A DNA stretch of 64,000 nucleotides, from contig JBGSMV010000042.1 in the NCBI GenBank assembly GCA_041739995.1, positions 1 through 64,000 on the forward strand. Direction: 5' to 3'. A program made the translations under genes and the position numbers. The notes beneath the pieces were generated by a model. It was not told the DNA's origin and ran no database searches. It worked only from the letters and a program-made list of their open reading frames with translations. The stretch comes from Bdellovibrionota bacterium. Lineage in GTDB: Bacteria > Bdellovibrionota_C > UBA2361 > JBGSMV01. Positions 1-64,000 of the stretch are shown here, in pieces; positions within the stretch are counted from its first letter, which is position 1, and every line of letters begins with the position of its first letter.

Positions 1-208
1 AAGTAGCGGTGCTTTAACTCGTCAAAACCTACTATTTCTCTCATATTTCCAGAACCTTATAAAAGTTCGGTAACTGGAATTATGAGGCTTCAACCACTCA
101 AACAGCTTCTCTTTGGTAACCTTTTTTATGAGGCTTATCGCTGAAGTTTAAGTGCGCAACCTTCTTGAGAAGCGCTCCATAACAAAGGGGTCACGTTGTT
201 AGGCATGG

Positions 209-1918
209 GTGTTTTCAGTGGGCGCATTTTCATCAAAGGCTTCGATTGCCTTCCTCAGTATGGCGGCCTCCTTAGGAGGAGCTCAATCCCACGCACCCAG
301 TCCTCCTGAGCACCCTGAAAGTGTTACTACTCAACAACTTCAGGCCACCCCTGAATGGAAGAGTATCGCCGCTGGACTTGATGCCTCACATGAGCGGTGG
401 CGTTTCTTGCCACCTGAGATTCATGATCGGGTTCATCAGCTTCTTGATGGCATCGCCATCGAAGGCATGACGAGAAAAGAACTTTCGTTGCAGTACATTC
501 GAGGCGGGGTACTAGTTGGGCATGTTTCTTTTTCCCCCAATGACGCTCGGCCATTTGCTCTTGGGGAAGATTTTAGTCCTCGAGCGGTAGAGAGCGCTAA
601 TCAGCAGCTCAAGCCTTTGGGCGCTCTCGGTAATTATCTTATCCCGGAAGGTGGTTTTGCGCTGAGCGAGACGGGCGACTTTATCATTCGTTTAGCGCTC
701 ACCCCTGGTAAAGAGGCACTACCGATCTCTCAGGTAACTCCGTTGACCCTTGACGTGAGCACGACAGCGCAGCGCGCTGATGCGTGGGCTACCGCTTTGG
801 GACTTTTGAAGCTTGGTGAGGCCAGCCAAATCCCCGACCTTGCTGCTAAAGCGCAACATGTTTTCTCAGCGCTCCGCGACAAGTACGAGCAGGAGGGGGA
901 TTTTTTTTCGCGAAATCTTGCGCAGGCGATGGTGTGTGCGACAGGGAAAAGCGTTGAGCCGTATCGGCGGTATGTCGACTATGGACGCATTGGTCCGGAT
1001 GCTATGGAGCAGGTTCCAGCTCCTTTGCGCATACAAGTAATTTCGCTCAACGGGCTCACCGACAATATGCCCTCGAGATCGGCGCTTGAGGTTCAAGCCG
1101 AGCGAATGAAGGACGTTGAGGCACCTGCCCATCTCATACGTCTGGTTACGCTCGAAGAGAGAACTGGTCTTATCAGCGCTGATTGTGCGGCCATTGCACG
1201 AACTGAGATAAAAAACGCCATTTTCTACGCACACTCCGAATTAGCAGAGTACACTGAGCCCACTCTAGAGAACGGTATCGGAATTGTGAGAAAATTCTTC
1301 GAAGAAGACTTTGCAAACGAGTACCGCTATCGAGATTCATTTCAGGGCGTAGGAAGTGGCCTCGCGCTTCGTCGTACTGATTGTAGTACTAGGGCGCTTA
1401 TTGCGCGTGAGATGCTTCGAGCCATGAACATTGATGCAGGCGCAGAGATAATAGTGGCACAGAAAGATGGAAGCGATGCCGAGGGTATTCCGGGGCATAT
1501 GTATAACTTTATTCGGGTTCCGAACGGGACGACGCGCTTCGTCGATTTCTGTACTCCAGTAGGTAAGGAGTTCATATTTGATACGAATACTCACTTTCTT
1601 GAACGCTATGTCGGAGACTCTGGATATACCGCTCGCGTGCTCATGAGTTCGTCTAACGATGGCGCGGTATATGCGGCGATGCTTCGCGAGCCAGTGACGA
1701 ATGATATTGCTGCTTTTGTGCGGGCATTTGAAGCGGGGAAGGCGGATCTCGAAGATTTCTTAAAGGCAAACCCCGAAGCTACGGAGCTTGTCGAGAGCTT
1801 GAAGGCTTACTCAAAACACCAAGATGAGCTTTTTGGAACGGAGGAGACTGAACTTTGGCTGCAAGGGACACTGGCGTCCTTGCGGAAACTGTATGGTCAG
1901 CACTTCTCAGATCACTAA
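209..1918 (+). CDS. Secreted protein with C-terminal transglutaminase-like (Cys-His-Asp) domain
   Basis: 569 aa ORF; signal-peptide-like N-terminus; C-terminal TDCSTRA...LRAMNI...GHMYN...FVD matches the transglutaminase-like core spacing. Confidence 0.6.
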   Translation: MFSVGAFSSKASIAFLSMAASLGGAQSHAPSPPEHPESVTTQQLQATPEWKSIAAGLDASHERWRFLPPEIHDRVHQLLDGIAIEGMTRKELSLQYIRGGVLVGHVSFSPNDARPFALGEDFSPRAVESANQQLKPLGALGNYLIPEGGFALSETGDFIIRLALTPGKEALPISQVTPLTLDVSTTAQRADAWATALGLLKLGEASQIPDLAAKAQHVFSALRDKYEQEGDFFSRNLAQAMVCATGKSVEPYRRYVDYGRIGPDAMEQVPAPLRIQVISLNGLTDNMPSRSALEVQAERMKDVEAPAHLIRLVTLEERTGLISADCAAIARTEIKNAIFYAHSELAEYTEPTLENGIGIVRKFFEEDFANEYRYRDSFQGVGSGLALRRTDCSTRALIAREMLRAMNIDAGAEIIVAQKDGSDAEGIPGHMYNFIRVPNGTTRFVDFCTPVGKEFIFDTNTHFLERYVGDSGYTARVLMSSSNDGAVYAAMLREPVTNDIAAFVRAFEAGKADLEDFLKANPEATELVESLKAYSKHQDELFGTEETELWLQGTLASLRKLYGQHFSDH

Positions 1919-2455
1919 AAATTATTACCTTCCTGCGATGGGGCGTTCCCCTCACTGGAGGGGGGGGGCTTGGGGCATCAGAAATGCAGTCCCTAAAGCA
2001 ATCTCTTGCAGAATTGATTCCCACTATCTCTGTCTAAGTCATTGACGCGATCCACAATGCGCAAGACTTCGGGAACTCCGTTTCGGATTCGAGTCAATTC
2101 AATAGTGACTGGCTGATTCTTATTCAGAGTGACTTCGATGCTCGCCCCGGCAATTAGGTACGCTTAGACGCCTGCTGACGGTTCGCGTCCTGATTGCCTC
2201 ACTCGGGGGCCTGCGCCAACTTGATGAGTCCCAAAAGCTCGATGCGGCCTTTGCCCTTGTAGCACCCGTGCCCGCTCACTACAGGATTTCAATGGTCTGA
2301 AACCTTTGGACCATAAACTATCGAACGATCTGGGTAGCGTTTAGTTGAGGCCTCGCAACCCGTGAGGCGAATTTGGACTTCGCAACGGTAGGAACTTTCT
2401 TAGTTTCCGAGGTTGTGATGAGCTCTGATTGTATAGGTTTGACTTGGAGTCTTTA

Positions 2456-2716
2456 GTGGAACAGAACAGGAAAAACTCGCGAAGGTCGTTTCTCCCCCCG
2501 GTACGTGAAATACACGAGCTTGGATTACGGACCTCGACCATTGGTCGTCTAACAGCAGCCGGTGTTCAGACGGTCGCGCGTGTGAAGTTTCATGGTAAAC
2601 CGGGGCTTAGTCAGCTGGCTGAGTCCGGTAGCCTTACCCCGCGTGATGTTACTGATGTCCAAAATGCATTCGATCAACTTCAGATACCTTGGTCTCGCGG
2701 AAAGAAAGGAAGCTGA
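2456..2716 (+). CDS. Small stand-alone RNA polymerase alpha-CTD-like protein
   Basis: IHELGLRTSTIGRLTAAGVQTVARV fits the alpha-CTD pattern I.EL.L...N.L..AGI.TV..L; GGAG at 2446-2449 precedes GTG 2456 (ORF track starts at 2429). Confidence 0.55.
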   Translation: MEQNRKNSRRSFLPPVREIHELGLRTSTIGRLTAAGVQTVARVKFHGKPGLSQLAESGSLTPRDVTDVQNAFDQLQIPWSRGKKGS

Positions 2717-2778
2717 AATAGTATCCTGCGATGCTGCTCCCTTGGTTTTCATGATCGAGGGCCGATTCTAAAATTCAG

Positions 2779-3678
2779 CTAGGCTTCCCGCTCGAGCGCC
2801 CGTCGCGCCGCATCTAATTCTTTGCGCTTGGTTTTATCCACTTTTGGGTAGGTGAGTTTGAGGTCCGCAATAGTTCGAGCAACGATTTCGGCCACTAGGG
2901 CACGTGCGACCCATTTACTATCAGACGGAATCACGTACCAAGGCGCATAGGAAGTGCTTGTTGCTGAGAGCATCTGCTCATAGGCTGCTTGGTAAGCCTC
3001 CCAGTGTTTGCGCTCGGCGACATCGGCGGCAGAAAACTTCCAGTGTTTGGAGGGATCGTTTAAGCGGTCCAGGAAGCGCTTCTTTTGCTCCTCTTTGGAA
3101 ATGTGGAGAAAGAATTTTAATATTTTCGTCCCATTGCGAGCGAGGTGGCGCTCGTACGTCTTAATATCGTCAAAACGCTCATCCCAAATACGTTTGCTGA
3201 TTTTATCAGCTGGAAGTCCCGTCTTTCCTAAGAGTTCTGGATGAACTCTTACTACCAGCACGTCTTCATAGTGTGAGCGATTGAAAATGCAAATCTTACC
3301 GCGTTCTGGAGCAGCTTTCATGGTGCGCCACAGAAATGTGTGATCGAGTTCTTCGCTGGACGGTTGCTTAAAGGATCGCACTTCGCAGCCCTGTGGATTT
3401 ACGCCCGACATGACATGTTTAATCATGCCGTCTTTTCCGGCCGCGTCCATGGCTTGCAGCACAATCAGAAGCGAGTACTGGTCAGCCGCCCACAGCACAT
3501 CTTGTTCTCGTCGCAAGTCCTCGAGACTCTCGGACAGTGCTGCTTGAGCCTTCTCTTTTAAGTCTTTCTTGCTCGTCGCCTTGGTATTAATTTCTTCCCA
3601 CCCCGGATCTCGGCGATGCAGTGACGCTCGGGAGCCTGGTCGAATGAGAAAGCGGGAAACGAGTTTTTTATCAATCAT
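2779..3678 (-). CDS. ppk2: Polyphosphate kinase 2 family (polyP:nucleotide phosphotransferase)
   Basis: QAMDAAGKDG Walker A, FNRSHYEDVL, KHWKFS, APWYVIPSD motifs; start moved to ATG 3678. Confidence 0.93.
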   Translation of the reverse strand: MIDKKLVSRFLIRPGSRASLHRRDPGWEEINTKATSKKDLKEKAQAALSESLEDLRREQDVLWAADQYSLLIVLQAMDAAGKDGMIKHVMSGVNPQGCEVRSFKQPSSEELDHTFLWRTMKAAPERGKICIFNRSHYEDVLVVRVHPELLGKTGLPADKISKRIWDERFDDIKTYERHLARNGTKILKFFLHISKEEQKKRFLDRLNDPSKHWKFSAADVAERKHWEAYQAAYEQMLSATSTSYAPWYVIPSDSKWVARALVAEIVARTIADLKLTYPKVDKTKRKELDAARRALEREA

Positions 3679-3809
3679 AGGTTCGATTAAGGCAGCCAGA
3701 ATTGCGGAGGTCAATCAAATAAAGAGTTCGCTTCTAGAGGGTCTACAAGGTGATATTTTACTGCGGGAGACGCTGCGCTGTTGAAAGCGGGTGCCGCTTA
3801 AGCGGAGCG

Positions 3810-4286
3810 CTACTCCTGGCTTTCGAGCATCTTCAGCACGCTGCTGCCGCCCGGAATCATAGGAAGCAGATCGGAGATTTGTTTGAGCTCTTGATCGAGT
3901 TCGCCCGACAGGCTGTCGCGCGAGGGGGCTTTGGCTAAAGTTGCCTCAAGCTTTCGCTCCCAATTGAGAGAGCCATCGGGGTTGGAATCTAGTGCAGCAG
4001 CATTGACGAAGGGGCTTGCTGCGGGTGCTGCGGGTTGGCAGGTCGCGTCTTCGGGAGTGAGGCCATTTCGTTCTGGAGTGTAATATCTGTTGAGTCCGCT
4101 ACCGCATACACGCGATCCTTTGAACCGTCGACAGGTAGACTGCGAAGTCGGACGATTGGTAAAGACATTACCCTCACATCGCCACAAATCGCCCGCGGAG
4201 ACGCCGCTGGCTTGCAAGCTGCAAAGTATCAGCAAGCCGTAGATCGCCTTTCGGAGAGGTTTAAATTTTGAGGTGCTTTCCCGCAT
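3810..4286 (-). CDS. Secreted hypothetical protein (DUF4124-like N-terminus)
   Basis: Signal peptide followed by LWRC..N.FTNRP....C, typical of DUF4124-like domains. Confidence 0.5.
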   Translation of the reverse strand: MRESTSKFKPLRKAIYGLLILCSLQASGVSAGDLWRCEGNVFTNRPTSQSTCRRFKGSRVCGSGLNRYYTPERNGLTPEDATCQPAAPAASPFVNAAALDSNPDGSLNWERKLEATLAKAPSRDSLSGELDQELKQISDLLPMIPGGSSVLKMLESQE

Positions 4287-4498
4287 TGCTCCTGCTTGTC
4301 GTGTCTCCCTTTCAATTGGGCACGAGTAATATTCGGCGGGTTGACGCTATTAATTGACAATTGAGCTCTGTGAAATCGCACTGTGATTTCAGTCGATTAG
4401 CTGCCGACCTTCTTTCACCGATTGGTATGCGAGGTCGTGCGTCATTACTTTTCTAACGCGGGGGACGCGGTGGTCAGGGAGGTAGGGCTCCTCGGCGG

Positions 4499-5134
4499 TC
4501 AGTGCTTAATGATTCCGTTGGACTTGGTGATTCGAGAAACTTCTGCCTTTGGCGATGCAGCGGCGATCACCGCGTGATAATGGGCAATTAAAAGCTCGAG
4601 GCGTCCCTGTTCAGATCGTGCTTCAAGAACTTTCTGTTTGGTCTCATTTGGCATCTGTGCGACAGAAGAGAGCACAAACGACAACGGAGTGCTGGTCTCA
4701 GCGGTTTGTACCACCGGTCTCCCAGTCATCATCTCTGAAAAACGTGCATGTAAGCTGATAGCCTGCTCTCGAAGGGGGCTTACTGGTTCGTCGACGTTCT
4801 CGTCATTTAGTGGGAGTACCCTGCCTTCGAGGTAGGGTTGATCTTTGTAGGTTTCTCGGATGGTGTAACGCATGGCACCACGAATCAGCAGGTCGCACTT
4901 GCCATCAGGAAAACGTTTGAGAAAGCGCTCGATTCTTACTCCACACCCCACCGCGGCAAAGCCGTCTGGCTGAACGAGAGAAATGCCAAAAACGCCGAGG
5001 GCGCCGCGAGGCTCGACGTCAATAACGAGCTGCTTATATCGTTCTTCGTAGATATGCAGGGGGAGTGCTTCTCCTGGGAGCACCACTAGAGGCAAGGGAA
5101 ACAGAGGAATGCGAACAGTTTCTTCGGGTTTCAT
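4499..5134 (-). CDS. LON peptidase substrate-binding (N-terminal) domain protein, no protease domain
   Basis: IPLFPLPLVVLPGEALPLHIYEERY signature; start moved to ATG 5134. Confidence 0.88.
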   Translation of the reverse strand: MKPEETVRIPLFPLPLVVLPGEALPLHIYEERYKQLVIDVEPRGALGVFGISLVQPDGFAAVGCGVRIERFLKRFPDGKCDLLIRGAMRYTIRETYKDQPYLEGRVLPLNDENVDEPVSPLREQAISLHARFSEMMTGRPVVQTAETSTPLSFVLSSVAQMPNETKQKVLEARSEQGRLELLIAHYHAVIAAASPKAEVSRITKSNGIIKH

Positions 5135-5211
5135 AAGGACATCGAAGGACTCAAATTGGTAGCGACACCATCGGGAGTGATCCAAACTATAATAGTCAAA
5201 GCGAGGGGCAT

Positions 5212-5976
5212 ATGACTACTCCTTCTATTTCAGATCGACCGATAGCAGTTATTTCTGCACTTCCTCAGGAAGCCCATGATATTCAAGACGCGTTGGCCAA
5301 TAGGCAGTCTATAAAGTGGGCCGGGGGCGTTGTATGCCAGGGTATGTTGGAAAACCGAACGGTGGCGCTGAGTATCTGCGGGGTGGGAAAGACCCTAGCG
5401 GCTATGACCGCACAGCATGTACTTGAAAAGTATCAGCCGCGTGCGCTGATATTTGTAGGCCTTGCGGGGGGCATTAGCCCTAAATTTAAGCGTGGTGATG
5501 TGATTCTTGGTGAGGAACTTCTGCAGCATGACATGGATGCGAGACCCGGAGGATTCCAACGGGCGGAAATTCCGTATACCGGTATTCGAGTTCTCAAAGG
5601 GGATGAGAGGCTGCTGTCTATTGCGGAGTGCGCAGTGCTTGAAGGCCATAGAGTTATTAGAGGTCGAATTCTGACCGGAGATCAGTTTGTGACGCATGCC
5701 GCTCCAAAGAAGTCAGTTGACGGTCCGGGGGAAGTGGCGGCGACCCAGTGGGAGTATCTCTCGCAGGAGCTTCAGGGCGATGCGGTAGAGATGGAAGGCG
5801 CGAGCATTGCGCTTGTGGCGCATCTGCATAGGGTCCCGTGCTTGATTGTTCGCACCATTTCAGATGGAGGCGACCCGGACGCTTTTAGAGATTTCTCAAG
5901 CTTCCTGTCGGAAGCTTCGCACCGTTCCCTGAAGGTGCTGCGACATATTCTTAAACATTATTCGACTGGTCAGTGA
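5212..5976 (+). CDS. mtnN: 5'-methylthioadenosine/S-adenosylhomocysteine nucleosidase
   Basis: CGVGKTLAA, GLAGG, TGDQF, VEMEGA, RTISD motifs. Confidence 0.9.
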   Translation: MTTPSISDRPIAVISALPQEAHDIQDALANRQSIKWAGGVVCQGMLENRTVALSICGVGKTLAAMTAQHVLEKYQPRALIFVGLAGGISPKFKRGDVILGEELLQHDMDARPGGFQRAEIPYTGIRVLKGDERLLSIAECAVLEGHRVIRGRILTGDQFVTHAAPKKSVDGPGEVAATQWEYLSQELQGDAVEMEGASIALVAHLHRVPCLIVRTISDGGDPDAFRDFSSFLSEASHRSLKVLRHILKHYSTGQ

Positions 5977-5980
5977 GGGT

Positions 5981-6961
5981 ATGGAGCGAATTCAGTTATT
6001 CCCAATAGTCTGTTGTTATTTTCTATTCATACTTAGTCTCGTTTTAGACGTGCGTGTAACCTTGGCGCAATCTCTGGGTCTTCAAGATCAATTCGTTCTG
6101 CGCTCGTCTCATCTTGGAATTGTCTCAGACCGGGCCCAGGTTGTTGCAGAAGGAGATTTTCAAACTGCACTGCGATCGAGCGTGACCAATACCTATCTGA
6201 TCAATGATGTTTATACCGTAGACCTTGAGCAGAGAGTCACTGAATTGCTTCTGACATATGGAGCAAACCAAGACACTCAGCTTGACTTGGTGCTTCCGCT
6301 GGCTTGGCGAGGAGGAGGTGTTTTTGATCACGGCATTCGAGAGTGGCATCAGTGGTGGGGACTGCCTTCAGCTGACAGAGATGACGTCAAGAACAACCAG
6401 TATTTGGTTGAGGGTGAGACGGACAAGGGAACCTTTAATATTCCGCAAACGGGTTTTGGATTTAGTAATGTGAATCTTCGGGTAAAGCAGAGGTTGTCGT
6501 CCTTTAGTGAGGGTCTCAGCGATCTGGTCGTAAGCACTGCGTTGACTCTATCGTTGCCGACTGCTTCGCCAGGATTTGGGCATGATGCGGTGGATGCTTC
6601 ATTTGAAATTCTGGGCGGGATTCGCAGTGGGTCATGGGAATTTAATTCGGGACTTGGATTCGTAATGTTGTGGGACCGCTTTGAGCAAGGTCTTGAGTAT
6701 CGACCGCTTGTTCCTCAGAGTTTTCTTTCAGCTGTCTACAAGCCAGTGGAATATCTGGCGCTCACGGCAGCATTGTTAGGGGGCGTTCAGCCGTTAAACA
6801 ATGTTTACGGCGTTCCGGACGGTTACGTAGTGCTAGATTTAGGAGCCAGTTTGCAGCTTGGTGAACGCAACAGCTGCGGGCTAAACGTGACGGAGAATCC
6901 CTATCCGTCTCGCGCTTCAGCTGATGTGACTGTTTCTCTCTCATGTTCCCGCCAGTGGTAG
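5981..6961 (+). CDS. DUF3187-family predicted outer-membrane protein
   Basis: Signal peptide; GGGVFDHGIREWHQWWGLP signature; terminal aromatic residue (W). Confidence 0.7.
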   Translation: MERIQLFPIVCCYFLFILSLVLDVRVTLAQSLGLQDQFVLRSSHLGIVSDRAQVVAEGDFQTALRSSVTNTYLINDVYTVDLEQRVTELLLTYGANQDTQLDLVLPLAWRGGGVFDHGIREWHQWWGLPSADRDDVKNNQYLVEGETDKGTFNIPQTGFGFSNVNLRVKQRLSSFSEGLSDLVVSTALTLSLPTASPGFGHDAVDASFEILGGIRSGSWEFNSGLGFVMLWDRFEQGLEYRPLVPQSFLSAVYKPVEYLALTAALLGGVQPLNNVYGVPDGYVVLDLGASLQLGERNSCGLNVTENPYPSRASADVTVSLSCSRQW

Positions 6962-7014
6962 CGGAAAGGAAAAAGATCTTCACTTTCTCTTTTCAAATTA
7001 TTATATAGCGGCGC

Positions 7015-7479
7015 ATGGGAAATCCAATTCATGCCAACTTTGATAGCCGACCAGCGATAGATGTTCTTGGCGATCGATATACCCTCTTGTTTTCATCTGA
7101 GGAAACGGGTGGGAGCTATGCTCTTCTAGAGTTTGAAATTCAGAAGGGTAGAGGATCACCGCCGCATATTCATTCTAGAGAGGACGAGTCTTTCTATGTC
7201 CTCTCGGGAGCGGTTGATTTCATGTTGGATGGGAAGACTGTGCACGCAAAGGCGGGGGATGTGGTATTTGGACCTAGGGGGATTTCCCACAACTTTACAG
7301 GTGCGAGCGACGTGCCGGCGCGTATGATTTGCCTTGTCTCTCCGGGAGGGTTTGAGAAATTCCTCGTCGCAGCCGGAACGCCAGTAGTGGATCGTGATCA
7401 GCCGCCGCCAGAGCCAACCGAGCAAGCGATTCAACACCTTCTCAAGATAGCTCCGGAGTTCGGACTCACGATGCTCTAG
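7015..7479 (+). CDS. Cupin domain protein (quercetin dioxygenase-like)
   Basis: PPHIHSREDESFYVLSG...GDVVFGPRGISHNF cupin motifs 1 and 2. Confidence 0.85.
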   Translation: MGNPIHANFDSRPAIDVLGDRYTLLFSSEETGGSYALLEFEIQKGRGSPPHIHSREDESFYVLSGAVDFMLDGKTVHAKAGDVVFGPRGISHNFTGASDVPARMICLVSPGGFEKFLVAAGTPVVDRDQPPPEPTEQAIQHLLKIAPEFGLTML

Positions 7480-7587
7480 GTCACGGCTTTACTTCACTTG
7501 ATTAGGCTAGGGTTTCCATTTGAAGGGGTTCTTGCAGCGAATCTTGAAGAGCTTATTCAAGTAGTTCAGATAGTTAAATAAGATATC

Positions 7588-7634
7588 GTTTGGCATGCCT
7601 AACAGTTGACACATTCACCTAGCGCACATAGGCT
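7588..7634 (+). promoter_or_regulatory. Sigma70-type promoter of feoAB with adjacent palindromic operator
   Basis: TTGACA (7606-7611), 17-bp spacer, TAGGCT (7629-7634); palindrome GTTTGGCATGCCTAAC (7588-7603, 14/16 symmetric) just upstream of the -35. Confidence 0.6.
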
Positions 7635-7719
7635 GTGTGGAGTAAGTGAAGCCGTTCGACGAATTGGAAGTGGCTTGCAAACTAAACACTGCAGAGTTGG
7701 GTGACCCTTGGAGAGCTTC

Positions 7720-8049
7720 GTGTCTGAACAGAATGCGCAAGAACATCTCAATACTACTCAGAGCTTCACTACTCAGAGCTTCGCGACTCAGGGTGCTGCG
7801 CGGCTTAAGATAACTCTCGATAAACTTCCACGTGGTACTGCGGCCCAAGTCTTAAAGGTTAAGGCGCTTAGCAGAGCGCTCCAGCAGAGACTTCTCTCCA
7901 TGGGAATCGTTGAGGGAGCAAGCGTACTTTTTAAGGGAGTCGCACCACTTGGCGATCCTCTCCAGATCGAAACGATGGGCTACCTACTTTCTCTTCGCCG
8001 GTCAGAAGCGGCTCAGATCGAAGTGACGCCGATTCTCGCGCGCTCGTAG
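7720..8049 (+). CDS. feoA: Ferrous iron transport protein A
   Basis: RLLSMGIVEG...APLGDPL...LSLRRSEA FeoA motif; upstream of feoB; GTG 7720 has a GGAG RBS (ORF track starts at 7708). Confidence 0.92.
   Translation: MSEQNAQEHLNTTQSFTTQSFATQGAARLKITLDKLPRGTAAQVLKVKALSRALQQRLLSMGIVEGASVLFKGVAPLGDPLQIETMGYLLSLRRSEAAQIEVTPILARS
7753..7791 (+). repeat. 15-bp tandem repeat (ACTACTCAGAGCTTC x2 plus partial) in the feoA 5' region
   Basis: Two exact copies at 7753-7782 and a degenerate third; encodes TTQSF-TTQSF-ATQ. Confidence 0.85.
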
Positions 8050-8059
8050 CACAACGCCT

Positions 8060-10231
8060 GTGGTTGATTCTTCCTCCCCCAGTTTCTCTAGCCATGATGC
8101 TTCGGTCGATTCGTCGAGCTCTGTGTTGCCTCACTCGAGTGATTCTCTAGTTCGTGGTGTGAAATTCAGCCCGACTCGTCCTGCGCGAATTGCTCTGGCA
8201 GGGAATCCCAATAGCGGTAAAACATCAGTCTTCAACGCCCTTACTGGGCTCCGTTACAAAGTGGCGAACTACCCAGGCGTCACGGTTGAAAAGAAGGAAG
8301 GAAAGCTCGCACTCCCGAATATCTCACATGCGACGCTGATCGATCTTCCTGGTTCCTACAGTCTCGACACCTATGCTTTTGATGAACAGATTGCGACCAG
8401 CGTGCTGCTTGGTGAGTTTCGTGGAGAGAGTGCTCCCGATTTGATCGTCGCTGTTGTTGACAGCACAAACCTTGAACGCAATCTCTTCTTCACTTCTCAG
8501 CTGCTTGATCTTGGCATCCCCGTGGTCATTGCCCTGAGCATGACCGATCTTGCTGAATCCCAAGGGATATCGATACGTACTGAAATCTTGTCGCGACTGT
8601 TAGGTGCGCCGGTGGTGGCGATTTGCGCTAAGGTAAAGAAGGGCATTGAATCACTCCGATCGGAGATTGAGAACTCGCTTGAGTCCCACTCCACAGGAGT
8701 CGGCTTTCGCTGGCTTTCTGCTGCCCATGCGCTCGTTACCAGTGTGGACCGTTTGGCCGACCTCGCCACTTTGCTTTCGCCTCCCGTAAGGCATCCGAAG
8801 ATCCATGCGTTAAGCATTCTTTCCGGATCTCAGGTTGCTCGATCGTCTGAGCTTAAAGTCATTTGTGAAGAGGAAATTGAGCGTCTACGAGTGCTTGATG
8901 TCGATGCCGCTACCATCGAGGCTACCTTGCGGTACCAGTGGATCGGGAAAGTAGTGCGGCAGTCCACGTCGGCGGCGAGTGCGGCTTCTCGCAGTTTAAC
9001 CCAGCGCTTGGACGCGGTTCTCACGCATCGCGTCTTCGGACTCATGGCCTTCGCCGCTATTATGGCACTGATGTTTCAGTCCATTTTTGTTGGTGCCAGT
9101 CTTCCGATGGAATGGATCGACATGGCAGTGGCTTGGATAGGTGCTTCTGCTGCTGAAATGCTGCCCGAAGGGCAATTCCGAAGTCTTGTGGTTGACGGGA
9201 TGATCGCGGGCGTCGGAAGTGTGCTGATTTTTATTCCTCAGATAGCAATTCTTTTTTTCTTCATTGGGCTACTAGAAGACAGTGGATACTTGGCGCGTGC
9301 AGCCTACGTTACCGATCGCGTGATGCGAAAGTTTGGACTGCAAGGGCGATCGTTTGTACCGCTGCTGAGTTCCTTTGCGTGTGCCATTCCTGGGATTCTG
9401 TCCGCACGCACCATTCCGACTCTCTCCGATCGTTTTACGACTATCATGGTGGCACCTCTGATGAGTTGTAGCGCTAGGCTACCGGTTTACTCGCTTCTGA
9501 TAGCGGCGTTCATTCCCGCTTATGTCGTGGGCGGCATCTTTTCACTGCAAGGTTTAGTGATGCTGGGGCTCTATCTGCTGGGTGTAGTGACGGCGATGCT
9601 TGTGGCTTCGGTTTTGAAGCTTACTGTGCTGCGTGGTGAGCCTGCGCCCTTCGTGATGGAGATGCCGCTCTTCCGGCGACCTTCGCTTCGAGTTGTTGTG
9701 CGTAATGTGCTGGACCGTGTGCTTTTATTTGTTCAAAGCGCGGGTACGATCATCCTGGCCTGTTCGCTGGTGATGTGGTTCCTCGCCAGCTACCCCAGGG
9801 ATGTAAACATCGAGCAGAGCTATGCCGGACGTATTGGGCATGCAATTGAACCTGCGCTCGCTCCGCTCGGTCTTGGTTGGGAAGTGGGCATTGGCATCGT
9901 GGCATCGTTTGCGGCTAGAGAAGTCTTCGTGAGCTCGCTCGCCACGGTGTATAATTTGGGCGATGACGACACTGCGCCCACCAGCTTGTTGCATGTATTG
10001 AACGCGCAGCATGCCTCAGGCGAGTTCACGTTGGCGGCCGCGCTCGCTCTGCTCGTATTTTATGTGTACGCCTGCATGTGCATGTCCACCTTGGCAGTCA
10101 CACGGCGTGAGACGGGCTCTTGGAGTTGGACTATCTTCATGTTCGTGTACATGACTGCGCTTGGATATGGAGCGGCACTACTCACGTATCAAGGAGCATT
10201 GTATTTTGGGCTTGGTGGAAATGTAGGCTGA
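8060..10231 (+). CDS. feoB: Ferrous iron transport protein B
   Basis: GNPNSGKT, NYPGVTVEK, DLPG GTPase motifs; LEDSGYLAR, CSARLPVY gate motifs; multiple TM helices. Confidence 0.97.
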   Translation: MVDSSSPSFSSHDASVDSSSSVLPHSSDSLVRGVKFSPTRPARIALAGNPNSGKTSVFNALTGLRYKVANYPGVTVEKKEGKLALPNISHATLIDLPGSYSLDTYAFDEQIATSVLLGEFRGESAPDLIVAVVDSTNLERNLFFTSQLLDLGIPVVIALSMTDLAESQGISIRTEILSRLLGAPVVAICAKVKKGIESLRSEIENSLESHSTGVGFRWLSAAHALVTSVDRLADLATLLSPPVRHPKIHALSILSGSQVARSSELKVICEEEIERLRVLDVDAATIEATLRYQWIGKVVRQSTSAASAASRSLTQRLDAVLTHRVFGLMAFAAIMALMFQSIFVGASLPMEWIDMAVAWIGASAAEMLPEGQFRSLVVDGMIAGVGSVLIFIPQIAILFFFIGLLEDSGYLARAAYVTDRVMRKFGLQGRSFVPLLSSFACAIPGILSARTIPTLSDRFTTIMVAPLMSCSARLPVYSLLIAAFIPAYVVGGIFSLQGLVMLGLYLLGVVTAMLVASVLKLTVLRGEPAPFVMEMPLFRRPSLRVVVRNVLDRVLLFVQSAGTIILACSLVMWFLASYPRDVNIEQSYAGRIGHAIEPALAPLGLGWEVGIGIVASFAAREVFVSSLATVYNLGDDDTAPTSLLHVLNAQHASGEFTLAAALALLVFYVYACMCMSTLAVTRRETGSWSWTIFMFVYMTALGYGAALLTYQGALYFGLGGNVG

Positions 10232-10242
10232 AGGCAGACACC

Positions 10243-10419
10243 ATGAACCAGCAACATATAGTTTTATGCATTGTCGCGGTGGCCCTGCTTTACCTGGGTC
10301 GGAAGGGATTTCTTGCCTGGCGAGGGATCGTTAGTGGCAGTGGTTGTGGTGGTTGCGGTTGTAAGCCTGTGTCGAACAGCCCTGTTGAGAAGGCTGCTTC
10401 GGCAAAGCAGGTCGAGTAA
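10243..10419 (+). CDS. FeoB-associated Cys-rich membrane peptide
   Basis: ATG 10243, 58 aa: TM helix then GSGCGGCGC, directly downstream of feoB. Confidence 0.8.
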   Translation: MNQQHIVLCIVAVALLYLGRKGFLAWRGIVSGSGCGGCGCKPVSNSPVEKAASAKQVE

Positions 10420-10450
10420 GCTGTCAGAGCGACTTCGGCTTTTTAAACAA

Positions 10451-10645
10451 TCAAGGTCGTGTTACCCGAACGATAAATCCTATCAACCCCGCCAAAGGCC
10501 CAATCACAAAAGCTCCTGTCATGACTGCTTCGAGCGAAGCGTCGTGCGTATTCGATGACAACAGGTAAACCAGATACGCACCACTGGGGGCGACCACAAT
10601 GTAGGCGCCGATCGCCCACAGGAATCCAAACAGAACGCGACGCAT
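10451..10645 (-). CDS. Small two-TM membrane protein
   Basis: 64 aa with two hydrophobic helices separated by SSNTHDASLE; co-oriented downstream of fbp. Confidence 0.6.
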   Translation of the reverse strand: MRRVLFGFLWAIGAYIVVAPSGAYLVYLLSSNTHDASLEAVMTGAFVIGPLAGLIGFIVRVTRP

Positions 10646-10693
10646 ACAGAAATTCCGGAACGAAGCAAAATAGACGCTAGAGTGAAGGTGATC

Positions 10694-12646
10694 CTATGCG
10701 CGTTCTCGAATCCGATTTTCTTGATAAGCGCGGATCAGCAACTTCATCATATCAATATGGTGCTGCACGTAGGTGCCACGCTCGGTATCTCTCACGCACC
10801 TTGGTTCTGAATATTTTCGGAGGATCTGAATACTCGGAATTATGTCGGTGCCACATTCTAGTGCATCGCGAACCGAGTCGAAGTGATGATGCTGAGCGAG
10901 GGAAGTCCTCTCCGAGCCAAGTACGAGTGTGTAGCCGCGATCGCCATACGCTTCAGAAAACGCTCCGTCGATGGTGACTGCCTTGCCACTTTTCTTAAGT
11001 GGGGACTCGCCCGCCTCAATTTTTACAGGAACATGTCCGTTCACTATCAAGCCGCGCTCAGGATCTGCTCCAAACTCAGCGAGCACCTTGTCGCAGAAGG
11101 GCACTTCATGAATGAGCGAGAAGTAGGGGTTCTTATTTTCTTTGTGAGTCTTGTGGTCTGCAACCAGGTAGGTTTCAAAAGTGGTCATCTTGTCTTTGCC
11201 GAAAAGCGGAGAGAGAGAGCCGCCCCAAAGGTACCAAAGCATATCAAGATCAGATGCGTTACGTTCTCTAAAAGCGCGCTGAACAACTACATGGAGTTTA
11301 TCGAAGAGCGCCTTGCCGGCCAGATCTTCGCCGTCCACTCGCAGCGGCAGAAATATTCCCTTCTCATCACAGGGCACGCAGGCATGGAAGATCAGATGAT
11401 CGTCTCTAAGGAGATACATAGTGCCGCTATCCGCCAGGTATTTCATTTGATGCCACAGGCGTGGGCTAAAGAGAAAAGAGTCCCGTAGCGCATCCATGCA
11501 GAGCTGCTCTTCGGTGGAGAGCGCGTAGGGGTCCGCAGCGTCAAGAGTCGGGAAAGAAGAGTCTAGTAGTTTATGTTCTTGCCCATCAATTGATACGGTG
11601 CCCTTTGCGAGGTCGCAGCGTTTGAGAATATTTCGGTCCTCAAGGTTGAAATGCGGATTTCGAGCCGAAGCCTGCCCCTCTAGTTTAAACTGAATGACCG
11701 CAATGGCTTTTTGCATGCGCGCAAGAGCCAGAGCGTCGCGTGAACCTTCGCCCTTGCTCTTAAAGCAGGTGGCGGGGTCGTTCGAATATACCGACTCCAC
11801 AAGATCTTCGAGCGGAGTCAGGGGAATTCCATAACCTTCTTCTAGTTGGGCAATTCTCTGATAGCGCAGAGAAATTCTAAGTACGGTGGCGATGCAAATA
11901 AGCGACCCGAGGCATGCACCCATCCACGACACGTCGTGGTTCCCCCAAGTAATTGATACGCGCGGTTGACGCATCACGTAATCGATCACCCGATCGATGC
12001 GCGGTCCGCGATCGCCAAAGTCTCCCGCAATAATCAGTTCAGAGATGGAGAGATTTCGAATTATTCTACTTAAACTTCGAAGTAATTCGACCTCTCTGCC
12101 TGCGTCAATGAAAGGCTGTATGAGCGCCTCTATAAACTGAGGGGAGCGCTTGAGGTGCGGCGCATCAGTCAGTTCTTCAACGAAGGGAGCGAGCTCTTTT
12201 GGGAATAATGCTTCTGCGTTTTCGATAGGATAGCTGCAGGCAAGTGAGCGGACGACCACCACTTGCTGTGCTACCGAGGATTTCACATAGGCATCTTTTT
12301 CAGACTTGGTCTTAAAGGAGCTGAATACGCGTTGAGCAGTCTCGGCGGGGTAGTAAATCAGACTCAGTAAGGCGAGGCGGCCTGCTTCGTCCAAGGTGGT
12401 CTCGAACAACTCATCAACCAACGGGCGAACGTATCCTGAAGCATTATTAATGACGTGGCGCAGTTTAAGGTGATCGCCATGAATATCACTAATGATGTGA
12501 ACGTTACCTTTGGGCAGAGTGAGCTCGGCTTCCCAGCGACTTAATCGAGACAGTGCTGCGGTGACCGAGGGGTAGAGCCGCGATAGCTCTTGAAGATACA
12601 CAAGCGTTCGTTCGTCGAGGTCGTTGAACTGACGCGCTTCTGTCAT
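10694..12646 (-). CDS. fbp: Fructose-1,6-bisphosphatase class III
   Basis: LTLPKG..H.ISDIHG, GDFGDRGP, WGNHD, SPLFGKDKMTTFE, NGHVPVK, IDGAFS metallophosphoesterase motifs; 650 aa. Confidence 0.92.
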   Translation of the reverse strand: MTEARQFNDLDERTLVYLQELSRLYPSVTAALSRLSRWEAELTLPKGNVHIISDIHGDHLKLRHVINNASGYVRPLVDELFETTLDEAGRLALLSLIYYPAETAQRVFSSFKTKSEKDAYVKSSVAQQVVVVRSLACSYPIENAEALFPKELAPFVEELTDAPHLKRSPQFIEALIQPFIDAGREVELLRSLSRIIRNLSISELIIAGDFGDRGPRIDRVIDYVMRQPRVSITWGNHDVSWMGACLGSLICIATVLRISLRYQRIAQLEEGYGIPLTPLEDLVESVYSNDPATCFKSKGEGSRDALALARMQKAIAVIQFKLEGQASARNPHFNLEDRNILKRCDLAKGTVSIDGQEHKLLDSSFPTLDAADPYALSTEEQLCMDALRDSFLFSPRLWHQMKYLADSGTMYLLRDDHLIFHACVPCDEKGIFLPLRVDGEDLAGKALFDKLHVVVQRAFRERNASDLDMLWYLWGGSLSPLFGKDKMTTFETYLVADHKTHKENKNPYFSLIHEVPFCDKVLAEFGADPERGLIVNGHVPVKIEAGESPLKKSGKAVTIDGAFSEAYGDRGYTLVLGSERTSLAQHHHFDSVRDALECGTDIIPSIQILRKYSEPRCVRDTERGTYVQHHIDMMKLLIRAYQENRIRERA

Positions 12647-13230
12647 GGCGCACTCACCGGTAAAGGATCGCTGCGCGGTCCTTCCGAGACACCATCAAAA
12701 GCGGCGACCGCAACAAAGAGCGCACCAATGGCGGGCACGTCTGGCACTATGTAGCGATAGAGTGGGCCTTGTTCCGGATCCGTTAACGTTTCCAGTCGTG
12801 CCGTCGCCACTTCGATGCGAGAGCTAAGCGCTTTGGAATCTGTTCCATAGTAGATGACAAACGAGGGAGTTTGTTCTTGGGGAACTTTCCAGGTTACCTC
12901 AAGCCCCGAGAGGGTGGTGGCGGCTGGCTGGTCAAGAGAAGCGGCATTAATTTCATAGTCGCCCCTGAGGGAAGGACTGAGGGAGGGAATATTGAGATTA
13001 TCGTTCTCTTGGTTGAGCGGAGCGGAAGCACGGGGCATCCCTGCGGCGCTGCCCTGCCGTATGCCTTTACGCGCATTCGCGGTAGAGGCATCGGGAGTTG
13101 ATGTCCCAAATATGGAATCAGTGAAGCCTCCCAAAGTGGAGCAGCCCGATAAAGGGAGTGAAACGCAGAGCAGAAATGTAACCAATAGAATGGTGAAGTT
13201 GCCTAATTTGCCTTCGATTTGACCCCGCAT
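12643..13230 (-). CDS. Lipoprotein with C-terminal fibronectin type III-like domain
   Basis: Lipobox LSGC after ATG 13230 (ORF track starts at 13323); VTW...FVIYYGT...FVAVAAFD...EGPRSDP; stop overlaps fbp start. Confidence 0.6.
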   Translation of the reverse strand: MRGQIEGKLGNFTILLVTFLLCVSLPLSGCSTLGGFTDSIFGTSTPDASTANARKGIRQGSAAGMPRASAPLNQENDNLNIPSLSPSLRGDYEINAASLDQPAATTLSGLEVTWKVPQEQTPSFVIYYGTDSKALSSRIEVATARLETLTDPEQGPLYRYIVPDVPAIGALFVAVAAFDGVSEGPRSDPLPVSAP

Positions 13231-13582
13231 GAGTGATTTTTGTGGCGGGCCTACCACCCCTCTGTGGTAGCTGGCGGCTTCTGTGGTGTTTCTGCGGGTT
13301 GTGGAGGAGGACATACGGCTCATAGTTTCAATAGCTTAGAGTGTCTGATGCCTTTACAACAGTCTTCATAGCTGGGGGAATCCCTTAGGGCAAATCTCCT
13401 CAACAAATGCTCATAACTATCCGAAAGAATCGGAAGAGGGTTTTTGAGGAGCGTCTGCTGTTTTTGCTGCTCCCCTGGGGGGTCCCTAACCGAATAGTAC
13501 GCCGCAGAACGCTGTGCTTACGAAGCCCAAGCTTATCTGCTTGGGTGAGTTAAAGCGTAGATGCGCCATTAGTGACCGGACG

Positions 13583-14494
13583 ATGGTACAAGGCTTTGGA
13601 CGAAATAAGGTACTTGGACGCGGAACTGATCGCGACAAGCTGATGTTGATTGCCACTGCAGGCTTAGCAGTGTCTCTGCTCATTATCACGGTATTGGTCC
13701 TAAATTTTAGGACCAGTGCGAGTGCCACTCAGGACGGGTCTCCCGATCTCACTCAGGCTGCGCCAGCGGCGATTGGAACAATAAGTTTAATTGCTCCAGA
13801 GCGCCTAGTGCGCGCAGGTACTCCACTTAAAGATGTTCGTTTCAAAGAAGTTTTCTGGCCGCGTAATCAGGTACCCGAAGGTGCCGTTCGCGACGTCGCT
13901 GAGCTTGCGAGTCACTTCGCAAAAATTGACCTTGACGCCAATGTCCCTGTCCGTAAGTCAGATATCACCAATGAGCCTATGTTGGTTTCGCTTCCGCTGA
14001 CCCCAGGAATGCGAGCAATTTCTATCGAAGTAGATGCGACCTCGGGTCTTGAGGGTCACGCGTTGCCAGGGACCAGAGTCGACGTGGTGCTGACCTTTCA
14101 GGAAGAAGGCAAGCTCAATAGCAAAATCATAGTGCAAAATGCGCGAGTACTTTCATACGGCGGTGACGTTACCCCCGGGGCGCGTCGTTCGCCTGTGGAG
14201 AAGGTATCTCCTTCAGTGAGTCGAACCATGACTCTTGAAGTTGCTACTGAAGATGCGTTGAAAATTCAGACCGGAAGGCAGATGGGACGTATTAGCCTCA
14301 TTATGCGCTCATCAGACGATGTACAGGTAGCAGCCGTCACCGACATGTCACAGAATCAGATCGGAAATAACAGCGAAGGGCGTACCCAAAAGACCAACGG
14401 ATGCACGCGTGGCAAGATGCGTATGGGTGGCCGCGAATACATTATCGACTGTGATGGCCGCATTAGCGAAGTCTTGAACAACCAAGACCCTTAA
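13583..14494 (+). CDS. cpaB: Flp/Tad pilus assembly protein CpaB (RcpC)
   Basis: N-terminal TM, SAF-like region, PGMRAISIEVD...PGTRVDVVLT...IIVQNARVL...TLEV; start moved to ATG 13583. Confidence 0.88.
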   Translation: MVQGFGRNKVLGRGTDRDKLMLIATAGLAVSLLIITVLVLNFRTSASATQDGSPDLTQAAPAAIGTISLIAPERLVRAGTPLKDVRFKEVFWPRNQVPEGAVRDVAELASHFAKIDLDANVPVRKSDITNEPMLVSLPLTPGMRAISIEVDATSGLEGHALPGTRVDVVLTFQEEGKLNSKIIVQNARVLSYGGDVTPGARRSPVEKVSPSVSRTMTLEVATEDALKIQTGRQMGRISLIMRSSDDVQVAAVTDMSQNQIGNNSEGRTQKTNGCTRGKMRMGGREYIIDCDGRISEVLNNQDP

Positions 14495-14727
14495 ATCCCG
14501 GTCCGCTCTAAAGTCCTAATTACCCGTGCTGCCACTTTGTGCCTGTCCTTGAGCTTTTCTGGCTCTCGATCCCATCCCTCAAACCTCTCTGAACCTGAAA
14601 TCTACACTACCCTTGTGCGCCTGCAGGCTTTGAGTTAAGTGAGCGGGGGCTTGTCGCAGCCTATTGAATTAATTAAAAAATGAATTAATTATTTTGGTGG
14701 GAGCGATGATGGCTGGGCGGACGTGCG

Positions 14728-14827
14728 TCTGCGAGAGCTTCCGCTCGGTACTCTGACGAGCTTTCGCTCAGTAGTCTGACGAGCTTTCGCTCAATGGTCT
14801 GACGAGCTTTCGCTCAATGGTCTGACG
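14728..14827 (+). repeat. 23-bp tandem repeat (TCTGACGAGCTTTCGCTCAATGG), about 4 copies
   Basis: Units at 14752, 14775, 14798, partial at 14821, degenerate at 14728; each full unit has a GAGC-TTTC-GCTC mini-hairpin. Confidence 0.9.
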
Positions 14828-14868
14828 GCTCTCGGAAAGTTGAGCCTGGATGTGAGGAGAACAGCGAC

Positions 14869-15618
14869 ATGATCGAAGTAAAGAACTTAGTGAAGCGCTA
14901 TGGCGACTATGCTGCGGTCTCTGGCGTAAGTTTCAGCGCGACTAAGGGCGAAATAGTCGGCTTTCTTGGGCCAAATGGTGCTGGAAAAACCACCACTATT
15001 CGCATGCTCGCTACCTATCTTCCTCCAACCTCGGGATCTGCGACGGTGGCAGGCTTCGATATCGTGAAGCAGTCCGATGAAGTGCGCCGCCGCATAGGCT
15101 ATCTCCCAGAAACTCCGCCGCTCTACGGCGAGATGACTGTCAATGAATATTTACTCTTCGTGGCACGTATCAAAGGCATTGCCACCAGCGATCTCGCGCG
15201 TGCGGTGAGCGTTGCTGTTGAGCGCTGCGTGCTAGGCGATGTGCGTAATAAGCTGTGTCAGCATCTATCACGCGGCTATCGCCAGCGCGTTGGCATCGCG
15301 CAGGCCATCATCCATGACCCAGAGGTGATAATTCTGGATGAGCCAACTAGTGGTCTCGATCCAAAACAAATAATCGATATTCGGCAGACCATTAAGTCTC
15401 TCGCTGAGCGGCACACCGTTATCCTGAGCACGCATATTCTGCCCGAAGTCTCGATGGTGTGTAGCAAGGTGGTTATTATCAACCGCGGGAAAGTTGCGCT
15501 GGTGAGCCAGCTCTCGGACCTTGGGACTCAGTCGCTTGAGCAGGTCTTTATCGAATGCGTCAGTCGTGAAGGATCTACCGCAGCATTCGAGGAGCCGAGT
15601 GTGGCGGCTTCGGCCTAA
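14869..15618 (+). CDS. ABC transporter ATP-binding protein (GldA-like)
   Basis: GPNGAGKTT, LSRGYRQRV, ILDEPTSGLDP. Confidence 0.93.
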   Translation: MIEVKNLVKRYGDYAAVSGVSFSATKGEIVGFLGPNGAGKTTTIRMLATYLPPTSGSATVAGFDIVKQSDEVRRRIGYLPETPPLYGEMTVNEYLLFVARIKGIATSDLARAVSVAVERCVLGDVRNKLCQHLSRGYRQRVGIAQAIIHDPEVIILDEPTSGLDPKQIIDIRQTIKSLAERHTVILSTHILPEVSMVCSKVVIINRGKVALVSQLSDLGTQSLEQVFIECVSREGSTAAFEEPSVAASA

Positions 15619-15711
15619 TGGGTTGCGATTCCTGATGAGGGGTGACGGCAGATTTTTTTGACTGAGCTTTTTGCAGAAGCGTTCCAAGTATTGAATTGAA
15701 GAGAGGGCGTC

Positions 15712-16494
15712 ATGAGAAATATTATGGCCATTTGTCGAAGAGAGGTTCTTTCTTTCTTCGTGTCGCCAATTGCCTATGTGGTGATTACCGGTTTTGTACT
15801 GCTGGCGGGCTACTTCTTTTTCAACCTGCTTAGTATTTTCTCGGTGATGTTTGTTCGCTTCCAGGCCATGGCGAGTTTCAACCCGGGTGCGGAAGGTCCG
15901 AATCTTAATCAATGGGTAGTGGAGCCTTTCTACTTTACTTTGGTGATTATTCTAGTTTTCATGATTCCGGTCTTGACCATGCGACTGCTCGCTGAGGAGC
16001 GAAAGCGCGGCACGTTTGAACTCCTCATTACTTCACCTCTCTCTGTTACCGAGATTGTTTTAGGAAAGTTTCTCGGAGTCGGCGTGGTGCTATTCGTTAT
16101 GTGCGGGTTGTGCTTCGCCTTCCCATTGCTGCTTGTTTATTTCGGACAACCGGGCCCTGAGTTGCTCCCGGTATTGAGTGGATGGTTTGGACTGTTTCTC
16201 TGTTCTCTCGCGTTTGCCAGCATCGCACTTGCGGTCTCTGCCTTCACCGAGAATCAAGTGGTGGCTGCAGTGAGTGGAATGGTGGCGCTGCTTCTTTTGT
16301 ACGTCATTCACTCTCCTGCAGAAGCCTTAGAGGGAACTTCTGCGACGGTGCTTAAAGCACTTTCACCAGTTCTTCAGATGCAGGATTTGGTTCGCGGAGT
16401 GGTGACTTTGCAGTCAGTTGCCTATTTTGCACTGTTGATAGTTTTGGGAATTTTTCTTTCGCAGCGCGCAATTGATGCGCAGCGGTTTCGTTAA
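15712..16494 (+). CDS. ABC-2 type permease (GldF-like)
   Basis: REVLSFFVSPIAY, TMRLLAEERKRGTFELLITSP; about six TM helices. Confidence 0.9.
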   Translation: MRNIMAICRREVLSFFVSPIAYVVITGFVLLAGYFFFNLLSIFSVMFVRFQAMASFNPGAEGPNLNQWVVEPFYFTLVIILVFMIPVLTMRLLAEERKRGTFELLITSPLSVTEIVLGKFLGVGVVLFVMCGLCFAFPLLLVYFGQPGPELLPVLSGWFGLFLCSLAFASIALAVSAFTENQVVAAVSGMVALLLLYVIHSPAEALEGTSATVLKALSPVLQMQDLVRGVVTLQSVAYFALLIVLGIFLSQRAIDAQRFR

Positions 16495-16554
16495 TGGGTT
16501 TTCGCTAGGGTTTTTTTGTTTATTTTCTGCGAGTGAGCTTTCGAGGAGCATCGT

Positions 16555-18213
16555 ATGCGTGAGTGGGGTGGTTTCGTAGGAATCGTCGGATTGGTGGCTC
16601 TCTTGTTCGGAGGAATAGGGGGCGTGGTGTATGGCTTTGACTGGCCTCCTATCTGGCTTCATCTGGTTCTTGGTGTCGTGTTGATTGTCCTTTGGTTTGC
16701 CTCGCGTGGTGCCAGGTCGCTTGGACAAGGTGGCCAAGTCGCCTTCGGACGCACCGCGCGATACAGTTTGAACGCGGGACTTTACACTCTAGTGTTTGTC
16801 GGAGTGTTGGGCGTTGTCTATTGGTTCGCCTATCGTTACGACAAACGGTGGGATCTTACAGAGCAGGGCGTCTACAGCATTACTCCGCAGACACAGAAGA
16901 CTTTAGAAACGCTTAAAGCTCCTTTAAAGATCGTGGCTTTCTCCGGTACTCAGCAGGTTTCGGATGATGAGATTGAGCGCATCCTCGATCTTTACCGGCG
17001 TGCCAATGATAAACAGGTAAAGACCGAGATCGTTAATCCACGAACCAAGCCGCACTTGGTTGATACCTACGAGATGAAAGAAGGTAATTTGGTTTATCTT
17101 GAGTTTGGGGCGGGTGAGGCAAAGACTTCAAGCCGAATCAACCAGTTCACTGAAGAAGCGCTCACTAACGCCATCATCAAGCTCTCTCGGGGAGCGGCGA
17201 AGAAGATTTATTTCGTCTCCGGACATGGCGAGCCCTCTTTGCAGGATATCGGGCAGCAAGGCATTTCACGTTTGAAGGAAGCGCTCAGCGACGAACATCT
17301 TACTGCTGAAGAGATAATCCTTGGACAGTTTGAGAAAGTTCCTGAAGACGCAGCGGCGGTGATTCTCGCTGCTCCGCGTCGTCCGATGCTGCCACAAGAG
17401 CGCGAGATGGTGACCAAGTATGTTGAAGAGGGCGGTCGACTGCTGCTCTTCGGCGATCCGCGCTCTCCTGGGGACACCAACGCAATTGCAGAGCACTTCG
17501 GCATCAAGATAGACAACAATATAGTTGTTGATCTGGTGGCTCGATTGTTTGCTGCCCCGGCTTTGGGTGTGCAGCTCGCCGTCCAGGATTATGGTGCTCA
17601 TCCCATTACACATCGTCTTGAGCAGACCGGACCATCGGTGCTGTCTTTGACCGCATCGGTGCGCCCATTCTCTGAGCTTCGAAGTGCCTCCGCCGATTCT
17701 GTTCCTCCTGAAACCGATTTCCAAAAGGGTGCGACCTATTCGACGCTGCTCAAAACTCCAGATTCAGCTTGGGGCGAAACCAATCTTGAGACTCTCTTTA
17801 ATCCTGAAGGCGGAACGGCATCGAGAGATCCGGATGATATCAGAGGACCAGTGAGCCTTGCGGTCGCGTTTGAAAAGCGTTTAGGCGATGCGCCGAGTGA
17901 TGGCTCTGAGGGAGAAGAAAGCAAGTTCCAGAAAGTAGGGCGTGTAGTCGTGTTTGGCAGTGCCGGACTTATTGAGAATCCGAATCTGGAAATGTACGCG
18001 AATCGCGACCTTATACTTAATTCCATTAATTGGTTAGCAGGCGAGGAAGGTGGCATCGTGGTGGCAAGGCGCTCTCTTCGCGCTTCTGCTGCTCCGCTGA
18101 CGGACGAGCAATTCAAACTGATTCTCGTCTCTAGCCTAATCATTCCAGAACTCATCCTTCTTTTCGGGATGTTAGTGTGGTGGCGTCGGCGATTGCTTGC
18201 CGTGACGGCATAG
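16555..18213 (+). CDS. GldG-like ABC transporter auxiliary component
   Basis: RWDLTEQGVYSI, KIYFVSGHGE, NRDLILNSINWL, C-terminal TM ending WWRRR. Confidence 0.88.
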   Translation: MREWGGFVGIVGLVALLFGGIGGVVYGFDWPPIWLHLVLGVVLIVLWFASRGARSLGQGGQVAFGRTARYSLNAGLYTLVFVGVLGVVYWFAYRYDKRWDLTEQGVYSITPQTQKTLETLKAPLKIVAFSGTQQVSDDEIERILDLYRRANDKQVKTEIVNPRTKPHLVDTYEMKEGNLVYLEFGAGEAKTSSRINQFTEEALTNAIIKLSRGAAKKIYFVSGHGEPSLQDIGQQGISRLKEALSDEHLTAEEIILGQFEKVPEDAAAVILAAPRRPMLPQEREMVTKYVEEGGRLLLFGDPRSPGDTNAIAEHFGIKIDNNIVVDLVARLFAAPALGVQLAVQDYGAHPITHRLEQTGPSVLSLTASVRPFSELRSASADSVPPETDFQKGATYSTLLKTPDSAWGETNLETLFNPEGGTASRDPDDIRGPVSLAVAFEKRLGDAPSDGSEGEESKFQKVGRVVVFGSAGLIENPNLEMYANRDLILNSINWLAGEEGGIVVARRSLRASAAPLTDEQFKLILVSSLIIPELILLFGMLVWWRRRLLAVTA

Positions 18214-18249
18214 TGTTCTTCTGACTTAAGGGGCTGAGGAGGACAACTC

Positions 18250-20001
18250 GTGAACATTAGGAAGATAGCGCTTTTTGGCTTAGCACTCTTGGCGGGGCTC
18301 TCGTACATTTTCTATGTTGAGCTACCCCGTGAAGAAACCAAAGTTCAGGCCGAGAAACTTTTTGGCTCGTTGCCACGCGAAAAAATCGCAAAAATTTCAG
18401 TTACTCGAGAGGACAATACCTTTGAACTGAAGAACCTTCAGTTTGCATCAGTGGGATCTCGCATGGCGGTTACGGAGGTAAAGCCAGCAGAGGGCATCTC
18501 CGACGAAGGCAGTTCTTGGCAGTATGGAGAGGTCGAGGGATCGGCGCTTGAGAGCTCCGCGCTGACTTCGGTTACCGCAGCCTTGGCCGAGTTAAAAGTC
18601 GGCGATCCTTTGCCTACTGGTGATGTCGAGGGTGATTTGTCCGTGTATGGCCTCGATAAGCCAGTCCTTGAGGTGGGAGTTGAGGGAACCGATTTTGATG
18701 GGGAAGCAGTCTCGACGAGGCTGCTGTTCGGCAAAACCAACGACTTCGTGAAACAGCGCTACGTGCAGGTTCGAAAGGGCGGGGAAGAGCAGGGCAACAT
18801 TTTTCTGATTCCGGAAGCGCTATTTAGCGCAGCGAATCGGCCAGGGAATGATTTCCGACGCAAATCGTTTATTTCATTCGTTGATCACGACGTGCAGACC
18901 ATTGAACTGTTGAATGGGGCGAGCAAGGTACTGATCGAAAGGAACGCCGAAGCTGCCGGCAGTTCTGCACGACGACGCTCTCCGTGGGAAATAAAAGAGT
19001 CAGAGCTTGCCGCACCAGTTCGAGCGTCTGAAGAAGATATTGCTCAGATTTTTCGAGAATTAAGAAATGCGCGAGCCACTCAATACTTTGATGGCGAGCA
19101 AGTTAAGGATTTCGAAGCGCTGGGGTTAGATGAGCAGAGTTCACATGTCCGCCTGGTCCTCGCAAAGAAAACCAGCGCGGGAACAAACCACGCTGAGAAA
19201 AAGGGGGAGCCAACACAGGCTGAAGGCGAGAGGGATGAAGAGAGCATCCTCATTCGAATACATTCACTTTCGGCCCCAGACTCGAGCGGTCGCGGCCCTG
19301 GTGCCTACGTGTCGGTAAGCGGGCTTGCATCTGTAATCTATATGGACCAGGACCTGGGCGCCAAAGTCTTTAAGACAGGCGCAGAGCTAAGAGATCGAGC
19401 GGTATTAAAGCTTCCTACCGATAATATTTCTCGTCTCGAAATTCAGCGATTAGATGGAGAGAAGGTCGCACTGAGTAAGTCCGCCGCCGGGCTTTGGACT
19501 GTGGTGCCAGACGAAGCAGATGCAGCAGAGAAGGCAGAGGAAGCCAAGAAGGAAAATGACGCTATTGCTGACGCAGTGTTCGTTGACGAACTTCTCGGTA
19601 AACTTACCGCGCTGCGGGCGAGTGACTTTTCAAAGGACTCACGAGATTTTGGATTGGTGCCACCGCGTGCTTCGGTGAAAGCCTTCATTAACTTACCTAA
19701 ATCGGAGACTCACGAGGCAAAGTCGAGTGTCGTAACTCTGCTGATTGGAGCCAAAATCTCCGATAGTGCTGAGTCCGATCTGTATGTCGGCGTGGTGGAA
19801 GGGGAGGAAACGGTGCCGTCTGAGGTGTTTACCCTGCCGCTAAGTGACATTGAGAAAATACTGCCAAGGCGTGAAGTCTTGGTTCCTGTGTCGAATGAGG
19901 CTGCCACAAATGAGGCCCCAGCGAGTCCTCCAGATGCGGCGTTAGTCGGAGAAGGGCAGCAGCAAGCCTCAGACGCCCTGTCCATGGGCGTGCCTGAATA
20001 G
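18250..20001 (+). CDS. DUF4340 domain protein
   Basis: N-terminal anchor; repeated YGLDKP / LGLD / FGLVPP...L.IG units; typical position after gldG-like gene. Confidence 0.75.
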   Translation: MNIRKIALFGLALLAGLSYIFYVELPREETKVQAEKLFGSLPREKIAKISVTREDNTFELKNLQFASVGSRMAVTEVKPAEGISDEGSSWQYGEVEGSALESSALTSVTAALAELKVGDPLPTGDVEGDLSVYGLDKPVLEVGVEGTDFDGEAVSTRLLFGKTNDFVKQRYVQVRKGGEEQGNIFLIPEALFSAANRPGNDFRRKSFISFVDHDVQTIELLNGASKVLIERNAEAAGSSARRRSPWEIKESELAAPVRASEEDIAQIFRELRNARATQYFDGEQVKDFEALGLDEQSSHVRLVLAKKTSAGTNHAEKKGEPTQAEGERDEESILIRIHSLSAPDSSGRGPGAYVSVSGLASVIYMDQDLGAKVFKTGAELRDRAVLKLPTDNISRLEIQRLDGEKVALSKSAAGLWTVVPDEADAAEKAEEAKKENDAIADAVFVDELLGKLTALRASDFSKDSRDFGLVPPRASVKAFINLPKSETHEAKSSVVTLLIGAKISDSAESDLYVGVVEGEETVPSEVFTLPLSDIEKILPRREVLVPVSNEAATNEAPASPPDAALVGEGQQQASDALSMGVPE

Positions 20002-20117
20002 CGCACTCTAACAGCGTACTCAGTCAGGCACGAGTTTCGAGGATCTGTGCCGGCCTAGCCCTTTACGTAAGAAGCAGTGAGAGGATCTCTGGCTTCCTAA
20101 GCCCTCACTGTGAGAAT

Positions 20118-22643
20118 GTGGGTAAAGCATTTTCATTATCCGATACAATATTCTTAGGGCCTGCGTCTGTGTTCCGACTGTTTGTAATTATATCCCTTTT
20201 GCTCGGCATCTTGGGGGCAGTTGCAGGCGGACTGTTCGGGGTGTGGGGGTATTTTTATATCACCCGTGATCTTCCCCAGATTTCTTCGATTCAGGATTTT
20301 CGTCCTCCGGCAGTAAGCCAAGTCTTCGCACGGGACGGCACCTTGATAGCCGAGTTCTTTTACGAACGGCGCTATCCGGTCAAGATGAGCGAGGTGCCTG
20401 CGGTGGTGCGGCAAGCTTTTCTCGCCGCCGAAGATGCGTCTTTCTATAGCCACCCTGGCATTGATTTCATGAGTATCTTGCGTGCGCTTAGGGAGAACCT
20501 AAAGGAAGGACAAGCAAAGCAGGGCGGGTCAACCATTACTCAGCAGGTAGTGAAGAACTTGCTGCTTACTCCCGAAAAGACCCTCGCTCGTAAAATTAAA
20601 GAAGCGATACTTTCCTATCGGCTTGAGCAAGGGCTAACTAAGGATGAGATTTTCGAAATCTATCTGAACCAGATTTTCTTTGGGAACACGGCCTATGGGG
20701 TCAAGGCGGCGGTACGTTCTTATTATCGTAAAGAGTTGAGCGAGGTAACGCTTGCAGAGGCCGCGTACTTAGCAGGCCTTCCGAAAGCACCTTCTCGTTT
20801 CTCACCGCTGCAAAACCCCGACCGTGCTCGCAAGCGTCAACTCTACGTGCTTGGGCAAATGGTGAAAGCCAGGTTTATCTCGGAAGAGCAGGCGCGCGAG
20901 GCTAAGCGTGAGGACGTAAAGTTCTATCCGGCGATTACGCACAACATTTATCGTGCGCCATATTTTGTGGCGGAAGTTCGCCGTGTGCTTGCTGAGCAGT
21001 GGCGTGCGCTTAACCCCGATCAGGATGGGCTAGTTATTCATACCACCGTTGATGTCGACGCCTATGACATGGCTGAGCGAGCGATGAGAGTTGGTCTGAG
21101 AGCAGTCGACAAGCGACGAGGATGGCGGGGCTCTCAGGTTATTGAAGGCGGCGATCGCCTTTCCACAGAAGAGTTTGAGCAGCGCTTTAAGCCACGAACT
21201 TTTGCGGAAATGCCTGTCGACGAGCCGTACCCGGCCATGGTCGAGAGCGTGAAGGGCCGAACGGTTGAGGTTCGCCTAAAGGGGGAAGTGAAGTCATTCG
21301 ACCTTAAAGATTCCGGATGGGCCAGTCGTCGCTTGGCCAAAGACCAGCAGGTGACCAACGTTCCTATCGAGAAAAGTTTGAAAGTCGGAGATATTATCGA
21401 AGTCTCGCGTGGAGTCTTGGAGGAGACCACCAAGGGGAAGGAGACGACTAGCGATCTTTCCCGAAGCTTTTTGCGGCTCGATCAAACTCCGGACATTGAG
21501 GGAGCCATTACATTAATCGATCCACTGAGTGGGGAAGTATATGTAACGATTGGCGGTTACGATTATGGCCGCAGTGTTTTCAATCGTGCCACCCAGGCAC
21601 TACGTCAGCCCGGATCTTCTTTCAAGCCGATTGTGTATCTCGCCGCGGTTGACGGCTTTCAATACACACCGTCAACTTTAGTGGATGCGCGAGCCACCAA
21701 TCCGGATGGAACACCGCGGGTGTTTGTGGTTGGCAAAGATCAATATTGGTCGCCGCAGAACTATGGTGGAGACCAGGCCGGGGTAGTGACGCTGCGATCT
21801 GCGCTTGAGCGCTCGCTCAATCTTGTGTCTGCCGACATAGTTTCGCGTATCGGAGTTGATGCGGTAATCAAATACGCCAAGTTGCTTGGCATTGAGAGCA
21901 GGCTTGGACGGAATTTGTCGATCTCACTTGGAAGTAGTGAGGTTACTCCTCTAGAGATCACTCGTGCCTACGGGCCATTCGCGGCCAAAGGCGTGCTCTG
22001 CGAGAGTATATTTATCAACAAGATCGAAAATCGTTTTGGGGAAGTGATCTTTGACGCCAATCAAGATCGATTGCAGCGTGCGAAACAAGTGATCAGTGAA
22101 CAAAGTGCTTTCATCATGGCAAACATGATGAAAGGTGTGGTTCAGAGTGGAACTGCGACGCGCGTTAAAGCGCTTGGTCGTCCAATCGCCGGGAAGACAG
22201 GTACCACCAATGATCAAATGGATGTGTGGTTTATCGGCTACACTCCGCATTGGGTGGCAGGGGTGTGGGTCGGGTTTGACCAGAAGACTAACATTGGCAG
22301 GAAGGAAACCGGTGGGGGAACCGCCGCGCCAATCTGGATTGATTTCATGGGAAATTTTTTGAATGCGCACGACCGTATTGAATATGCGGCACTCGAAGCC
22401 GAGTCGAAAGCGGAAGCGGAACGCTTAGGAATAGAGTTTGTGCCGCCTGAGCCTTTGACCCCGCTCGATTTTAGTGTGCCTGAGGGAGTGGATCCTTACC
22501 TGGTGGTTAAGGCGACGGGGGAGCGCGCGCTCGAAAGCGGCCCTGGAGTAATACAAGAGTATTTCATTCGAGGCACTGAGCCGAAGCAGCGCGCGGCAGA
22601 GGAAAACACTTTAGAGAGCTATATCGATTCGCCTTATTTGTAG
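20118..22643 (+). CDS. mrcA: Penicillin-binding protein 1A (transglycosylase/transpeptidase)
   Basis: EDASFYSHPG, GGSTITQQ, RKIKE transglycosylase motifs; SSFK, SLN, KTG transpeptidase motifs. Confidence 0.95.
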   Translation: MGKAFSLSDTIFLGPASVFRLFVIISLLLGILGAVAGGLFGVWGYFYITRDLPQISSIQDFRPPAVSQVFARDGTLIAEFFYERRYPVKMSEVPAVVRQAFLAAEDASFYSHPGIDFMSILRALRENLKEGQAKQGGSTITQQVVKNLLLTPEKTLARKIKEAILSYRLEQGLTKDEIFEIYLNQIFFGNTAYGVKAAVRSYYRKELSEVTLAEAAYLAGLPKAPSRFSPLQNPDRARKRQLYVLGQMVKARFISEEQAREAKREDVKFYPAITHNIYRAPYFVAEVRRVLAEQWRALNPDQDGLVIHTTVDVDAYDMAERAMRVGLRAVDKRRGWRGSQVIEGGDRLSTEEFEQRFKPRTFAEMPVDEPYPAMVESVKGRTVEVRLKGEVKSFDLKDSGWASRRLAKDQQVTNVPIEKSLKVGDIIEVSRGVLEETTKGKETTSDLSRSFLRLDQTPDIEGAITLIDPLSGEVYVTIGGYDYGRSVFNRATQALRQPGSSFKPIVYLAAVDGFQYTPSTLVDARATNPDGTPRVFVVGKDQYWSPQNYGGDQAGVVTLRSALERSLNLVSADIVSRIGVDAVIKYAKLLGIESRLGRNLSISLGSSEVTPLEITRAYGPFAAKGVLCESIFINKIENRFGEVIFDANQDRLQRAKQVISEQSAFIMANMMKGVVQSGTATRVKALGRPIAGKTGTTNDQMDVWFIGYTPHWVAGVWVGFDQKTNIGRKETGGGTAAPIWIDFMGNFLNAHDRIEYAALEAESKAEAERLGIEFVPPEPLTPLDFSVPEGVDPYLVVKATGERALESGPGVIQEYFIRGTEPKQRAAEENTLESYIDSPYL

Positions 22644-22735
22644 AAGGCCGAGCTCTATCGCATAGGCGGTGTCTCCTATCTTTGTGTTCAAATTTTCGAG
22701 CCTGCGCTGTTTGGACTGAGAGCCCCTGCCATGGG

Positions 22736-23338
22736 TCAATCAGGACGGACGAATACGGTTACTTTCTCGATGCGGTCATAAGCCTGGAGTTTTTGTAGGA
22801 CATCACTTCCCCGTACAAGCTCTCCGAAGACTGTGTAGCGGCCGTCCATGTGAGATGCGTCACGTAGCAGAATATGGAATTGGCTTCCGTGTGATCTGCG
22901 TTCTGGGTTCGCGCCATCTTTGACGCGCGCCATGCCGAGAGTTCCTAAAATGTGAGGTCGTTGGCTGAACTCGGCCGGAAGGGCATAGCCAGGGCCACTA
23001 TCTGGGTCTGCGGTGGGTGCACCGGCCTGAGCGATGTAGCCAGGATAGAAGTAGTGAAAGCGTAACCCTGAATAGAACCCTTTATCAGCGAGATATTTGA
23101 AGTTGGCCACATGCCATGGCGCATCTTCGGGGAATAGTTCGAATAAGAGGGTGCCCCTGTTGGTCCTAATTTCGGCGCTTCGGAGCTTTTTGAGATCTTG
23201 GATTGGCGGTAAGGCAAATGGTGGTTCCTGGGAGATCGCCTGATAGGGTGCAAGTAGGGCGAGCGCGAGGCCACAGGTTATCCACAGCCCAATGAGCGGC
23301 TTAATGCGGTTGAAACTGGTTCTCCACAGGAGGGTCAT
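22736..23338 (-). CDS. Cyclophilin-type peptidyl-prolyl isomerase homolog (exported)
   Basis: ELFPEDAPWHVANF, GPGY, GTLGMAR, GSQFHI, DGRYTVFG; canonical FHR is FHY. Confidence 0.88.
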   Translation of the reverse strand: MTLLWRTSFNRIKPLIGLWITCGLALALLAPYQAISQEPPFALPPIQDLKKLRSAEIRTNRGTLLFELFPEDAPWHVANFKYLADKGFYSGLRFHYFYPGYIAQAGAPTADPDSGPGYALPAEFSQRPHILGTLGMARVKDGANPERRSHGSQFHILLRDASHMDGRYTVFGELVRGSDVLQKLQAYDRIEKVTVFVRPD

Positions 23339-23589
23339 AGTTCAAGAGATGTTCAAAATGGCACAGACGATACAAGCCTTTTTTCTGGTTGATTTGAGAG
23401 CTCTTTCTTGCTTCCTGCGTTGTTCTCCGGCCCATGGAGGACAATAACTCAACGCCGAGCCAGTTTATGGGCTCAAACAAATAGTTGCGCTTATAGTTCC
23501 AGGCCGATTGTAGCCCTCGCACTTGGGCTGATTAATCGCATTTTACCAGGTGTGTTCTCCTGTTGAGAGTGGATATTATCCAAGGAATT

Positions 23590-25722
23590 ATGAAACGGTT
23601 TTTGAAGGGGCTGGCCGCTGGTCGGTCCTTTGCGCTCATTACAGTAGCACTGTCACTCGCACTGTGTGGTTTTCTGGTCATTGGCCGGGCGGGCACCGCG
23701 TGCGCGCAACAGCGTGGGCTCAATGCGGAGACCTCAGAGAAGGTGGACGCAATCCTTCTGTTAGATACCTCCGGCAGTATGTTGCTCAATGACCCGCAAC
23801 GTTTGCGCGATGAGGGCGCTCGACTTTTCATTCAGTTTCTGAAGCCAGGAGACAGCCTCGCCATTGTCGACTTCTCAGAGACCGCCAGTGTGGTGCGTCC
23901 GCTGACCCCCTATGAACCGTCCCAAGCGGAAAGTGTAGGAACGCTGATTTCAGGATTAAAGACCGAAGGCCAGTACACGGATTTGCTTGTAGCCATCGAA
24001 AAGGCTCGTGAGGTGATTGAGACGCAAGGGCGCGCAGATGCAAAGCCGGTGATTGTGCTGCTTTCGGATGGAAAGATGGACCCTAATCCAACTCTGGGGT
24101 CAGTGGCGCAACGAACTCAGACGTTACTCGAGCAGGTGCTTCCCGATCTTCGAACTCGCTCACGGCGAGTCTATACCCTGGCCTTTAGTCCTGACGCCGA
24201 TAAAGAACTGCTGCAACAAATAGCCGCATCTACCGACGCGATTCAGTGGTTTAGTCCGAGCGTGAATGATGTGCACCAGTCCTTTGCGGAGCTCTTTTTG
24301 GCCGTAAAGCGACCTCAAGTTATTCCGCTTGGCGCCAAAGGGTTCACGGTCGATGAGAATGTTTCAGAGGCCACTTTTTATATCAATCGCGCGACTGAGC
24401 GAGAGGTTCAAATTCAGAATCCTAGGGGGCAGATATTTACGGCGAAGAACTATCCGTCGAATGTGAAATGGTTCAACAGCCAGCGCTTTGAGGTGATAAC
24501 GATTGAGAAACCAGAGATTGGAGCTTGGCAGGTATCCGGAGTTACCAAGGAAGAGGGTTTTGCGACAATACTGACGAACCTGCGTTTGATCACCGATTGG
24601 GGCGCCGCGATTGAGGCGGGTCGCGAAGTAGTGCTGCAAGCCAGGCTATACGAGTCGGAAAAACCAGTTTCGCTGCCTGAAATGACGGGTCTGATTCGGT
24701 ACGCTTACCAGATTACGCCAACCGATCGCGTGGCTGAACCGATTGTGCGAGATATTCTTGGTGATGAAGGGACGTCAGGAGACAGCATCGCAAACGACGG
24801 AATTTTTGCGCACGCTATTCAGATTGATGAGCCGGGGGAATATGAGTTGCGTATCATCGCAAAGGCGCCGACGTTCGAACGACAGCTTCAGATTCCTTTC
24901 CGAGTTCGTCCCCCATTTGTAGTGCTGAGCGCTCATGCGGGGACGGCCACAAGTCCATCGGAAAGCGCGGGGCATGCAGTCGACAGCCACGGCAAGGCCG
25001 ATCACGGCGACAGTAGTCATGGCGATCCTGCGCCCGCCTCACACGGCACCCACGGAGATTCTCACGGGGATGCCCATGGCGCCACTGATGGGCATGCCGA
25101 ATCGGCCAGCGAGCCGGGTGCTGCTTTGCCGGAAGAAGGCGGGCTTGTCTCCGGCGATCCGACTACCACGTTCTTGATTCAGTTGAACGATGAAGCTAAG
25201 CGACTCAAGAATGTTGAGGTGCAGCTAAGCGCAACGGATGATCAACGCCGACTCATTAAAATTCCGATCGAACCGGTCGGGGTAAAGGTTGGCGAGTATC
25301 AGGCTTCTGCGGCGCTCTTACCTGCTGATGGTCGCTACGAGCTAAAAGCAACCGTGTCGGGTGAAGGGAAAGGGCGTGCTGCAGTGCGCGAGGCCAGTCG
25401 GCCACTAATGTTTAAACGGGTAACGGTCGGTGGTCAGGCACATACAGTTGTAGTGGTGAGTGAAGACGCTCCCAAGCCTGAAGAGGAAGAGGGATTCCCT
25501 GTCTTGGGACTAGTGCTGTTGATTGTGATTTTAACTGCTTCAGGTGTCGCTGCGCTAGTAATGGCCAAGCGGGGTCAAGGCGAAACTAAAGTTGAAGCAA
25601 AGACCACCCCGGTGAGCGAAGAGCTTCTTGCGCGTATTAAGGAACTTGAAGAACGTAAAGACCTCACCGAGGTTGATGTAAATGCACCAGAATTTGAGGA
25701 GACCTCTCAGCCGGCCGCATAG
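23590..25722 (+). CDS. Membrane-anchored VWA-domain protein with His-rich linker
   Basis: MIDAS DTSGS...T...LLSDG; DEGTSGDSIANDGIF motif; HG-rich linker; C-terminal TM; ATG 23590 with AAGGA RBS. Confidence 0.8.
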   Translation: MKRFLKGLAAGRSFALITVALSLALCGFLVIGRAGTACAQQRGLNAETSEKVDAILLLDTSGSMLLNDPQRLRDEGARLFIQFLKPGDSLAIVDFSETASVVRPLTPYEPSQAESVGTLISGLKTEGQYTDLLVAIEKAREVIETQGRADAKPVIVLLSDGKMDPNPTLGSVAQRTQTLLEQVLPDLRTRSRRVYTLAFSPDADKELLQQIAASTDAIQWFSPSVNDVHQSFAELFLAVKRPQVIPLGAKGFTVDENVSEATFYINRATEREVQIQNPRGQIFTAKNYPSNVKWFNSQRFEVITIEKPEIGAWQVSGVTKEEGFATILTNLRLITDWGAAIEAGREVVLQARLYESEKPVSLPEMTGLIRYAYQITPTDRVAEPIVRDILGDEGTSGDSIANDGIFAHAIQIDEPGEYELRIIAKAPTFERQLQIPFRVRPPFVVLSAHAGTATSPSESAGHAVDSHGKADHGDSSHGDPAPASHGTHGDSHGDAHGATDGHAESASEPGAALPEEGGLVSGDPTTTFLIQLNDEAKRLKNVEVQLSATDDQRRLIKIPIEPVGVKVGEYQASAALLPADGRYELKATVSGEGKGRAAVREASRPLMFKRVTVGGQAHTVVVVSEDAPKPEEEEGFPVLGLVLLIVILTASGVAALVMAKRGQGETKVEAKTTPVSEELLARIKELEERKDLTEVDVNAPEFEETSQPAA

Positions 25723-25749
25723 CGAAGGGTTAGAGAAGTAGAGCGCCCA

Positions 25750-26415
25750 ATGGCAATAGTAGTTTTTATCATAGTCACTTTTGTTGAAGTCGCTGCATTC
25801 GGCGCAGCGTTGTTCTTTATAATGAAAAGTGGTGCAGCGGCTGGGAGCTCCGTTATCGAGGATGTGCAGACTCACTTGCAGCAGCGCAAGGATTTGCTTG
25901 CTCAGGTGGAAGCTCTGAGTGGAGAGTTTGTTGAGTTTGATCAGCTCAAGGAGCAAGTAAAGGCACTAAGACTCGCCAAGGAAGCGCTTAAGACCGAGCG
26001 GGGTCGAATTACGATTACGCAGGCCGAGCGCGAAACTGTTGAAGGGCGCCTCAGAGAACTTGAGGAAATCGAGCGCGAGTTAGAAGCCAGTGGAATTGAG
26101 ACCAAAGAAGAACTCTCCATCCTTCAGAAGAAGGAAAAAGATCTTCGATCTAAGAACGACGCACTAAAGGGCCAGATTTCTAACTCTGTTGCCCAGATTG
26201 AGGAGATTATTGCGAAAGTTGAGCTCACCGCTCAGATGCAAGAGCAGGTGCAAGCCATGAAGACGCAGATGGTCCAGACCGAGCAGCAAGTCGATACCCT
26301 TCTTCTCCAGATTGAGCTGGGAAATGAACAATACTTCATACTAAAGAAACGATATGATGCTCTCGATATCGAGTACGCCCAGTTGTTCGAGAAGTTCTCT
26401 GAATCGTCGGGTTAG
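25750..26415 (+). CDS. Single-TM coiled-coil protein
   Basis: N-terminal hydrophobic helix then about 190 aa E/K/L/Q-rich heptad sequence. Confidence 0.7.
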   Translation: MAIVVFIIVTFVEVAAFGAALFFIMKSGAAAGSSVIEDVQTHLQQRKDLLAQVEALSGEFVEFDQLKEQVKALRLAKEALKTERGRITITQAERETVEGRLRELEEIERELEASGIETKEELSILQKKEKDLRSKNDALKGQISNSVAQIEEIIAKVELTAQMQEQVQAMKTQMVQTEQQVDTLLLQIELGNEQYFILKKRYDALDIEYAQLFEKFSESSG

Positions 26416-26460
26416 AAGGTCGTCGGGCTGGTATCCTCGTGCCGACAAGTTGTGCACGCC

Positions 26461-27927
26461 ATGAGCGAACAGTATTTCTCCATAGATAAAATCCTAGCGC
26501 TGTCGACTCTGCCTCCGCAGAGTCGCGTGCATGTCATTGGCGTCAGCGGGGTCGCGATGGCGCAGATCGCGCTCGCGCTAAGTCGAAAGGGATTCCGGGT
26601 TTCTGGTAGCGACGCTGAGTTTTACGAGCCGATGGGAGGGCTGTTGCGTGCGTCGTCCATTGAGCTTTGCCAGGGCTATCGGGCTGAGAATGTCTCAAAA
26701 GACATTGCCTTGGTGGTGATTGGAAATGCGGTTGGGCGTGAGCATGTCGAAGTAGTTCAGGCGCAGACACTACAAATCCCTTATACGATTTTTCCTGCGT
26801 TGCTAGCCGATCTTTGCATTGGAGACCGCTATTCCATTGTGGTGAGTGGCACTCATGGCAAAACGACCACTAGTGCCATGGGCGCCTTTGCTCTGGAGTC
26901 GATGGGACTGTCGCCTTCGTTCTTTGTGGGTGGAGAGGTCTACGACCTTGAGCGTGGGCTCCAATGTGGTGAAGGAAAGTGGAGCATTGTCGAAGGGGAC
27001 GAGTACGACAGCGCCTTTTTCGCTAAGGTGCCTAAATTCAATTTCTATCGCCCGCATGCCGTTCAGCTTACTTCAATCGAGTTCGATCACGCAGATATCT
27101 ACCCCGACATTGCAGCCATTGATGCTGCTTTTGATACGTTGATAGCGCAACTGGGCACCAGTGGGCTGCTCGTGGCCTGCATTGAAGATGACGGAGTTCG
27201 ACGCTTACTTGAGCGTTGGCGCGGCAGAGGCCCGAGAGTCTGTACCTACGGGACCAGCGAGCTTGCTGATGTGCGTGTAATCGAGAAGGAATCCCATGCC
27301 GGCCACCAGCGCATTGCGGTGGCCTTGGCGAACGAGAAGGTTTTAGAGATTGAGCTTAAATTGCCGGGGCTGCATAACGCCCTAAATGCTGCCGGCTTGC
27401 TCGGAATAATGTGGCAGTCCGGGCTTGATGTTGAGCGGGCAGTAGAGGCGCTCGGGAAGTTTCGAGGAGTAAAACGTCGCCAGCAGGTGCGTTTTGATGC
27501 AGCGGTGACTCTTATTGAAGACTTTGCTCATCATCCAACAGCCGTACAGCAGACCATAGCGGCAATTCGATCCTGGTATCCAAATCGTCGTTTGTGGGCA
27601 GTTTTCGAGCCGCGCTCCAACACGAGTCGACGCAAGGTTTTTCAAACTGATTATGAGCGTGCTTTTGATCAGGCTGACAGAGTGTTGCTGTGTGGAGTAA
27701 CGGCGCGGGAGCGAGATGCTCGTGACGACCTGATGGATACTCAGCAGCTTAGTGAGGCGATTAACGCCCGTGGTAAGCCATGCGAAGCACTCGCTACTGC
27801 GCAGCTGTTGGGAGAGAAGCTTCAGAAGGAAGTGTTGGCTGGCGATGTGGTGTTAGTGATGTCGAACGGCGGTTTTGGTGGATTGCCGGCGCTACTGGAG
27901 CAAGATTTCATACTGCGCTTCGGATGA
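26461..27927 (+). CDS. mpl: Murein peptide ligase (UDP-MurNAc:tripeptide ligase)
   Basis: GTHGKTTT, EGDEYDSAFF, EFDHADIY, DFAHHPTA, FEPRSNT, MSNGGFGG. Confidence 0.92.
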   Translation: MSEQYFSIDKILALSTLPPQSRVHVIGVSGVAMAQIALALSRKGFRVSGSDAEFYEPMGGLLRASSIELCQGYRAENVSKDIALVVIGNAVGREHVEVVQAQTLQIPYTIFPALLADLCIGDRYSIVVSGTHGKTTTSAMGAFALESMGLSPSFFVGGEVYDLERGLQCGEGKWSIVEGDEYDSAFFAKVPKFNFYRPHAVQLTSIEFDHADIYPDIAAIDAAFDTLIAQLGTSGLLVACIEDDGVRRLLERWRGRGPRVCTYGTSELADVRVIEKESHAGHQRIAVALANEKVLEIELKLPGLHNALNAAGLLGIMWQSGLDVERAVEALGKFRGVKRRQQVRFDAAVTLIEDFAHHPTAVQQTIAAIRSWYPNRRLWAVFEPRSNTSRRKVFQTDYERAFDQADRVLLCGVTARERDARDDLMDTQQLSEAINARGKPCEALATAQLLGEKLQKEVLAGDVVLVMSNGGFGGLPALLEQDFILRFG

Positions 27928-28135
27928 GTTGTGAGAATTCATTCCTTAGGTTGACTCGAATCAAAAGCGCATCTTCGTCTCCGCCCACTCTGGGGTCTCC
28001 GCGTAAATAAAAATTAACCAGAAGGCGTGAAGAGTCTGAGAACCTAGTCAAAGGAATTGCGATGCTTTAGTGGATGAATGTGCTTTTTGGTTAACAGTCT
28101 TATCTTGCACCAAGAATATAGCTCGGAAGTAGCCA

Positions 28136-30367
28136 TCACAGCATTTCTTGCGGGTCAATATCGAAGATGACGCGCACCTGCTTTGATTTCTTGCGCCTGA
28201 GTTGCAAGGTACGAACTACAAAATTAATTTCCTTTGGGGACGAGCTTTTCACCAACAGGTGCCAGCGCCACAGCGTCTTGATCTTCTCGATTGGTGCGGC
28301 GCAGGGTCCAAGCACGGAGCACTTTATGCCGTGCGACTCGCGCAGATCGTCTAGCTCACGAGCAAACTGTTCAAGCGTTGCGCCGCCAAGCGATTTTTCA
28401 GCGCTACTGGCTACGATTCTGAGCATTCGCGAAAACGGTGGGTAACGCAGCATCTTGCGGGTTTCGAGCTCAGCAAGCGCAAATGATCGGTAGTCATGTG
28501 CTTCGGTCGAAACAATGCTTGGATGTTTTGGCACACGGGTCTGGAGAATTACCTGACCGGCCTTATCCGCGCGGCCACTTCGCCCAGAGGCTTGAGTGAG
28601 CAATTGGAAGACGCGCTCGGCCGCACGGAAGTCTGGCATATGAAGCCCCACGTCGCAGTCAACGACACCGACTAGTGTGACGCCCGGAAGATCGTGGCCT
28701 TTGGCGATCATTTGAGTGCCGACCAACACACTAGTTTCTCCAGACCGCATCCGATCAAGGATGCGCCGGTATTGGTCGCCATCGGTCACCGCGTCGCGGT
28801 CGAGTCGATCCATGGAAACGTCAGGAAAGAGTTCGCGCAGCTCATCATAAATGCGCTCAGTGCCTGAGCCGCGCTGCAGCAAGTTCGCGGGAAGCGCAGA
28901 ACTCTTCGTTGAGAGACTCTCACACTCTCGACAGGTCGAGGGCGGCACGGCATGGGTGCCGCAGTAGTGACAGACCAGGGAGTGGTTGTTTTTGTGGTAG
29001 GTAAACGTGACGCTGCAGTTCGGACATTTAACTACTTCCTCGCAACGCTCGCATTGTAGGTAGCTGGCAAATCCACGTCGATTGTAAAGAATAAAGGTCT
29101 GATTTCCGGCGGCAATAGTGCTCGCCAGCGCGTCGTAGAGTTTTGGTGAAACGCTACGCGATTTCATCTCCCAGGGTTTTACGTGATTGAGATCTACCAC
29201 TTCTATAGTTGGTGGAAGGGTCGTGCCGGGCCGCGAGGACAATCGCAGATATCCATACTTTTTGTTCGCCACATTGGAGAACGTTTCAAGCGAAGGAGTT
29301 GCGGTGCCAAGAATCACCGGGCATGAATTCATCTTTGCTCTTACCAGAGCAAGGTCTCGGGCATGATAGCGTAAGCCTTCTTGCTGTTTGTATGAGCTGT
29401 CGTGTTCTTCATCGACAATAATCAAACCAAGATTATGCAGGGGGGCAAAGACTGCGGAGCGTGCGCCGATGCCGATGTGGCAGCGCCCTTCGAGTAGTGC
29501 GCGCCAACCGTCCCAGCGAACGCGCGGATGTAAGCCACTGTGGAGTACGGCAAGTTCAGTTCCGAGTCTTGCGCGAAATCTATCGATCAATTGTGGCGTG
29601 AGTGCGATTTCTGGGACAATCACCAGTACGCTGCGTCCTGTTGCGACGACTTCGCGAGCCGCCTCGATGTACACTTCGGTTTTTCCACTTCCTGTGACGC
29701 CATCAAGTAGGAATGGACTGTATTTGCCCGAGGTAAACGCGCTGCGTACTTCATTAAGCGCAGCCTGTTGTGCTTCGGAGAGCGTGACCTCTGTTTTGGC
29801 CCAAGAGGGAACTTCGACTGATAGAAGGTGTTGGTCCAGAATCTCTTGTTCTCGCATGGTCACGAGTCCTCGCTCGACGAGTCGCTTCACGGCAGGTCGT
29901 GCGCCTTTGATGCGGGCTGCAAGGATTCGAAGGCTGATCGGCTCGGGTTGAGCTTGGAGTACAGAAAGAATTTGCTGTTCAACTTTTCCTGGCTTGCGAT
30001 CTGGTGTGAGGTCTTGTGCAACCAGGGAGAGGTAGTGTTCGAACTTTTGAGGGACCGGTGGGGGGATTGCCGTTTCTATTACTGAAGAAAGCGACTCTGC
30101 ATAGTAGTCTGCAACCCACTGGAAGAACTCTAGCTGACTTTTCAGGAAGAGCGGATGAACACGACGGATGCGAGAGATAGGTTTTAGCTCGAACTTCGTG
30201 GAGACCTCGTGACCGTCTGGCAGAGGAACGACATAGCCAACCACGGAGCGCGATCCAAGCGGAACTTCAACCTCGCATCCGACTTGAATGTGAGCGGCGA
30301 GTCTTTCAGGAAGTAGATATGTGTAGGGTGACGGAAGTGGAGGTATAACGACGTTTACGACTTCCAT
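28136..30367 (-). CDS. priA: Primosomal protein N' (replication restart helicase)
   Basis: GVTGSGKTEVY, DEEH, NRRG, Cys-rich zinc knuckles, GTQMIAKGHD. Confidence 0.97.
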   Translation of the reverse strand: MEVVNVVIPPLPSPYTYLLPERLAAHIQVGCEVEVPLGSRSVVGYVVPLPDGHEVSTKFELKPISRIRRVHPLFLKSQLEFFQWVADYYAESLSSVIETAIPPPVPQKFEHYLSLVAQDLTPDRKPGKVEQQILSVLQAQPEPISLRILAARIKGARPAVKRLVERGLVTMREQEILDQHLLSVEVPSWAKTEVTLSEAQQAALNEVRSAFTSGKYSPFLLDGVTGSGKTEVYIEAAREVVATGRSVLVIVPEIALTPQLIDRFRARLGTELAVLHSGLHPRVRWDGWRALLEGRCHIGIGARSAVFAPLHNLGLIIVDEEHDSSYKQQEGLRYHARDLALVRAKMNSCPVILGTATPSLETFSNVANKKYGYLRLSSRPGTTLPPTIEVVDLNHVKPWEMKSRSVSPKLYDALASTIAAGNQTFILYNRRGFASYLQCERCEEVVKCPNCSVTFTYHKNNHSLVCHYCGTHAVPPSTCRECESLSTKSSALPANLLQRGSGTERIYDELRELFPDVSMDRLDRDAVTDGDQYRRILDRMRSGETSVLVGTQMIAKGHDLPGVTLVGVVDCDVGLHMPDFRAAERVFQLLTQASGRSGRADKAGQVILQTRVPKHPSIVSTEAHDYRSFALAELETRKMLRYPPFSRMLRIVASSAEKSLGGATLEQFARELDDLRESHGIKCSVLGPCAAPIEKIKTLWRWHLLVKSSSPKEINFVVRTLQLRRKKSKQVRVIFDIDPQEML

Positions 30368-30892
30368 GGTGCTCAAAAAAATACTGCGCTCAAACGGACC
30401 GGTGACCTAGCTGAGCCTGAAACCAGGCATCCTGGTGCGTTTCAGCTCTAATCGCAACAATCCTGCCAGTAAGTCCCCAGCCCCCTAAATGCCTAGCCTA
30501 GCCAGCGTCCTGAGTTAGAAGTTCGTATAAGTATTCCTCTCGCTGCTCTCCTTGTGTAATGCATTAAATATATTCACAAAGAGATCAGCGAGCGCAGCAA
30601 GAATTATTCGTTGATTTCTTAACCCGGAACAGCAAGAGGCGAGAGGAAACCGGGAGTGCGGGTCTTCAACTCGCTCAGAGCGACGGAGCCACATTAACTC
30701 TCAAAGAAATATTAATGTGGTTGAGGATTGAATTGTCGCAACCTGTCACGATGAAAATCAATCCTTACTAAGGGCTAGTAATACTTGATACAGTGAGTCG
30801 GTGGTCGCCGAGCAGGAGAAGTCATTCGCTGAAACTTTTTCTCAGGGTAGTAATCTAGGCGTAGTTATCTCTTTGGTCAGCATTTCGTAGGA

Positions 30893-31999
30893 TTGCGCGT
30901 GTTTAAGAGGCTTTTTGGAAGATCCGAGTCCTTGCTGGCGATCGACATTGGAGCAACCTCCATTAAGCTGGCAGAGTTGGAACTGGGAGGCGCGAGTCCA
31001 AGGCTCTTAAGTGTGGCCGTTTCACCACTTCCGCCAGGTGTAATTTCAAACAACGTAATAGAAAACACCGAAATAGTGGCAGAGCAGATTGGCGCTATGC
31101 TCGAAGCTAATAATATTGAAGATAAACGGGTAGTTACCTGCGTTCCCGGTCCAAGTGTATTCACCAAGCGCATCAAGATGCCCAAGTCCAGTGAGTCCGA
31201 GCTGGCTGCAGCTATTCAGCTCGAAGCAGGAAATTTTATTCCGCACAGTCTGGACGCCGTCAGGTTGGATTACCAAGTAATGCGCGCCTTTGGCAAAAAC
31301 CAGGTCGAAGTGTTGGTCGTAGCGGTGAAGGACGAAATTCTAGACAACTACGTTGAGGCGATTGCGCTTGCGGGGCTTGAAGTGGCGGTTGTGGAGGTTG
31401 ACTACTTCGCGCTGCAGAATATTTTTGAGCTGTCATACCCCGAGCTCGTTTCTAAGACCGTGGCTTGCGTCAACCTTGGGCGTCGTTTCTCAAGCATCAC
31501 CGTTTGTCGCGATGGAGAGTCCCTTTTCACCGGAGACATTAGTGCAGGTGGACGAGTATTTGATGAGGCGTTGGCATCGCAGCTTTCGCTGTCTCCTGAG
31601 CAGATTGAGGCCTTTCGACTAGTAGAGGGCAACAAGGCACCCCCCGGGATTGATCAGCAGGCGCTTGATGGTGCCATCTCGGGCGTGGTTGAGGAGCTTG
31701 CGGTAGAGTTAAATCGTCAGCTTAGTTTTTTCTGGAATGCCTCCGGCGCGGATGAGGGCATCGATCAGATCTTTCTTTCTGGTGGTGTGACCAAATTGAA
31801 CGGGCTGGTTGAAAGCGTAAAAATTCATACGGGCATAGGCGTTGAGATATTGGATCCATTTAGACATATCGAAGCGGGAGATGATTTCGATCGAGATCAC
31901 CTAGCAGAAATTGGGCCCGCCGTGACAGTTGCCTTGGGCATGGCGTTGAGAGAGCCAGGGGATAAGGGCGAGAGTGACGCGCTTGGTGATGAGGATTAA
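30893..31999 (+). CDS. pilM: Type IV pilus assembly protein PilM
   Basis: AIDIGATSIK actin-like fold, LSGG, GMALR; heads the pilN-pilO-pilQ operon. Confidence 0.93.
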   Translation: MRVFKRLFGRSESLLAIDIGATSIKLAELELGGASPRLLSVAVSPLPPGVISNNVIENTEIVAEQIGAMLEANNIEDKRVVTCVPGPSVFTKRIKMPKSSESELAAAIQLEAGNFIPHSLDAVRLDYQVMRAFGKNQVEVLVVAVKDEILDNYVEAIALAGLEVAVVEVDYFALQNIFELSYPELVSKTVACVNLGRRFSSITVCRDGESLFTGDISAGGRVFDEALASQLSLSPEQIEAFRLVEGNKAPPGIDQQALDGAISGVVEELAVELNRQLSFFWNASGADEGIDQIFLSGGVTKLNGLVESVKIHTGIGVEILDPFRHIEAGDDFDRDHLAEIGPAVTVALGMALREPGDKGESDALGDED

Positions 32000-32088
32000 C
32001 GGACACGGGGAACCGGTTGGCTCGCTAAGCGCGAGCAGTGACTTGAATATTTCGCGAGATTCTTGACTCGCTGGACAGAGAGGCCGCT

Positions 32089-32721
32089 ATGATTCGAATT
32101 AACCTACTCGGCGATGACGCAAAGGTCGATCACTCACACAATGGTTTCATTGCGGGATTTGCAGGTTCCATGGTCGCACTTGTTATCCTGTGCTTTTACC
32201 TCAGCTTAACCATTGGCGATGAAGTATCCCATCTGACAGCAAAACGTCAGCTGCTCGATCGTGATTTACGGTTGCTCAAGGAAACCACCGCGGAGGTGCA
32301 AGACCTCGAGAAACATCGAGCTGAGCTCAAGGAAAAACTCACCGTGATAGCGCTTCTGCGTAAGAGTAAGCGCGGACCGGCGCGTGTGCTTGACGAGATT
32401 AACAATGCGGTTCCGCCGCGAGTGTGGCTTACCGATATTCAGGAGAAAGGCGGAGAGATGCGCATTGTGGGAAAGGCGCTTGACCCTATCGCTATAACTG
32501 ATTTTTCGACGAAGTTGCGCGAATCTGAGTTTATGCCGCAGGTTCGGCTTGAAAAGTTTGATGCCGCCAATTGGCGTAATGCAGAGTTGAGAGAATTTTC
32601 ATTAAAGCTTCGAGTTAATTACGCCGGAAGAATACTCCCTAAGGAGTCGGCCGGTGTGCCTGGCCAGACTCCCGAACAGGCAACGAAAGTTTCCGATGCG
32701 GCCGAGAGCGCGAATTCCTAA
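32089..32721 (+). CDS. pilN: Type IV pilus assembly protein PilN
   Basis: MIRINLL motif, TM, coiled coil, P..VWLT. Confidence 0.92.
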   Translation: MIRINLLGDDAKVDHSHNGFIAGFAGSMVALVILCFYLSLTIGDEVSHLTAKRQLLDRDLRLLKETTAEVQDLEKHRAELKEKLTVIALLRKSKRGPARVLDEINNAVPPRVWLTDIQEKGGEMRIVGKALDPIAITDFSTKLRESEFMPQVRLEKFDAANWRNAELREFSLKLRVNYAGRILPKESAGVPGQTPEQATKVSDAAESANS

Positions 32722-32732
32722 AGGGCAACAGT

Positions 32733-33368
32733 ATGCATCCGAAGATTGAGAGATTTCTTGAACGCCCCTGGAGCCACAAGCTAGCACTCTGGGCGGTGAG
32801 CCTAGCCCTGGTGTTCGGTGGGTTTTGGAATTTTCTCTACAGTGGGCGAGTGGAGGAGCGAGATGAGCTGACCCAGCACATCGATAGAACCAATTCAGAG
32901 ATAGTTCTCGCTCGTCGTCAAGCGCGAGAGCTGCCTAGACTCCGGGAGGAAATTCAGTCGCTGGATCTGAAGCTTGAGGGGGTGCTTAAGCAACTCCCGG
33001 ACAAGCAAGAGATTGAAAAGCTACTTGTCTCTTTGGAGCGTAAAGCCAATGAATCTGGCCTCGAAGGTGTTTCTTCGTTCCGCGATATGGGCGAGCAGTT
33101 TAAGGACTTTTACGCCGAGATACCGATCCCGATTGAGTTCGAAGGCAGCTATCACGAGATCGCCACTTTTTTTGATGAAGTCGGCCGACTGCCTAGAATT
33201 GTAAACGTTACCGATATTTCTCTCTCAGAACCGTTTGTTTCTGAAGAGGGCGTCTCTCTTCGGGTTAAGTGTAAGCTTGTAACCTATCGCTACCTAACTG
33301 AAGCAGAACGCTTACAAGCAGCAGAGGCGGAGAAGCAGAAAGCAACCACGAAGAAGCGTCGTCGTTAA
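32733..33368 (+). CDS. pilO: Type IV pilus assembly protein PilO
   Basis: QLPDKQEI, FYAEIPI, GSYHEIATFFDEVGRLPRIVNV, TYRY. Confidence 0.93.
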   Translation: MHPKIERFLERPWSHKLALWAVSLALVFGGFWNFLYSGRVEERDELTQHIDRTNSEIVLARRQARELPRLREEIQSLDLKLEGVLKQLPDKQEIEKLLVSLERKANESGLEGVSSFRDMGEQFKDFYAEIPIPIEFEGSYHEIATFFDEVGRLPRIVNVTDISLSEPFVSEEGVSLRVKCKLVTYRYLTEAERLQAAEAEKQKATTKKRRR

Positions 33369-33850
33369 AGCACCGTCTTGGATTCATTCTCGTTGCAAAA
33401 TCTCAGTCAGCCATGAAATTTAGTCCGGGTCTCTGAGCTCTTCATCAGCACAATTCGCCAAGTTCATTGAAGCACTTGAAATCAAAACTAAGTTTGTTCA
33501 ACTCGCAACACTTCTTAGAACAATGTTATCTCAAAACGAGAATCTCTTCCTAGGGTTTGGCGCATCAATCTAGCGGTAAGTATGAGGAGCGCTGCGAGCT
33601 AGGCACTCGAGCGCGGAGAAATCGTACGGTTAGTTTTGTTACTTCAGAGATACGTTATTGACAGAGAAGGGGCGCTCCCATTTACTGAAGGGCAGCTTCT
33701 AGGGGTGCTCGAGGATCCTGGCTACGAGGGATGCGTTAGGGAAAAAGGAAGATCGCGATCTGGTGGGAATCGGTGATCGCAATTCCGAGTTTGCAGTGAC
33801 TACTTTTTTCTAGTGCAGCGATTCTTTTTTGTGGGGTTGGCTTCGACAAT

Positions 33851-33892
33851 GGATTTTCAGGGTAGGGATTTTCAGAGTAGGGATTTTCAGGG
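33851..33892 (+). repeat. 15-bp tandem repeat (GGATTTTCAGRGTAG, about 2.8 copies)
   Basis: Copies at 33851, 33866 and partial at 33881, upstream of the probable pilQ start. Confidence 0.85.
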
Positions 33893-34040
33893 AACGGTTC
33901 TTTTGGGAACAAATCAAAGTCATAGAGATACAGGGAGAAGTCGCATGGAACAGCGCGAGTTTCTCGCATATCCGAGCCTTTCTTCTGACAGGTCCGCGGT
34001 TATGTCGAACAGTATCAAGGCGATTAGTGGAGAGGGGTTA

Positions 34041-36671
34041 ATGGGCAAGTTTTTACGCATAGTTGCAGCGGTTTCTTGTGTCGGTTTGATGGCAGCGTGT
34101 TCGGGTTCGCCCTCACGAATCACGCCGGATACCAACAATTCGAGTCTTCCCGCTCTGGGCGAGGCTTCGTCTCCTGGCGATGTTGCAGCGAACGATTCCG
34201 CTGTTAGTGATTCCATTGGCAGTGATTCAATTGGCAGTGATTACTCTGAGTATGCGGCTTCTGGCTCGACCGAAGTTCCAGCGAACATACAAGTATCGAC
34301 CAGAATGTTGCGTGCGCCCACTACTTCTGAGTTGGGTGTCGAATTGGTAGATGGTAGTGGTTTCAATAAAATCGTTGTACGTCGCGGTGCGTCGTCTCAA
34401 GCGATGTCCGACACTGAATCCCGCCCATTCAAATTTGAAGTGAGCCGTCTAGAGAATCCACCACGCTTAGTGGTCGATGTGCTTGGCTATTCGAATCAAA
34501 ATCCCCAAAGTTTTGTGACCGCGGATTCTGATCTCGTAGAGCGCGTTCGAATTGGCGCGCACCCCGAGAAGAGTCGTTTCGTTCTTGACCTCGTTGAGGG
34601 TCAGGAAATTGAGCATCGCGTCGAAGGAATTCGACAAGGTGCTGAGGTCATGGGCCGCTCCTCTGGCGAAGAGCTGGTAGTGACTATTGCGCGCCCAAAT
34701 ACCATGCAGGTTGCCTTGGCAGCAGATGCTCTCCAAACCGGTGGAACGAATGATTTCACCTCTCCATCTGAGCCAGACGTGCGCGCTTCATTCGGGGAAG
34801 ATGTCGAGACTGCAGAAGTCGTGGTCGCCAAGGAGACCATCGAGACTTCACCTGCGGCGTTACCAGAGGTTGCGGTAGCGGAAGTAGGAACCGTTGAAGT
34901 TGCCGAAGTAGAAAACATTGAGCGACCGCGAATCGTGGCTTTGTCGCTTGAGCCCGTAGCTCCAGGCGAGAACATGATAGTTGCTCAGATCTCCGGAAAC
35001 CCCATGTTCGACCTGAAGAGAACGGCCCCTTCAGAGTATGTTCTTTCAGTTGATGGAGCTGAAGTAGATGCCTCGGCCATGAACACTTTGGTGGCGGTTC
35101 CTGGAGCCGGACAAATTCGAACGGTGCGCCCGGTAGTTGCGGGCAATGATGTGCTGCTTCGAATATTCGCAGAGCCCACGGCAGTTCTTACCTCTCGTGC
35201 TGCTAATGGCCGGATAGTGATTCTAACCCGCAGTGATTCGCCCGATGCGCGCGCTCAGATGGACCCAACTGCTGCTGAAGCCGGGGCTTCGACGAGTGAA
35301 GAAGTGAAGGTGAGCGCAGAGAGCTCTGGACCAAGCGAGCTGGACGTTGGTGTGGCCGCGTTACTCGGCGACCAGCCCATGTACACTGGTCGACTCATTT
35401 CACTCGATCTTCAAGACACTGACATCGACAACGCGTTGCGAATTATCGCAGAGGTTTCCAACCTGAACATTATTGCGAGTGACGATGTTACCGGAAAGGT
35501 AACGCTGCGTTTGATTGATGTTCCTTGGGACCAGGCTCTTGATGTCATTCTAAAGACCAACGGTCTCGACAAAGTCCAAGAAGGAAACGTGGTGCGTATC
35601 GCTCCGGTTGAGAAGCTCCGACTCGAGCGCGAAGCTCTCAAACAGGCGCAGCAGGCTGAAGAAGAGCTTGAGCCACTTCAGGTGCGATATATCAGAGTAA
35701 GTTACGCCAAAGCGTCTGACTTGCGTCCTCTAATTGAGTCCGTAGTGTCTGAGCGTGGATCGGTAGCCTACGACGAGCGTACCAATCAGCTAATTATCAA
35801 AGACATCCGCAAGGGCGTGAAGAACGTCGTGGAATTGGTTTCTAAGCTTGATTTAAGAACCCCGCAGATTTTGCTTGAAACCCAAATCGTAGAAGCGAAT
35901 AGAAATCTTCTTCGAGCGCTTGGCACGAACCTGGGGTTCAAGTCTATTCAGTCCCCAGAAACTGGAAACGCGACAGGGTCTAACTTTCCGAACTCAATTG
36001 CGGTCGGAGGGGCTTCGACATTTCCTGCCACAGCGGTTGATCCTACTCTAGGAGGAGCGTCGCTCGCACTATTGCTAGACAGCGCTGATGGGACCAAGTC
36101 TCTTTCCATCCGACTGAATGCTCTTGAACAAGAGGGGCGGGTAAGAATTGTAAGTCGTCCCGCAGTGGCGACTACCAACAACACGCCAGCGATCATTAGG
36201 TCAGTTGAGAAAATTCGTGTGAAGACACCAAGTGGTGGAACCGTAGTTGGGGTTGGACAAGGCTCAACTCCGTCAAGCGGTGGTTCCACGGCTACTGAGA
36301 GCATCGAGATTGGTATCATTCTCGAAGTTGTTCCCCAAGCGTCACCGGATTACTTCGTATTGCTCGATCTAAATGCCAAGTCGAGCACTTTCGGCTCTCA
36401 AGTCGTCGATGGTATTCCTTCTGAAATTGAGCGTAGCGCTACCTCTTCTGTGCTGGTTTCGTCGGGACAGACTTTCGCGATGGGAGGAATTTACCGAATT
36501 ATCGATAGTGATACGGTAACAGGCGTGCCTTTCCTTAAAGACCTTCCTGTATTTGGACACCTCTTTAGAACGATTCAAACTGACAACAGAGATGAAGAGC
36601 TAATCTTCTTCGTTACACCGCGAATCATCGAAGGAAGTTTTGATGATGCGGCAATGAAGGTAGCGCTCTAA
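34041..36671 (+). CDS. pilQ: Type IV pilus secretin PilQ (AMIN domains, lipoprotein signal)
   Basis: YTGRLISLDLQD, VPWDQALD, DERTNQLII, GVPFLKDLPVFGHLF, ELIFFVTPRII; start moved to ATG 34041 (GGAGAGGGG RBS, lipobox LMAAC). Confidence 0.95.
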   Translation: MGKFLRIVAAVSCVGLMAACSGSPSRITPDTNNSSLPALGEASSPGDVAANDSAVSDSIGSDSIGSDYSEYAASGSTEVPANIQVSTRMLRAPTTSELGVELVDGSGFNKIVVRRGASSQAMSDTESRPFKFEVSRLENPPRLVVDVLGYSNQNPQSFVTADSDLVERVRIGAHPEKSRFVLDLVEGQEIEHRVEGIRQGAEVMGRSSGEELVVTIARPNTMQVALAADALQTGGTNDFTSPSEPDVRASFGEDVETAEVVVAKETIETSPAALPEVAVAEVGTVEVAEVENIERPRIVALSLEPVAPGENMIVAQISGNPMFDLKRTAPSEYVLSVDGAEVDASAMNTLVAVPGAGQIRTVRPVVAGNDVLLRIFAEPTAVLTSRAANGRIVILTRSDSPDARAQMDPTAAEAGASTSEEVKVSAESSGPSELDVGVAALLGDQPMYTGRLISLDLQDTDIDNALRIIAEVSNLNIIASDDVTGKVTLRLIDVPWDQALDVILKTNGLDKVQEGNVVRIAPVEKLRLEREALKQAQQAEEELEPLQVRYIRVSYAKASDLRPLIESVVSERGSVAYDERTNQLIIKDIRKGVKNVVELVSKLDLRTPQILLETQIVEANRNLLRALGTNLGFKSIQSPETGNATGSNFPNSIAVGGASTFPATAVDPTLGGASLALLLDSADGTKSLSIRLNALEQEGRVRIVSRPAVATTNNTPAIIRSVEKIRVKTPSGGTVVGVGQGSTPSSGGSTATESIEIGIILEVVPQASPDYFVLLDLNAKSSTFGSQVVDGIPSEIERSATSSVLVSSGQTFAMGGIYRIIDSDTVTGVPFLKDLPVFGHLFRTIQTDNRDEELIFFVTPRIIEGSFDDAAMKVAL

Positions 36672-36719
36672 GAGTTGGATATAGAGAATTTCTAATAATC
36701 GGATTTCGAGGAGAATAGT

Positions 36720-37433
36720 ATGCGACAGTTCTGGAACATTGCTTGCCAAACCACCGGCAGCTCATTTGGTAAAGTGGCACTTGTAACTCTTGCGGCTGCA
36801 CTTACTTTTGGTTGTGGGTCAGCGTCCAATAATGACCAAGGAGTGAGCGTCACTCTGTACCAGATGGTGCCAAGCAGCAGCGCAGTTCCACTTTCGGTTT
36901 CCACCGAAGGGGTCGTTTCCACCGGAGCTCTGTCGGGCACTTACGGGTTCCAGAACAACCTTAGTAGTCAGGGTTTTCGTCTTCAAAGAATTTTCTTGCG
37001 CTTCTTTGTGGAGGCTTCTGACGAGCAGCCACCTGAGACCACGGTAGCGATTGGCGCAGTCCTTGGCCCAGCGGGTACGGCAGAGGTTCTGCCGGGAGAA
37101 GATGTGCAGGATGGAACATTGCCTGATGGCTTTAATGATCTTCCGAATTCAGCGCTTGTTAGTGCGTTTGTAATTCCTCCTGAGATTAAAAGCTGGCTGA
37201 ATCTCAACCGAGATTTGCTTCCAGAGCCTCCATACAGCCTCACAATCGAGGCCTTTGGAATTGGAATCACAACAGCTGGAGATCAACTTGAGACCAACCC
37301 GCTCTCGACTTCGGTCACCATTACGCCCGACGTGATCATCAATCCTGAAGCTGGGGGAGAGGAAGAGTCGGCCGCGGACCCGGAGGTGAACCCACTCGAC
37401 GAGAGTGCGACCGGCGGAGATAGCGATCTATAG
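36720..37433 (+). CDS. Lipoprotein of unknown function (pil operon associated)
   Basis: GAGGAG RBS, lipobox-like TFGC, beta-rich body, acidic tail. Confidence 0.7.
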   Translation: MRQFWNIACQTTGSSFGKVALVTLAAALTFGCGSASNNDQGVSVTLYQMVPSSSAVPLSVSTEGVVSTGALSGTYGFQNNLSSQGFRLQRIFLRFFVEASDEQPPETTVAIGAVLGPAGTAEVLPGEDVQDGTLPDGFNDLPNSALVSAFVIPPEIKSWLNLNRDLLPEPPYSLTIEAFGIGITTAGDQLETNPLSTSVTITPDVIINPEAGGEEESAADPEVNPLDESATGGDSDL

Positions 37434-37504
37434 TCTTAGTTGAATTAGGCAAGGTTTTTTTGAGTTATCCAAGGGCAGTTTTTTTTGAGCAGAGGATAGA
37501 GAAT

Positions 37505-38563
37505 ATGAGAAAGGGACTCTTTCAGGGCCTCGTCGCCTTAATCTCGATAGTGGTAGCAGCTGGTATCCTAGTCGCCTGCGGAAGCGGCGGCGGAGATACC
37601 GACGGCGGCAAAGCGGGCGAGGAAACCTTTGATGGGACTGGTTTTGACCCCAGCCTCGCGGGCGCAATTGAGCTTGTGCTCAGAGACGACGACCTTCAAG
37701 TCTCTGAATCTGCTGGATTCTACGTGCAAGTGTCCGACAAAAACGGCGGACCTGTTGCCAACGTTCGAGTAGCTTGTGACACCGAAGCGGGGCTCGCCAT
37801 ACTTGAGCCTTCGGACGGCAATCAGCTCACCGACGATGGTGGCATCATGAGTGGCCGTCTCGGTTGCGAGCAAATCGGTAGTTTTAGAATGGGCTGTCGT
37901 CTCCCAACTGGCGGTGGCAAGCGCAAGTTTGCGACGGTGCAATGTTCGGGACCAATTCCTTCGGGATTTGATGGATTCCCAGGTGCCGGTGGCGGTGGAC
38001 TTGGTGGTGGCTCAGTTAACGAGCCGGATTCGGACGAGTTGGTGACAGTAACCGCGATTGCTTTCTTTGATGGCGGTACCACTAATGCCAACTACGGCGG
38101 GGAAATTGGAGATTTGCAGGTTGATGTGGCCCAAGGAATTTGCGGGACGGCAGCTCCTTTCACTGCTGAACCGTTTTTTGACACTATTGTCGGAATCGAC
38201 GTGCAAAACTTTTTGGACGACTCTGTCAACTTCTCACAAATGAACTACACCGTTGAGAACAGTGATGGAGGTACCCCAGGCACATCATTTACCTCAGCGC
38301 GGTTTGCTTTGATTAATGCTGACGAAGTTCCAGGCGAAGGGGACGCTCAACCTGGTCAGAGAAGATTTCTCGGATTTTTCGCCAAAGCAGGTGCTGGAGG
38401 TGGCGATAAGGCACTTAACGGAGCGAGCACCGCGCTCCCTAGTGGTGACTGGCTCAGCAACGTCACTTTCCGAGTCTTTGGTGTCTCGTCTTCTGGACGA
38501 GAAGTCTCAGCTTCATTACGAGTTGCTATCGCATTCGGAAACTACAATCGCTGCGGCAGCTAA
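37505..38563 (+). CDS. Lipoprotein with Ig-like (Big-1/invasin-like) domain
   Basis: Lipobox LVAC; VQVSDKNGGPVANVRV...TDDGG pattern; Gly-rich linkers; start moved to ATG 37505. Confidence 0.65.
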   Translation: MRKGLFQGLVALISIVVAAGILVACGSGGGDTDGGKAGEETFDGTGFDPSLAGAIELVLRDDDLQVSESAGFYVQVSDKNGGPVANVRVACDTEAGLAILEPSDGNQLTDDGGIMSGRLGCEQIGSFRMGCRLPTGGGKRKFATVQCSGPIPSGFDGFPGAGGGGLGGGSVNEPDSDELVTVTAIAFFDGGTTNANYGGEIGDLQVDVAQGICGTAAPFTAEPFFDTIVGIDVQNFLDDSVNFSQMNYTVENSDGGTPGTSFTSARFALINADEVPGEGDAQPGQRRFLGFFAKAGAGGGDKALNGASTALPSGDWLSNVTFRVFGVSSSGREVSASLRVAIAFGNYNRCGS

Positions 38564-38674
38564 ACGGCGTTGCTGTGGTTTGTAGGTTCTAAGCGTTAGC
38601 ATTCATCTTGCGTCTAGTGGTAGTTTGCTCTTGCTGCGTACTTAAGCGCTGTTGAGGGGGGCTTCTGCAATCGA

Positions 38675-39178
38675 ATGTCGCGTGAAGAAGAGCTCAAAGC
38701 TAGGCTGGCGAGTGACAGCGGTGACCCCGCATTCGCTGAGTTATCAGACCTATATATGGCCGAGGGAAAAGTCGGAGAGGCTTTAACCACGCTCTTGTCT
38801 GGACTCTCTGCGAACCCTGGCTACCACGTCGGCCGCTTGGTGCTGGCTAGACTCTTTGCGCACTTAGGATACGCACCTTTCGCGGTGCGCGAACTCGTCA
38901 CTCTGCGCCAACAGAGACCCGAATGTGAGTCCATTCGGCGATTGCTCGAGGCTATCTCACCCGGTAGTTCAAAGCTTTCTAATGATTCGTGGGAAGATTC
39001 CGCTCGTCAGTTGAGCCAAGACGGGGAGACTGGCGGAGCTGAAAGGGTGGAGAGTCCCGAACGTAGGCAAAACTCCGCGCCCTCTGCTTCGATCGAGGAA
39101 ACTCTCGCAGAAGGTGAGTTCGACTTCGATATCCTATCCGACCTTGCCGAAGATAAAGAAGGCTCAAAGGAGCACTAG
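38675..39178 (+). CDS. TPR-like protein
   Basis: FAELSDLY...G...EA...L..GL..NPGY..GRLVLARL helical-repeat pattern; acidic C-terminal tail. Confidence 0.65.
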   Translation: MSREEELKARLASDSGDPAFAELSDLYMAEGKVGEALTTLLSGLSANPGYHVGRLVLARLFAHLGYAPFAVRELVTLRQQRPECESIRRLLEAISPGSSKLSNDSWEDSARQLSQDGETGGAERVESPERRQNSAPSASIEETLAEGEFDFDILSDLAEDKEGSKEH

Positions 39179-39491
39179 GCTCCCACTCAACTGAGCCTGT
39201 TCTGTAAGCTCAGGAACTCCTTGAGGGAATACTGTTGGCCATGGGGAGGAGGTTTCGGTCAAGTCTCTAAGCCACTGGATCGAACTAACATTCTAGGATA
39301 GTTACCTTATTCCCCGGGTGCTTTGTCGAGGAACTCAAAAGCGTATACAATGAGAGGCCGATCTTGTCGGGCTTTCAATCAGATAATTCTTTGTTTCAGC
39401 ATGTATGGGGAAACCTAAGGAACCAACCGCTTCGGCGCCTACATCTTCCGAGATAAAGAGGGGCTCTGCCTCTTCGGGAGAAACGATTATG

Positions 39492-39535
39492 GAGTCGACT
39501 AGAGAGTCGGCTAGAGAGTCGGCTAGAGAGTCGAC
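39492..39535 (+). repeat. 12-bp tandem repeat (GAGTCGRCTAGA, about 3.7 copies)
   Basis: Copies at 39492, 39504, 39516 and partial at 39528, just upstream of the accB start. Confidence 0.85.
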
Positions 39536-39569
39536 AGTGGTGGTGCTACCGTCTCGCGAAGGAAGTTCG

Positions 39570-40103
39570 ATGGATATTAAGGAACTTGAACAGATAGTTT
39601 CAATTTTAAAGCAGAACGAGGTGACTCGTTTTGAGCTTGAGCAAAAAGGGGTCAAGATAAAGTTATCGCGTCTGGGAAGTGACTCTCCTCGAGTTCGAGT
39701 GCAGGGTAGTCCAGTCGGCTCAGTAGAGCATGCGATTGCACCGCATCACTTTATGGGCGGGCAGCACGTTGGTCAGGCCGCCTCGACTCACCCCGCGCCT
39801 GCGACTCCAATTGCCTCGCATGCTACAAATGGGGCAGGAGCAGCCGTATCACTAGATCATCTCACTAAAGTGGATTCTCCACTGGTCGGAACCTTTTATC
39901 GCAAAGCTTCACCTGACGCAGAGCCTTTTGTGCGTGAGGGGCAGTCCGTACGTAAAGGCGATACTCTTTGTATCGTAGAAGCGATGAAGCTCATGAATGA
40001 AATCGAGGCACCGGTTTCGGGTAAGATAGAGAAGATTCTTGTTCAGGACTCACACGTAGTTGAGTTCGGAGAGGTACTGTTTCTCATAGATGCATCCGCC
40101 TGA
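39570..40103 (+). CDS. accB: Acetyl-CoA carboxylase biotin carboxyl carrier protein
   Basis: MDIKEL N-terminus, SPLVGTFY, EAMKLMNEI biotinylation motif; start moved to ATG 39570. Confidence 0.95.
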   Translation: MDIKELEQIVSILKQNEVTRFELEQKGVKIKLSRLGSDSPRVRVQGSPVGSVEHAIAPHHFMGGQHVGQAASTHPAPATPIASHATNGAGAAVSLDHLTKVDSPLVGTFYRKASPDAEPFVREGQSVRKGDTLCIVEAMKLMNEIEAPVSGKIEKILVQDSHVVEFGEVLFLIDASA

Positions 40104-40242
40104 TCGAATTACTATCGTGACCAGAAGAGTAGTAATTTTCACTTTGAGTTCAGATAGCGCGACCCTCGTGCCCCGGCGGGCAGTGTCAATGGCAGCTTCA
40201 ATAGCGCTGATGTCCCTTCTAGCGAATTAATAAGAGGCTGAA

Positions 40243-41625
40243 ATGGAAAAACCTCCTTTTAATAAAATTCTCATTGCAAACCGTGGCGAGATTGCCGTTC
40301 GAGTCATTCGTGCGTGCCACGAACTTGGTATTAAAACCGTCGCGGTACATTCCATTGCGGACAAGGACGCGTTGCATGTGAAGCTTGCAACTCAGAGCGT
40401 GTGCGTAGGACCTGCATTAGCAAGGGAAAGCTATCTTAACATAGCTTCAATCATGTCAGCGGCTGTGGCGACTGGCGCGGATGCAATTCATCCGGGGTAT
40501 GGATTTCTCAGTGAGAATTCCGGCTTTGCAGAAATTTGCGGCAGCTGTGGAATTACCTTCATTGGACCGTCCGTTCGCGCCATGCGTGTCATGGGCGATA
40601 AGGCGCGTGCGCGTCGAGCGGCGGATAAGGCAGGCGTTCCTACTGTTCCTGGCGACAGCCGCGGATTTCTTGATGGTGCTGAAGCGCTCGCGGTGGCTGA
40701 GCGTGCCGGGTTTCCTATCTTATTAAAGGCCTGCGCCGGCGGCGGGGGTCGTGGAATGAAAGTGGTACAGAGCAAAGACGAGTTCTTGAATTTGTTTGCC
40801 ACGGCGCAGCGTGAAGTTGAAGCGGCGTTTGGAGATGCGCACCTTCTAGTTGAAAAATATCTTCCGAAAGTTCGACACGTAGAGGTTCAGGTCGCAGGCG
40901 ATAATTCGCATAACATTATTCATTTGGGCGTGCGAGATTGCTCAATCCAGCGCCGACACCAGAAGCTTATCGAAGAGTCGCCATCGCCCGGATTACCGGA
41001 CGAGTTTACCAAGGAGATCTGCCGATCGGCGGTGGAATTGTGCAAATCGGTTCACTACACCAACGTGGGAACCTGCGAGTTCTTGGTTGATGTTGAAGCA
41101 ATGAAGTTCTACTTCATCGAGATGAATACTCGACTACAAGTCGAGCATCCGGTAACCGAGCTGCGCTGCGATATCGACCTGGTGAAGGAGCAAATTCGCC
41201 TTGCGTCGGGAAAAGATCTGTCGTTGTGCCAAGCCGACGTGAATCCAACTGGACATGTCATCGAGGTGCGAATTAATGCGGAAGACCCCCGAAAGATGAT
41301 ACCAAGCCCTGGGCTGGTAACTAGTTATCATGCGCCTGGTGGTCGTGGGGTGCGCGTCGATTCTGCTTTGTATCATGGTTACACGGTGCAGCCGTACTAT
41401 GACTCGCTGGTGAGTAAGTTGATCGTTCGTGAAGCAACTCGTGAGCAGTGCATTCGCAAGCTTTTGGTTGCTCTTGATGAATATTTGATTGAGGGTATCC
41501 GCACCAATATCGAGCTGCACCAGCGCATCTTGAATCACCCTGATTTCCGTAGCGGAAATGTGTGGACCAGGTTCCTTGAGTCGGTCAATGTGTTCGATGA
41601 TATTCCGCATGAGGCCGCGGCCTAA
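40243..41625 (+). CDS. accC: Biotin carboxylase
   Basis: ILIANRGEIA, HPGYGFLSEN, GGGGRGM, EMNTRLQVEHPVTE. Confidence 0.97.
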   Translation: MEKPPFNKILIANRGEIAVRVIRACHELGIKTVAVHSIADKDALHVKLATQSVCVGPALARESYLNIASIMSAAVATGADAIHPGYGFLSENSGFAEICGSCGITFIGPSVRAMRVMGDKARARRAADKAGVPTVPGDSRGFLDGAEALAVAERAGFPILLKACAGGGGRGMKVVQSKDEFLNLFATAQREVEAAFGDAHLLVEKYLPKVRHVEVQVAGDNSHNIIHLGVRDCSIQRRHQKLIEESPSPGLPDEFTKEICRSAVELCKSVHYTNVGTCEFLVDVEAMKFYFIEMNTRLQVEHPVTELRCDIDLVKEQIRLASGKDLSLCQADVNPTGHVIEVRINAEDPRKMIPSPGLVTSYHAPGGRGVRVDSALYHGYTVQPYYDSLVSKLIVREATREQCIRKLLVALDEYLIEGIRTNIELHQRILNHPDFRSGNVWTRFLESVNVFDDIPHEAAA

Positions 41626-41694
41626 CTCCCGGCCTAGTTTCGGAGGAGTGTCGAGGGCGTTAGATACCAGACGTTATAATTGGAGACTGTTCGT

Positions 41695-42741
41695 ATGCTG
41701 CATATTGGTAGGAGCCTCTCGGCTGTTTTCCCCTCAGGCTTGGCGAGTGCCACACTCTTGTTCGTATCTCTGATTGGCCCAGAAACAATAAGTAGTGCGT
41801 GGGCTGATGCGCGTCCACAGGTTGTGGTTGTAGAGAAAGTCTTCGACTTTGGTACAGTTTCTCAGGGTACAGTGGTGAAGCATGATTTTACTATTCGAAA
41901 CGGCGGAGACTCTGACTTAGTAATTCAACGGGTTATCCCAGCGTGTGGATGCACTGCGGCGACGGCATCAAGCGAGCCCATTGTTCCCGGCGCCGAACGC
42001 GCGGTGCAGGTATCCTTTGATACGGCGGGGTTCTCCGGTGAGAAGTATAAAACGGTGCGCGTTAATACCAACGATGTTGATAACCTTTCAGTGGTGTTGG
42101 CGTTGCGTGGCGTGGTTGAGCCCGACGTAGTTGTAGAGCCACAGAGCGTGATGTTCGAGGAGGTCATTCGGGGAAGTTCGGAGCCCGCTGAAGAGCAGGT
42201 GGTGACCATTTCTTTGAAGGAAGGAGCCAAAGTAAAGGTGACTGGCGCGCGGGCCTTTAGTCCACACGTTACGGTGAAAGAGCTCGAGCGTTCTGCGGCC
42301 AGAGCCAAGTTCTCAGTCTCGATTGATCCGTCCGCTCCTCTGGGTGAGCTGAGAGATAGAATGGTGATTGGAGTCGATGGTGGAAAGGAGTCAACCATTA
42401 ATGTGCCAATATTTGCAGTGGTGCGCGGGCAACTTGCGTTGCAGCCGCCTCAGCTATCCTTTGGTGTGATCGAGGGCAGTGAGCTCATAACCAGGAGTGT
42501 GAAGTTAGTGAACCGGGGTGCTTCCCCGGTGCGGGTGAAGGAAGTGCGGTCCGCCAACCCTGCAATTTCAACCAGCGTTCGAGAAATTGAGGCCGGAAAG
42601 ACATTTGTGGTCCAGGTTCAGCTTAATCCCGCTCAGGTAAAGCGGGACCTCAGAGCTTCGGTTGAGGTGCTTACCGACAGCCCTGATGAGCCATCTCTCT
42701 CCCTGAGTATTTTTGGGATTCTTCCACCCCCATCCACCTAG
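41695..42741 (+). CDS. DUF1573 domain protein (Ig-like, exported)
   Basis: FDFGTV..G..VKHDF.I.N.G...L.I..V...CGCT signature; GGAG RBS before ATG 41695. Confidence 0.85.
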   Translation: MLHIGRSLSAVFPSGLASATLLFVSLIGPETISSAWADARPQVVVVEKVFDFGTVSQGTVVKHDFTIRNGGDSDLVIQRVIPACGCTAATASSEPIVPGAERAVQVSFDTAGFSGEKYKTVRVNTNDVDNLSVVLALRGVVEPDVVVEPQSVMFEEVIRGSSEPAEEQVVTISLKEGAKVKVTGARAFSPHVTVKELERSAARAKFSVSIDPSAPLGELRDRMVIGVDGGKESTINVPIFAVVRGQLALQPPQLSFGVIEGSELITRSVKLVNRGASPVRVKEVRSANPAISTSVREIEAGKTFVVQVQLNPAQVKRDLRASVEVLTDSPDEPSLSLSIFGILPPPST

Positions 42742-42999
42742 AACCTCTTCAAAGCGAAGCAATTGGCTATTGCTCTATAGGGCAGACTAGAGAGAGCTTC
42801 TTATTCCTTGAAGAGTTGTCCTATTCGAACCGCGTTTTGTTCGGAATTCAATGATTTAGCTCCAATGCTAACGTGCCGAATCTTCCTCGTGAGGCTCTTG
42901 GTTTTAGGTGACAGAATAGCCGGGAGGCTCGTCGATTCGGCGAGAACAGATTCGCTTAGATCTCTTCGCGCTTTTGCGTGAGTCGGTGATATCTCGCCT

Positions 43000-44829
43000 T
43001 TGGCGCGCATACATATGGTTCCCACAGGTTTTTCGATTTTGGCTCGATTGCTTCGGAAGGTCTTGGTTATAGGACTGTTGTTCTCCTGTGCGCACTCCTG
43101 GTTCGAGGCATACGCCGAAACTGTATCCATTTTTGATGTTCCCTTTCGAGTCGATAGTGTTCGCCCGATTGATGCCGAGTCTGTTGAGGTATCGGTGGGA
43201 AGCGAGCGTCGTATCGTGTCCAAGGCTGCGCTTCAAGACGCGGTGGTTGAATTAACGTTCGCGCCCAACGGTCCAGGAATTTCAATGGACCCAGAACGCA
43301 TCGCTACTTTCGTCGAGAAAAGTCTTTCGAGCGGGAAGCTTGAATATGCAGGACTCGCCCTTCCTTCCTACCTAGCCTCCCCACAGATTGATACCCTTGA
43401 AGCTCGCGATATCGTCGAGGAGTTTGCAAAGCTCCCAAAAGCTACGGAGGCGTTTAAAAGCGCGCTACTCACCATCCGTGCTCACGGAGAGGCCTACTCT
43501 GAATTTCGACACCGCCCTGACTTGGTGGCGGTGGTCTTATTTGTAATTGGTCTTGAGGATGGCGTTTGGCTTAGAAGCAACGGGTTCCGTTGGGTGTTCG
43601 CCTTCTCGGAGTCCTTACGCGGATATGTACTCGATCGACTTGCGCGAGCGGTGGTGAATGAGGAGCGTGAGCTCATTCGACGCATTCCAAACGTAGTGCG
43701 TGATTCCTTAGGGGATGAAGATCCTTTCTTTCGCAATGCGCGATTGCTTTCTGAGCGCGTACTGCAAGTACTTGAATATAACTCCGATCAGGCCGTCGAA
43801 ACGCTCTACCCACTCGTTGAAGCTACTCGGCGAGATGCGGATACTCTTCGCATCCTCTATCCGTTGGTTTCAAACACACTTCATGACGTGGCGGAACAGC
43901 GATTGATGGCAGGGCGACCCGCGGAAGCGCTCATGGTGATCTCGCGCACGGACGTAGATCGTAGAACACCAAGGACCCATGAGGTGATACTACGCGCACT
44001 GGAGCAAATTCCCCATGATGATAGGGAGCTCGTTCGAGATGTGGCAGTCGAGAGAATGTTGACCACAATCGCGCTTCGAGATGCCGAAGTGCGCACCAAG
44101 TATGAAGCGATGCTGGAGGCGCAGATTTTGGAGGCGGCTCGCACTGCTGATGTTTCAAATGGATCTGTGCTGCTTTCTAAGCTTACAAGAATTCGATCTG
44201 ACCCTGATCCGCGGAACGACGATCTTCGGATTGAGTTAGCATTAGCTGAGTTGCGATTGGGAAGTCGAGAAGGGGCGCTCACTCACCTGTCAGGAGTTCG
44301 TCTTGGAATTCCAATGTTCGCACGGCTCAAACTCGGGCTTGCGGGCCTATATGTGAACCGATTGCTCGCATTTTTCTGCATTGTCGTTCCAGCCATTTAT
44401 GTAGTGTGGTTTGCGATTGTTGAGTTGCGGCGACTTCGAGACCTGCGCCTAAAGGACGTGGAGCACAGACTTCATGCGCGCGCGGTGCGCGGTGCCGCGG
44501 GAAAGTCTCAGGATTCGGATTCAGACGTACAGTCGGAAAAGGCTGGAATGAATGGAACTTCCGAAGTGAAGTATTTCATTCAAGGCAAGCTAAACAAGCC
44601 CACTGATCCGCGGTTGATTGAGTACGCGCACTGCTTGCTTACCCTTGGGTTGCAGCAGACCGCGTCTTTGAGCGACATCAAAAACTCCTATCGTGGGCTA
44701 GTAAAGCAGATTCATCCCGATCGACTTCAGGAAAACAAAGGGCTCGCTTCAGATCGATTTATAGAGATAACCCAGGCCTACGACAGGGCGTTAGAGCTCA
44801 GACGGCTCACGGGCATCGAGGAGGCTTGA
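43000..44829 (+). CDS. Membrane protein with C-terminal J-domain
   Basis: Signal-like N-terminus, large helical region, TM, then LGL...AS..DIK.SYR.LVK..HPDR...F.EIT.AY; start uncertain. Confidence 0.8.
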   Translation: MARIHMVPTGFSILARLLRKVLVIGLLFSCAHSWFEAYAETVSIFDVPFRVDSVRPIDAESVEVSVGSERRIVSKAALQDAVVELTFAPNGPGISMDPERIATFVEKSLSSGKLEYAGLALPSYLASPQIDTLEARDIVEEFAKLPKATEAFKSALLTIRAHGEAYSEFRHRPDLVAVVLFVIGLEDGVWLRSNGFRWVFAFSESLRGYVLDRLARAVVNEERELIRRIPNVVRDSLGDEDPFFRNARLLSERVLQVLEYNSDQAVETLYPLVEATRRDADTLRILYPLVSNTLHDVAEQRLMAGRPAEALMVISRTDVDRRTPRTHEVILRALEQIPHDDRELVRDVAVERMLTTIALRDAEVRTKYEAMLEAQILEAARTADVSNGSVLLSKLTRIRSDPDPRNDDLRIELALAELRLGSREGALTHLSGVRLGIPMFARLKLGLAGLYVNRLLAFFCIVVPAIYVVWFAIVELRRLRDLRLKDVEHRLHARAVRGAAGKSQDSDSDVQSEKAGMNGTSEVKYFIQGKLNKPTDPRLIEYAHCLLTLGLQQTASLSDIKNSYRGLVKQIHPDRLQENKGLASDRFIEITQAYDRALELRRLTGIEEA

Positions 44830-45206
44830 GCTCTCCTGGTGCTTTGCCAGGTGAACGAAGGTACTCGACTGACTGAGCGCCGTAGCGTGTTCGCTCTGAG
44901 TCGCGGGGGCGGGACTCTCTTTTTGTAGCTGATTGGTGCGATCTCAGCGCACATATTGCGGCGAATGTTTGAACGTTCTCGAGAGGAGAGTTCCGCCAGT
45001 CTGTCGCCTCGAGCCAAGTGCGTGCTGAATCCACAAGAGCGTTTCATCTCAGACCCCTTTGCTCGAGAGAGGAGTGCCTTTCTCAGAGGTGCGGGAACCT
45101 CGTACTCATTCAACAGCGCTAGTGCCCATGTAGTCGCTCCGCTGCGCAGTGCCTTAGAGACCTGAATAAGTAGTGCGTCTGGAATCTGTGGTTTCGCTTT
45201 GCCCAT
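44778..45206 (-). CDS. Hypothetical protein, possibly frameshifted
   Basis: GAGGAG RBS before ATG 45206; first 50 or so residues look protein-like; 3' end overlaps the convergent J-domain gene. Confidence 0.3.
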   Translation of the reverse strand: MGKAKPQIPDALLIQVSKALRSGATTWALALLNEYEVPAPLRKALLSRAKGSEMKRSCGFSTHLARGDRLAELSSRERSNIRRNMCAEIAPISYKKRVPPPRLRANTLRRSVSRVPSFTWQSTRRAQASSMPVSRLSSNALS

Positions 45207-45427
45207 GAACTGCTCCTCTGGTTAGTCAGTAGGCAAGCTAGAGAGCAACAGTGGGGCCAGACGGGCGCCGAAATAACTAGCTGAAATAACAATAGAATAA
45301 TTTTTGAGAACGGCTCGCCTGAGGCGAAAAGCCTCTTTTCCTGAGGTATTTCGCCTCAAACTCCGTGGAGGCAGGCGCTCACTTACTCTGAATTGTAGAT
45401 TGGGCAATTATTTTGGCTTAAGGAGCT

Positions 45428-45457
45428 TTGCCCTCACGTTTAATCACATTCTATAGT
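45428..45457 (+). promoter_or_regulatory. Sigma70-type promoter for SRP RNA
   Basis: TTGCCC (45428-45433), 18-bp spacer, TATAGT (45452-45457), ending about 6 nt before the SRP RNA 5' end. Confidence 0.55.
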
Positions 45458-45463
45458 CTTGCT

Positions 45464-45563
45464 GCGGCGGGACAGCGCGTGCGAGCGGAACCGTGAACCC
45501 GGTCAGGCCCGGAAGGGAGCAGCCGCAACGAAATTCTACTGTGATACGATGCTGTTTCGCCGT
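45464..45563 (+). ncRNA. ffs: Signal recognition particle RNA (4.5S, small bacterial type)
   Basis: Conserved core GTCAGGCCCGGAAGGGAGCAGC; 5' GCGGCGGGACAGC pairs with 3' GCTGTTTCGCCGT; upstream of dnaX. Confidence 0.93.
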
Positions 45564-45655
45564 TTTTGAAGTTGGTGCAATGACTTCTCCCTCTATGGTA
45601 GGGCGAATTCGTTCGATACGGCCGGTAGGCGCCTTTTAACAAAGCAGTACGCCCG

Positions 45656-47578
45656 ATGTCATACTTGGTAATTGCGCGAAAGTTTCGCCCGCAACGTTTC
45701 TGTGAAGTGAGCGGGCAGGAACATGTGACTCGAACATTGTCGAATTCGATTCGACGTGAGCGAGTGGCCCACGCCTACCTGTTTGCAGGGCCTCGCGGCG
45801 TAGGGAAGACTTCCATAGCGCGCATTTTCGCTAAAGCGCTTAACTGCAAAGAACCAATTGGATCGGATGTTCGTCTGGGAGGCCATGAGGGCGAACCTGC
45901 AGGGAGTGCCGCTCAGGCAAGCGCGATTGAGCCATGTTCAAAGTGTGCGAACTGCGTGGAAATTGCGCAGGGCTCGAATATCGCTGTTCGAGAGATCGAT
46001 GGAGCCTCGCACAATAGCGTTGATAATGTCCGGGATTTGATTGATTCGTTTCGCGGGTTGCCGCCTCCTGGGTCACGCTACAAGGTGTACATCATCGATG
46101 AAGTACATATGTTTAGCACGGCAGCGTTCAACGCGCTGCTTAAGAGTCTCGAAGAGCCTCCGCCAAATACGGTATTTATTCTGGCCACCACGGAAGCGCA
46201 TAAGATCCCTGAGACAGTAATCTCTCGTTGCCAACGGCATGATTTTAGAAGCCTTAGTCTCGATGATATCGAGACTCGCTTGCGCGAGATTGCGGGTGAG
46301 GAACGAATGCAGGTGGAGCCTGAGGCATTGCAGATGGTGGCGCGCCTTAGTGATGGCTCCATGCGCGATGCGCAGTCGCTTCTCGAACGAGTCAACTCTT
46401 TTTGTGATGGGGCGATTTCGGCGGCGAATGCGAGTGTAGTTCTTGGTACGGTGGAGCGAGCTATTCTTGCACGACTGTCGCAGGCCGTGCTGGGGCGAGA
46501 GGCTGGCGTTGCTCTTGATCTGATCGCTGAAGTCTTTTCAAAGGGCGTCGATCCTTCACTGTTTTCGAAAGACCTCGCCACTCATTTTCGAGAGCTGTTG
46601 CTGGCGCGTTTCGGCGGTGATGCAGCGCTTCTAAGACTTGGATTAGGCGAAGCCGATCGAGTCGAGCTGCTTCGTCAAGCAGGGAGTGTGAGCGAGCAAG
46701 ATATTCAAGACCTCTCGCAGCTGGCGCGCCAAGGTTGTGATGCGGCCGTGCGTAGTTTGTACCCTAAGTATGCACTTGAAGCCTTAGTGGTGCGTATGGC
46801 GACCAGGGAGCCTACGCTGGTACTAGCCCAAGTTCTCGCGTCGATTCAGCAGGGAAGAGTTCCTTCTGGCGGAGGTGCTGGTGGACGAGGGCCGCAAGAG
46901 AGCGGCGCAGGGCGTTCTGCAGCGGCAAGCGCTTCAGCGCTAACTAATGTTCAAAGTGTGGCGGAGACAGGCGAGGCCTCCAGTAGCTTTCCTAGCGCGT
47001 CTTCGGTCGCTGGAGTAGAACCTGAGCCTCATCTTACGGCGGGAAAAGCGTCTCCGAGCAGCTCTTCGGTGGCGAGTGGAGCAGCCGTGCTTGTGGCGGG
47101 AGAGGCGAAGCCCCTCGACTGGCCAGCTTTTGTTGGTGAAGCGAGTTGCGCTCTTTCTCGCATCCTCGTCGAGCATCTTCGAAGGCTCTCTGTCGACAAA
47201 TTTGTGATTGAATCTCGAAAGACTCGTGATGCTACGGGGGTGGCAACTGAACAGCTTAACGGCGTACTTGAAGCTCGTGGAGCTTCATTCTCTGTTGGCT
47301 CTCTTCTCCAGGCTGAAGCGAAACGAAAGTTGCAAGAGGTATTGCATAAGTTCTCAGGCGTAGCGCACTGGGCTATATCTTTAAAGAGTGTTGCGGCCAA
47401 TGAGATTGCGCCTGCAGGAATGGAGCAAGGAGCCAGCCTGATTGAGAGTGAGCGTGCCGAGCAAAGGCGAAGCCGCGCTGCCAAAGAGAGTGATATATCG
47501 AACCATCCGCGGATAAGGGATTTGCAGAAAATATTTCCCGGAACCGAGATTGAAACGATAACCATGAAAGAGGAGTAA
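45656..47578 (+). CDS. dnaX: DNA polymerase III subunit gamma/tau
   Basis: ARKFRPQ, GPRGVGKT, IDEVHM, LLKSLEEPP, SRC motif. Confidence 0.97.
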   Translation: MSYLVIARKFRPQRFCEVSGQEHVTRTLSNSIRRERVAHAYLFAGPRGVGKTSIARIFAKALNCKEPIGSDVRLGGHEGEPAGSAAQASAIEPCSKCANCVEIAQGSNIAVREIDGASHNSVDNVRDLIDSFRGLPPPGSRYKVYIIDEVHMFSTAAFNALLKSLEEPPPNTVFILATTEAHKIPETVISRCQRHDFRSLSLDDIETRLREIAGEERMQVEPEALQMVARLSDGSMRDAQSLLERVNSFCDGAISAANASVVLGTVERAILARLSQAVLGREAGVALDLIAEVFSKGVDPSLFSKDLATHFRELLLARFGGDAALLRLGLGEADRVELLRQAGSVSEQDIQDLSQLARQGCDAAVRSLYPKYALEALVVRMATREPTLVLAQVLASIQQGRVPSGGGAGGRGPQESGAGRSAAASASALTNVQSVAETGEASSSFPSASSVAGVEPEPHLTAGKASPSSSSVASGAAVLVAGEAKPLDWPAFVGEASCALSRILVEHLRRLSVDKFVIESRKTRDATGVATEQLNGVLEARGASFSVGSLLQAEAKRKLQEVLHKFSGVAHWAISLKSVAANEIAPAGMEQGASLIESERAEQRRSRAAKESDISNHPRIRDLQKIFPGTEIETITMKEE

Positions 47579-47583
47579 GAAAG

Positions 47584-47919
47584 ATGGCGAAGGGTTTTTC
47601 GGGGATGCCCGGTAATATGCAAGGCTTGATGAAACAAGCACAGAAGATGCAGCAGGATCTGCAAAATATTCAAGCAGAAGCGGAGCAGTATGTCGCTGAG
47701 GGATCGGCCGGCGGAGGTGTCGTGCGGGCGTCAGCAAACGGGAAAAACGAAATTGTCTCTTTTACCATTGATCCACAGGTAGTGAATCCATCGGATGTTG
47801 AGATGTTGCAGGACCTTGTCCGCGCTGCGGCGAATGACGCACTTACCAAAGTGCAGGAGAATTTAAAGCAGAAGATGTCTTCAGTCACCGGCGGGGTTGG
47901 CCTTCCTGGGCTCTTTTAG
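47584..47919 (+). CDS. ybaB: YbaB/EbfC nucleoid-associated protein
   Basis: MKQAQKMQ, GSAGGG.V, DVEMLQDLV.AA.NDA; between dnaX and recR. Confidence 0.95.
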   Translation: MAKGFSGMPGNMQGLMKQAQKMQQDLQNIQAEAEQYVAEGSAGGGVVRASANGKNEIVSFTIDPQVVNPSDVEMLQDLVRAAANDALTKVQENLKQKMSSVTGGVGLPGLF

Positions 47920-47940
47920 CTTTTCGAGCGTCGTAGTTCT

Positions 47941-48546
47941 ATGGCGTCATTTCCTCCGGCGATGATGAAGTTGGTGGCAGAGCTTTCAAAGCTGCCATCT
48001 ATCGGTGAGAAGTCAGCAACTCGTTTGGCTTATCATCTTGTTTGTCGGCACCGCGAGCTTTGCCAGTCACTCTCGACGAGTCTGCAAGAAGCCTCGCGAT
48101 TAGTGACTTTGTGCGAGAAATGTTTCTTCCTTAGCCAAGAGCCACTTTGTTCCATCTGTAGAAATTCAAATCGCGATCAGTCGCTCTTATGCGTGGTGGA
48201 AAAGCCGATGGACGTCATTGCCATTGAGCGTGTCGGCGATTTCCGTGGTCTCTATCATGTGTTGCATGGACTTTGGGCTCCTCTCAGGGGACAGGGACCA
48301 GAGACAATGCGTCTTTCAGAGCTTGCAGAGCGATTAAAGGGAAAGACAGTTACTGAGGTGATTATTGCCACCGGGGCGACAGTCGAAGGTGATGCGACAG
48401 CGCTCTATGTGGCCCGGATGATGAAAGAGTTTGGCGTTAAATCCACCAGGCTTGCCCAGGGTATGCCTAAAGGTGGAGAGCTCGAGTATGCTGACGATGT
48501 GACCCTTTCGCGAGCGTTTTCAGGACGCAGTGAGATAGGGGGATAG
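47941..48546 (+). CDS. recR: Recombination mediator RecR
   Basis: LPSIGEKSA.R HhH, C4 zinc finger, YHVLHG, EGDATA, GGELEYAD. Confidence 0.96.
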   Translation: MASFPPAMMKLVAELSKLPSIGEKSATRLAYHLVCRHRELCQSLSTSLQEASRLVTLCEKCFFLSQEPLCSICRNSNRDQSLLCVVEKPMDVIAIERVGDFRGLYHVLHGLWAPLRGQGPETMRLSELAERLKGKTVTEVIIATGATVEGDATALYVARMMKEFGVKSTRLAQGMPKGGELEYADDVTLSRAFSGRSEIGG

Positions 48547-48641
48547 CCGCCCCAAATTCTGCAGTAGCAGGCCATCCAAACGGCGGTATTGACTTGATTT
48601 TCTGGTCAACGTAAGAAATCAAGCTCTAGTAACGCCGAAGT

Positions 48642-48717
48642 TCCCCGGTAGCTCAGTTGGTAGAGCAGGTGGCTGTTAACCACCTTGTCGTAGGTTCGAG
48701 TCCTGCCCGGGGAGCCA
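48642..48717 (+). tRNA. tRNA-Asn (GTT)
   Basis: 76-nt cloverleaf: acceptor TCCCCGG/CCGGGGA, anticodon arm GGTGG-CTGTTAA-CCACC, T-loop GGTTCGAG, encoded CCA. Confidence 0.97.
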
Positions 48718-49131
48718 TTCTGTTTTTTACGCTTGGCGCTCTGGCCCAGGGGCTGTTGCCCCTCTCGCCCTAGTCGGGCGTTCACCCCGCTAGTTAGAAC
48801 TTAGCCACCTGTAACGGTAACCAGCTTTGCGGCAGGACTCGAACCGTCTGCACGACCGACTGGTCGTGCAAACAAGACTGCGAGTCCTTCAGTGCCGTCA
48901 GGCACTGAAGTCCTGCCCGGGGAGCCATTCTGGTGTTTACGCTTGGCGCTCTGGCCCAGGGGCTGTTGCCCCACTCGCCCAAGTCGGGCGTTCACCCCAC
49001 AAGTTAGGACTTCGCCACCTGTAACGGTAACCCGCTTTGCGGCAGGACTCGAACCGTCTGCACGACCGACTGGTCGTGCAAACAAGACTGCGAGTCCTTC
49101 AGTGCCGCCAGGCACTGAAGGACTGCCCGGG
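48701..49131 (+). repeat. tRNA-linked 210-bp tandem repeat (2 copies plus fragment)
   Basis: 48701-48910 and 48911-49120 differ at 10 of 210 positions; each starts with the tRNA 3' end TCCTGCCCGGGGAGCCA. Confidence 0.95.
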
Positions 49132-49160
49132 CGTCAAACGCTTCAATGTGAATAGAAATG

Positions 49161-51386
49161 CTATTGGATTAGCATCGGCCGCCGAACGGTCGCAGGGTCT
49201 GGAGATATTAAACGCTGCGGTAGAGGGACTCCGTTATCAACCGTTCCGCAGTCAAGACGAGCACGCACTCCTCCGCAGCCATACTGTGGTTCAATTGCTG
49301 AAGGTGGCCTGATGCAGCGTGGGTCTCCAAAGGGAAATTCGCAATTCGGATTGTAGAGAGACATGCAGGCCTTTCCTTCGCGGATTACCTCAGGTCTTGG
49401 GGGATACCCATCTAGATTCAAGCCAGTGCCGATGAGAAGCAAGCAGGTGTTGTAGTCCGGTTGAGGTGGGCGCTGGGCGCAATTCTGAATAGCTGCAAAG
49501 GCAGGCATGTCAAAGCAGTCTTTCATCGCATCCCAGTGGCCTCCGCTTGGAGGGGTCGGTGGGTTCGGTTCACCAGAGCAGTTGATAGGGCAATCAGGAG
49601 GAGGATTCGGAAAGGAACAACGAAGCGCTCGCTGCCTGCACTCTCTCCAGTTCCTATGTTCCACCACAAACTCACCAGTCGCCTCGAGAAATGGCGTATA
49701 TATACCGCGCATGATTACCCCTTCCGGGTTGGGGCTCGCTGGATTCTCGCAGGTGCCACCCTCGCTGCCGCAGGAGTTAGAGTTGGCATAGCGTTCAAAT
49801 CTGAAGTCAAAAAGGTTCGCTCGAACGAAGCCAACCACTCGTGGTCGGGTAGAAGCAAAGGGTGGAAAGGAGCTTTGATCGGCGCCCTGAAATACTGAGG
49901 CGTAGTCACAGTACATTTCATTTTCAACGCCGTTCGAGCCCCGGGCGGTCGGTGAAATGACCATAATATTTACTGGGAGCGCTTTTCGTTGTGCGGGAGG
50001 GACGTTTCCATAGCCACGATGGGTGCACATCGGATTAGTAAAGGCGGGAAGCCCAGGCGCCGCAGGGGGAAATTCCTTCATTCGAAGTCTAATGTTTGAA
50101 TTTACGTCTATGAAGTAGTTGCGTGCTGCGCTCTCTGGACGAAGGCGTGGAAAATTATCGATCGCATCTTCCCCTGATTCAATACTCATCACCTGTTGCA
50201 GCGGAGAGCCTCTTGAGATTAGTTTTTCGAATGCTTCAGTTGCTTTTGCCGCGTTCTCTTGAGAACTCAAGAATCCTCCTGCGAAGATCGAGTTCTCCAG
50301 CGGAATAAAATATTCTCCTAGCTTTGCGCGCACACCGCCGTTGTTGGCGATTTCGCCAAGCAGGCGGGCAAATTCGTTTCCTGCGATTGGATCATCTCTA
50401 GTGATTCCGTTAGAGGGCGGACGAAGTGATTCTGGCATACCCAACACACCAGAGAGTGGAAGTGCTCGGCGCGTTTTTCGATGATCGTAGGATGCTGCAC
50501 GGACAATGCCCTCAGCTCTTTCATCGAACGGGGCCCAGACCTCCCCGGCAGGGCGAGGCCCAAGCGGGTCGGCTTCTGTAAAGGTGAGCTCTCGTATGCA
50601 CTGCTTTCCTGGCACAAAATCCGCTGTATCAAATTGGTAATCCCCGGTGCCCAAGTCGCCGCTGGTCTCAAGCAGAAGGGCGCAAGCAGGAATTGCCAGC
50701 GGCACGACTGGGGCGCTTACGCTGGCGTCTGATACCGCTACGGCGGTTCTAGACATTGAGCCGAAAGTGGAGAGGCCCACAAAGTTTCCAAAGAATGCTC
50801 GTACGCCAGTGAGCTCAGCGGTCACTCGAACTGCATTGGCAATTAAGTGCACGGGGACATCGTAGCGCACCGGAATTGAACTATGAGGTACCCCACGATA
50901 CACGACCGGTCTGTTCACAGTGGCGAGATACTGTCCGGTGTCTCCTCCGACACCCTCTAAAGAATTGAACTCCAGGCTTTCTCCGTCGGCCCAATATGCG
51001 CCTCGTTCTACGATGAATCGAATGGGGCCAAGCACCGCTTGGTTGGTGAGGTAGGGGTTCGGCTCGATTCCTCCCAGCGCAGCTTCAAATGGATCTTGCA
51101 GACCTTCGGAGGAAAATTCTAGTTCTCCGAGATCTGCCACGCCGAGCCCACTTAACTGCTGGCGTTTCAGCGCCTCGATGGTGAAGCGCTTTGATTGACC
51201 AAAACTCTCGACATCACCACCGAGTACTCGAGCACCGGCTAGAGCGGCGGCATCAGCGACACTTTGCGCCTGTCGCAGCATCGCGTGTACTCGCAAAATA
51301 TCAATCGTAAGTGCAGCAAGTGCACCGAAAACGGCGAGAAATCCCACCATCCAGACAATTGCAATACCAATTTCAGCTCTTCTCAT
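49161..51386 (-). CDS. TadG-like pilus tip protein with Cys/Pro-rich C-terminus
   Basis: G.AIV...L..F.AL.ID...AQSVADAAALAGA Tad N-terminal signature; start moved to ATG 51386. Confidence 0.75.
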   Translation of the reverse strand: MRRAEIGIAIVWMVGFLAVFGALAALTIDILRVHAMLRQAQSVADAAALAGARVLGGDVESFGQSKRFTIEALKRQQLSGLGVADLGELEFSSEGLQDPFEAALGGIEPNPYLTNQAVLGPIRFIVERGAYWADGESLEFNSLEGVGGDTGQYLATVNRPVVYRGVPHSSIPVRYDVPVHLIANAVRVTAELTGVRAFFGNFVGLSTFGSMSRTAVAVSDASVSAPVVPLAIPACALLLETSGDLGTGDYQFDTADFVPGKQCIRELTFTEADPLGPRPAGEVWAPFDERAEGIVRAASYDHRKTRRALPLSGVLGMPESLRPPSNGITRDDPIAGNEFARLLGEIANNGGVRAKLGEYFIPLENSIFAGGFLSSQENAAKATEAFEKLISRGSPLQQVMSIESGEDAIDNFPRLRPESAARNYFIDVNSNIRLRMKEFPPAAPGLPAFTNPMCTHRGYGNVPPAQRKALPVNIMVISPTARGSNGVENEMYCDYASVFQGADQSSFPPFASTRPRVVGFVRANLFDFRFERYANSNSCGSEGGTCENPASPNPEGVIMRGIYTPFLEATGEFVVEHRNWRECRQRALRCSFPNPPPDCPINCSGEPNPPTPPSGGHWDAMKDCFDMPAFAAIQNCAQRPPQPDYNTCLLLIGTGLNLDGYPPRPEVIREGKACMSLYNPNCEFPFGDPRCIRPPSAIEPQYGCGGVRARLDCGTVDNGVPLPQRLISPDPATVRRPMLIQ

Positions 51387-51387
51387 T

Positions 51388-51912
51388 TTAACAACCCAAT
51401 GGATATCCACATAAAGCACTAGTGTCTTCGATTGGGGCTTTGGTCGACAGATTCAGTTCGAGGCCACCTACGAACAAGCAAAAAATACACGGAAACTGCA
51501 CGCGAACCTCAGTAGCGAGCAGCGGATGAGAATGGTTCTCCAAAGGAGGAGAGAAGGATGTTCTATCGCACTCGAAGCCAGAGTCCAGAATTCTTATATT
51601 CTGTAAATTGGACGAGCTCCCTGTAACTCTTCTTACCTCACCTCTTATCTGGTGTGCGAGGCTGTATAGTTCATCTGAGTCCTCGCGGCGCTCTTCTGGT
51701 AGAAGAGCCGAACACGGCGCAGATGCAGCTCTCCGGGTCATGCGCGCTATTCCTTCGGAGAGTTCTCCGTAGCGTTGTAAACCAAAGGCAACGTCAATAA
51801 GGAATCCAGAAAGGAATAGCAGCACCACGCTCGAGAGCATGGATTCTACCAAAGTTGCACCACGCTCCCTGCCCATATTCGTATGCCTGTGTGAGGTTGT
51901 TCTCGCTAACAT
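51388..51912 (-). CDS. TadE-like pseudopilin
   Basis: ERGATLVE prepilin site followed by a hydrophobic helix; GGAGG RBS before ATG 51912. Confidence 0.75.
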   Translation of the reverse strand: MLARTTSHRHTNMGRERGATLVESMLSSVVLLFLSGFLIDVAFGLQRYGELSEGIARMTRRAASAPCSALLPEERREDSDELYSLAHQIRGEVRRVTGSSSNLQNIRILDSGFECDRTSFSPPLENHSHPLLATEVRVQFPCIFCLFVGGLELNLSTKAPIEDTSALCGYPLGC

Positions 51913-52562
51913 GCTCCCTCCACGGCAAACAGCGATCGACCGTTTGAGACTGCGGCTTTGAGGTAGTCTCCGAAGCAAAGTAGGCAGGTTCTCGCATCAA
52001 AAGAGCGACGAATATCGACTTGAATAGAGGGAAAGAGGCGGTCGGACCCCTGAGCATCGCCGGGCACCTGAACATCACATACGCGTGCACTAACCTTCCA
52101 GTCGTCAAGATCCATGTCTGCTGAAGCGAGGCTAGCCGTGGCTTCCTTGAACGATAGGCAAGTTAAGGAATCTTGTTCATTCTCACATCCACCATTCGAT
52201 TTCTCTCCGATTTCCCATGGAGAGGAACAAAGCGGCGTGGCCTTTTGTGGGGGACATCGGTAGGGCGTACGTGGATCGCCAGGCGGATAGAAGTCATCTT
52301 CAAAGGATATAATTGCAGCGGTTCGGGCAGCATTTCGGGATATGTCGCTGGCCTTTTCTGTTTGATGTAGCGCGATGCCGAAGTCTACGAGGGCGCCGAT
52401 AAGAAAGAGCGCCAAGGGAAGAACGACCACGAGCTCAACAATCCCTGCCCCTGACTCAGAAGGGAAACGAGATGAAACTCTCGCTCGATTGACATTTGTA
52501 TGTGCGGACAGCCCAAACTGCCGGCACAAAGCCAAGAAACCCATACACTTAACCCGGTACAC
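51906..52562 (-). CDS. TadE-like pseudopilin
   Basis: ESGAGIVELVVVLPL..FLIGALVDFG...RNAARTA; Cys-rich body; start uncertain. Confidence 0.8.
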   Translation of the reverse strand: MYRVKCMGFLALCRQFGLSAHTNVNRARVSSRFPSESGAGIVELVVVLPLALFLIGALVDFGIALHQTEKASDISRNAARTAAIISFEDDFYPPGDPRTPYRCPPQKATPLCSSPWEIGEKSNGGCENEQDSLTCLSFKEATASLASADMDLDDWKVSARVCDVQVPGDAQGSDRLFPSIQVDIRRSFDARTCLLCFGDYLKAAVSNGRSLFAVEGAC

Positions 52563-52787
52563 CCTAACCCGCGAGCGCTAAGCACTCACAAGACAACCAC
52601 TACAAACAGTTATCACGCTTATTGAAGTCCAGGTGACGTGGGAAATGAGGCTGGGGTGTCTCGGAGGCTGGCGGCGCTCAAAAAACTGCATAAAAACAGA
52701 GTCTTAACGATCTTGATGTGCATTCTAGGTGCAAGCTCGACATTCTCGCCAAAGTGGGAGCTGCGAGATTCATTTTCAGGGGAAAAT

Positions 52788-54059
52788 TTAGGGCGACACT
52801 TCGAGCGCTACGAGGACTTCGCGACCCTCGGTCGACACCAATACTCTCGATCCAGTGCTTGTGCCAATGTTTATGGTAGAGAGCCACGAGCGCGCGCTGC
52901 TATCGATGCTGCCTTGAGCGCGCGCGTTGTTTAACTTCTTAATTCCAGCAAGAAACTGAGATACGTCTTGTTCGGTAGCCCATAAAGTGCGCCACACTAT
53001 CACCTGAGTCTTTCGCCCTTCGAATGAGTACCAGGCGACACGATCTGCTCTCCATCCTTTCGCTGCCAATATTGCTTGTTCGTGAGATAAAAAAGATCCG
53101 AGCGCGACGCGAATGGCATACTGACCCAGACTGTCTACGTGAGAAAGCTTCGCGCTCCCGAACATTGATGGCAAGCGGGGGGGATCGAGAGCTGGTGACC
53201 TTTCTGCGGAAGAAGCGTCTCTGTGAATAATTTCTCTAGTAGTGTGAGGAGGGTTAAGGAAGGCTCGGTCGAGCGCGGTTTGTCCACCAGCTTCTCTTAA
53301 TCGTGCTACCCAGATTTTCCCGAATGTATAGGGGAAGAAGTTAATGCTATCGAGGGCAGCAGAACTGGCGCAGATATCCTTAACTTTTTGAGATTCACTT
53401 TTCGGTGGAGCACCTTGAGCCGGATCTCTAAAAAGGGAACGAACCCACAATGCGTCTCCTTCTATAAGGGCAGCGACGGCAAGTGAGGAATCAAGCGAGG
53501 TGGCGTTTCTTCGAACAAGTGATTTCAGGTCAAAGTGCTGGTCGAGGAGCGCATGCATGACCTCGTGTGCGATAATGCTGTCAGGTGGAGATGTTTCTTC
53601 TCGGAGCATAATGCGCTTGTTCTGAGCATCATAGAACGCTTCAATTCCTTGTGCGTCAGCGTTCGTTACGCACCTTTCGTACGGGTAGTTCTCGGGGATT
53701 ATTGCGAGTCCACGGAAAAGAGCTCTTTCGAATGGAAGGCTATCTGACGAGCCAAGACTTAGGATGTGTTTGCGATACAGCTCAGAGAATTCGTGAGTGT
53801 TGGCGGCGACACAGTCGAGGGGCTGCAAGGCCTTTAATCCACGAAGTGCTTCAACCTTCGAAAGAATAGATGAGGCCCGGCTGCAAGGGGCAGGAATCGC
53901 TGCAGGTTGAGCCGACGCAGATTGAGCTAAGTAGCTCCAAGAAAGGACGAGCTGAATAAGAGCGAAGGCTAGCGTGGGGGGTAGTACCAGAGGTGAGGGA
54001 GTCGCTTTGGTGACCAGAGGCAGCGCTTGTTTGCAATTCTTCATAGTGTCTTCTTGCAT
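52788..54059 (-). CDS. Secreted putative zinc metallopeptidase (HExxH)
   Basis: Signal peptide; AFYD, IIAHEVMHALLDQHFDL, downstream ALIEGDA, FPY..G, GW..D. Confidence 0.7.
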   Translation of the reverse strand: MQEDTMKNCKQALPLVTKATPSPLVLPPTLAFALIQLVLSWSYLAQSASAQPAAIPAPCSRASSILSKVEALRGLKALQPLDCVAANTHEFSELYRKHILSLGSSDSLPFERALFRGLAIIPENYPYERCVTNADAQGIEAFYDAQNKRIMLREETSPPDSIIAHEVMHALLDQHFDLKSLVRRNATSLDSSLAVAALIEGDALWVRSLFRDPAQGAPPKSESQKVKDICASSAALDSINFFPYTFGKIWVARLREAGGQTALDRAFLNPPHTTREIIHRDASSAERSPALDPPRLPSMFGSAKLSHVDSLGQYAIRVALGSFLSHEQAILAAKGWRADRVAWYSFEGRKTQVIVWRTLWATEQDVSQFLAGIKKLNNARAQGSIDSSARSWLSTINIGTSTGSRVLVSTEGREVLVALEVSP

Positions 54060-54385
54060 CGTTTGGGTGCGCGGTCACCACTTCCTGAAGGAAAGGTGCC
54101 GGGTTTTCTCTGAATACGTGCTTGCCAATCGATATAGCGGGAGTGTGCGCCTTTTTGGATAGGTTGCGGGGAGCGGCCGGCGGTATCGGGGTCTCTCGTG
54201 AACGTGAGGAAAGCCCTTGTTTCGAAACGGTTATCTATCGCTCACGGGCAAAATCTTGATTGACTATTGGAGGAGGTGTTACAGAAAAAGTAGGAGCTAA
54301 CGGTCTGGTAAAACGGAGGTGAATTGCCGCACACTTTGTCTCGTCCATCCTTACCCTTGCGCTAGCAACACGTATTATTTTTATT

Positions 54386-55462
54386 ATGACAAATAGAATC
54401 CGAAATATTTTCTTTTCCGCATTAACGCTTTCATTAATTCTTCCCGTTTGCTGTTTTGCCGAGTCGTTTCAAAGGAAATTCCGTCTAGGCTTCATAGCTC
54501 CGCTGTCTGGTCCCGCGCAGGTGTATGGCGACGCAGCGAAAAACGGCTTTGAGTTGGCACTGTCTGAGCTTGGGCGGGCCGAGCCTGGACGGGACTGGAT
54601 CGAGGTAATTTACGAAGATGATGAATTTAAGCCCGCAAAAAGCGTCGCCGCATTTCATAAGCTAATCTCGACGGACAAAGTCGATGCCATTGTTTGCGTC
54701 GCTTCTACACCATGCAATGCAGTCGCGCCGCTAGCGCAACAGCGCGGCGTCCCGTTGGTCGCATGGGCAAGTGACACTAAAGTTTCAAGGAACCGCCCAT
54801 TTGTTATTCGCTCTTACCCTAGCGGTGCTGATGAAGGCAGGGAAGTTGCAGAGGAAGCGATTAGGAGAAAGGCCGACAACGTCGCCGTAACTATCTCTAC
54901 CAACGACTACAGTGAGTCGTGGCGACAAGGATTCATAGAGTGGTTTCCCGAAAACAAAATCTTGATGAATGAGGAGGTGCCTAACGATTCGAAGGACTTC
55001 CGCGCTATAATACTTCGCGCAGCAGCTCGAAAGGTATCACAGTTCGCTATTTGTTTGGACCCCGGACAAAGCGCTGCGTTTGCGAGACAAGCCGCCCAAG
55101 TGGTGCTCAATATGAAAATATTCGGATGCGAAAGTCTTCACGCTACCTCAGAAATTGACGCTGCGGGTGGCGCACTTGATAGTGCATGGTTTGCGACGAT
55201 TTCTGTGACCGATGAGTTTCATCGCAAGTATGTTGAGCGGTTCGGGAACGACAGTGTGATTTCCGCAGGTGCAAATCATTACGATCTCGCATATTTGTTA
55301 CATAGTGCTTCGACTAGCGCCGGAACTGAGGATTTCATCTCGCGCTTGCTCACTGGCGCAGAGCACCAGGGGGCTGTGGGAAAGTTTCGCGTGGTTGAAT
55401 CTGCTGGCGATCAGTATTTTGATGTTGAACTTCAGATAAAGGCGGCAAGGGTGGTTCGATAA
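54386..55462 (+). CDS. Periplasmic substrate-binding protein, branched-chain amino acid (LivJ-like) family; no transporter genes adjacent
   Basis: Signal peptide; LGFIAPLSGPA..YG...KNGFELA, IYEDD...P..SV.AF.KLI..DKVDAI. Confidence 0.85.
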   Translation: MTNRIRNIFFSALTLSLILPVCCFAESFQRKFRLGFIAPLSGPAQVYGDAAKNGFELALSELGRAEPGRDWIEVIYEDDEFKPAKSVAAFHKLISTDKVDAIVCVASTPCNAVAPLAQQRGVPLVAWASDTKVSRNRPFVIRSYPSGADEGREVAEEAIRRKADNVAVTISTNDYSESWRQGFIEWFPENKILMNEEVPNDSKDFRAIILRAAARKVSQFAICLDPGQSAAFARQAAQVVLNMKIFGCESLHATSEIDAAGGALDSAWFATISVTDEFHRKYVERFGNDSVISAGANHYDLAYLLHSASTSAGTEDFISRLLTGAEHQGAVGKFRVVESAGDQYFDVELQIKAARVVR

Positions 55463-55597
55463 AATCTAACTCCATGAGAAAGCTCGCGTTCCTGCCTGCC
55501 CGATTGCCTCTTGTTCGTATCCCTGTGTCCGTCCGACAATAATCATCCAGGGGATACTTTTTGATGTGCGCTAAGCTTTTTGGTAGGTGGGTGTTCA

Positions 55598-56662
55598 ATG
55601 GTTTGGTTTTTACTCTTGGTAGGTCTCATTCTCCTGACCATAGGAGGGGAGTTGCTCGTACGGGCGGCCAGTCGACTTGCTATCTCATTTGGAATAGCAC
55701 CCTTAGTGGTGGGACTTACTGTAGTTGCATTTGGAACAAGCAGCCCCGAACTTCTTGTAAGTGTTAGCTCGGCTCTCAAGGGAAGTTCCGACATTGCTCT
55801 CGGCAACGTGGTCGGGAGCAACATGTGCAATATCCTGTTGATTCTCGGGGTATCCGCGCTGATTGCTCCATTGATCGTACACCAACAACTCCTGCGCCTC
55901 GATATTCCCGTCATGATTGGGGTGTCTGGCTTGTCTCTGTTGGTGAGCCTTGATGGAGTGGTAAGCCGTGTAGATGGAGTGCTGCTTGTCGTTTTATTGA
56001 TTGCGTATGTCGCATTCCTTGTTCGAACAGCTCGAAATGAGAAAGATTCTCGTTTAGCGGCAGAGAATGAAGGTGCTTCAGGGTTTGTCGATCGGCTTCT
56101 GAGATCTCGCGGAGGACAGGTAGCGGGTCTTGTCGCAGGGCTAGGCGTGTTGACCGGTGGTGCTGAGGTTTTTGTTGGTGCAGCAATTGAGCTCGCGCGT
56201 CTTTTCGGAATGAGTGAGCTGGTAATCGGGCTCACCGTCGTGGCGGTGGGCACTTCGTTGCCTGAAATCGTAACCTCAGTCATTGCAACCATACGTGGAG
56301 AGCGGGACATCGCGATCGGCAATGTGGTGGGGAGTAATATCTTTAATATTCTGTCGGTGCTTGGAATTACTTCAATAGTTTCTCCGATAGCTGTTTCTGG
56401 CGCCGCATTGACCTTCGACCTGCCGGCCATGATTGCGGTCAGTTTTGCATGTTTTCCGCTGTTCTATGTCGGCATGAAGATAGATCGATGGAAGGGGGCG
56501 CTGTTCCTAGGGTACTACCTCATTTATGTAACGTATCTTGTGCTCGATTCGAGCGGACATTCATCGGCACCGATCGTCAGCGAGGTGATGTTACTGGGAA
56601 TTTCCCCAATTGTTGGCGTGACTATTCTGGCACTTGCCTACAGAGAGTTTCGAAGTGCTTGA
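55598..56662 (+). CDS. Calcium/sodium antiporter (YrbG, CaCA family)
   Basis: Duplicated GTSSPE/GTSLPE and GNVVGSN motifs; about 10 TM helices. Confidence 0.93.
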   Translation: MVWFLLLVGLILLTIGGELLVRAASRLAISFGIAPLVVGLTVVAFGTSSPELLVSVSSALKGSSDIALGNVVGSNMCNILLILGVSALIAPLIVHQQLLRLDIPVMIGVSGLSLLVSLDGVVSRVDGVLLVVLLIAYVAFLVRTARNEKDSRLAAENEGASGFVDRLLRSRGGQVAGLVAGLGVLTGGAEVFVGAAIELARLFGMSELVIGLTVVAVGTSLPEIVTSVIATIRGERDIAIGNVVGSNIFNILSVLGITSIVSPIAVSGAALTFDLPAMIAVSFACFPLFYVGMKIDRWKGALFLGYYLIYVTYLVLDSSGHSSAPIVSEVMLLGISPIVGVTILALAYREFRSA

Positions 56663-56684
56663 GCAGTGCGCCTAGTTAAAGCGC

Positions 56685-57413
56685 TTACTTAATCGTTCGT
56701 AGCGTTTCAAGAAGCGCCGAAGGTTCTGCTCTCTTCGTATAATCAGCGTCAACAAACGAATATCGAATAGTTCTCTCGCCATCCACCACAAAGGTGGCCG
56801 CAAGCGGAAGCTCCCACGAGTCTACGCCGTGAGCTTTGGGCAAATTGATTCCAAAGCCTTCATACACACCGCGAAGGTCGTTACCGAGTGCGAATACAAT
56901 TCCAAGGGAGCGTGCATAGGTGTTGTTTTGATCGCTCAATACGACAAATTCCAGCTCATTTTTTGCTTTGGTCGAGAGAGCCTGATCGGGAAGTTCAGGA
57001 GATATCGCGATTAACTTGGCGTTTAGGGCCAATATTTCAGAGAGATGCTGTTGGTACTCATGTAATTGGATGTTGCAGTAGGGGCACCAACCACCTCGAT
57101 AAAAAGTGACAATGGCGGACTTCCCCTCAAGTTCCTTGGAAAGGGACGTTTTTTGGCCCGTTGCGGTTATGAAGTTGCCGTCGGGGAGCTCGGCACCAAC
57201 TTTTGGTGCGTGTTCGGTGAGCTCAGATGCGGCAAGGGCGGCGGTCGCTGAGGTCATGATGCGACGAGATTCAGGGGGAGTTTTTCCAGAACCAGAAGAG
57301 CGTTTGGCGTCAAGTTTCTCTTGGAGGGACTCGGCCATGCTGTTTTGTGGAGTCAGAAAGGTAAAACTACATATTACTATAGCGAAGAATGCGAGTATCA
57401 GACGTTTCTGCAT
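56685..57413 (-). CDS. Peroxiredoxin-like AhpC/TSA family protein (exported)
   Basis: FYRGGWCPYC, AISPE, LSD, ELPLAATFVVD, DYTKRAEP. Confidence 0.88.
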   Translation of the reverse strand: MQKRLILAFFAIVICSFTFLTPQNSMAESLQEKLDAKRSSGSGKTPPESRRIMTSATAALAASELTEHAPKVGAELPDGNFITATGQKTSLSKELEGKSAIVTFYRGGWCPYCNIQLHEYQQHLSEILALNAKLIAISPELPDQALSTKAKNELEFVVLSDQNNTYARSLGIVFALGNDLRGVYEGFGINLPKAHGVDSWELPLAATFVVDGERTIRYSFVDADYTKRAEPSALLETLRTIK

Positions 57414-57497
57414 GGGAGCTCCCTAGGTAAAGTGAGTATGACGCAGCTCTGGAGCCTATCGTCGCTCGCAGGTGAGCACAAATCGAGTGGAGAAGCC

Positions 57498-58076
57498 CTA
57501 GACCCCGTACTTTTTCTTCAGGCGGTCGAAAAGTTCGCAAGCCTCTGTGGGATTAGTGGAAAGCATTTCGGCGTAGCCGCGCGTGTCGGTATTGAAGTCT
57601 CTAAAGATGTCCGAGCTTTTTCGTCCTGCATCGACTTCTTTTTGAAGAAGTCCGTGCAGCTCCATTTGTTTGATTGCCGCATCCGCTACTGAGCAGGTGC
57701 CGCCACCTTTACCGCCATCTTTGGCGAGCTGCTCCATCGTGATCATGCCTTCGGCTTCCTTTGCAAGGTTGAGCTCGTACTTTTTATCAAGTTCGGCCAC
57801 CTTGGCGCAGGCTTCGGTATATTTCTCTTGGGCGATCAATTCGCTCACGGTGCCGCTCTCGGTTTGAAGGCCGGCGGCAAACTTAGTCATCCCTTCGCCA
57901 CCAATCGCGAAATATTTACCTACCACTTTGTTGAGCGCCAGCATTTTGTTGTTAGCTTGATTTGAGTCGCAGCTGTTACCGCCTGAACATGAAGTGAGGT
58001 TCATGCACAGCAATAGGATGCCTACGGGGACAAGCAGCCAGCGGAAGGGAAGAAAGGGTAGGGTGATGTGTTTCAT
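57498..58076 (-). CDS. Lipoprotein with two internal Cys-bracketed repeats
   Basis: Lipobox LTSC; repeats C...K...TEAC.....L.KKY; start moved to ATG 58076. Confidence 0.65.
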   Translation of the reverse strand: MKHITLPFLPFRWLLVPVGILLLCMNLTSCSGGNSCDSNQANNKMLALNKVVGKYFAIGGEGMTKFAAGLQTESGTVSELIAQEKYTEACAKVAELDKKYELNLAKEAEGMITMEQLAKDGGKGGGTCSVADAAIKQMELHGLLQKEVDAGRKSSDIFRDFNTDTRGYAEMLSTNPTEACELFDRLKKKYGV

Positions 58077-58210
58077 GCGCCCGAACAAATCACGAAATCG
58101 ATTGTGTTTCCAGCGCAAAATGCGTGAGTCGTTACTCAATGGCGTGAGGTCTCTGGGATGGATTGAAAGGGTGGCACGGTGGGGCAACTCGCACCGAAGG
58201 GGGTGGCGCG

Positions 58211-58435
58211 TTACGCAATAATATCAAGAATGCTTTTATCTAACTCTTCCGCGGTTTTGATGACCTCTGCAGAAGCCTTTATCTGTATGTCAGCGGTCTT
58301 TTGATCAATGATTCCTTTGACAGGGTCTTCTGTACTCTCTGGTCGAAAGGCGCTGGTGATGCGGCTAGAGGCATCGCTCAAGCGTTCAAAGCCGTTTTTG
58401 AGTCCACGAAGACCAATACCCAATACTGAATCCAT
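58211..58435 (-). CDS. Small flagellar rod/hook-like protein (N- and C-terminal helices only)
   Basis: IGLRGL...ERL...SSRI and ASAEVIKTAEELDKSILDIIA match the termini of basal-body rod/hook proteins. Confidence 0.65.
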   Translation of the reverse strand: MDSVLGIGLRGLKNGFERLSDASSRITSAFRPESTEDPVKGIIDQKTADIQIKASAEVIKTAEELDKSILDIIA

Positions 58436-58601
58436 GAGGTGATGGATCGTCTTTGTTGGCCAAAGGCTTAAGCTTTGGTGGCATTTGCATCACAAACAAG
58501 ACCGGTCTTGGCTGTAATTGACTGAAGTTCTTATTGTTTTCGGCGATGTTGGTGCGGGTGGCGCCTGCTGGTGAGCAACTCTCGATCGAAACATCCGATT
58601 A

Positions 58602-58630
58602 TAACACGGTGGACGCGGGGGGCACGGAGG
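58602..58630. repeat. Left arm of imperfect 29-bp inverted repeat flanking the GxxExxY pseudogene
   Basis: TAACACGGTGGACGCGGGGGGCACGGAGG matches the reverse complement of 59009-59037 at 23/29. Confidence 0.7.
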
Positions 58631-59038
58631 ATGATTCTTAAAGAACTCACAGGGTAGGTTATTGACGCAGCAATTAAGGTGCACTCAGCACTTGGGCCAG
58701 GGCTCTTTGAGCAGGGCTATCAAGTCTGTCTTCAGCACCAACTTTTGATGAGAGAGGTAAGAGTCTTTTCGGAAGTTGGAATTCCAGTCATCTACGACGG
58801 TGTCTAGCTAGAGGTTGGTTAAAGAGTCGACCTCTAGGTCGAAGACCTTTTAATAGTTGAGCGTAAGTCCGTAGAGCGCCTTGCCCTCGTACACAAGGCC
58901 CAGCTACTTACCTATCTTAAACTTGCACACAAACCAGTTGGGCTATTCCTTAACTTCAACGTCCCTCATCTTAGAGACGGAATTGTTCGAGCAGTTAACT
59001 CGCCGCACCCTGCGTGTCCCCCGAGACCTCCGCGTTAA
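58631..59038 (+). pseudogene. GxxExxY protein (PD-(D/E)XK family) pseudogene
   Basis: Manual translation from ATG 58631 (GGAGG RBS): ...AAIKVHSALGPGLFEQGYQVCL...RVDL*VEDLLIVERKS...HKAQLLTYLK...GLFLNFN...GIVR; in-frame stops at 58655, 58805, 58820, 58835. Confidence 0.9.
59009..59037. repeat. Right arm of imperfect 29-bp inverted repeat flanking the GxxExxY pseudogene
   Basis: CCTGCGTGTCCCCCGAGACCTCCGCGTTA, 23/29 complementary to 58602-58630. Confidence 0.7.
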
Positions 59039-59108
59039 AAATTTCGTTGCAAATTACCACAGCTAGCCCAGAGCATTTTCGACAGCCAAGCAAAGCTCGG
59101 AAACTGCC

Positions 59109-60014
59109 CTAGGCGATATCTTTAAGGTTTTCTACGATCATAGTACCCACGCCTTCGTTTAAGAACAGCTCCATGAGCAAAGAGTCACTCCTGGTTCCGT
59201 CTATTATATGGGCGCGGTGCACACCGCCCTTTATCGCTTCAAGGCAAGCTTGGACTTTGGGCAACATGCCCGCCGTAACCTTGCCCGCTTCGACCATATC
59301 TTGAATCTGTTCAATATCAGCGTAGGAGACCAAAGAGGTTGGTTCAGATACGGAACGAAGCAGTCCAGGAACGTTCGAAAGTACGATCAGTTTTTCAGCG
59401 CCGATCGATTGTGCGACCTTAGAAGCAAGTGTGTCGGCATTGATATTAAAAATCTGCCCGCTCGTGCTCGCCGCTATCGGTGAAATTACAGGGACAAGAT
59501 TTTCCTTAAGAAACTTGCCTATCAGCTCCGTATTTATGGACTCGATCACGCCGACGTTCTCGAAGTCCACTAATTCAGTGCCGCCTTGATCTGATTGGAC
59601 ACGAAGTGGGGGACGCTTTGACGCAAGCACGATTTGAGCATCGGCACCCGAAAGCCCTAGTGCACGCACTCCATGTTTACCGAGTGCCGTGGTTACTGAT
59701 GTGGCCAGTTCGCCACAGAACACCATTACGGCAGCCTTCAGCGTCTGGTCGTCGGTGATACGTCGGCCCGCCTTTTTTACGGTCTCTAGCCCAAGTCTTT
59801 TGCTCAGCACATCAAGCTGAGGGCCACCACCGTGTATCAGCACAACCTTCATGCCAATGTGATGAATCAAGCTAATCTGACGGGCGACGTTTTCAAGTAC
59901 CGCTCCAGTGCAGAGTTCGCCGCCAAGTTTTAGGACAAATGTCTTGCCCTGAAACTCACGTACATAAGGGAGAATTTCTGTAAGCGCTTCGATACGGTTC
60001 ATGGTGTTCCTCAT
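59109..60014 (-). CDS. argB: N-acylglutamate kinase
   Basis: LPYVREFQGKTFVLKLGG, HGGGPQ, GRRITD, NINADT, GMLPKV, HIIDG, GVGT; start 60014 or 60002. Confidence 0.95.
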   Translation of the reverse strand: MRNTMNRIEALTEILPYVREFQGKTFVLKLGGELCTGAVLENVARQISLIHHIGMKVVLIHGGGPQLDVLSKRLGLETVKKAGRRITDDQTLKAAVMVFCGELATSVTTALGKHGVRALGLSGADAQIVLASKRPPLRVQSDQGGTELVDFENVGVIESINTELIGKFLKENLVPVISPIAASTSGQIFNINADTLASKVAQSIGAEKLIVLSNVPGLLRSVSEPTSLVSYADIEQIQDMVEAGKVTAGMLPKVQACLEAIKGGVHRAHIIDGTRSDSLLMELFLNEGVGTMIVENLKDIA

Positions 60015-60036
60015 TCCTCAGTGTCACAGTTCTTTG

Positions 60037-61068
60037 TCACAGGTCAGTTTTAAGAATTTTTAAAAGCAAAGCATTCTGGGCGTGCATTCGGTTCGCCGCT
60101 TGCTGCTCAGTAAGGCTGCGTTTGCTGTCCAGTACTTCATCCGCTACTTCAACGTTCCGTCTTACCGGTAGGCAGTGCATGAAGTAAGAATCATTTCCGT
60201 GAGCCATGACTTCCTGGTCCATTATCCAAGGAAGCAACGACTTGCGATGTTCTAGTTCAAGTTCGCGGTGTCCTATAAAGCCAGGAGGTGTCCAACTCTT
60301 TGCGTATACAATATCAGCTCCTCGAACCGCCTGTTCTTGCTCATAGAAGACCTCGACGGATCCACCAGAACTGCCTGCGGCACTCTGAATCATAGACATT
60401 ATCTTTGGATCGAAGTCGTAGCCTTCCGGATGGGCAATGCGCAGTTGCAGCCCAAGTTGTGCGGCAATCAGCGCCGTGGAGTGAGGAACCGCAAGAGGAA
60501 GTTGTTTGGGGTGCGGTGCCCAAGAGAGGGTAAAAACCTTGCCGTGTAGCTTGTTGCCGAAAGTTTCGCGCAATGTGAGGGCATCGGCCAAGGCCTGACA
60601 GGGATGCCAGCAGCTTCCTTCCATACTAATAAGGGGAATATCAAGATGCTTGGTGAAGGCCGAGAGCACTGGTTCATCTCGGTCTTCCTCCCAAGAGGAA
60701 AGCTTGGAGAATGCTCTGACGCACACCGCATCAAAGTACTGAGAAAGCACTCCCGCTGCATCTTTGATGTGCTCAGTGCGGTCCCTATACATCATGGCAC
60801 CGTCCGCAAATTCCAGAGTCCACGAGTCGGCTCCTGGGGAGAGGACGACCGATTGTCCGCCGAGGCGAGCAATACCGGACTGAAAGGAGGCTCTAGTGCG
60901 CAGAGACGGGTTAAAAAACATAAGAGCAAGTACTCGCCCTGAAAGAGACGAGGAGAAGTCACGCCAGTGGCTTGATTTTCCCTTGGCTGCGAGTGCAAGG
61001 GCTTCGTCCAGCTCTTGGAGCGTCAAATCTGAAGTGCTTATAATTGATCTAGAAGATTTAGAAACCAT
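60037..61068 (-). CDS. argF: N-acyl-ornithine carbamoyltransferase (ArgF', AOTCase/SOTCase type)
   Basis: FFNPSLRTR, W.LEF.DG..M...EH loop, HPCQ, WAPHPK.LP, KSW, HCLPVRRN distinguish it from ordinary OTCase. Confidence 0.92.
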   Translation of the reverse strand: MVSKSSRSIISTSDLTLQELDEALALAAKGKSSHWRDFSSSLSGRVLALMFFNPSLRTRASFQSGIARLGGQSVVLSPGADSWTLEFADGAMMYRDRTEHIKDAAGVLSQYFDAVCVRAFSKLSSWEEDRDEPVLSAFTKHLDIPLISMEGSCWHPCQALADALTLRETFGNKLHGKVFTLSWAPHPKQLPLAVPHSTALIAAQLGLQLRIAHPEGYDFDPKIMSMIQSAAGSSGGSVEVFYEQEQAVRGADIVYAKSWTPPGFIGHRELELEHRKSLLPWIMDQEVMAHGNDSYFMHCLPVRRNVEVADEVLDSKRSLTEQQAANRMHAQNALLLKILKTDL

Positions 61069-61121
61069 GTGTGCTGTCCTTCTTGCTGTTCCTCTTAGTC
61101 CGTCGACTATCTCAAGTTCCG

Positions 61122-62228
61122 TTACGGGAAAAGTGCGGCTGCGCAGAGCCCGGTAGTCTCAGGGATGTGGTACATCAAATTCATGTTTTGAATGGCATTT
61201 CCTGCGGCACCCTTTACCAGATTATCTAGCGTACTAATGACTACGACTTCGCTTCCTTGTTGCCGAACGGTTATGTCACAGAAATTTGAGCCGCGTACAT
61301 CGAGCACCCGTGGAGTAACGTCTCTATAGCGCATGAAGAACTCAGTCGCGCAGAATTTCCGGTAGAGTTCGACTACATCTACAGAGCCGTCGGGAATGGT
61401 AACGAAGCTTGTGGAATAGATTCCTCGCGAGAAGTTGCCAGAATGTGGAACCAGATGAATCTTGGTAGCGCCACTTTGCGCGAGGGAGAGCGCTTGCTCG
61501 ATTTCTGGGCCGTGCCTATGAGTCAGTACCTCATATGAACTCATGGATTCGTTTCTTGCTGGGTGATGTGTTTTGGCGGTGGCGGTCACGCCACTACCTG
61601 TGGATCCAGTCACCGCTGAGACTCTCGCAACAAGTGGATGTTTGCCAAAGTGAAGAACTAAAGGGAGAAGTCCCAGCGTTACGCAGTTTGCAAAGCAGCC
61701 TGGGTTTGCCACTAGTCGAGCAGACTTTATGCCGTCACGGGAAACCTCCGGCGTGCCATACACCGCCTCGGCAATCAGTTCAGGGCAGGGGTGCTGTTGT
61801 TTATAAAACTGACTAAAGTGTTCAGCGGAAAGTCGAAAGTCTGCCCCTAGATCAATGATTCGCAGATCGCCCGAGACAAAACGCTCACATTTGGATATGG
61901 CGCCGATAACCGGAGACGACTGAGCGTGAGGTACTGCAAAGAACAACAAATCAAGTTCCGCAAAAGCGCTATCGAGCACTTCGATAGGTGAGCCAAGCGC
62001 TGGTGGTTCAACAAAGATGAGGGGGCAAAGTCCTTCAAGCGACGGATGCACTGACGCCACGCTTTTCCCGGCATACTCTCTGGAGGTGACAAGGGCTAGA
62101 TCCGCTTGGACATGGTTTAAAAGCAGGCGCATGAGCTCTAGACCGACGTAGCCCGAGCCTCCGAATACGCCTACTTTGAGCGGTGCTCCACTCGAGGGCT
62201 GCCTCTGGTTTTCTAGAGACCTCTTCAT
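61122..62228 (-). CDS. argC: N-acyl-gamma-glutamyl-phosphate reductase
   Basis: GGSGYVG, IDLGADFR, YGTPE, ANPGC, HRH.PEI, DNLVKGAAGNAIQNMNL. Confidence 0.95.
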   Translation of the reverse strand: MKRSLENQRQPSSGAPLKVGVFGGSGYVGLELMRLLLNHVQADLALVTSREYAGKSVASVHPSLEGLCPLIFVEPPALGSPIEVLDSAFAELDLLFFAVPHAQSSPVIGAISKCERFVSGDLRIIDLGADFRLSAEHFSQFYKQQHPCPELIAEAVYGTPEVSRDGIKSARLVANPGCFANCVTLGLLPLVLHFGKHPLVARVSAVTGSTGSGVTATAKTHHPARNESMSSYEVLTHRHGPEIEQALSLAQSGATKIHLVPHSGNFSRGIYSTSFVTIPDGSVDVVELYRKFCATEFFMRYRDVTPRVLDVRGSNFCDITVRQQGSEVVVISTLDNLVKGAAGNAIQNMNLMYHIPETTGLCAAALFP

Positions 62229-63289
62229 GGAAGCTCCTCACCGAAAACTTGCTTGTATACAATCCCTGCGAACTCCCTGCCATCGCGCATAGCATTAGCT
62301 GCCTGCAATTTGAGTCTTGAACGAATGAAGTTTTTGCCCACGTCATTATCTGTGCAGGGGCCACAAATCACGGTTATTTCGTGGCATGGATGGTCGGACG
62401 GGAGGTTCGACAAGAACTCGTGAGCGCCCCAAGCAGCTACTGGATCGTTTGCACTTACCACGTGGGCAGAGGTAAATTTCATAATCTCTGGATCAGAAAG
62501 AATCGACATTGTGCCGTACTCGCCCATGATGCCGTCACCAAGTTCTAACACGATGCAGTCTGGCTTCTTCTCGCTGAGAGCTGCGATGACGCCTTTTGCT
62601 GAAGTAACTGCGTTGTCCGCAGTTGAAGTAACTATACCCGCGTCGGTAAAGTTCAGCACCGCGACTGCGCCGCAATCTGCCATTGCAAGCGTATCGCGCA
62701 TTAGGCTTACGCCCGTGAGCTTTGCCGCGCAGACCTTCTTCCCGGCGCGAGTAATGTGTTTCACCAACTCACAGGCCGCTCTGGTTTTCCCAGCATCCAT
62801 GCAAGTTCCAGAAATAACAATGAGTGGGGCGGCGTGGGGCAGGTCTTGTCGGGGGCGAATTTCGCCTTCGAGAATGGACGCTGGGGAACCGACACGTTGC
62901 AGAAAGTTAGGAAAATGCTGTACTGCTCCAAGCACTTCCATGTCTATGGGACGTCCGAGTTCAGCGTTGTCGCTAGTGCACTTGCCGACCACGCCTCCCA
63001 GATTCAGTATCTGCAACGTTTCACCGACCTTAATGGATTGAGGCACAATGCCACTGAATCCCTTTAAGGCGTTACGGGGACCCAAGACGCCAACTACGAC
63101 GTCATCACGATAGAGGCGGCTCATGCGCCCGGAAGCCAGCTCGATGGTGTTATAGTCAGAGCGCTCGTTGAGCAGGCGCCCAGCGATGATGAAGCCCTCT
63201 TTCGCGGTGATGTCGGGTGAAAGCGTGAGCTCAGACGAGAGCTTGGCGTTTCGAGCGGCGGAAGCGATTTTATCAGCGACAATTTTCAT
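62225..63289 (-). CDS. DUF1611-like P-loop protein; candidate N-acylglutamate synthase
   Basis: IELASGR, GVLGPRNA, LNLGGVVG, SGTCMDAGKT, AAKLTG...RD, FTDAG, ELGDG; stop overlaps the argC start (ATGA). Confidence 0.7.
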   Translation of the reverse strand: MKIVADKIASAARNAKLSSELTLSPDITAKEGFIIAGRLLNERSDYNTIELASGRMSRLYRDDVVVGVLGPRNALKGFSGIVPQSIKVGETLQILNLGGVVGKCTSDNAELGRPIDMEVLGAVQHFPNFLQRVGSPASILEGEIRPRQDLPHAAPLIVISGTCMDAGKTRAACELVKHITRAGKKVCAAKLTGVSLMRDTLAMADCGAVAVLNFTDAGIVTSTADNAVTSAKGVIAALSEKKPDCIVLELGDGIMGEYGTMSILSDPEIMKFTSAHVVSANDPVAAWGAHEFLSNLPSDHPCHEITVICGPCTDNDVGKNFIRSRLKLQAANAMRDGREFAGIVYKQVFGEELP

Positions 63290-63309
63290 ATGCGTTCCCT
63301 ATTATGTTT

Positions 63310-63963
63310 TCACTTAAGCTTGGGGCTCTCTCGTCCAGAGATTGAATTCAGAATTCGTAGGGTGCGAGGCGCGTCTTCCTCGGTCACCACCATCATGAGC
63401 TCAGTCCAGCAGCTCATCTCTTCGACCACGTTCACTCCCTGCTCAGCGAGCACCCCGTAGATGAACGACACCACCCCGGGGGTTGATTCTAGGCGCTCAT
63501 CAAACAGCATTGAGATTTGAACGAGGTCAGCGCTGGTCTTTTTTATCTTACCTCGGAACTGTGCGCGAATTTCGGGTAGGTAATCCTGATTGGTGATCAG
63601 CACCAACACTTCAGCGCCTTCAATCAGGTGAAAGTCTCCGCGCTCTTGTCGCACAAAGGACTGAAGGCGATGCAGCTTCTCAAAGTCGCGGGGCTTTTCA
63701 ACGATGGCAACCGCCATTTGGTTGGTAGTGCGGATCGAGACACTTTTAAGGAGTGCACGCACCTTGGTCTCAAGCGACTCTTTTCCTTTTACGCGCTCAG
63801 AGTAGCGACGGCATGCCACCAGCACAGCATCAAAGTGTTTATCGCCAAACTCCTCGCAGATTTCCCGTGAGAGCGCAGAATAGTTTATCAGACCGCGCTT
63901 AAGGCAGTCCCGCACACTAGGACGCTCTGAGATGTAGTGCTGGGTGAGGCGGGTGATAGACAT
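63310..63963 (-). CDS. HTH plus ACT-domain protein, candidate amino-acid-responsive regulator
   Basis: N-terminal RPSVRDCLKRGLINYSALSREI...AVLVACRRY; C-terminal ACT TPGVVSFIYGVLAEQGVNVVEEMSCWTELMMVV. Confidence 0.75.
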   Translation of the reverse strand: MSITRLTQHYISERPSVRDCLKRGLINYSALSREICEEFGDKHFDAVLVACRRYSERVKGKESLETKVRALLKSVSIRTTNQMAVAIVEKPRDFEKLHRLQSFVRQERGDFHLIEGAEVLVLITNQDYLPEIRAQFRGKIKKTSADLVQISMLFDERLESTPGVVSFIYGVLAEQGVNVVEEMSCWTELMMVVTEEDAPRTLRILNSISGRESPKLK

Positions 63964-64000
63964 GGGCGAGAAAAGAGATTGGGGGTTTGGGCGCGCTGCG

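Follow-up and report, generated by a model that had tools for sequence, protein, structure and literature searches.

Gene organization of the locus

The sequence analysed here (the window) is a stretch of 64,000 nucleotides from a Bdellovibrionota bacterium. It represents the first 64000 nt of a 110-kb contig, and the reading was extended beyond the window end. Close to this end lies a reverse-strand ORF of 217 aa, the candidate regulator, which is called X throughout. The features in the window are listed below.

63310..63963, reverse strand: X, a DUF7523 plus double-ACT protein (Pfam, homologs, model with a pLDDT of 94.5)
63739..63963, reverse strand: five-helix N-domain of X, residues 1-75, DUF7523 (PF24367), proposed to bind DNA and to dimerise
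63340..63738, reverse strand: double ACT module of X, residues 76-208, aspartokinase regulatory type, proposed effector sensor
62225..63289, reverse strand: operon gene 2, DUF1611-like P-loop protein of 354 aa (weak match to PF07755, 14 bits only)
61122..62228, reverse strand: argC (TIGR01850, 313 bits)
60037..61068, reverse strand: argF', N-acetylornithine carbamoyltransferase type (NF003384, 384 bits, cut-off 288)
59109..60014, reverse strand: argB (TIGR00761, 218 bits)
63964..64000, no strand: first 37 of the 258 nt of the X-argG spacer, the rest lying past the window end

X begins with an ATG, and it is at this ATG that the conserved N-terminus of its homologs starts in the alignment. Its stop lies at 63310 and the downstream gene begins at 63289, which leaves a gap of 20 nt. 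The initial annotation gives this gap and the downstream genes correctly. Past the window end, argG is located at contig positions 64222-65439 on the forward strand (TIGR00032 match at contig 64231-65406). It is divergent from X, from which it is separated by the 258-nt spacer. The argH gene lies approximately 8 kb beyond argG on the same contig.

The initial annotation had also reported that the window lacks argR. Profile searches with Arg_repressor (PF01316) and Arg_repressor_C (PF02863) agree with this: both return 0 matches, in the window and in the assembly as a whole (91% complete).

Two enzymes of the operon deserve comment. The carbamoyltransferase scores as the N-acetylornithine type (384 bits with NF003384), the score with the ordinary ornithine carbamoyltransferase profile being under its cut-off. 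This implies that the route runs via acylcitrulline and that an ArgE-like deacylase would be needed. The DUF1611-like gene is wedged between X and argC, and no argA or argJ was seen in the operon. A sequence search of the PDB with the DUF1611-like protein gave 0 matches. The GapMind 2026 preprint (10.1101/2024.10.14.618325) predicts an alternative ArgA (N-acylglutamate synthase) in arg clusters, a protein very distantly homologous to D-glutamate acetyltransferase, and the DUF1611-like gene of the window may belong to this kind. The prediction bears on the neighbour of X and not on X itself.

Domain structure of X

The AlphaFold model of X, built on an alignment of 35 sequences, has a pLDDT of 94.5. 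Its N-domain consists of five helices (residues 3-12, 15-22, 28-39, 44-58 and 64-73) and is matched by Pfam DUF7523 over residues 5-75. The match covers positions 4-71 of the 158-position profile and scores 32.9 bits, above the cut-off of 27, or 29.4 bits in the genome search. This family is also matched in Haloferax volcanii. Two motifs are prominent, GLINYSALSR (residues 24-33) and ACRR (residues 50-53), and the residues N27, S29, L31, R33 and R53 are invariant in the homolog alignment. The GLINYSALSR motif had been recognized from the sequence as N-terminal and helical, and in the model it indeed occupies a loop and helix 28-39.

When folded alone, the N-domain is predicted with a pLDDT of 87.4. 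A Foldseek comparison of this domain with known structures gives no match at E<=0.001. A wide VIA search yields a best Z of 5.5, no better than noise for small helical domains, and it places homeodomains, ScpB and the ColE2 Rep DNA-binding domain at Z 4-5, inside this noise range. Comparison of X with Pfam at E<=0.1 gives no match to any HTH family, and an Atlas feature search with residues 1-75 retrieves only unnamed or DUF7523 clusters, with scores below 0.9. Since fold matches are absent or at noise level, DNA binding gains no structural support from them, and neither does the HTH label of the initial annotation.

The remainder of the protein has a familiar fold. Following the N-domain helices, the model includes two beta-alpha-beta-beta-alpha-beta units. 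Pfam recognizes only residues 157-206 (ACT_7, 20.7 bits; ACT_9, 17.5 bits), and both scores are under the 27-bit cut-offs. At the level of structure the relationship is clear: residues ~66-212 match aspartokinase regulatory domains with a Foldseek E of 2.6e-8, and the VIA comparison with 3s1t_B gives a Z of 14.5 and an rmsd of 2.2 A over 136 residues. A profile derived from the X-family alignment also retrieves aspartokinase 3l76 from the PDB (E 6.8e-5). The initial annotation was thus right in placing an ACT fold at the C-terminus, but the module is double, not single. Its analogy with CASTOR1 is borne out at fold level (VIA Z 9.2 with 5gs9_B).

Seven residues of the ACT module are invariant in the homolog alignment (G116, E159, G163, N178, E181, S184 and W186). 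The last three form part of an EEMSCW motif (residues 181-186), which is invariant in, and specific to, the arg-linked subfamily.

X is predicted to form a homodimer with a score of 0.74 (best of three controls, 0.00). Of 30 proteins solved as one-chain pairs, 20 attain this mark, compared with 1 of 23 whose structures contain a single chain. Contacts agree between runs to at least 81% and the partner pLDDT is at least 85. Because aspartokinase beta-subunit dimers are among the solved structures, the pass may reflect likeness to aspartokinase. The modelled interface includes residues 162-176, 181-186 (EEMSCW) and 12-34, and most of the invariant residues E159, G163, N178, E181, S184 and W186 fall within it. 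ACT effector sites usually sit at such interfaces between ACT units, and in the model the positions 162-176 and 181-186 are consistent with an effector site there. The most conserved N-terminal motif (residues 23-34) also lies inside the modelled interface and not on the exposed surface, which argues against GLINYSAL being an exposed recognition helix.

Relatives of X and their gene neighbourhoods

A word-indexed search retrieves 136 homologs of X at E<=1e-3. Among cluster representatives, 404 match at E<=1e-10, and 1114 do so at the looser threshold of E<=1e-3. The ORF is thus more than a chance reading frame. Where sources are named, these are Bdellovibrionota/Oligoflexia MAGs and DPANN archaea. 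We fetched 80 X loci from species-representative genomes, 33 with a bacterial and 47 with an archaeal label. The archaeal share of these loci, together with DUF7523 in Haloferax volcanii, supports the statement in the initial annotation that the architecture occurs mainly in uncharacterised archaeal proteins.

The fetched flanks were searched by tblastn with the arg proteins of the window. An arg gene accompanies X in 45 of the 80 loci (34/47 archaeal, 11/33 bacterial), so the neighbourhood survey suggested in the initial annotation ties X to arg genes in two domains. It is argG and argH that accompany X most constantly, and not the genes for the early steps of the pathway. Where argG is present (42 loci), it is always on the opposite strand and upstream of X (42/42), in 31 cases at a distance of 40-450 nt. 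The block of DUF1611-like gene, argC, argF' and argB, which follows X in the window, is found with it in only 9/80 loci.

In the 35 loci without a nearby arg gene the surroundings of X are mixed. Among the neighbours are LpxK, an EVE-domain protein with an aminotransferase, M20 peptidases, Asp/Glu racemase, carA, a NAT-type acetyltransferase and riboflavin genes. For example, X adjoins lpxK in one Bdellovibrionota clade (L008, L017, L018, L020 and L021; also G001), often with the EVE-domain gene and aminotransferase upstream. Four DPANN-type loci without arg neighbours (L063, L070, L071 and L076) have an Asp/Glu racemase gene upstream of X, at a distance of two genes.

The phylogeny is a quick tree with SH-aLRT support and a midpoint root, and both root and binning are uncertain. 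In this tree 30 Bdellovibrionota-type sequences cluster together (support 86) inside a clade (support 99) with seven Woesearchaeota-type sequences, nested among archaeal ones. The topology is compatible with transfer between the domains. Two X sequences from contigs with bacterial labels, L053 (Omnitrophica) and L063 (Nomurabacteria), nest among archaeal DPANN sequences. Their regions upstream of X look archaeal, and these contigs are probably mis-binned. Two archaeal-labelled loci (L048 and L057) carry argG, the DUF1611-like gene, argC and argF' upstream of X, and L048 also carries argB. The encoded proteins are 40-55% identical to those of the window. Either the entire cluster has moved between domains together with its regulator, or these contigs are mis-binned.

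Other forms of the protein were also observed. The genome of the window carries a distant paralog (contig C58, 41726-42496, reverse strand; E 7e-18) with a motif LFNLSQLAR and no EEMSCW. It adjoins a photolyase gene, is divergent from a MoxR-DUF58-BatA-type operon and has no link to an amino-acid gene. Three proteins of ~480 aa (P0228, P0231 and P0244) match X in two stretches and may have arisen when the entire architecture was duplicated in tandem or fused.

A palindromic box upstream of X

The spacers between X and argG contain a palindrome, TGTCC-N6-GGACA, with the variants TGTCT and TGTTC. This was first seen by eye in argG-adjacent loci, which are part of the same locus set, and was then tested. 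The pattern TGTYY-N6-RRACA occurs within 300 nt upstream of X in 62/79 loci, while the remaining ~796 kb of these loci contain 13 matches (0.016 per kb). It lies before X in both domains (41/47 archaeal-labelled and 21/33 bacterial-labelled loci) and is found in 25 of the 35 loci outside the discovery set, that is, those without a nearby arg gene. Positions A7 and T10 are each 85% conserved, though they are outside the search pattern. The modal distance from the box centre to the X ATG is 38 nt (12 loci). A second box is located at most 60 nt away in 8/62 loci, six of them with a spacing of 30 nt.

In the archaeal-labelled loci the box is closely associated with a TATA-like word. This word starts no more than 18 nt from the box on the X side in 37/41 loci and on the other side in 3/41, and directly follows the box in 16 loci. 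In this position an occupied box would block recognition of BRE and TATA, and it is the usual position for a repressor site.

Ten Woesearchaeota-type loci belong to a class with a spacing of ~150 nt. A conserved small ORF of ~35-60 codons (QTEL..YFDI....VEAFP) is located between the box/TATA-like word and X in nine of these (L014, L016, L019, L022, L029, L030, L032, L040 and L044) and extends into the start of X. The genome of the window lacks this ORF.

Two other analyses gave no clear signal. Enrichment of k-mers in the X-argG spacers yielded no more than a hint of half-site fragments, the AT-rich background being a confounding factor. Co-variation between the half-site (C/T at positions 4 and 5) and N-domain residues gave no specificity code: one archaeal clade with a TGTTC box has xEAILIAARR instead of FDAVLxACRR, but a bacterial clade with a TGTTT box does not, and the columns with the highest mutual information lie in the poorly aligned C-terminal tail of X.

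The box in the genome of the window

A motif search upstream of position 64000 had been suggested in the initial annotation. This yields the same box that is found in 62/79 loci, here between X and argG, and one weaker candidate:

contig 64122-64137, palindrome: O1, putative operator TGTCCTATATCGGACA, upstream of both genes, ~167 nt from the X ATG and ~92 nt from the argG ATG
contig 64033-64048: O2, possible weaker operator TGTCCAGCATTGGACT (TGTCC-N6-GGACT), weak evidence, matrix score only 4.6 bits

O1 is a perfect copy of TGTCC-N6-GGACA and is also found by an inverted-repeat search. With a matrix derived from the other loci it scores 23.5 bits, the best in the 3.8 Mb of the genome, where the next site scores 16.2. 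Five of the next-best sites were inspected (three on C5 and one each on C23 and C35). All lie inside ORFs and they were treated as noise. The loose box pattern is not enriched genome-wide (31 matches compared with ~53 expected from base composition). O2 adjoins a TTGACC word on the X side, and an equivalent is visible in the closest relative (L002). A scan of the X-argG spacer with sigma-70 promoter and terminator consensus sequences gave 0 sites.

Boxes distant from X and the distribution of ArgR

We have also examined genomes in which X is not beside arg genes. In five such genomes a stricter pattern, TGTYYNAWWTNRRACA, gives 28 sites compared with 2 for the reversed control. Boxes are located upstream of argC and argG in one genome (G001) and of argG in another (G004). 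Of 16 loci with the pattern in five genomes other than that of the window, one is the site of X itself, three are upstream of arg genes, one is beside a weak dimethylargininase-like match, and the rest are near unrelated or unannotated genes. In G001 one box immediately follows lpxK at its 3' end, away from X.

The ~430 nt upstream of argG were then compared between two sets of 20 genomes, one in which a strong X is located away from argG and one without X. A box of at least 12 bits is present in 6/20 of the former and 0/20 of the latter, counts that are not independent events because the genomes are related. The other 14 of the 20 X-containing genomes have no box upstream of their distant argG.

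If X simply replaced ArgR, the two would be expected to exclude each other. A survey of 124 genomes of the phylum does not bear this out. X is present at E<=1e-10 in 57 genomes (36 strong), Arg_repressor_C in 24 and ArgG in 99. Six of the 36 strong-X genomes also carry Arg_repressor_C, and 47 of the 99 ArgG-positive genomes have neither. The two proteins thus show no phyletic complementarity. ArgR is absent from the families with X beside arg genes (0/4 in f1 and 0/5 in f21).

Proposed function of X

The initial annotation offered two possibilities for X: an arginine-responsive repressor or an allosteric partner of the first enzyme. The linkage to arg genes (45/80 loci) and the conserved palindrome upstream of X (62/79 loci) favour a regulator. 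Allosteric partnership is a poor fit, as the DUF1611-like gene accompanies X in only 9/80 loci. We consider that X is probably an autoregulated, one-component, effector-sensing transcription factor of arginine genes which belongs to an undescribed family.

The mechanism that we propose is as follows. A dimer of X, or possibly a dimer of dimers, would bind the 16-bp TGTCC-N6-GGACA, and we infer that it would do so through the N-domain. The bound palindrome would sit between the X operon (X, the DUF1611-like gene, argC, argF' and argB) and the divergent argG. The double ACT module would bind an amino acid as its effector, most likely L-arginine, where the two subunits of the dimer meet. Binding of the effector would alter the occupancy of the operator, presumably in the direction of repression, and arginine would in this way feed back on the genes for its synthesis and on X. 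More tentatively, and with slightly less than even confidence, we suggest that X fuses a new DNA-binding helical fold to a double ACT sensor, that it acts as an arginine feedback regulator where ArgR is absent, and that the protein-operator pair is conserved between DPANN archaea and Bdellovibrionota.

The same architecture and operator could serve a different effector (citrulline, ornithine, argininosuccinate, aspartate or N-acyl intermediates) or respond to some general signal of nitrogen or amino acids, or X could be an activator and not a repressor. The nearest structural relatives of the module bind Thr or Lys, not Arg; argG and argH are the most constant neighbours, which makes a substrate-induced activator of the last steps conceivable; and the main bacterial box is upstream of the -35-like word, not over it. 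We nevertheless regard this as rather unlikely. End-product feedback is the usual logic of biosynthetic operons, the archaeal box abuts the TATA-like word in a repressor-like position, and the invariant EEMSCW at the predicted interface, an acidic and aromatic motif which the C58 paralog lacks, would suit a cationic ligand.

It is less probable still that X does not bind DNA at all. Aspartokinase beta and IlvH are ACT-type regulatory subunits of their enzymes, and X might likewise be a subunit or partner of the DUF1611-like protein, ArgG or ArgB, with another factor binding the palindrome. Its C-terminal module is most like the aspartokinase regulatory subunits, it lies just 20 nt upstream of the DUF1611-like gene in the window, and searches with the N-domain recognized no known DNA-binding fold. 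The rarity of the DUF1611-like gene beside X elsewhere (9/80) does not fit such a subunit. Moreover, argG is always divergent and never co-transcribed, a layout of regulator and target, not of subunits. Only X constantly adjoins the box, including in 25/35 loci without a nearby arg gene, and the box before a distant argG tracks X (6/20 compared with 0/20, in related genomes). The palindrome might also be an element that acts at the RNA level or independently of X (a leader hairpin or the site of a general factor), its association with X being incidental. Its 5-bp stem and 6-nt loop could fold in RNA, and X has no recognized nucleic-acid-binding fold. Against this, the box is upstream of and abuts the TATA-like word of X in 37/41 archaeal loci. 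Because it lies between divergent genes and upstream of this word, it is probably untranscribed. The half-site bases and the A/T at positions 7 and 10 are conserved, not pairing potential alone, and the site is unique in the 3.8-Mb genome. We therefore consider an RNA-level or incidental element very improbable.

Arginine regulation is textbook knowledge for ArgR, but to our knowledge it is not described for most archaea and many bacteria lacking ArgR. Our literature searches found no paper naming DUF7523, to which no function is attached, no publication on an X-type regulator and nothing that joins an arginine regulon with an ACT domain. Searches on regulators of arginine biosynthesis in Bdellovibrionota gave only unrelated papers. 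Those on ACT-domain arginine regulators, archaea and argG gave only the GapMind 2026 preprint (10.1101/2024.10.14.618325).

If X is indeed an arginine regulator, a function, an operator and a predicted regulon could be assigned to a family which has 404 cluster representatives at E<=1e-10, only some of them arg-linked. The aspartokinase-type ACT sensor would join the repertoire of prokaryotic transcription factors, and DPANN archaea would gain one of their few predictable gene-regulatory circuits. Under the more tentative proposal, one protein-operator pair would function both at the TBP/TFB promoters of archaea and at the sigma-factor promoters of bacteria, and would probably have crossed between the domains together with arg genes. 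Such a pair would provide a system for studying how one factor meets two basal transcription machineries. With a protein of 217 aa and a site of 16 bp, this reading is directly testable.

Comparison with known systems

The role proposed for X resembles that of ArgR/AhrC: arginine-responsive control of arg genes through a palindromic operator which is near promoters and sometimes in tandem, together with autoregulation. The proteins are nevertheless different. X has neither Arg_repressor (PF01316) nor Arg_repressor_C (PF02863) in Pfam at E<=0.1, and in place of the ArgR hexamerisation core it has a double ACT module as its proposed sensor. The operators also differ. ARG boxes have a consensus of the TGAAT..ATTCA type, whereas the X box is TGTYY-N6-RRACA.

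Lrp/AsnC-type regulators (such as the archaeal LysM), TyrR and NikR combine a DNA-binding domain with a small ACT/RAM-like sensor of amino acids or metal. X would follow the same logic of a DNA-binding domain plus a sensor in the control of amino-acid genes. It has, however, no match to a Pfam HTH (HTH_AsnC), RHH or RAM family at E<=0.1, and its sensor is of the two-unit aspartokinase type. COG2150, a predicted ACT-domain amino-acid regulator, may belong in the same context. With DUF7523 itself X shares its N-terminal 71 residues above the cut-off, although these cover only positions 4-71 of the 158 in the profile.

The closest structural likeness is to the regulatory domains of aspartokinase beta, with which residues ~66-212 share a fold (Z 13-14.5, rmsd 2.2-2.9 A, ~136 residues) and a predicted dimerization through ACT units. 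Identity is only 12-15%, and X has no kinase domain or partner and carries an additional N-terminal helical domain. CASTOR1 and CASTOR2 also have the aspartokinase-like ACT arrangement (Z 8-9.2, ~132 residues aligned), a likeness at fold level only, and CASTOR1 binds arginine according to the titles of its PDB entries. They differ from X in the organisms concerned, in the number of ACT units per chain and in their output, which is GATOR2 binding for the CASTOR proteins and, as proposed here, DNA for X.
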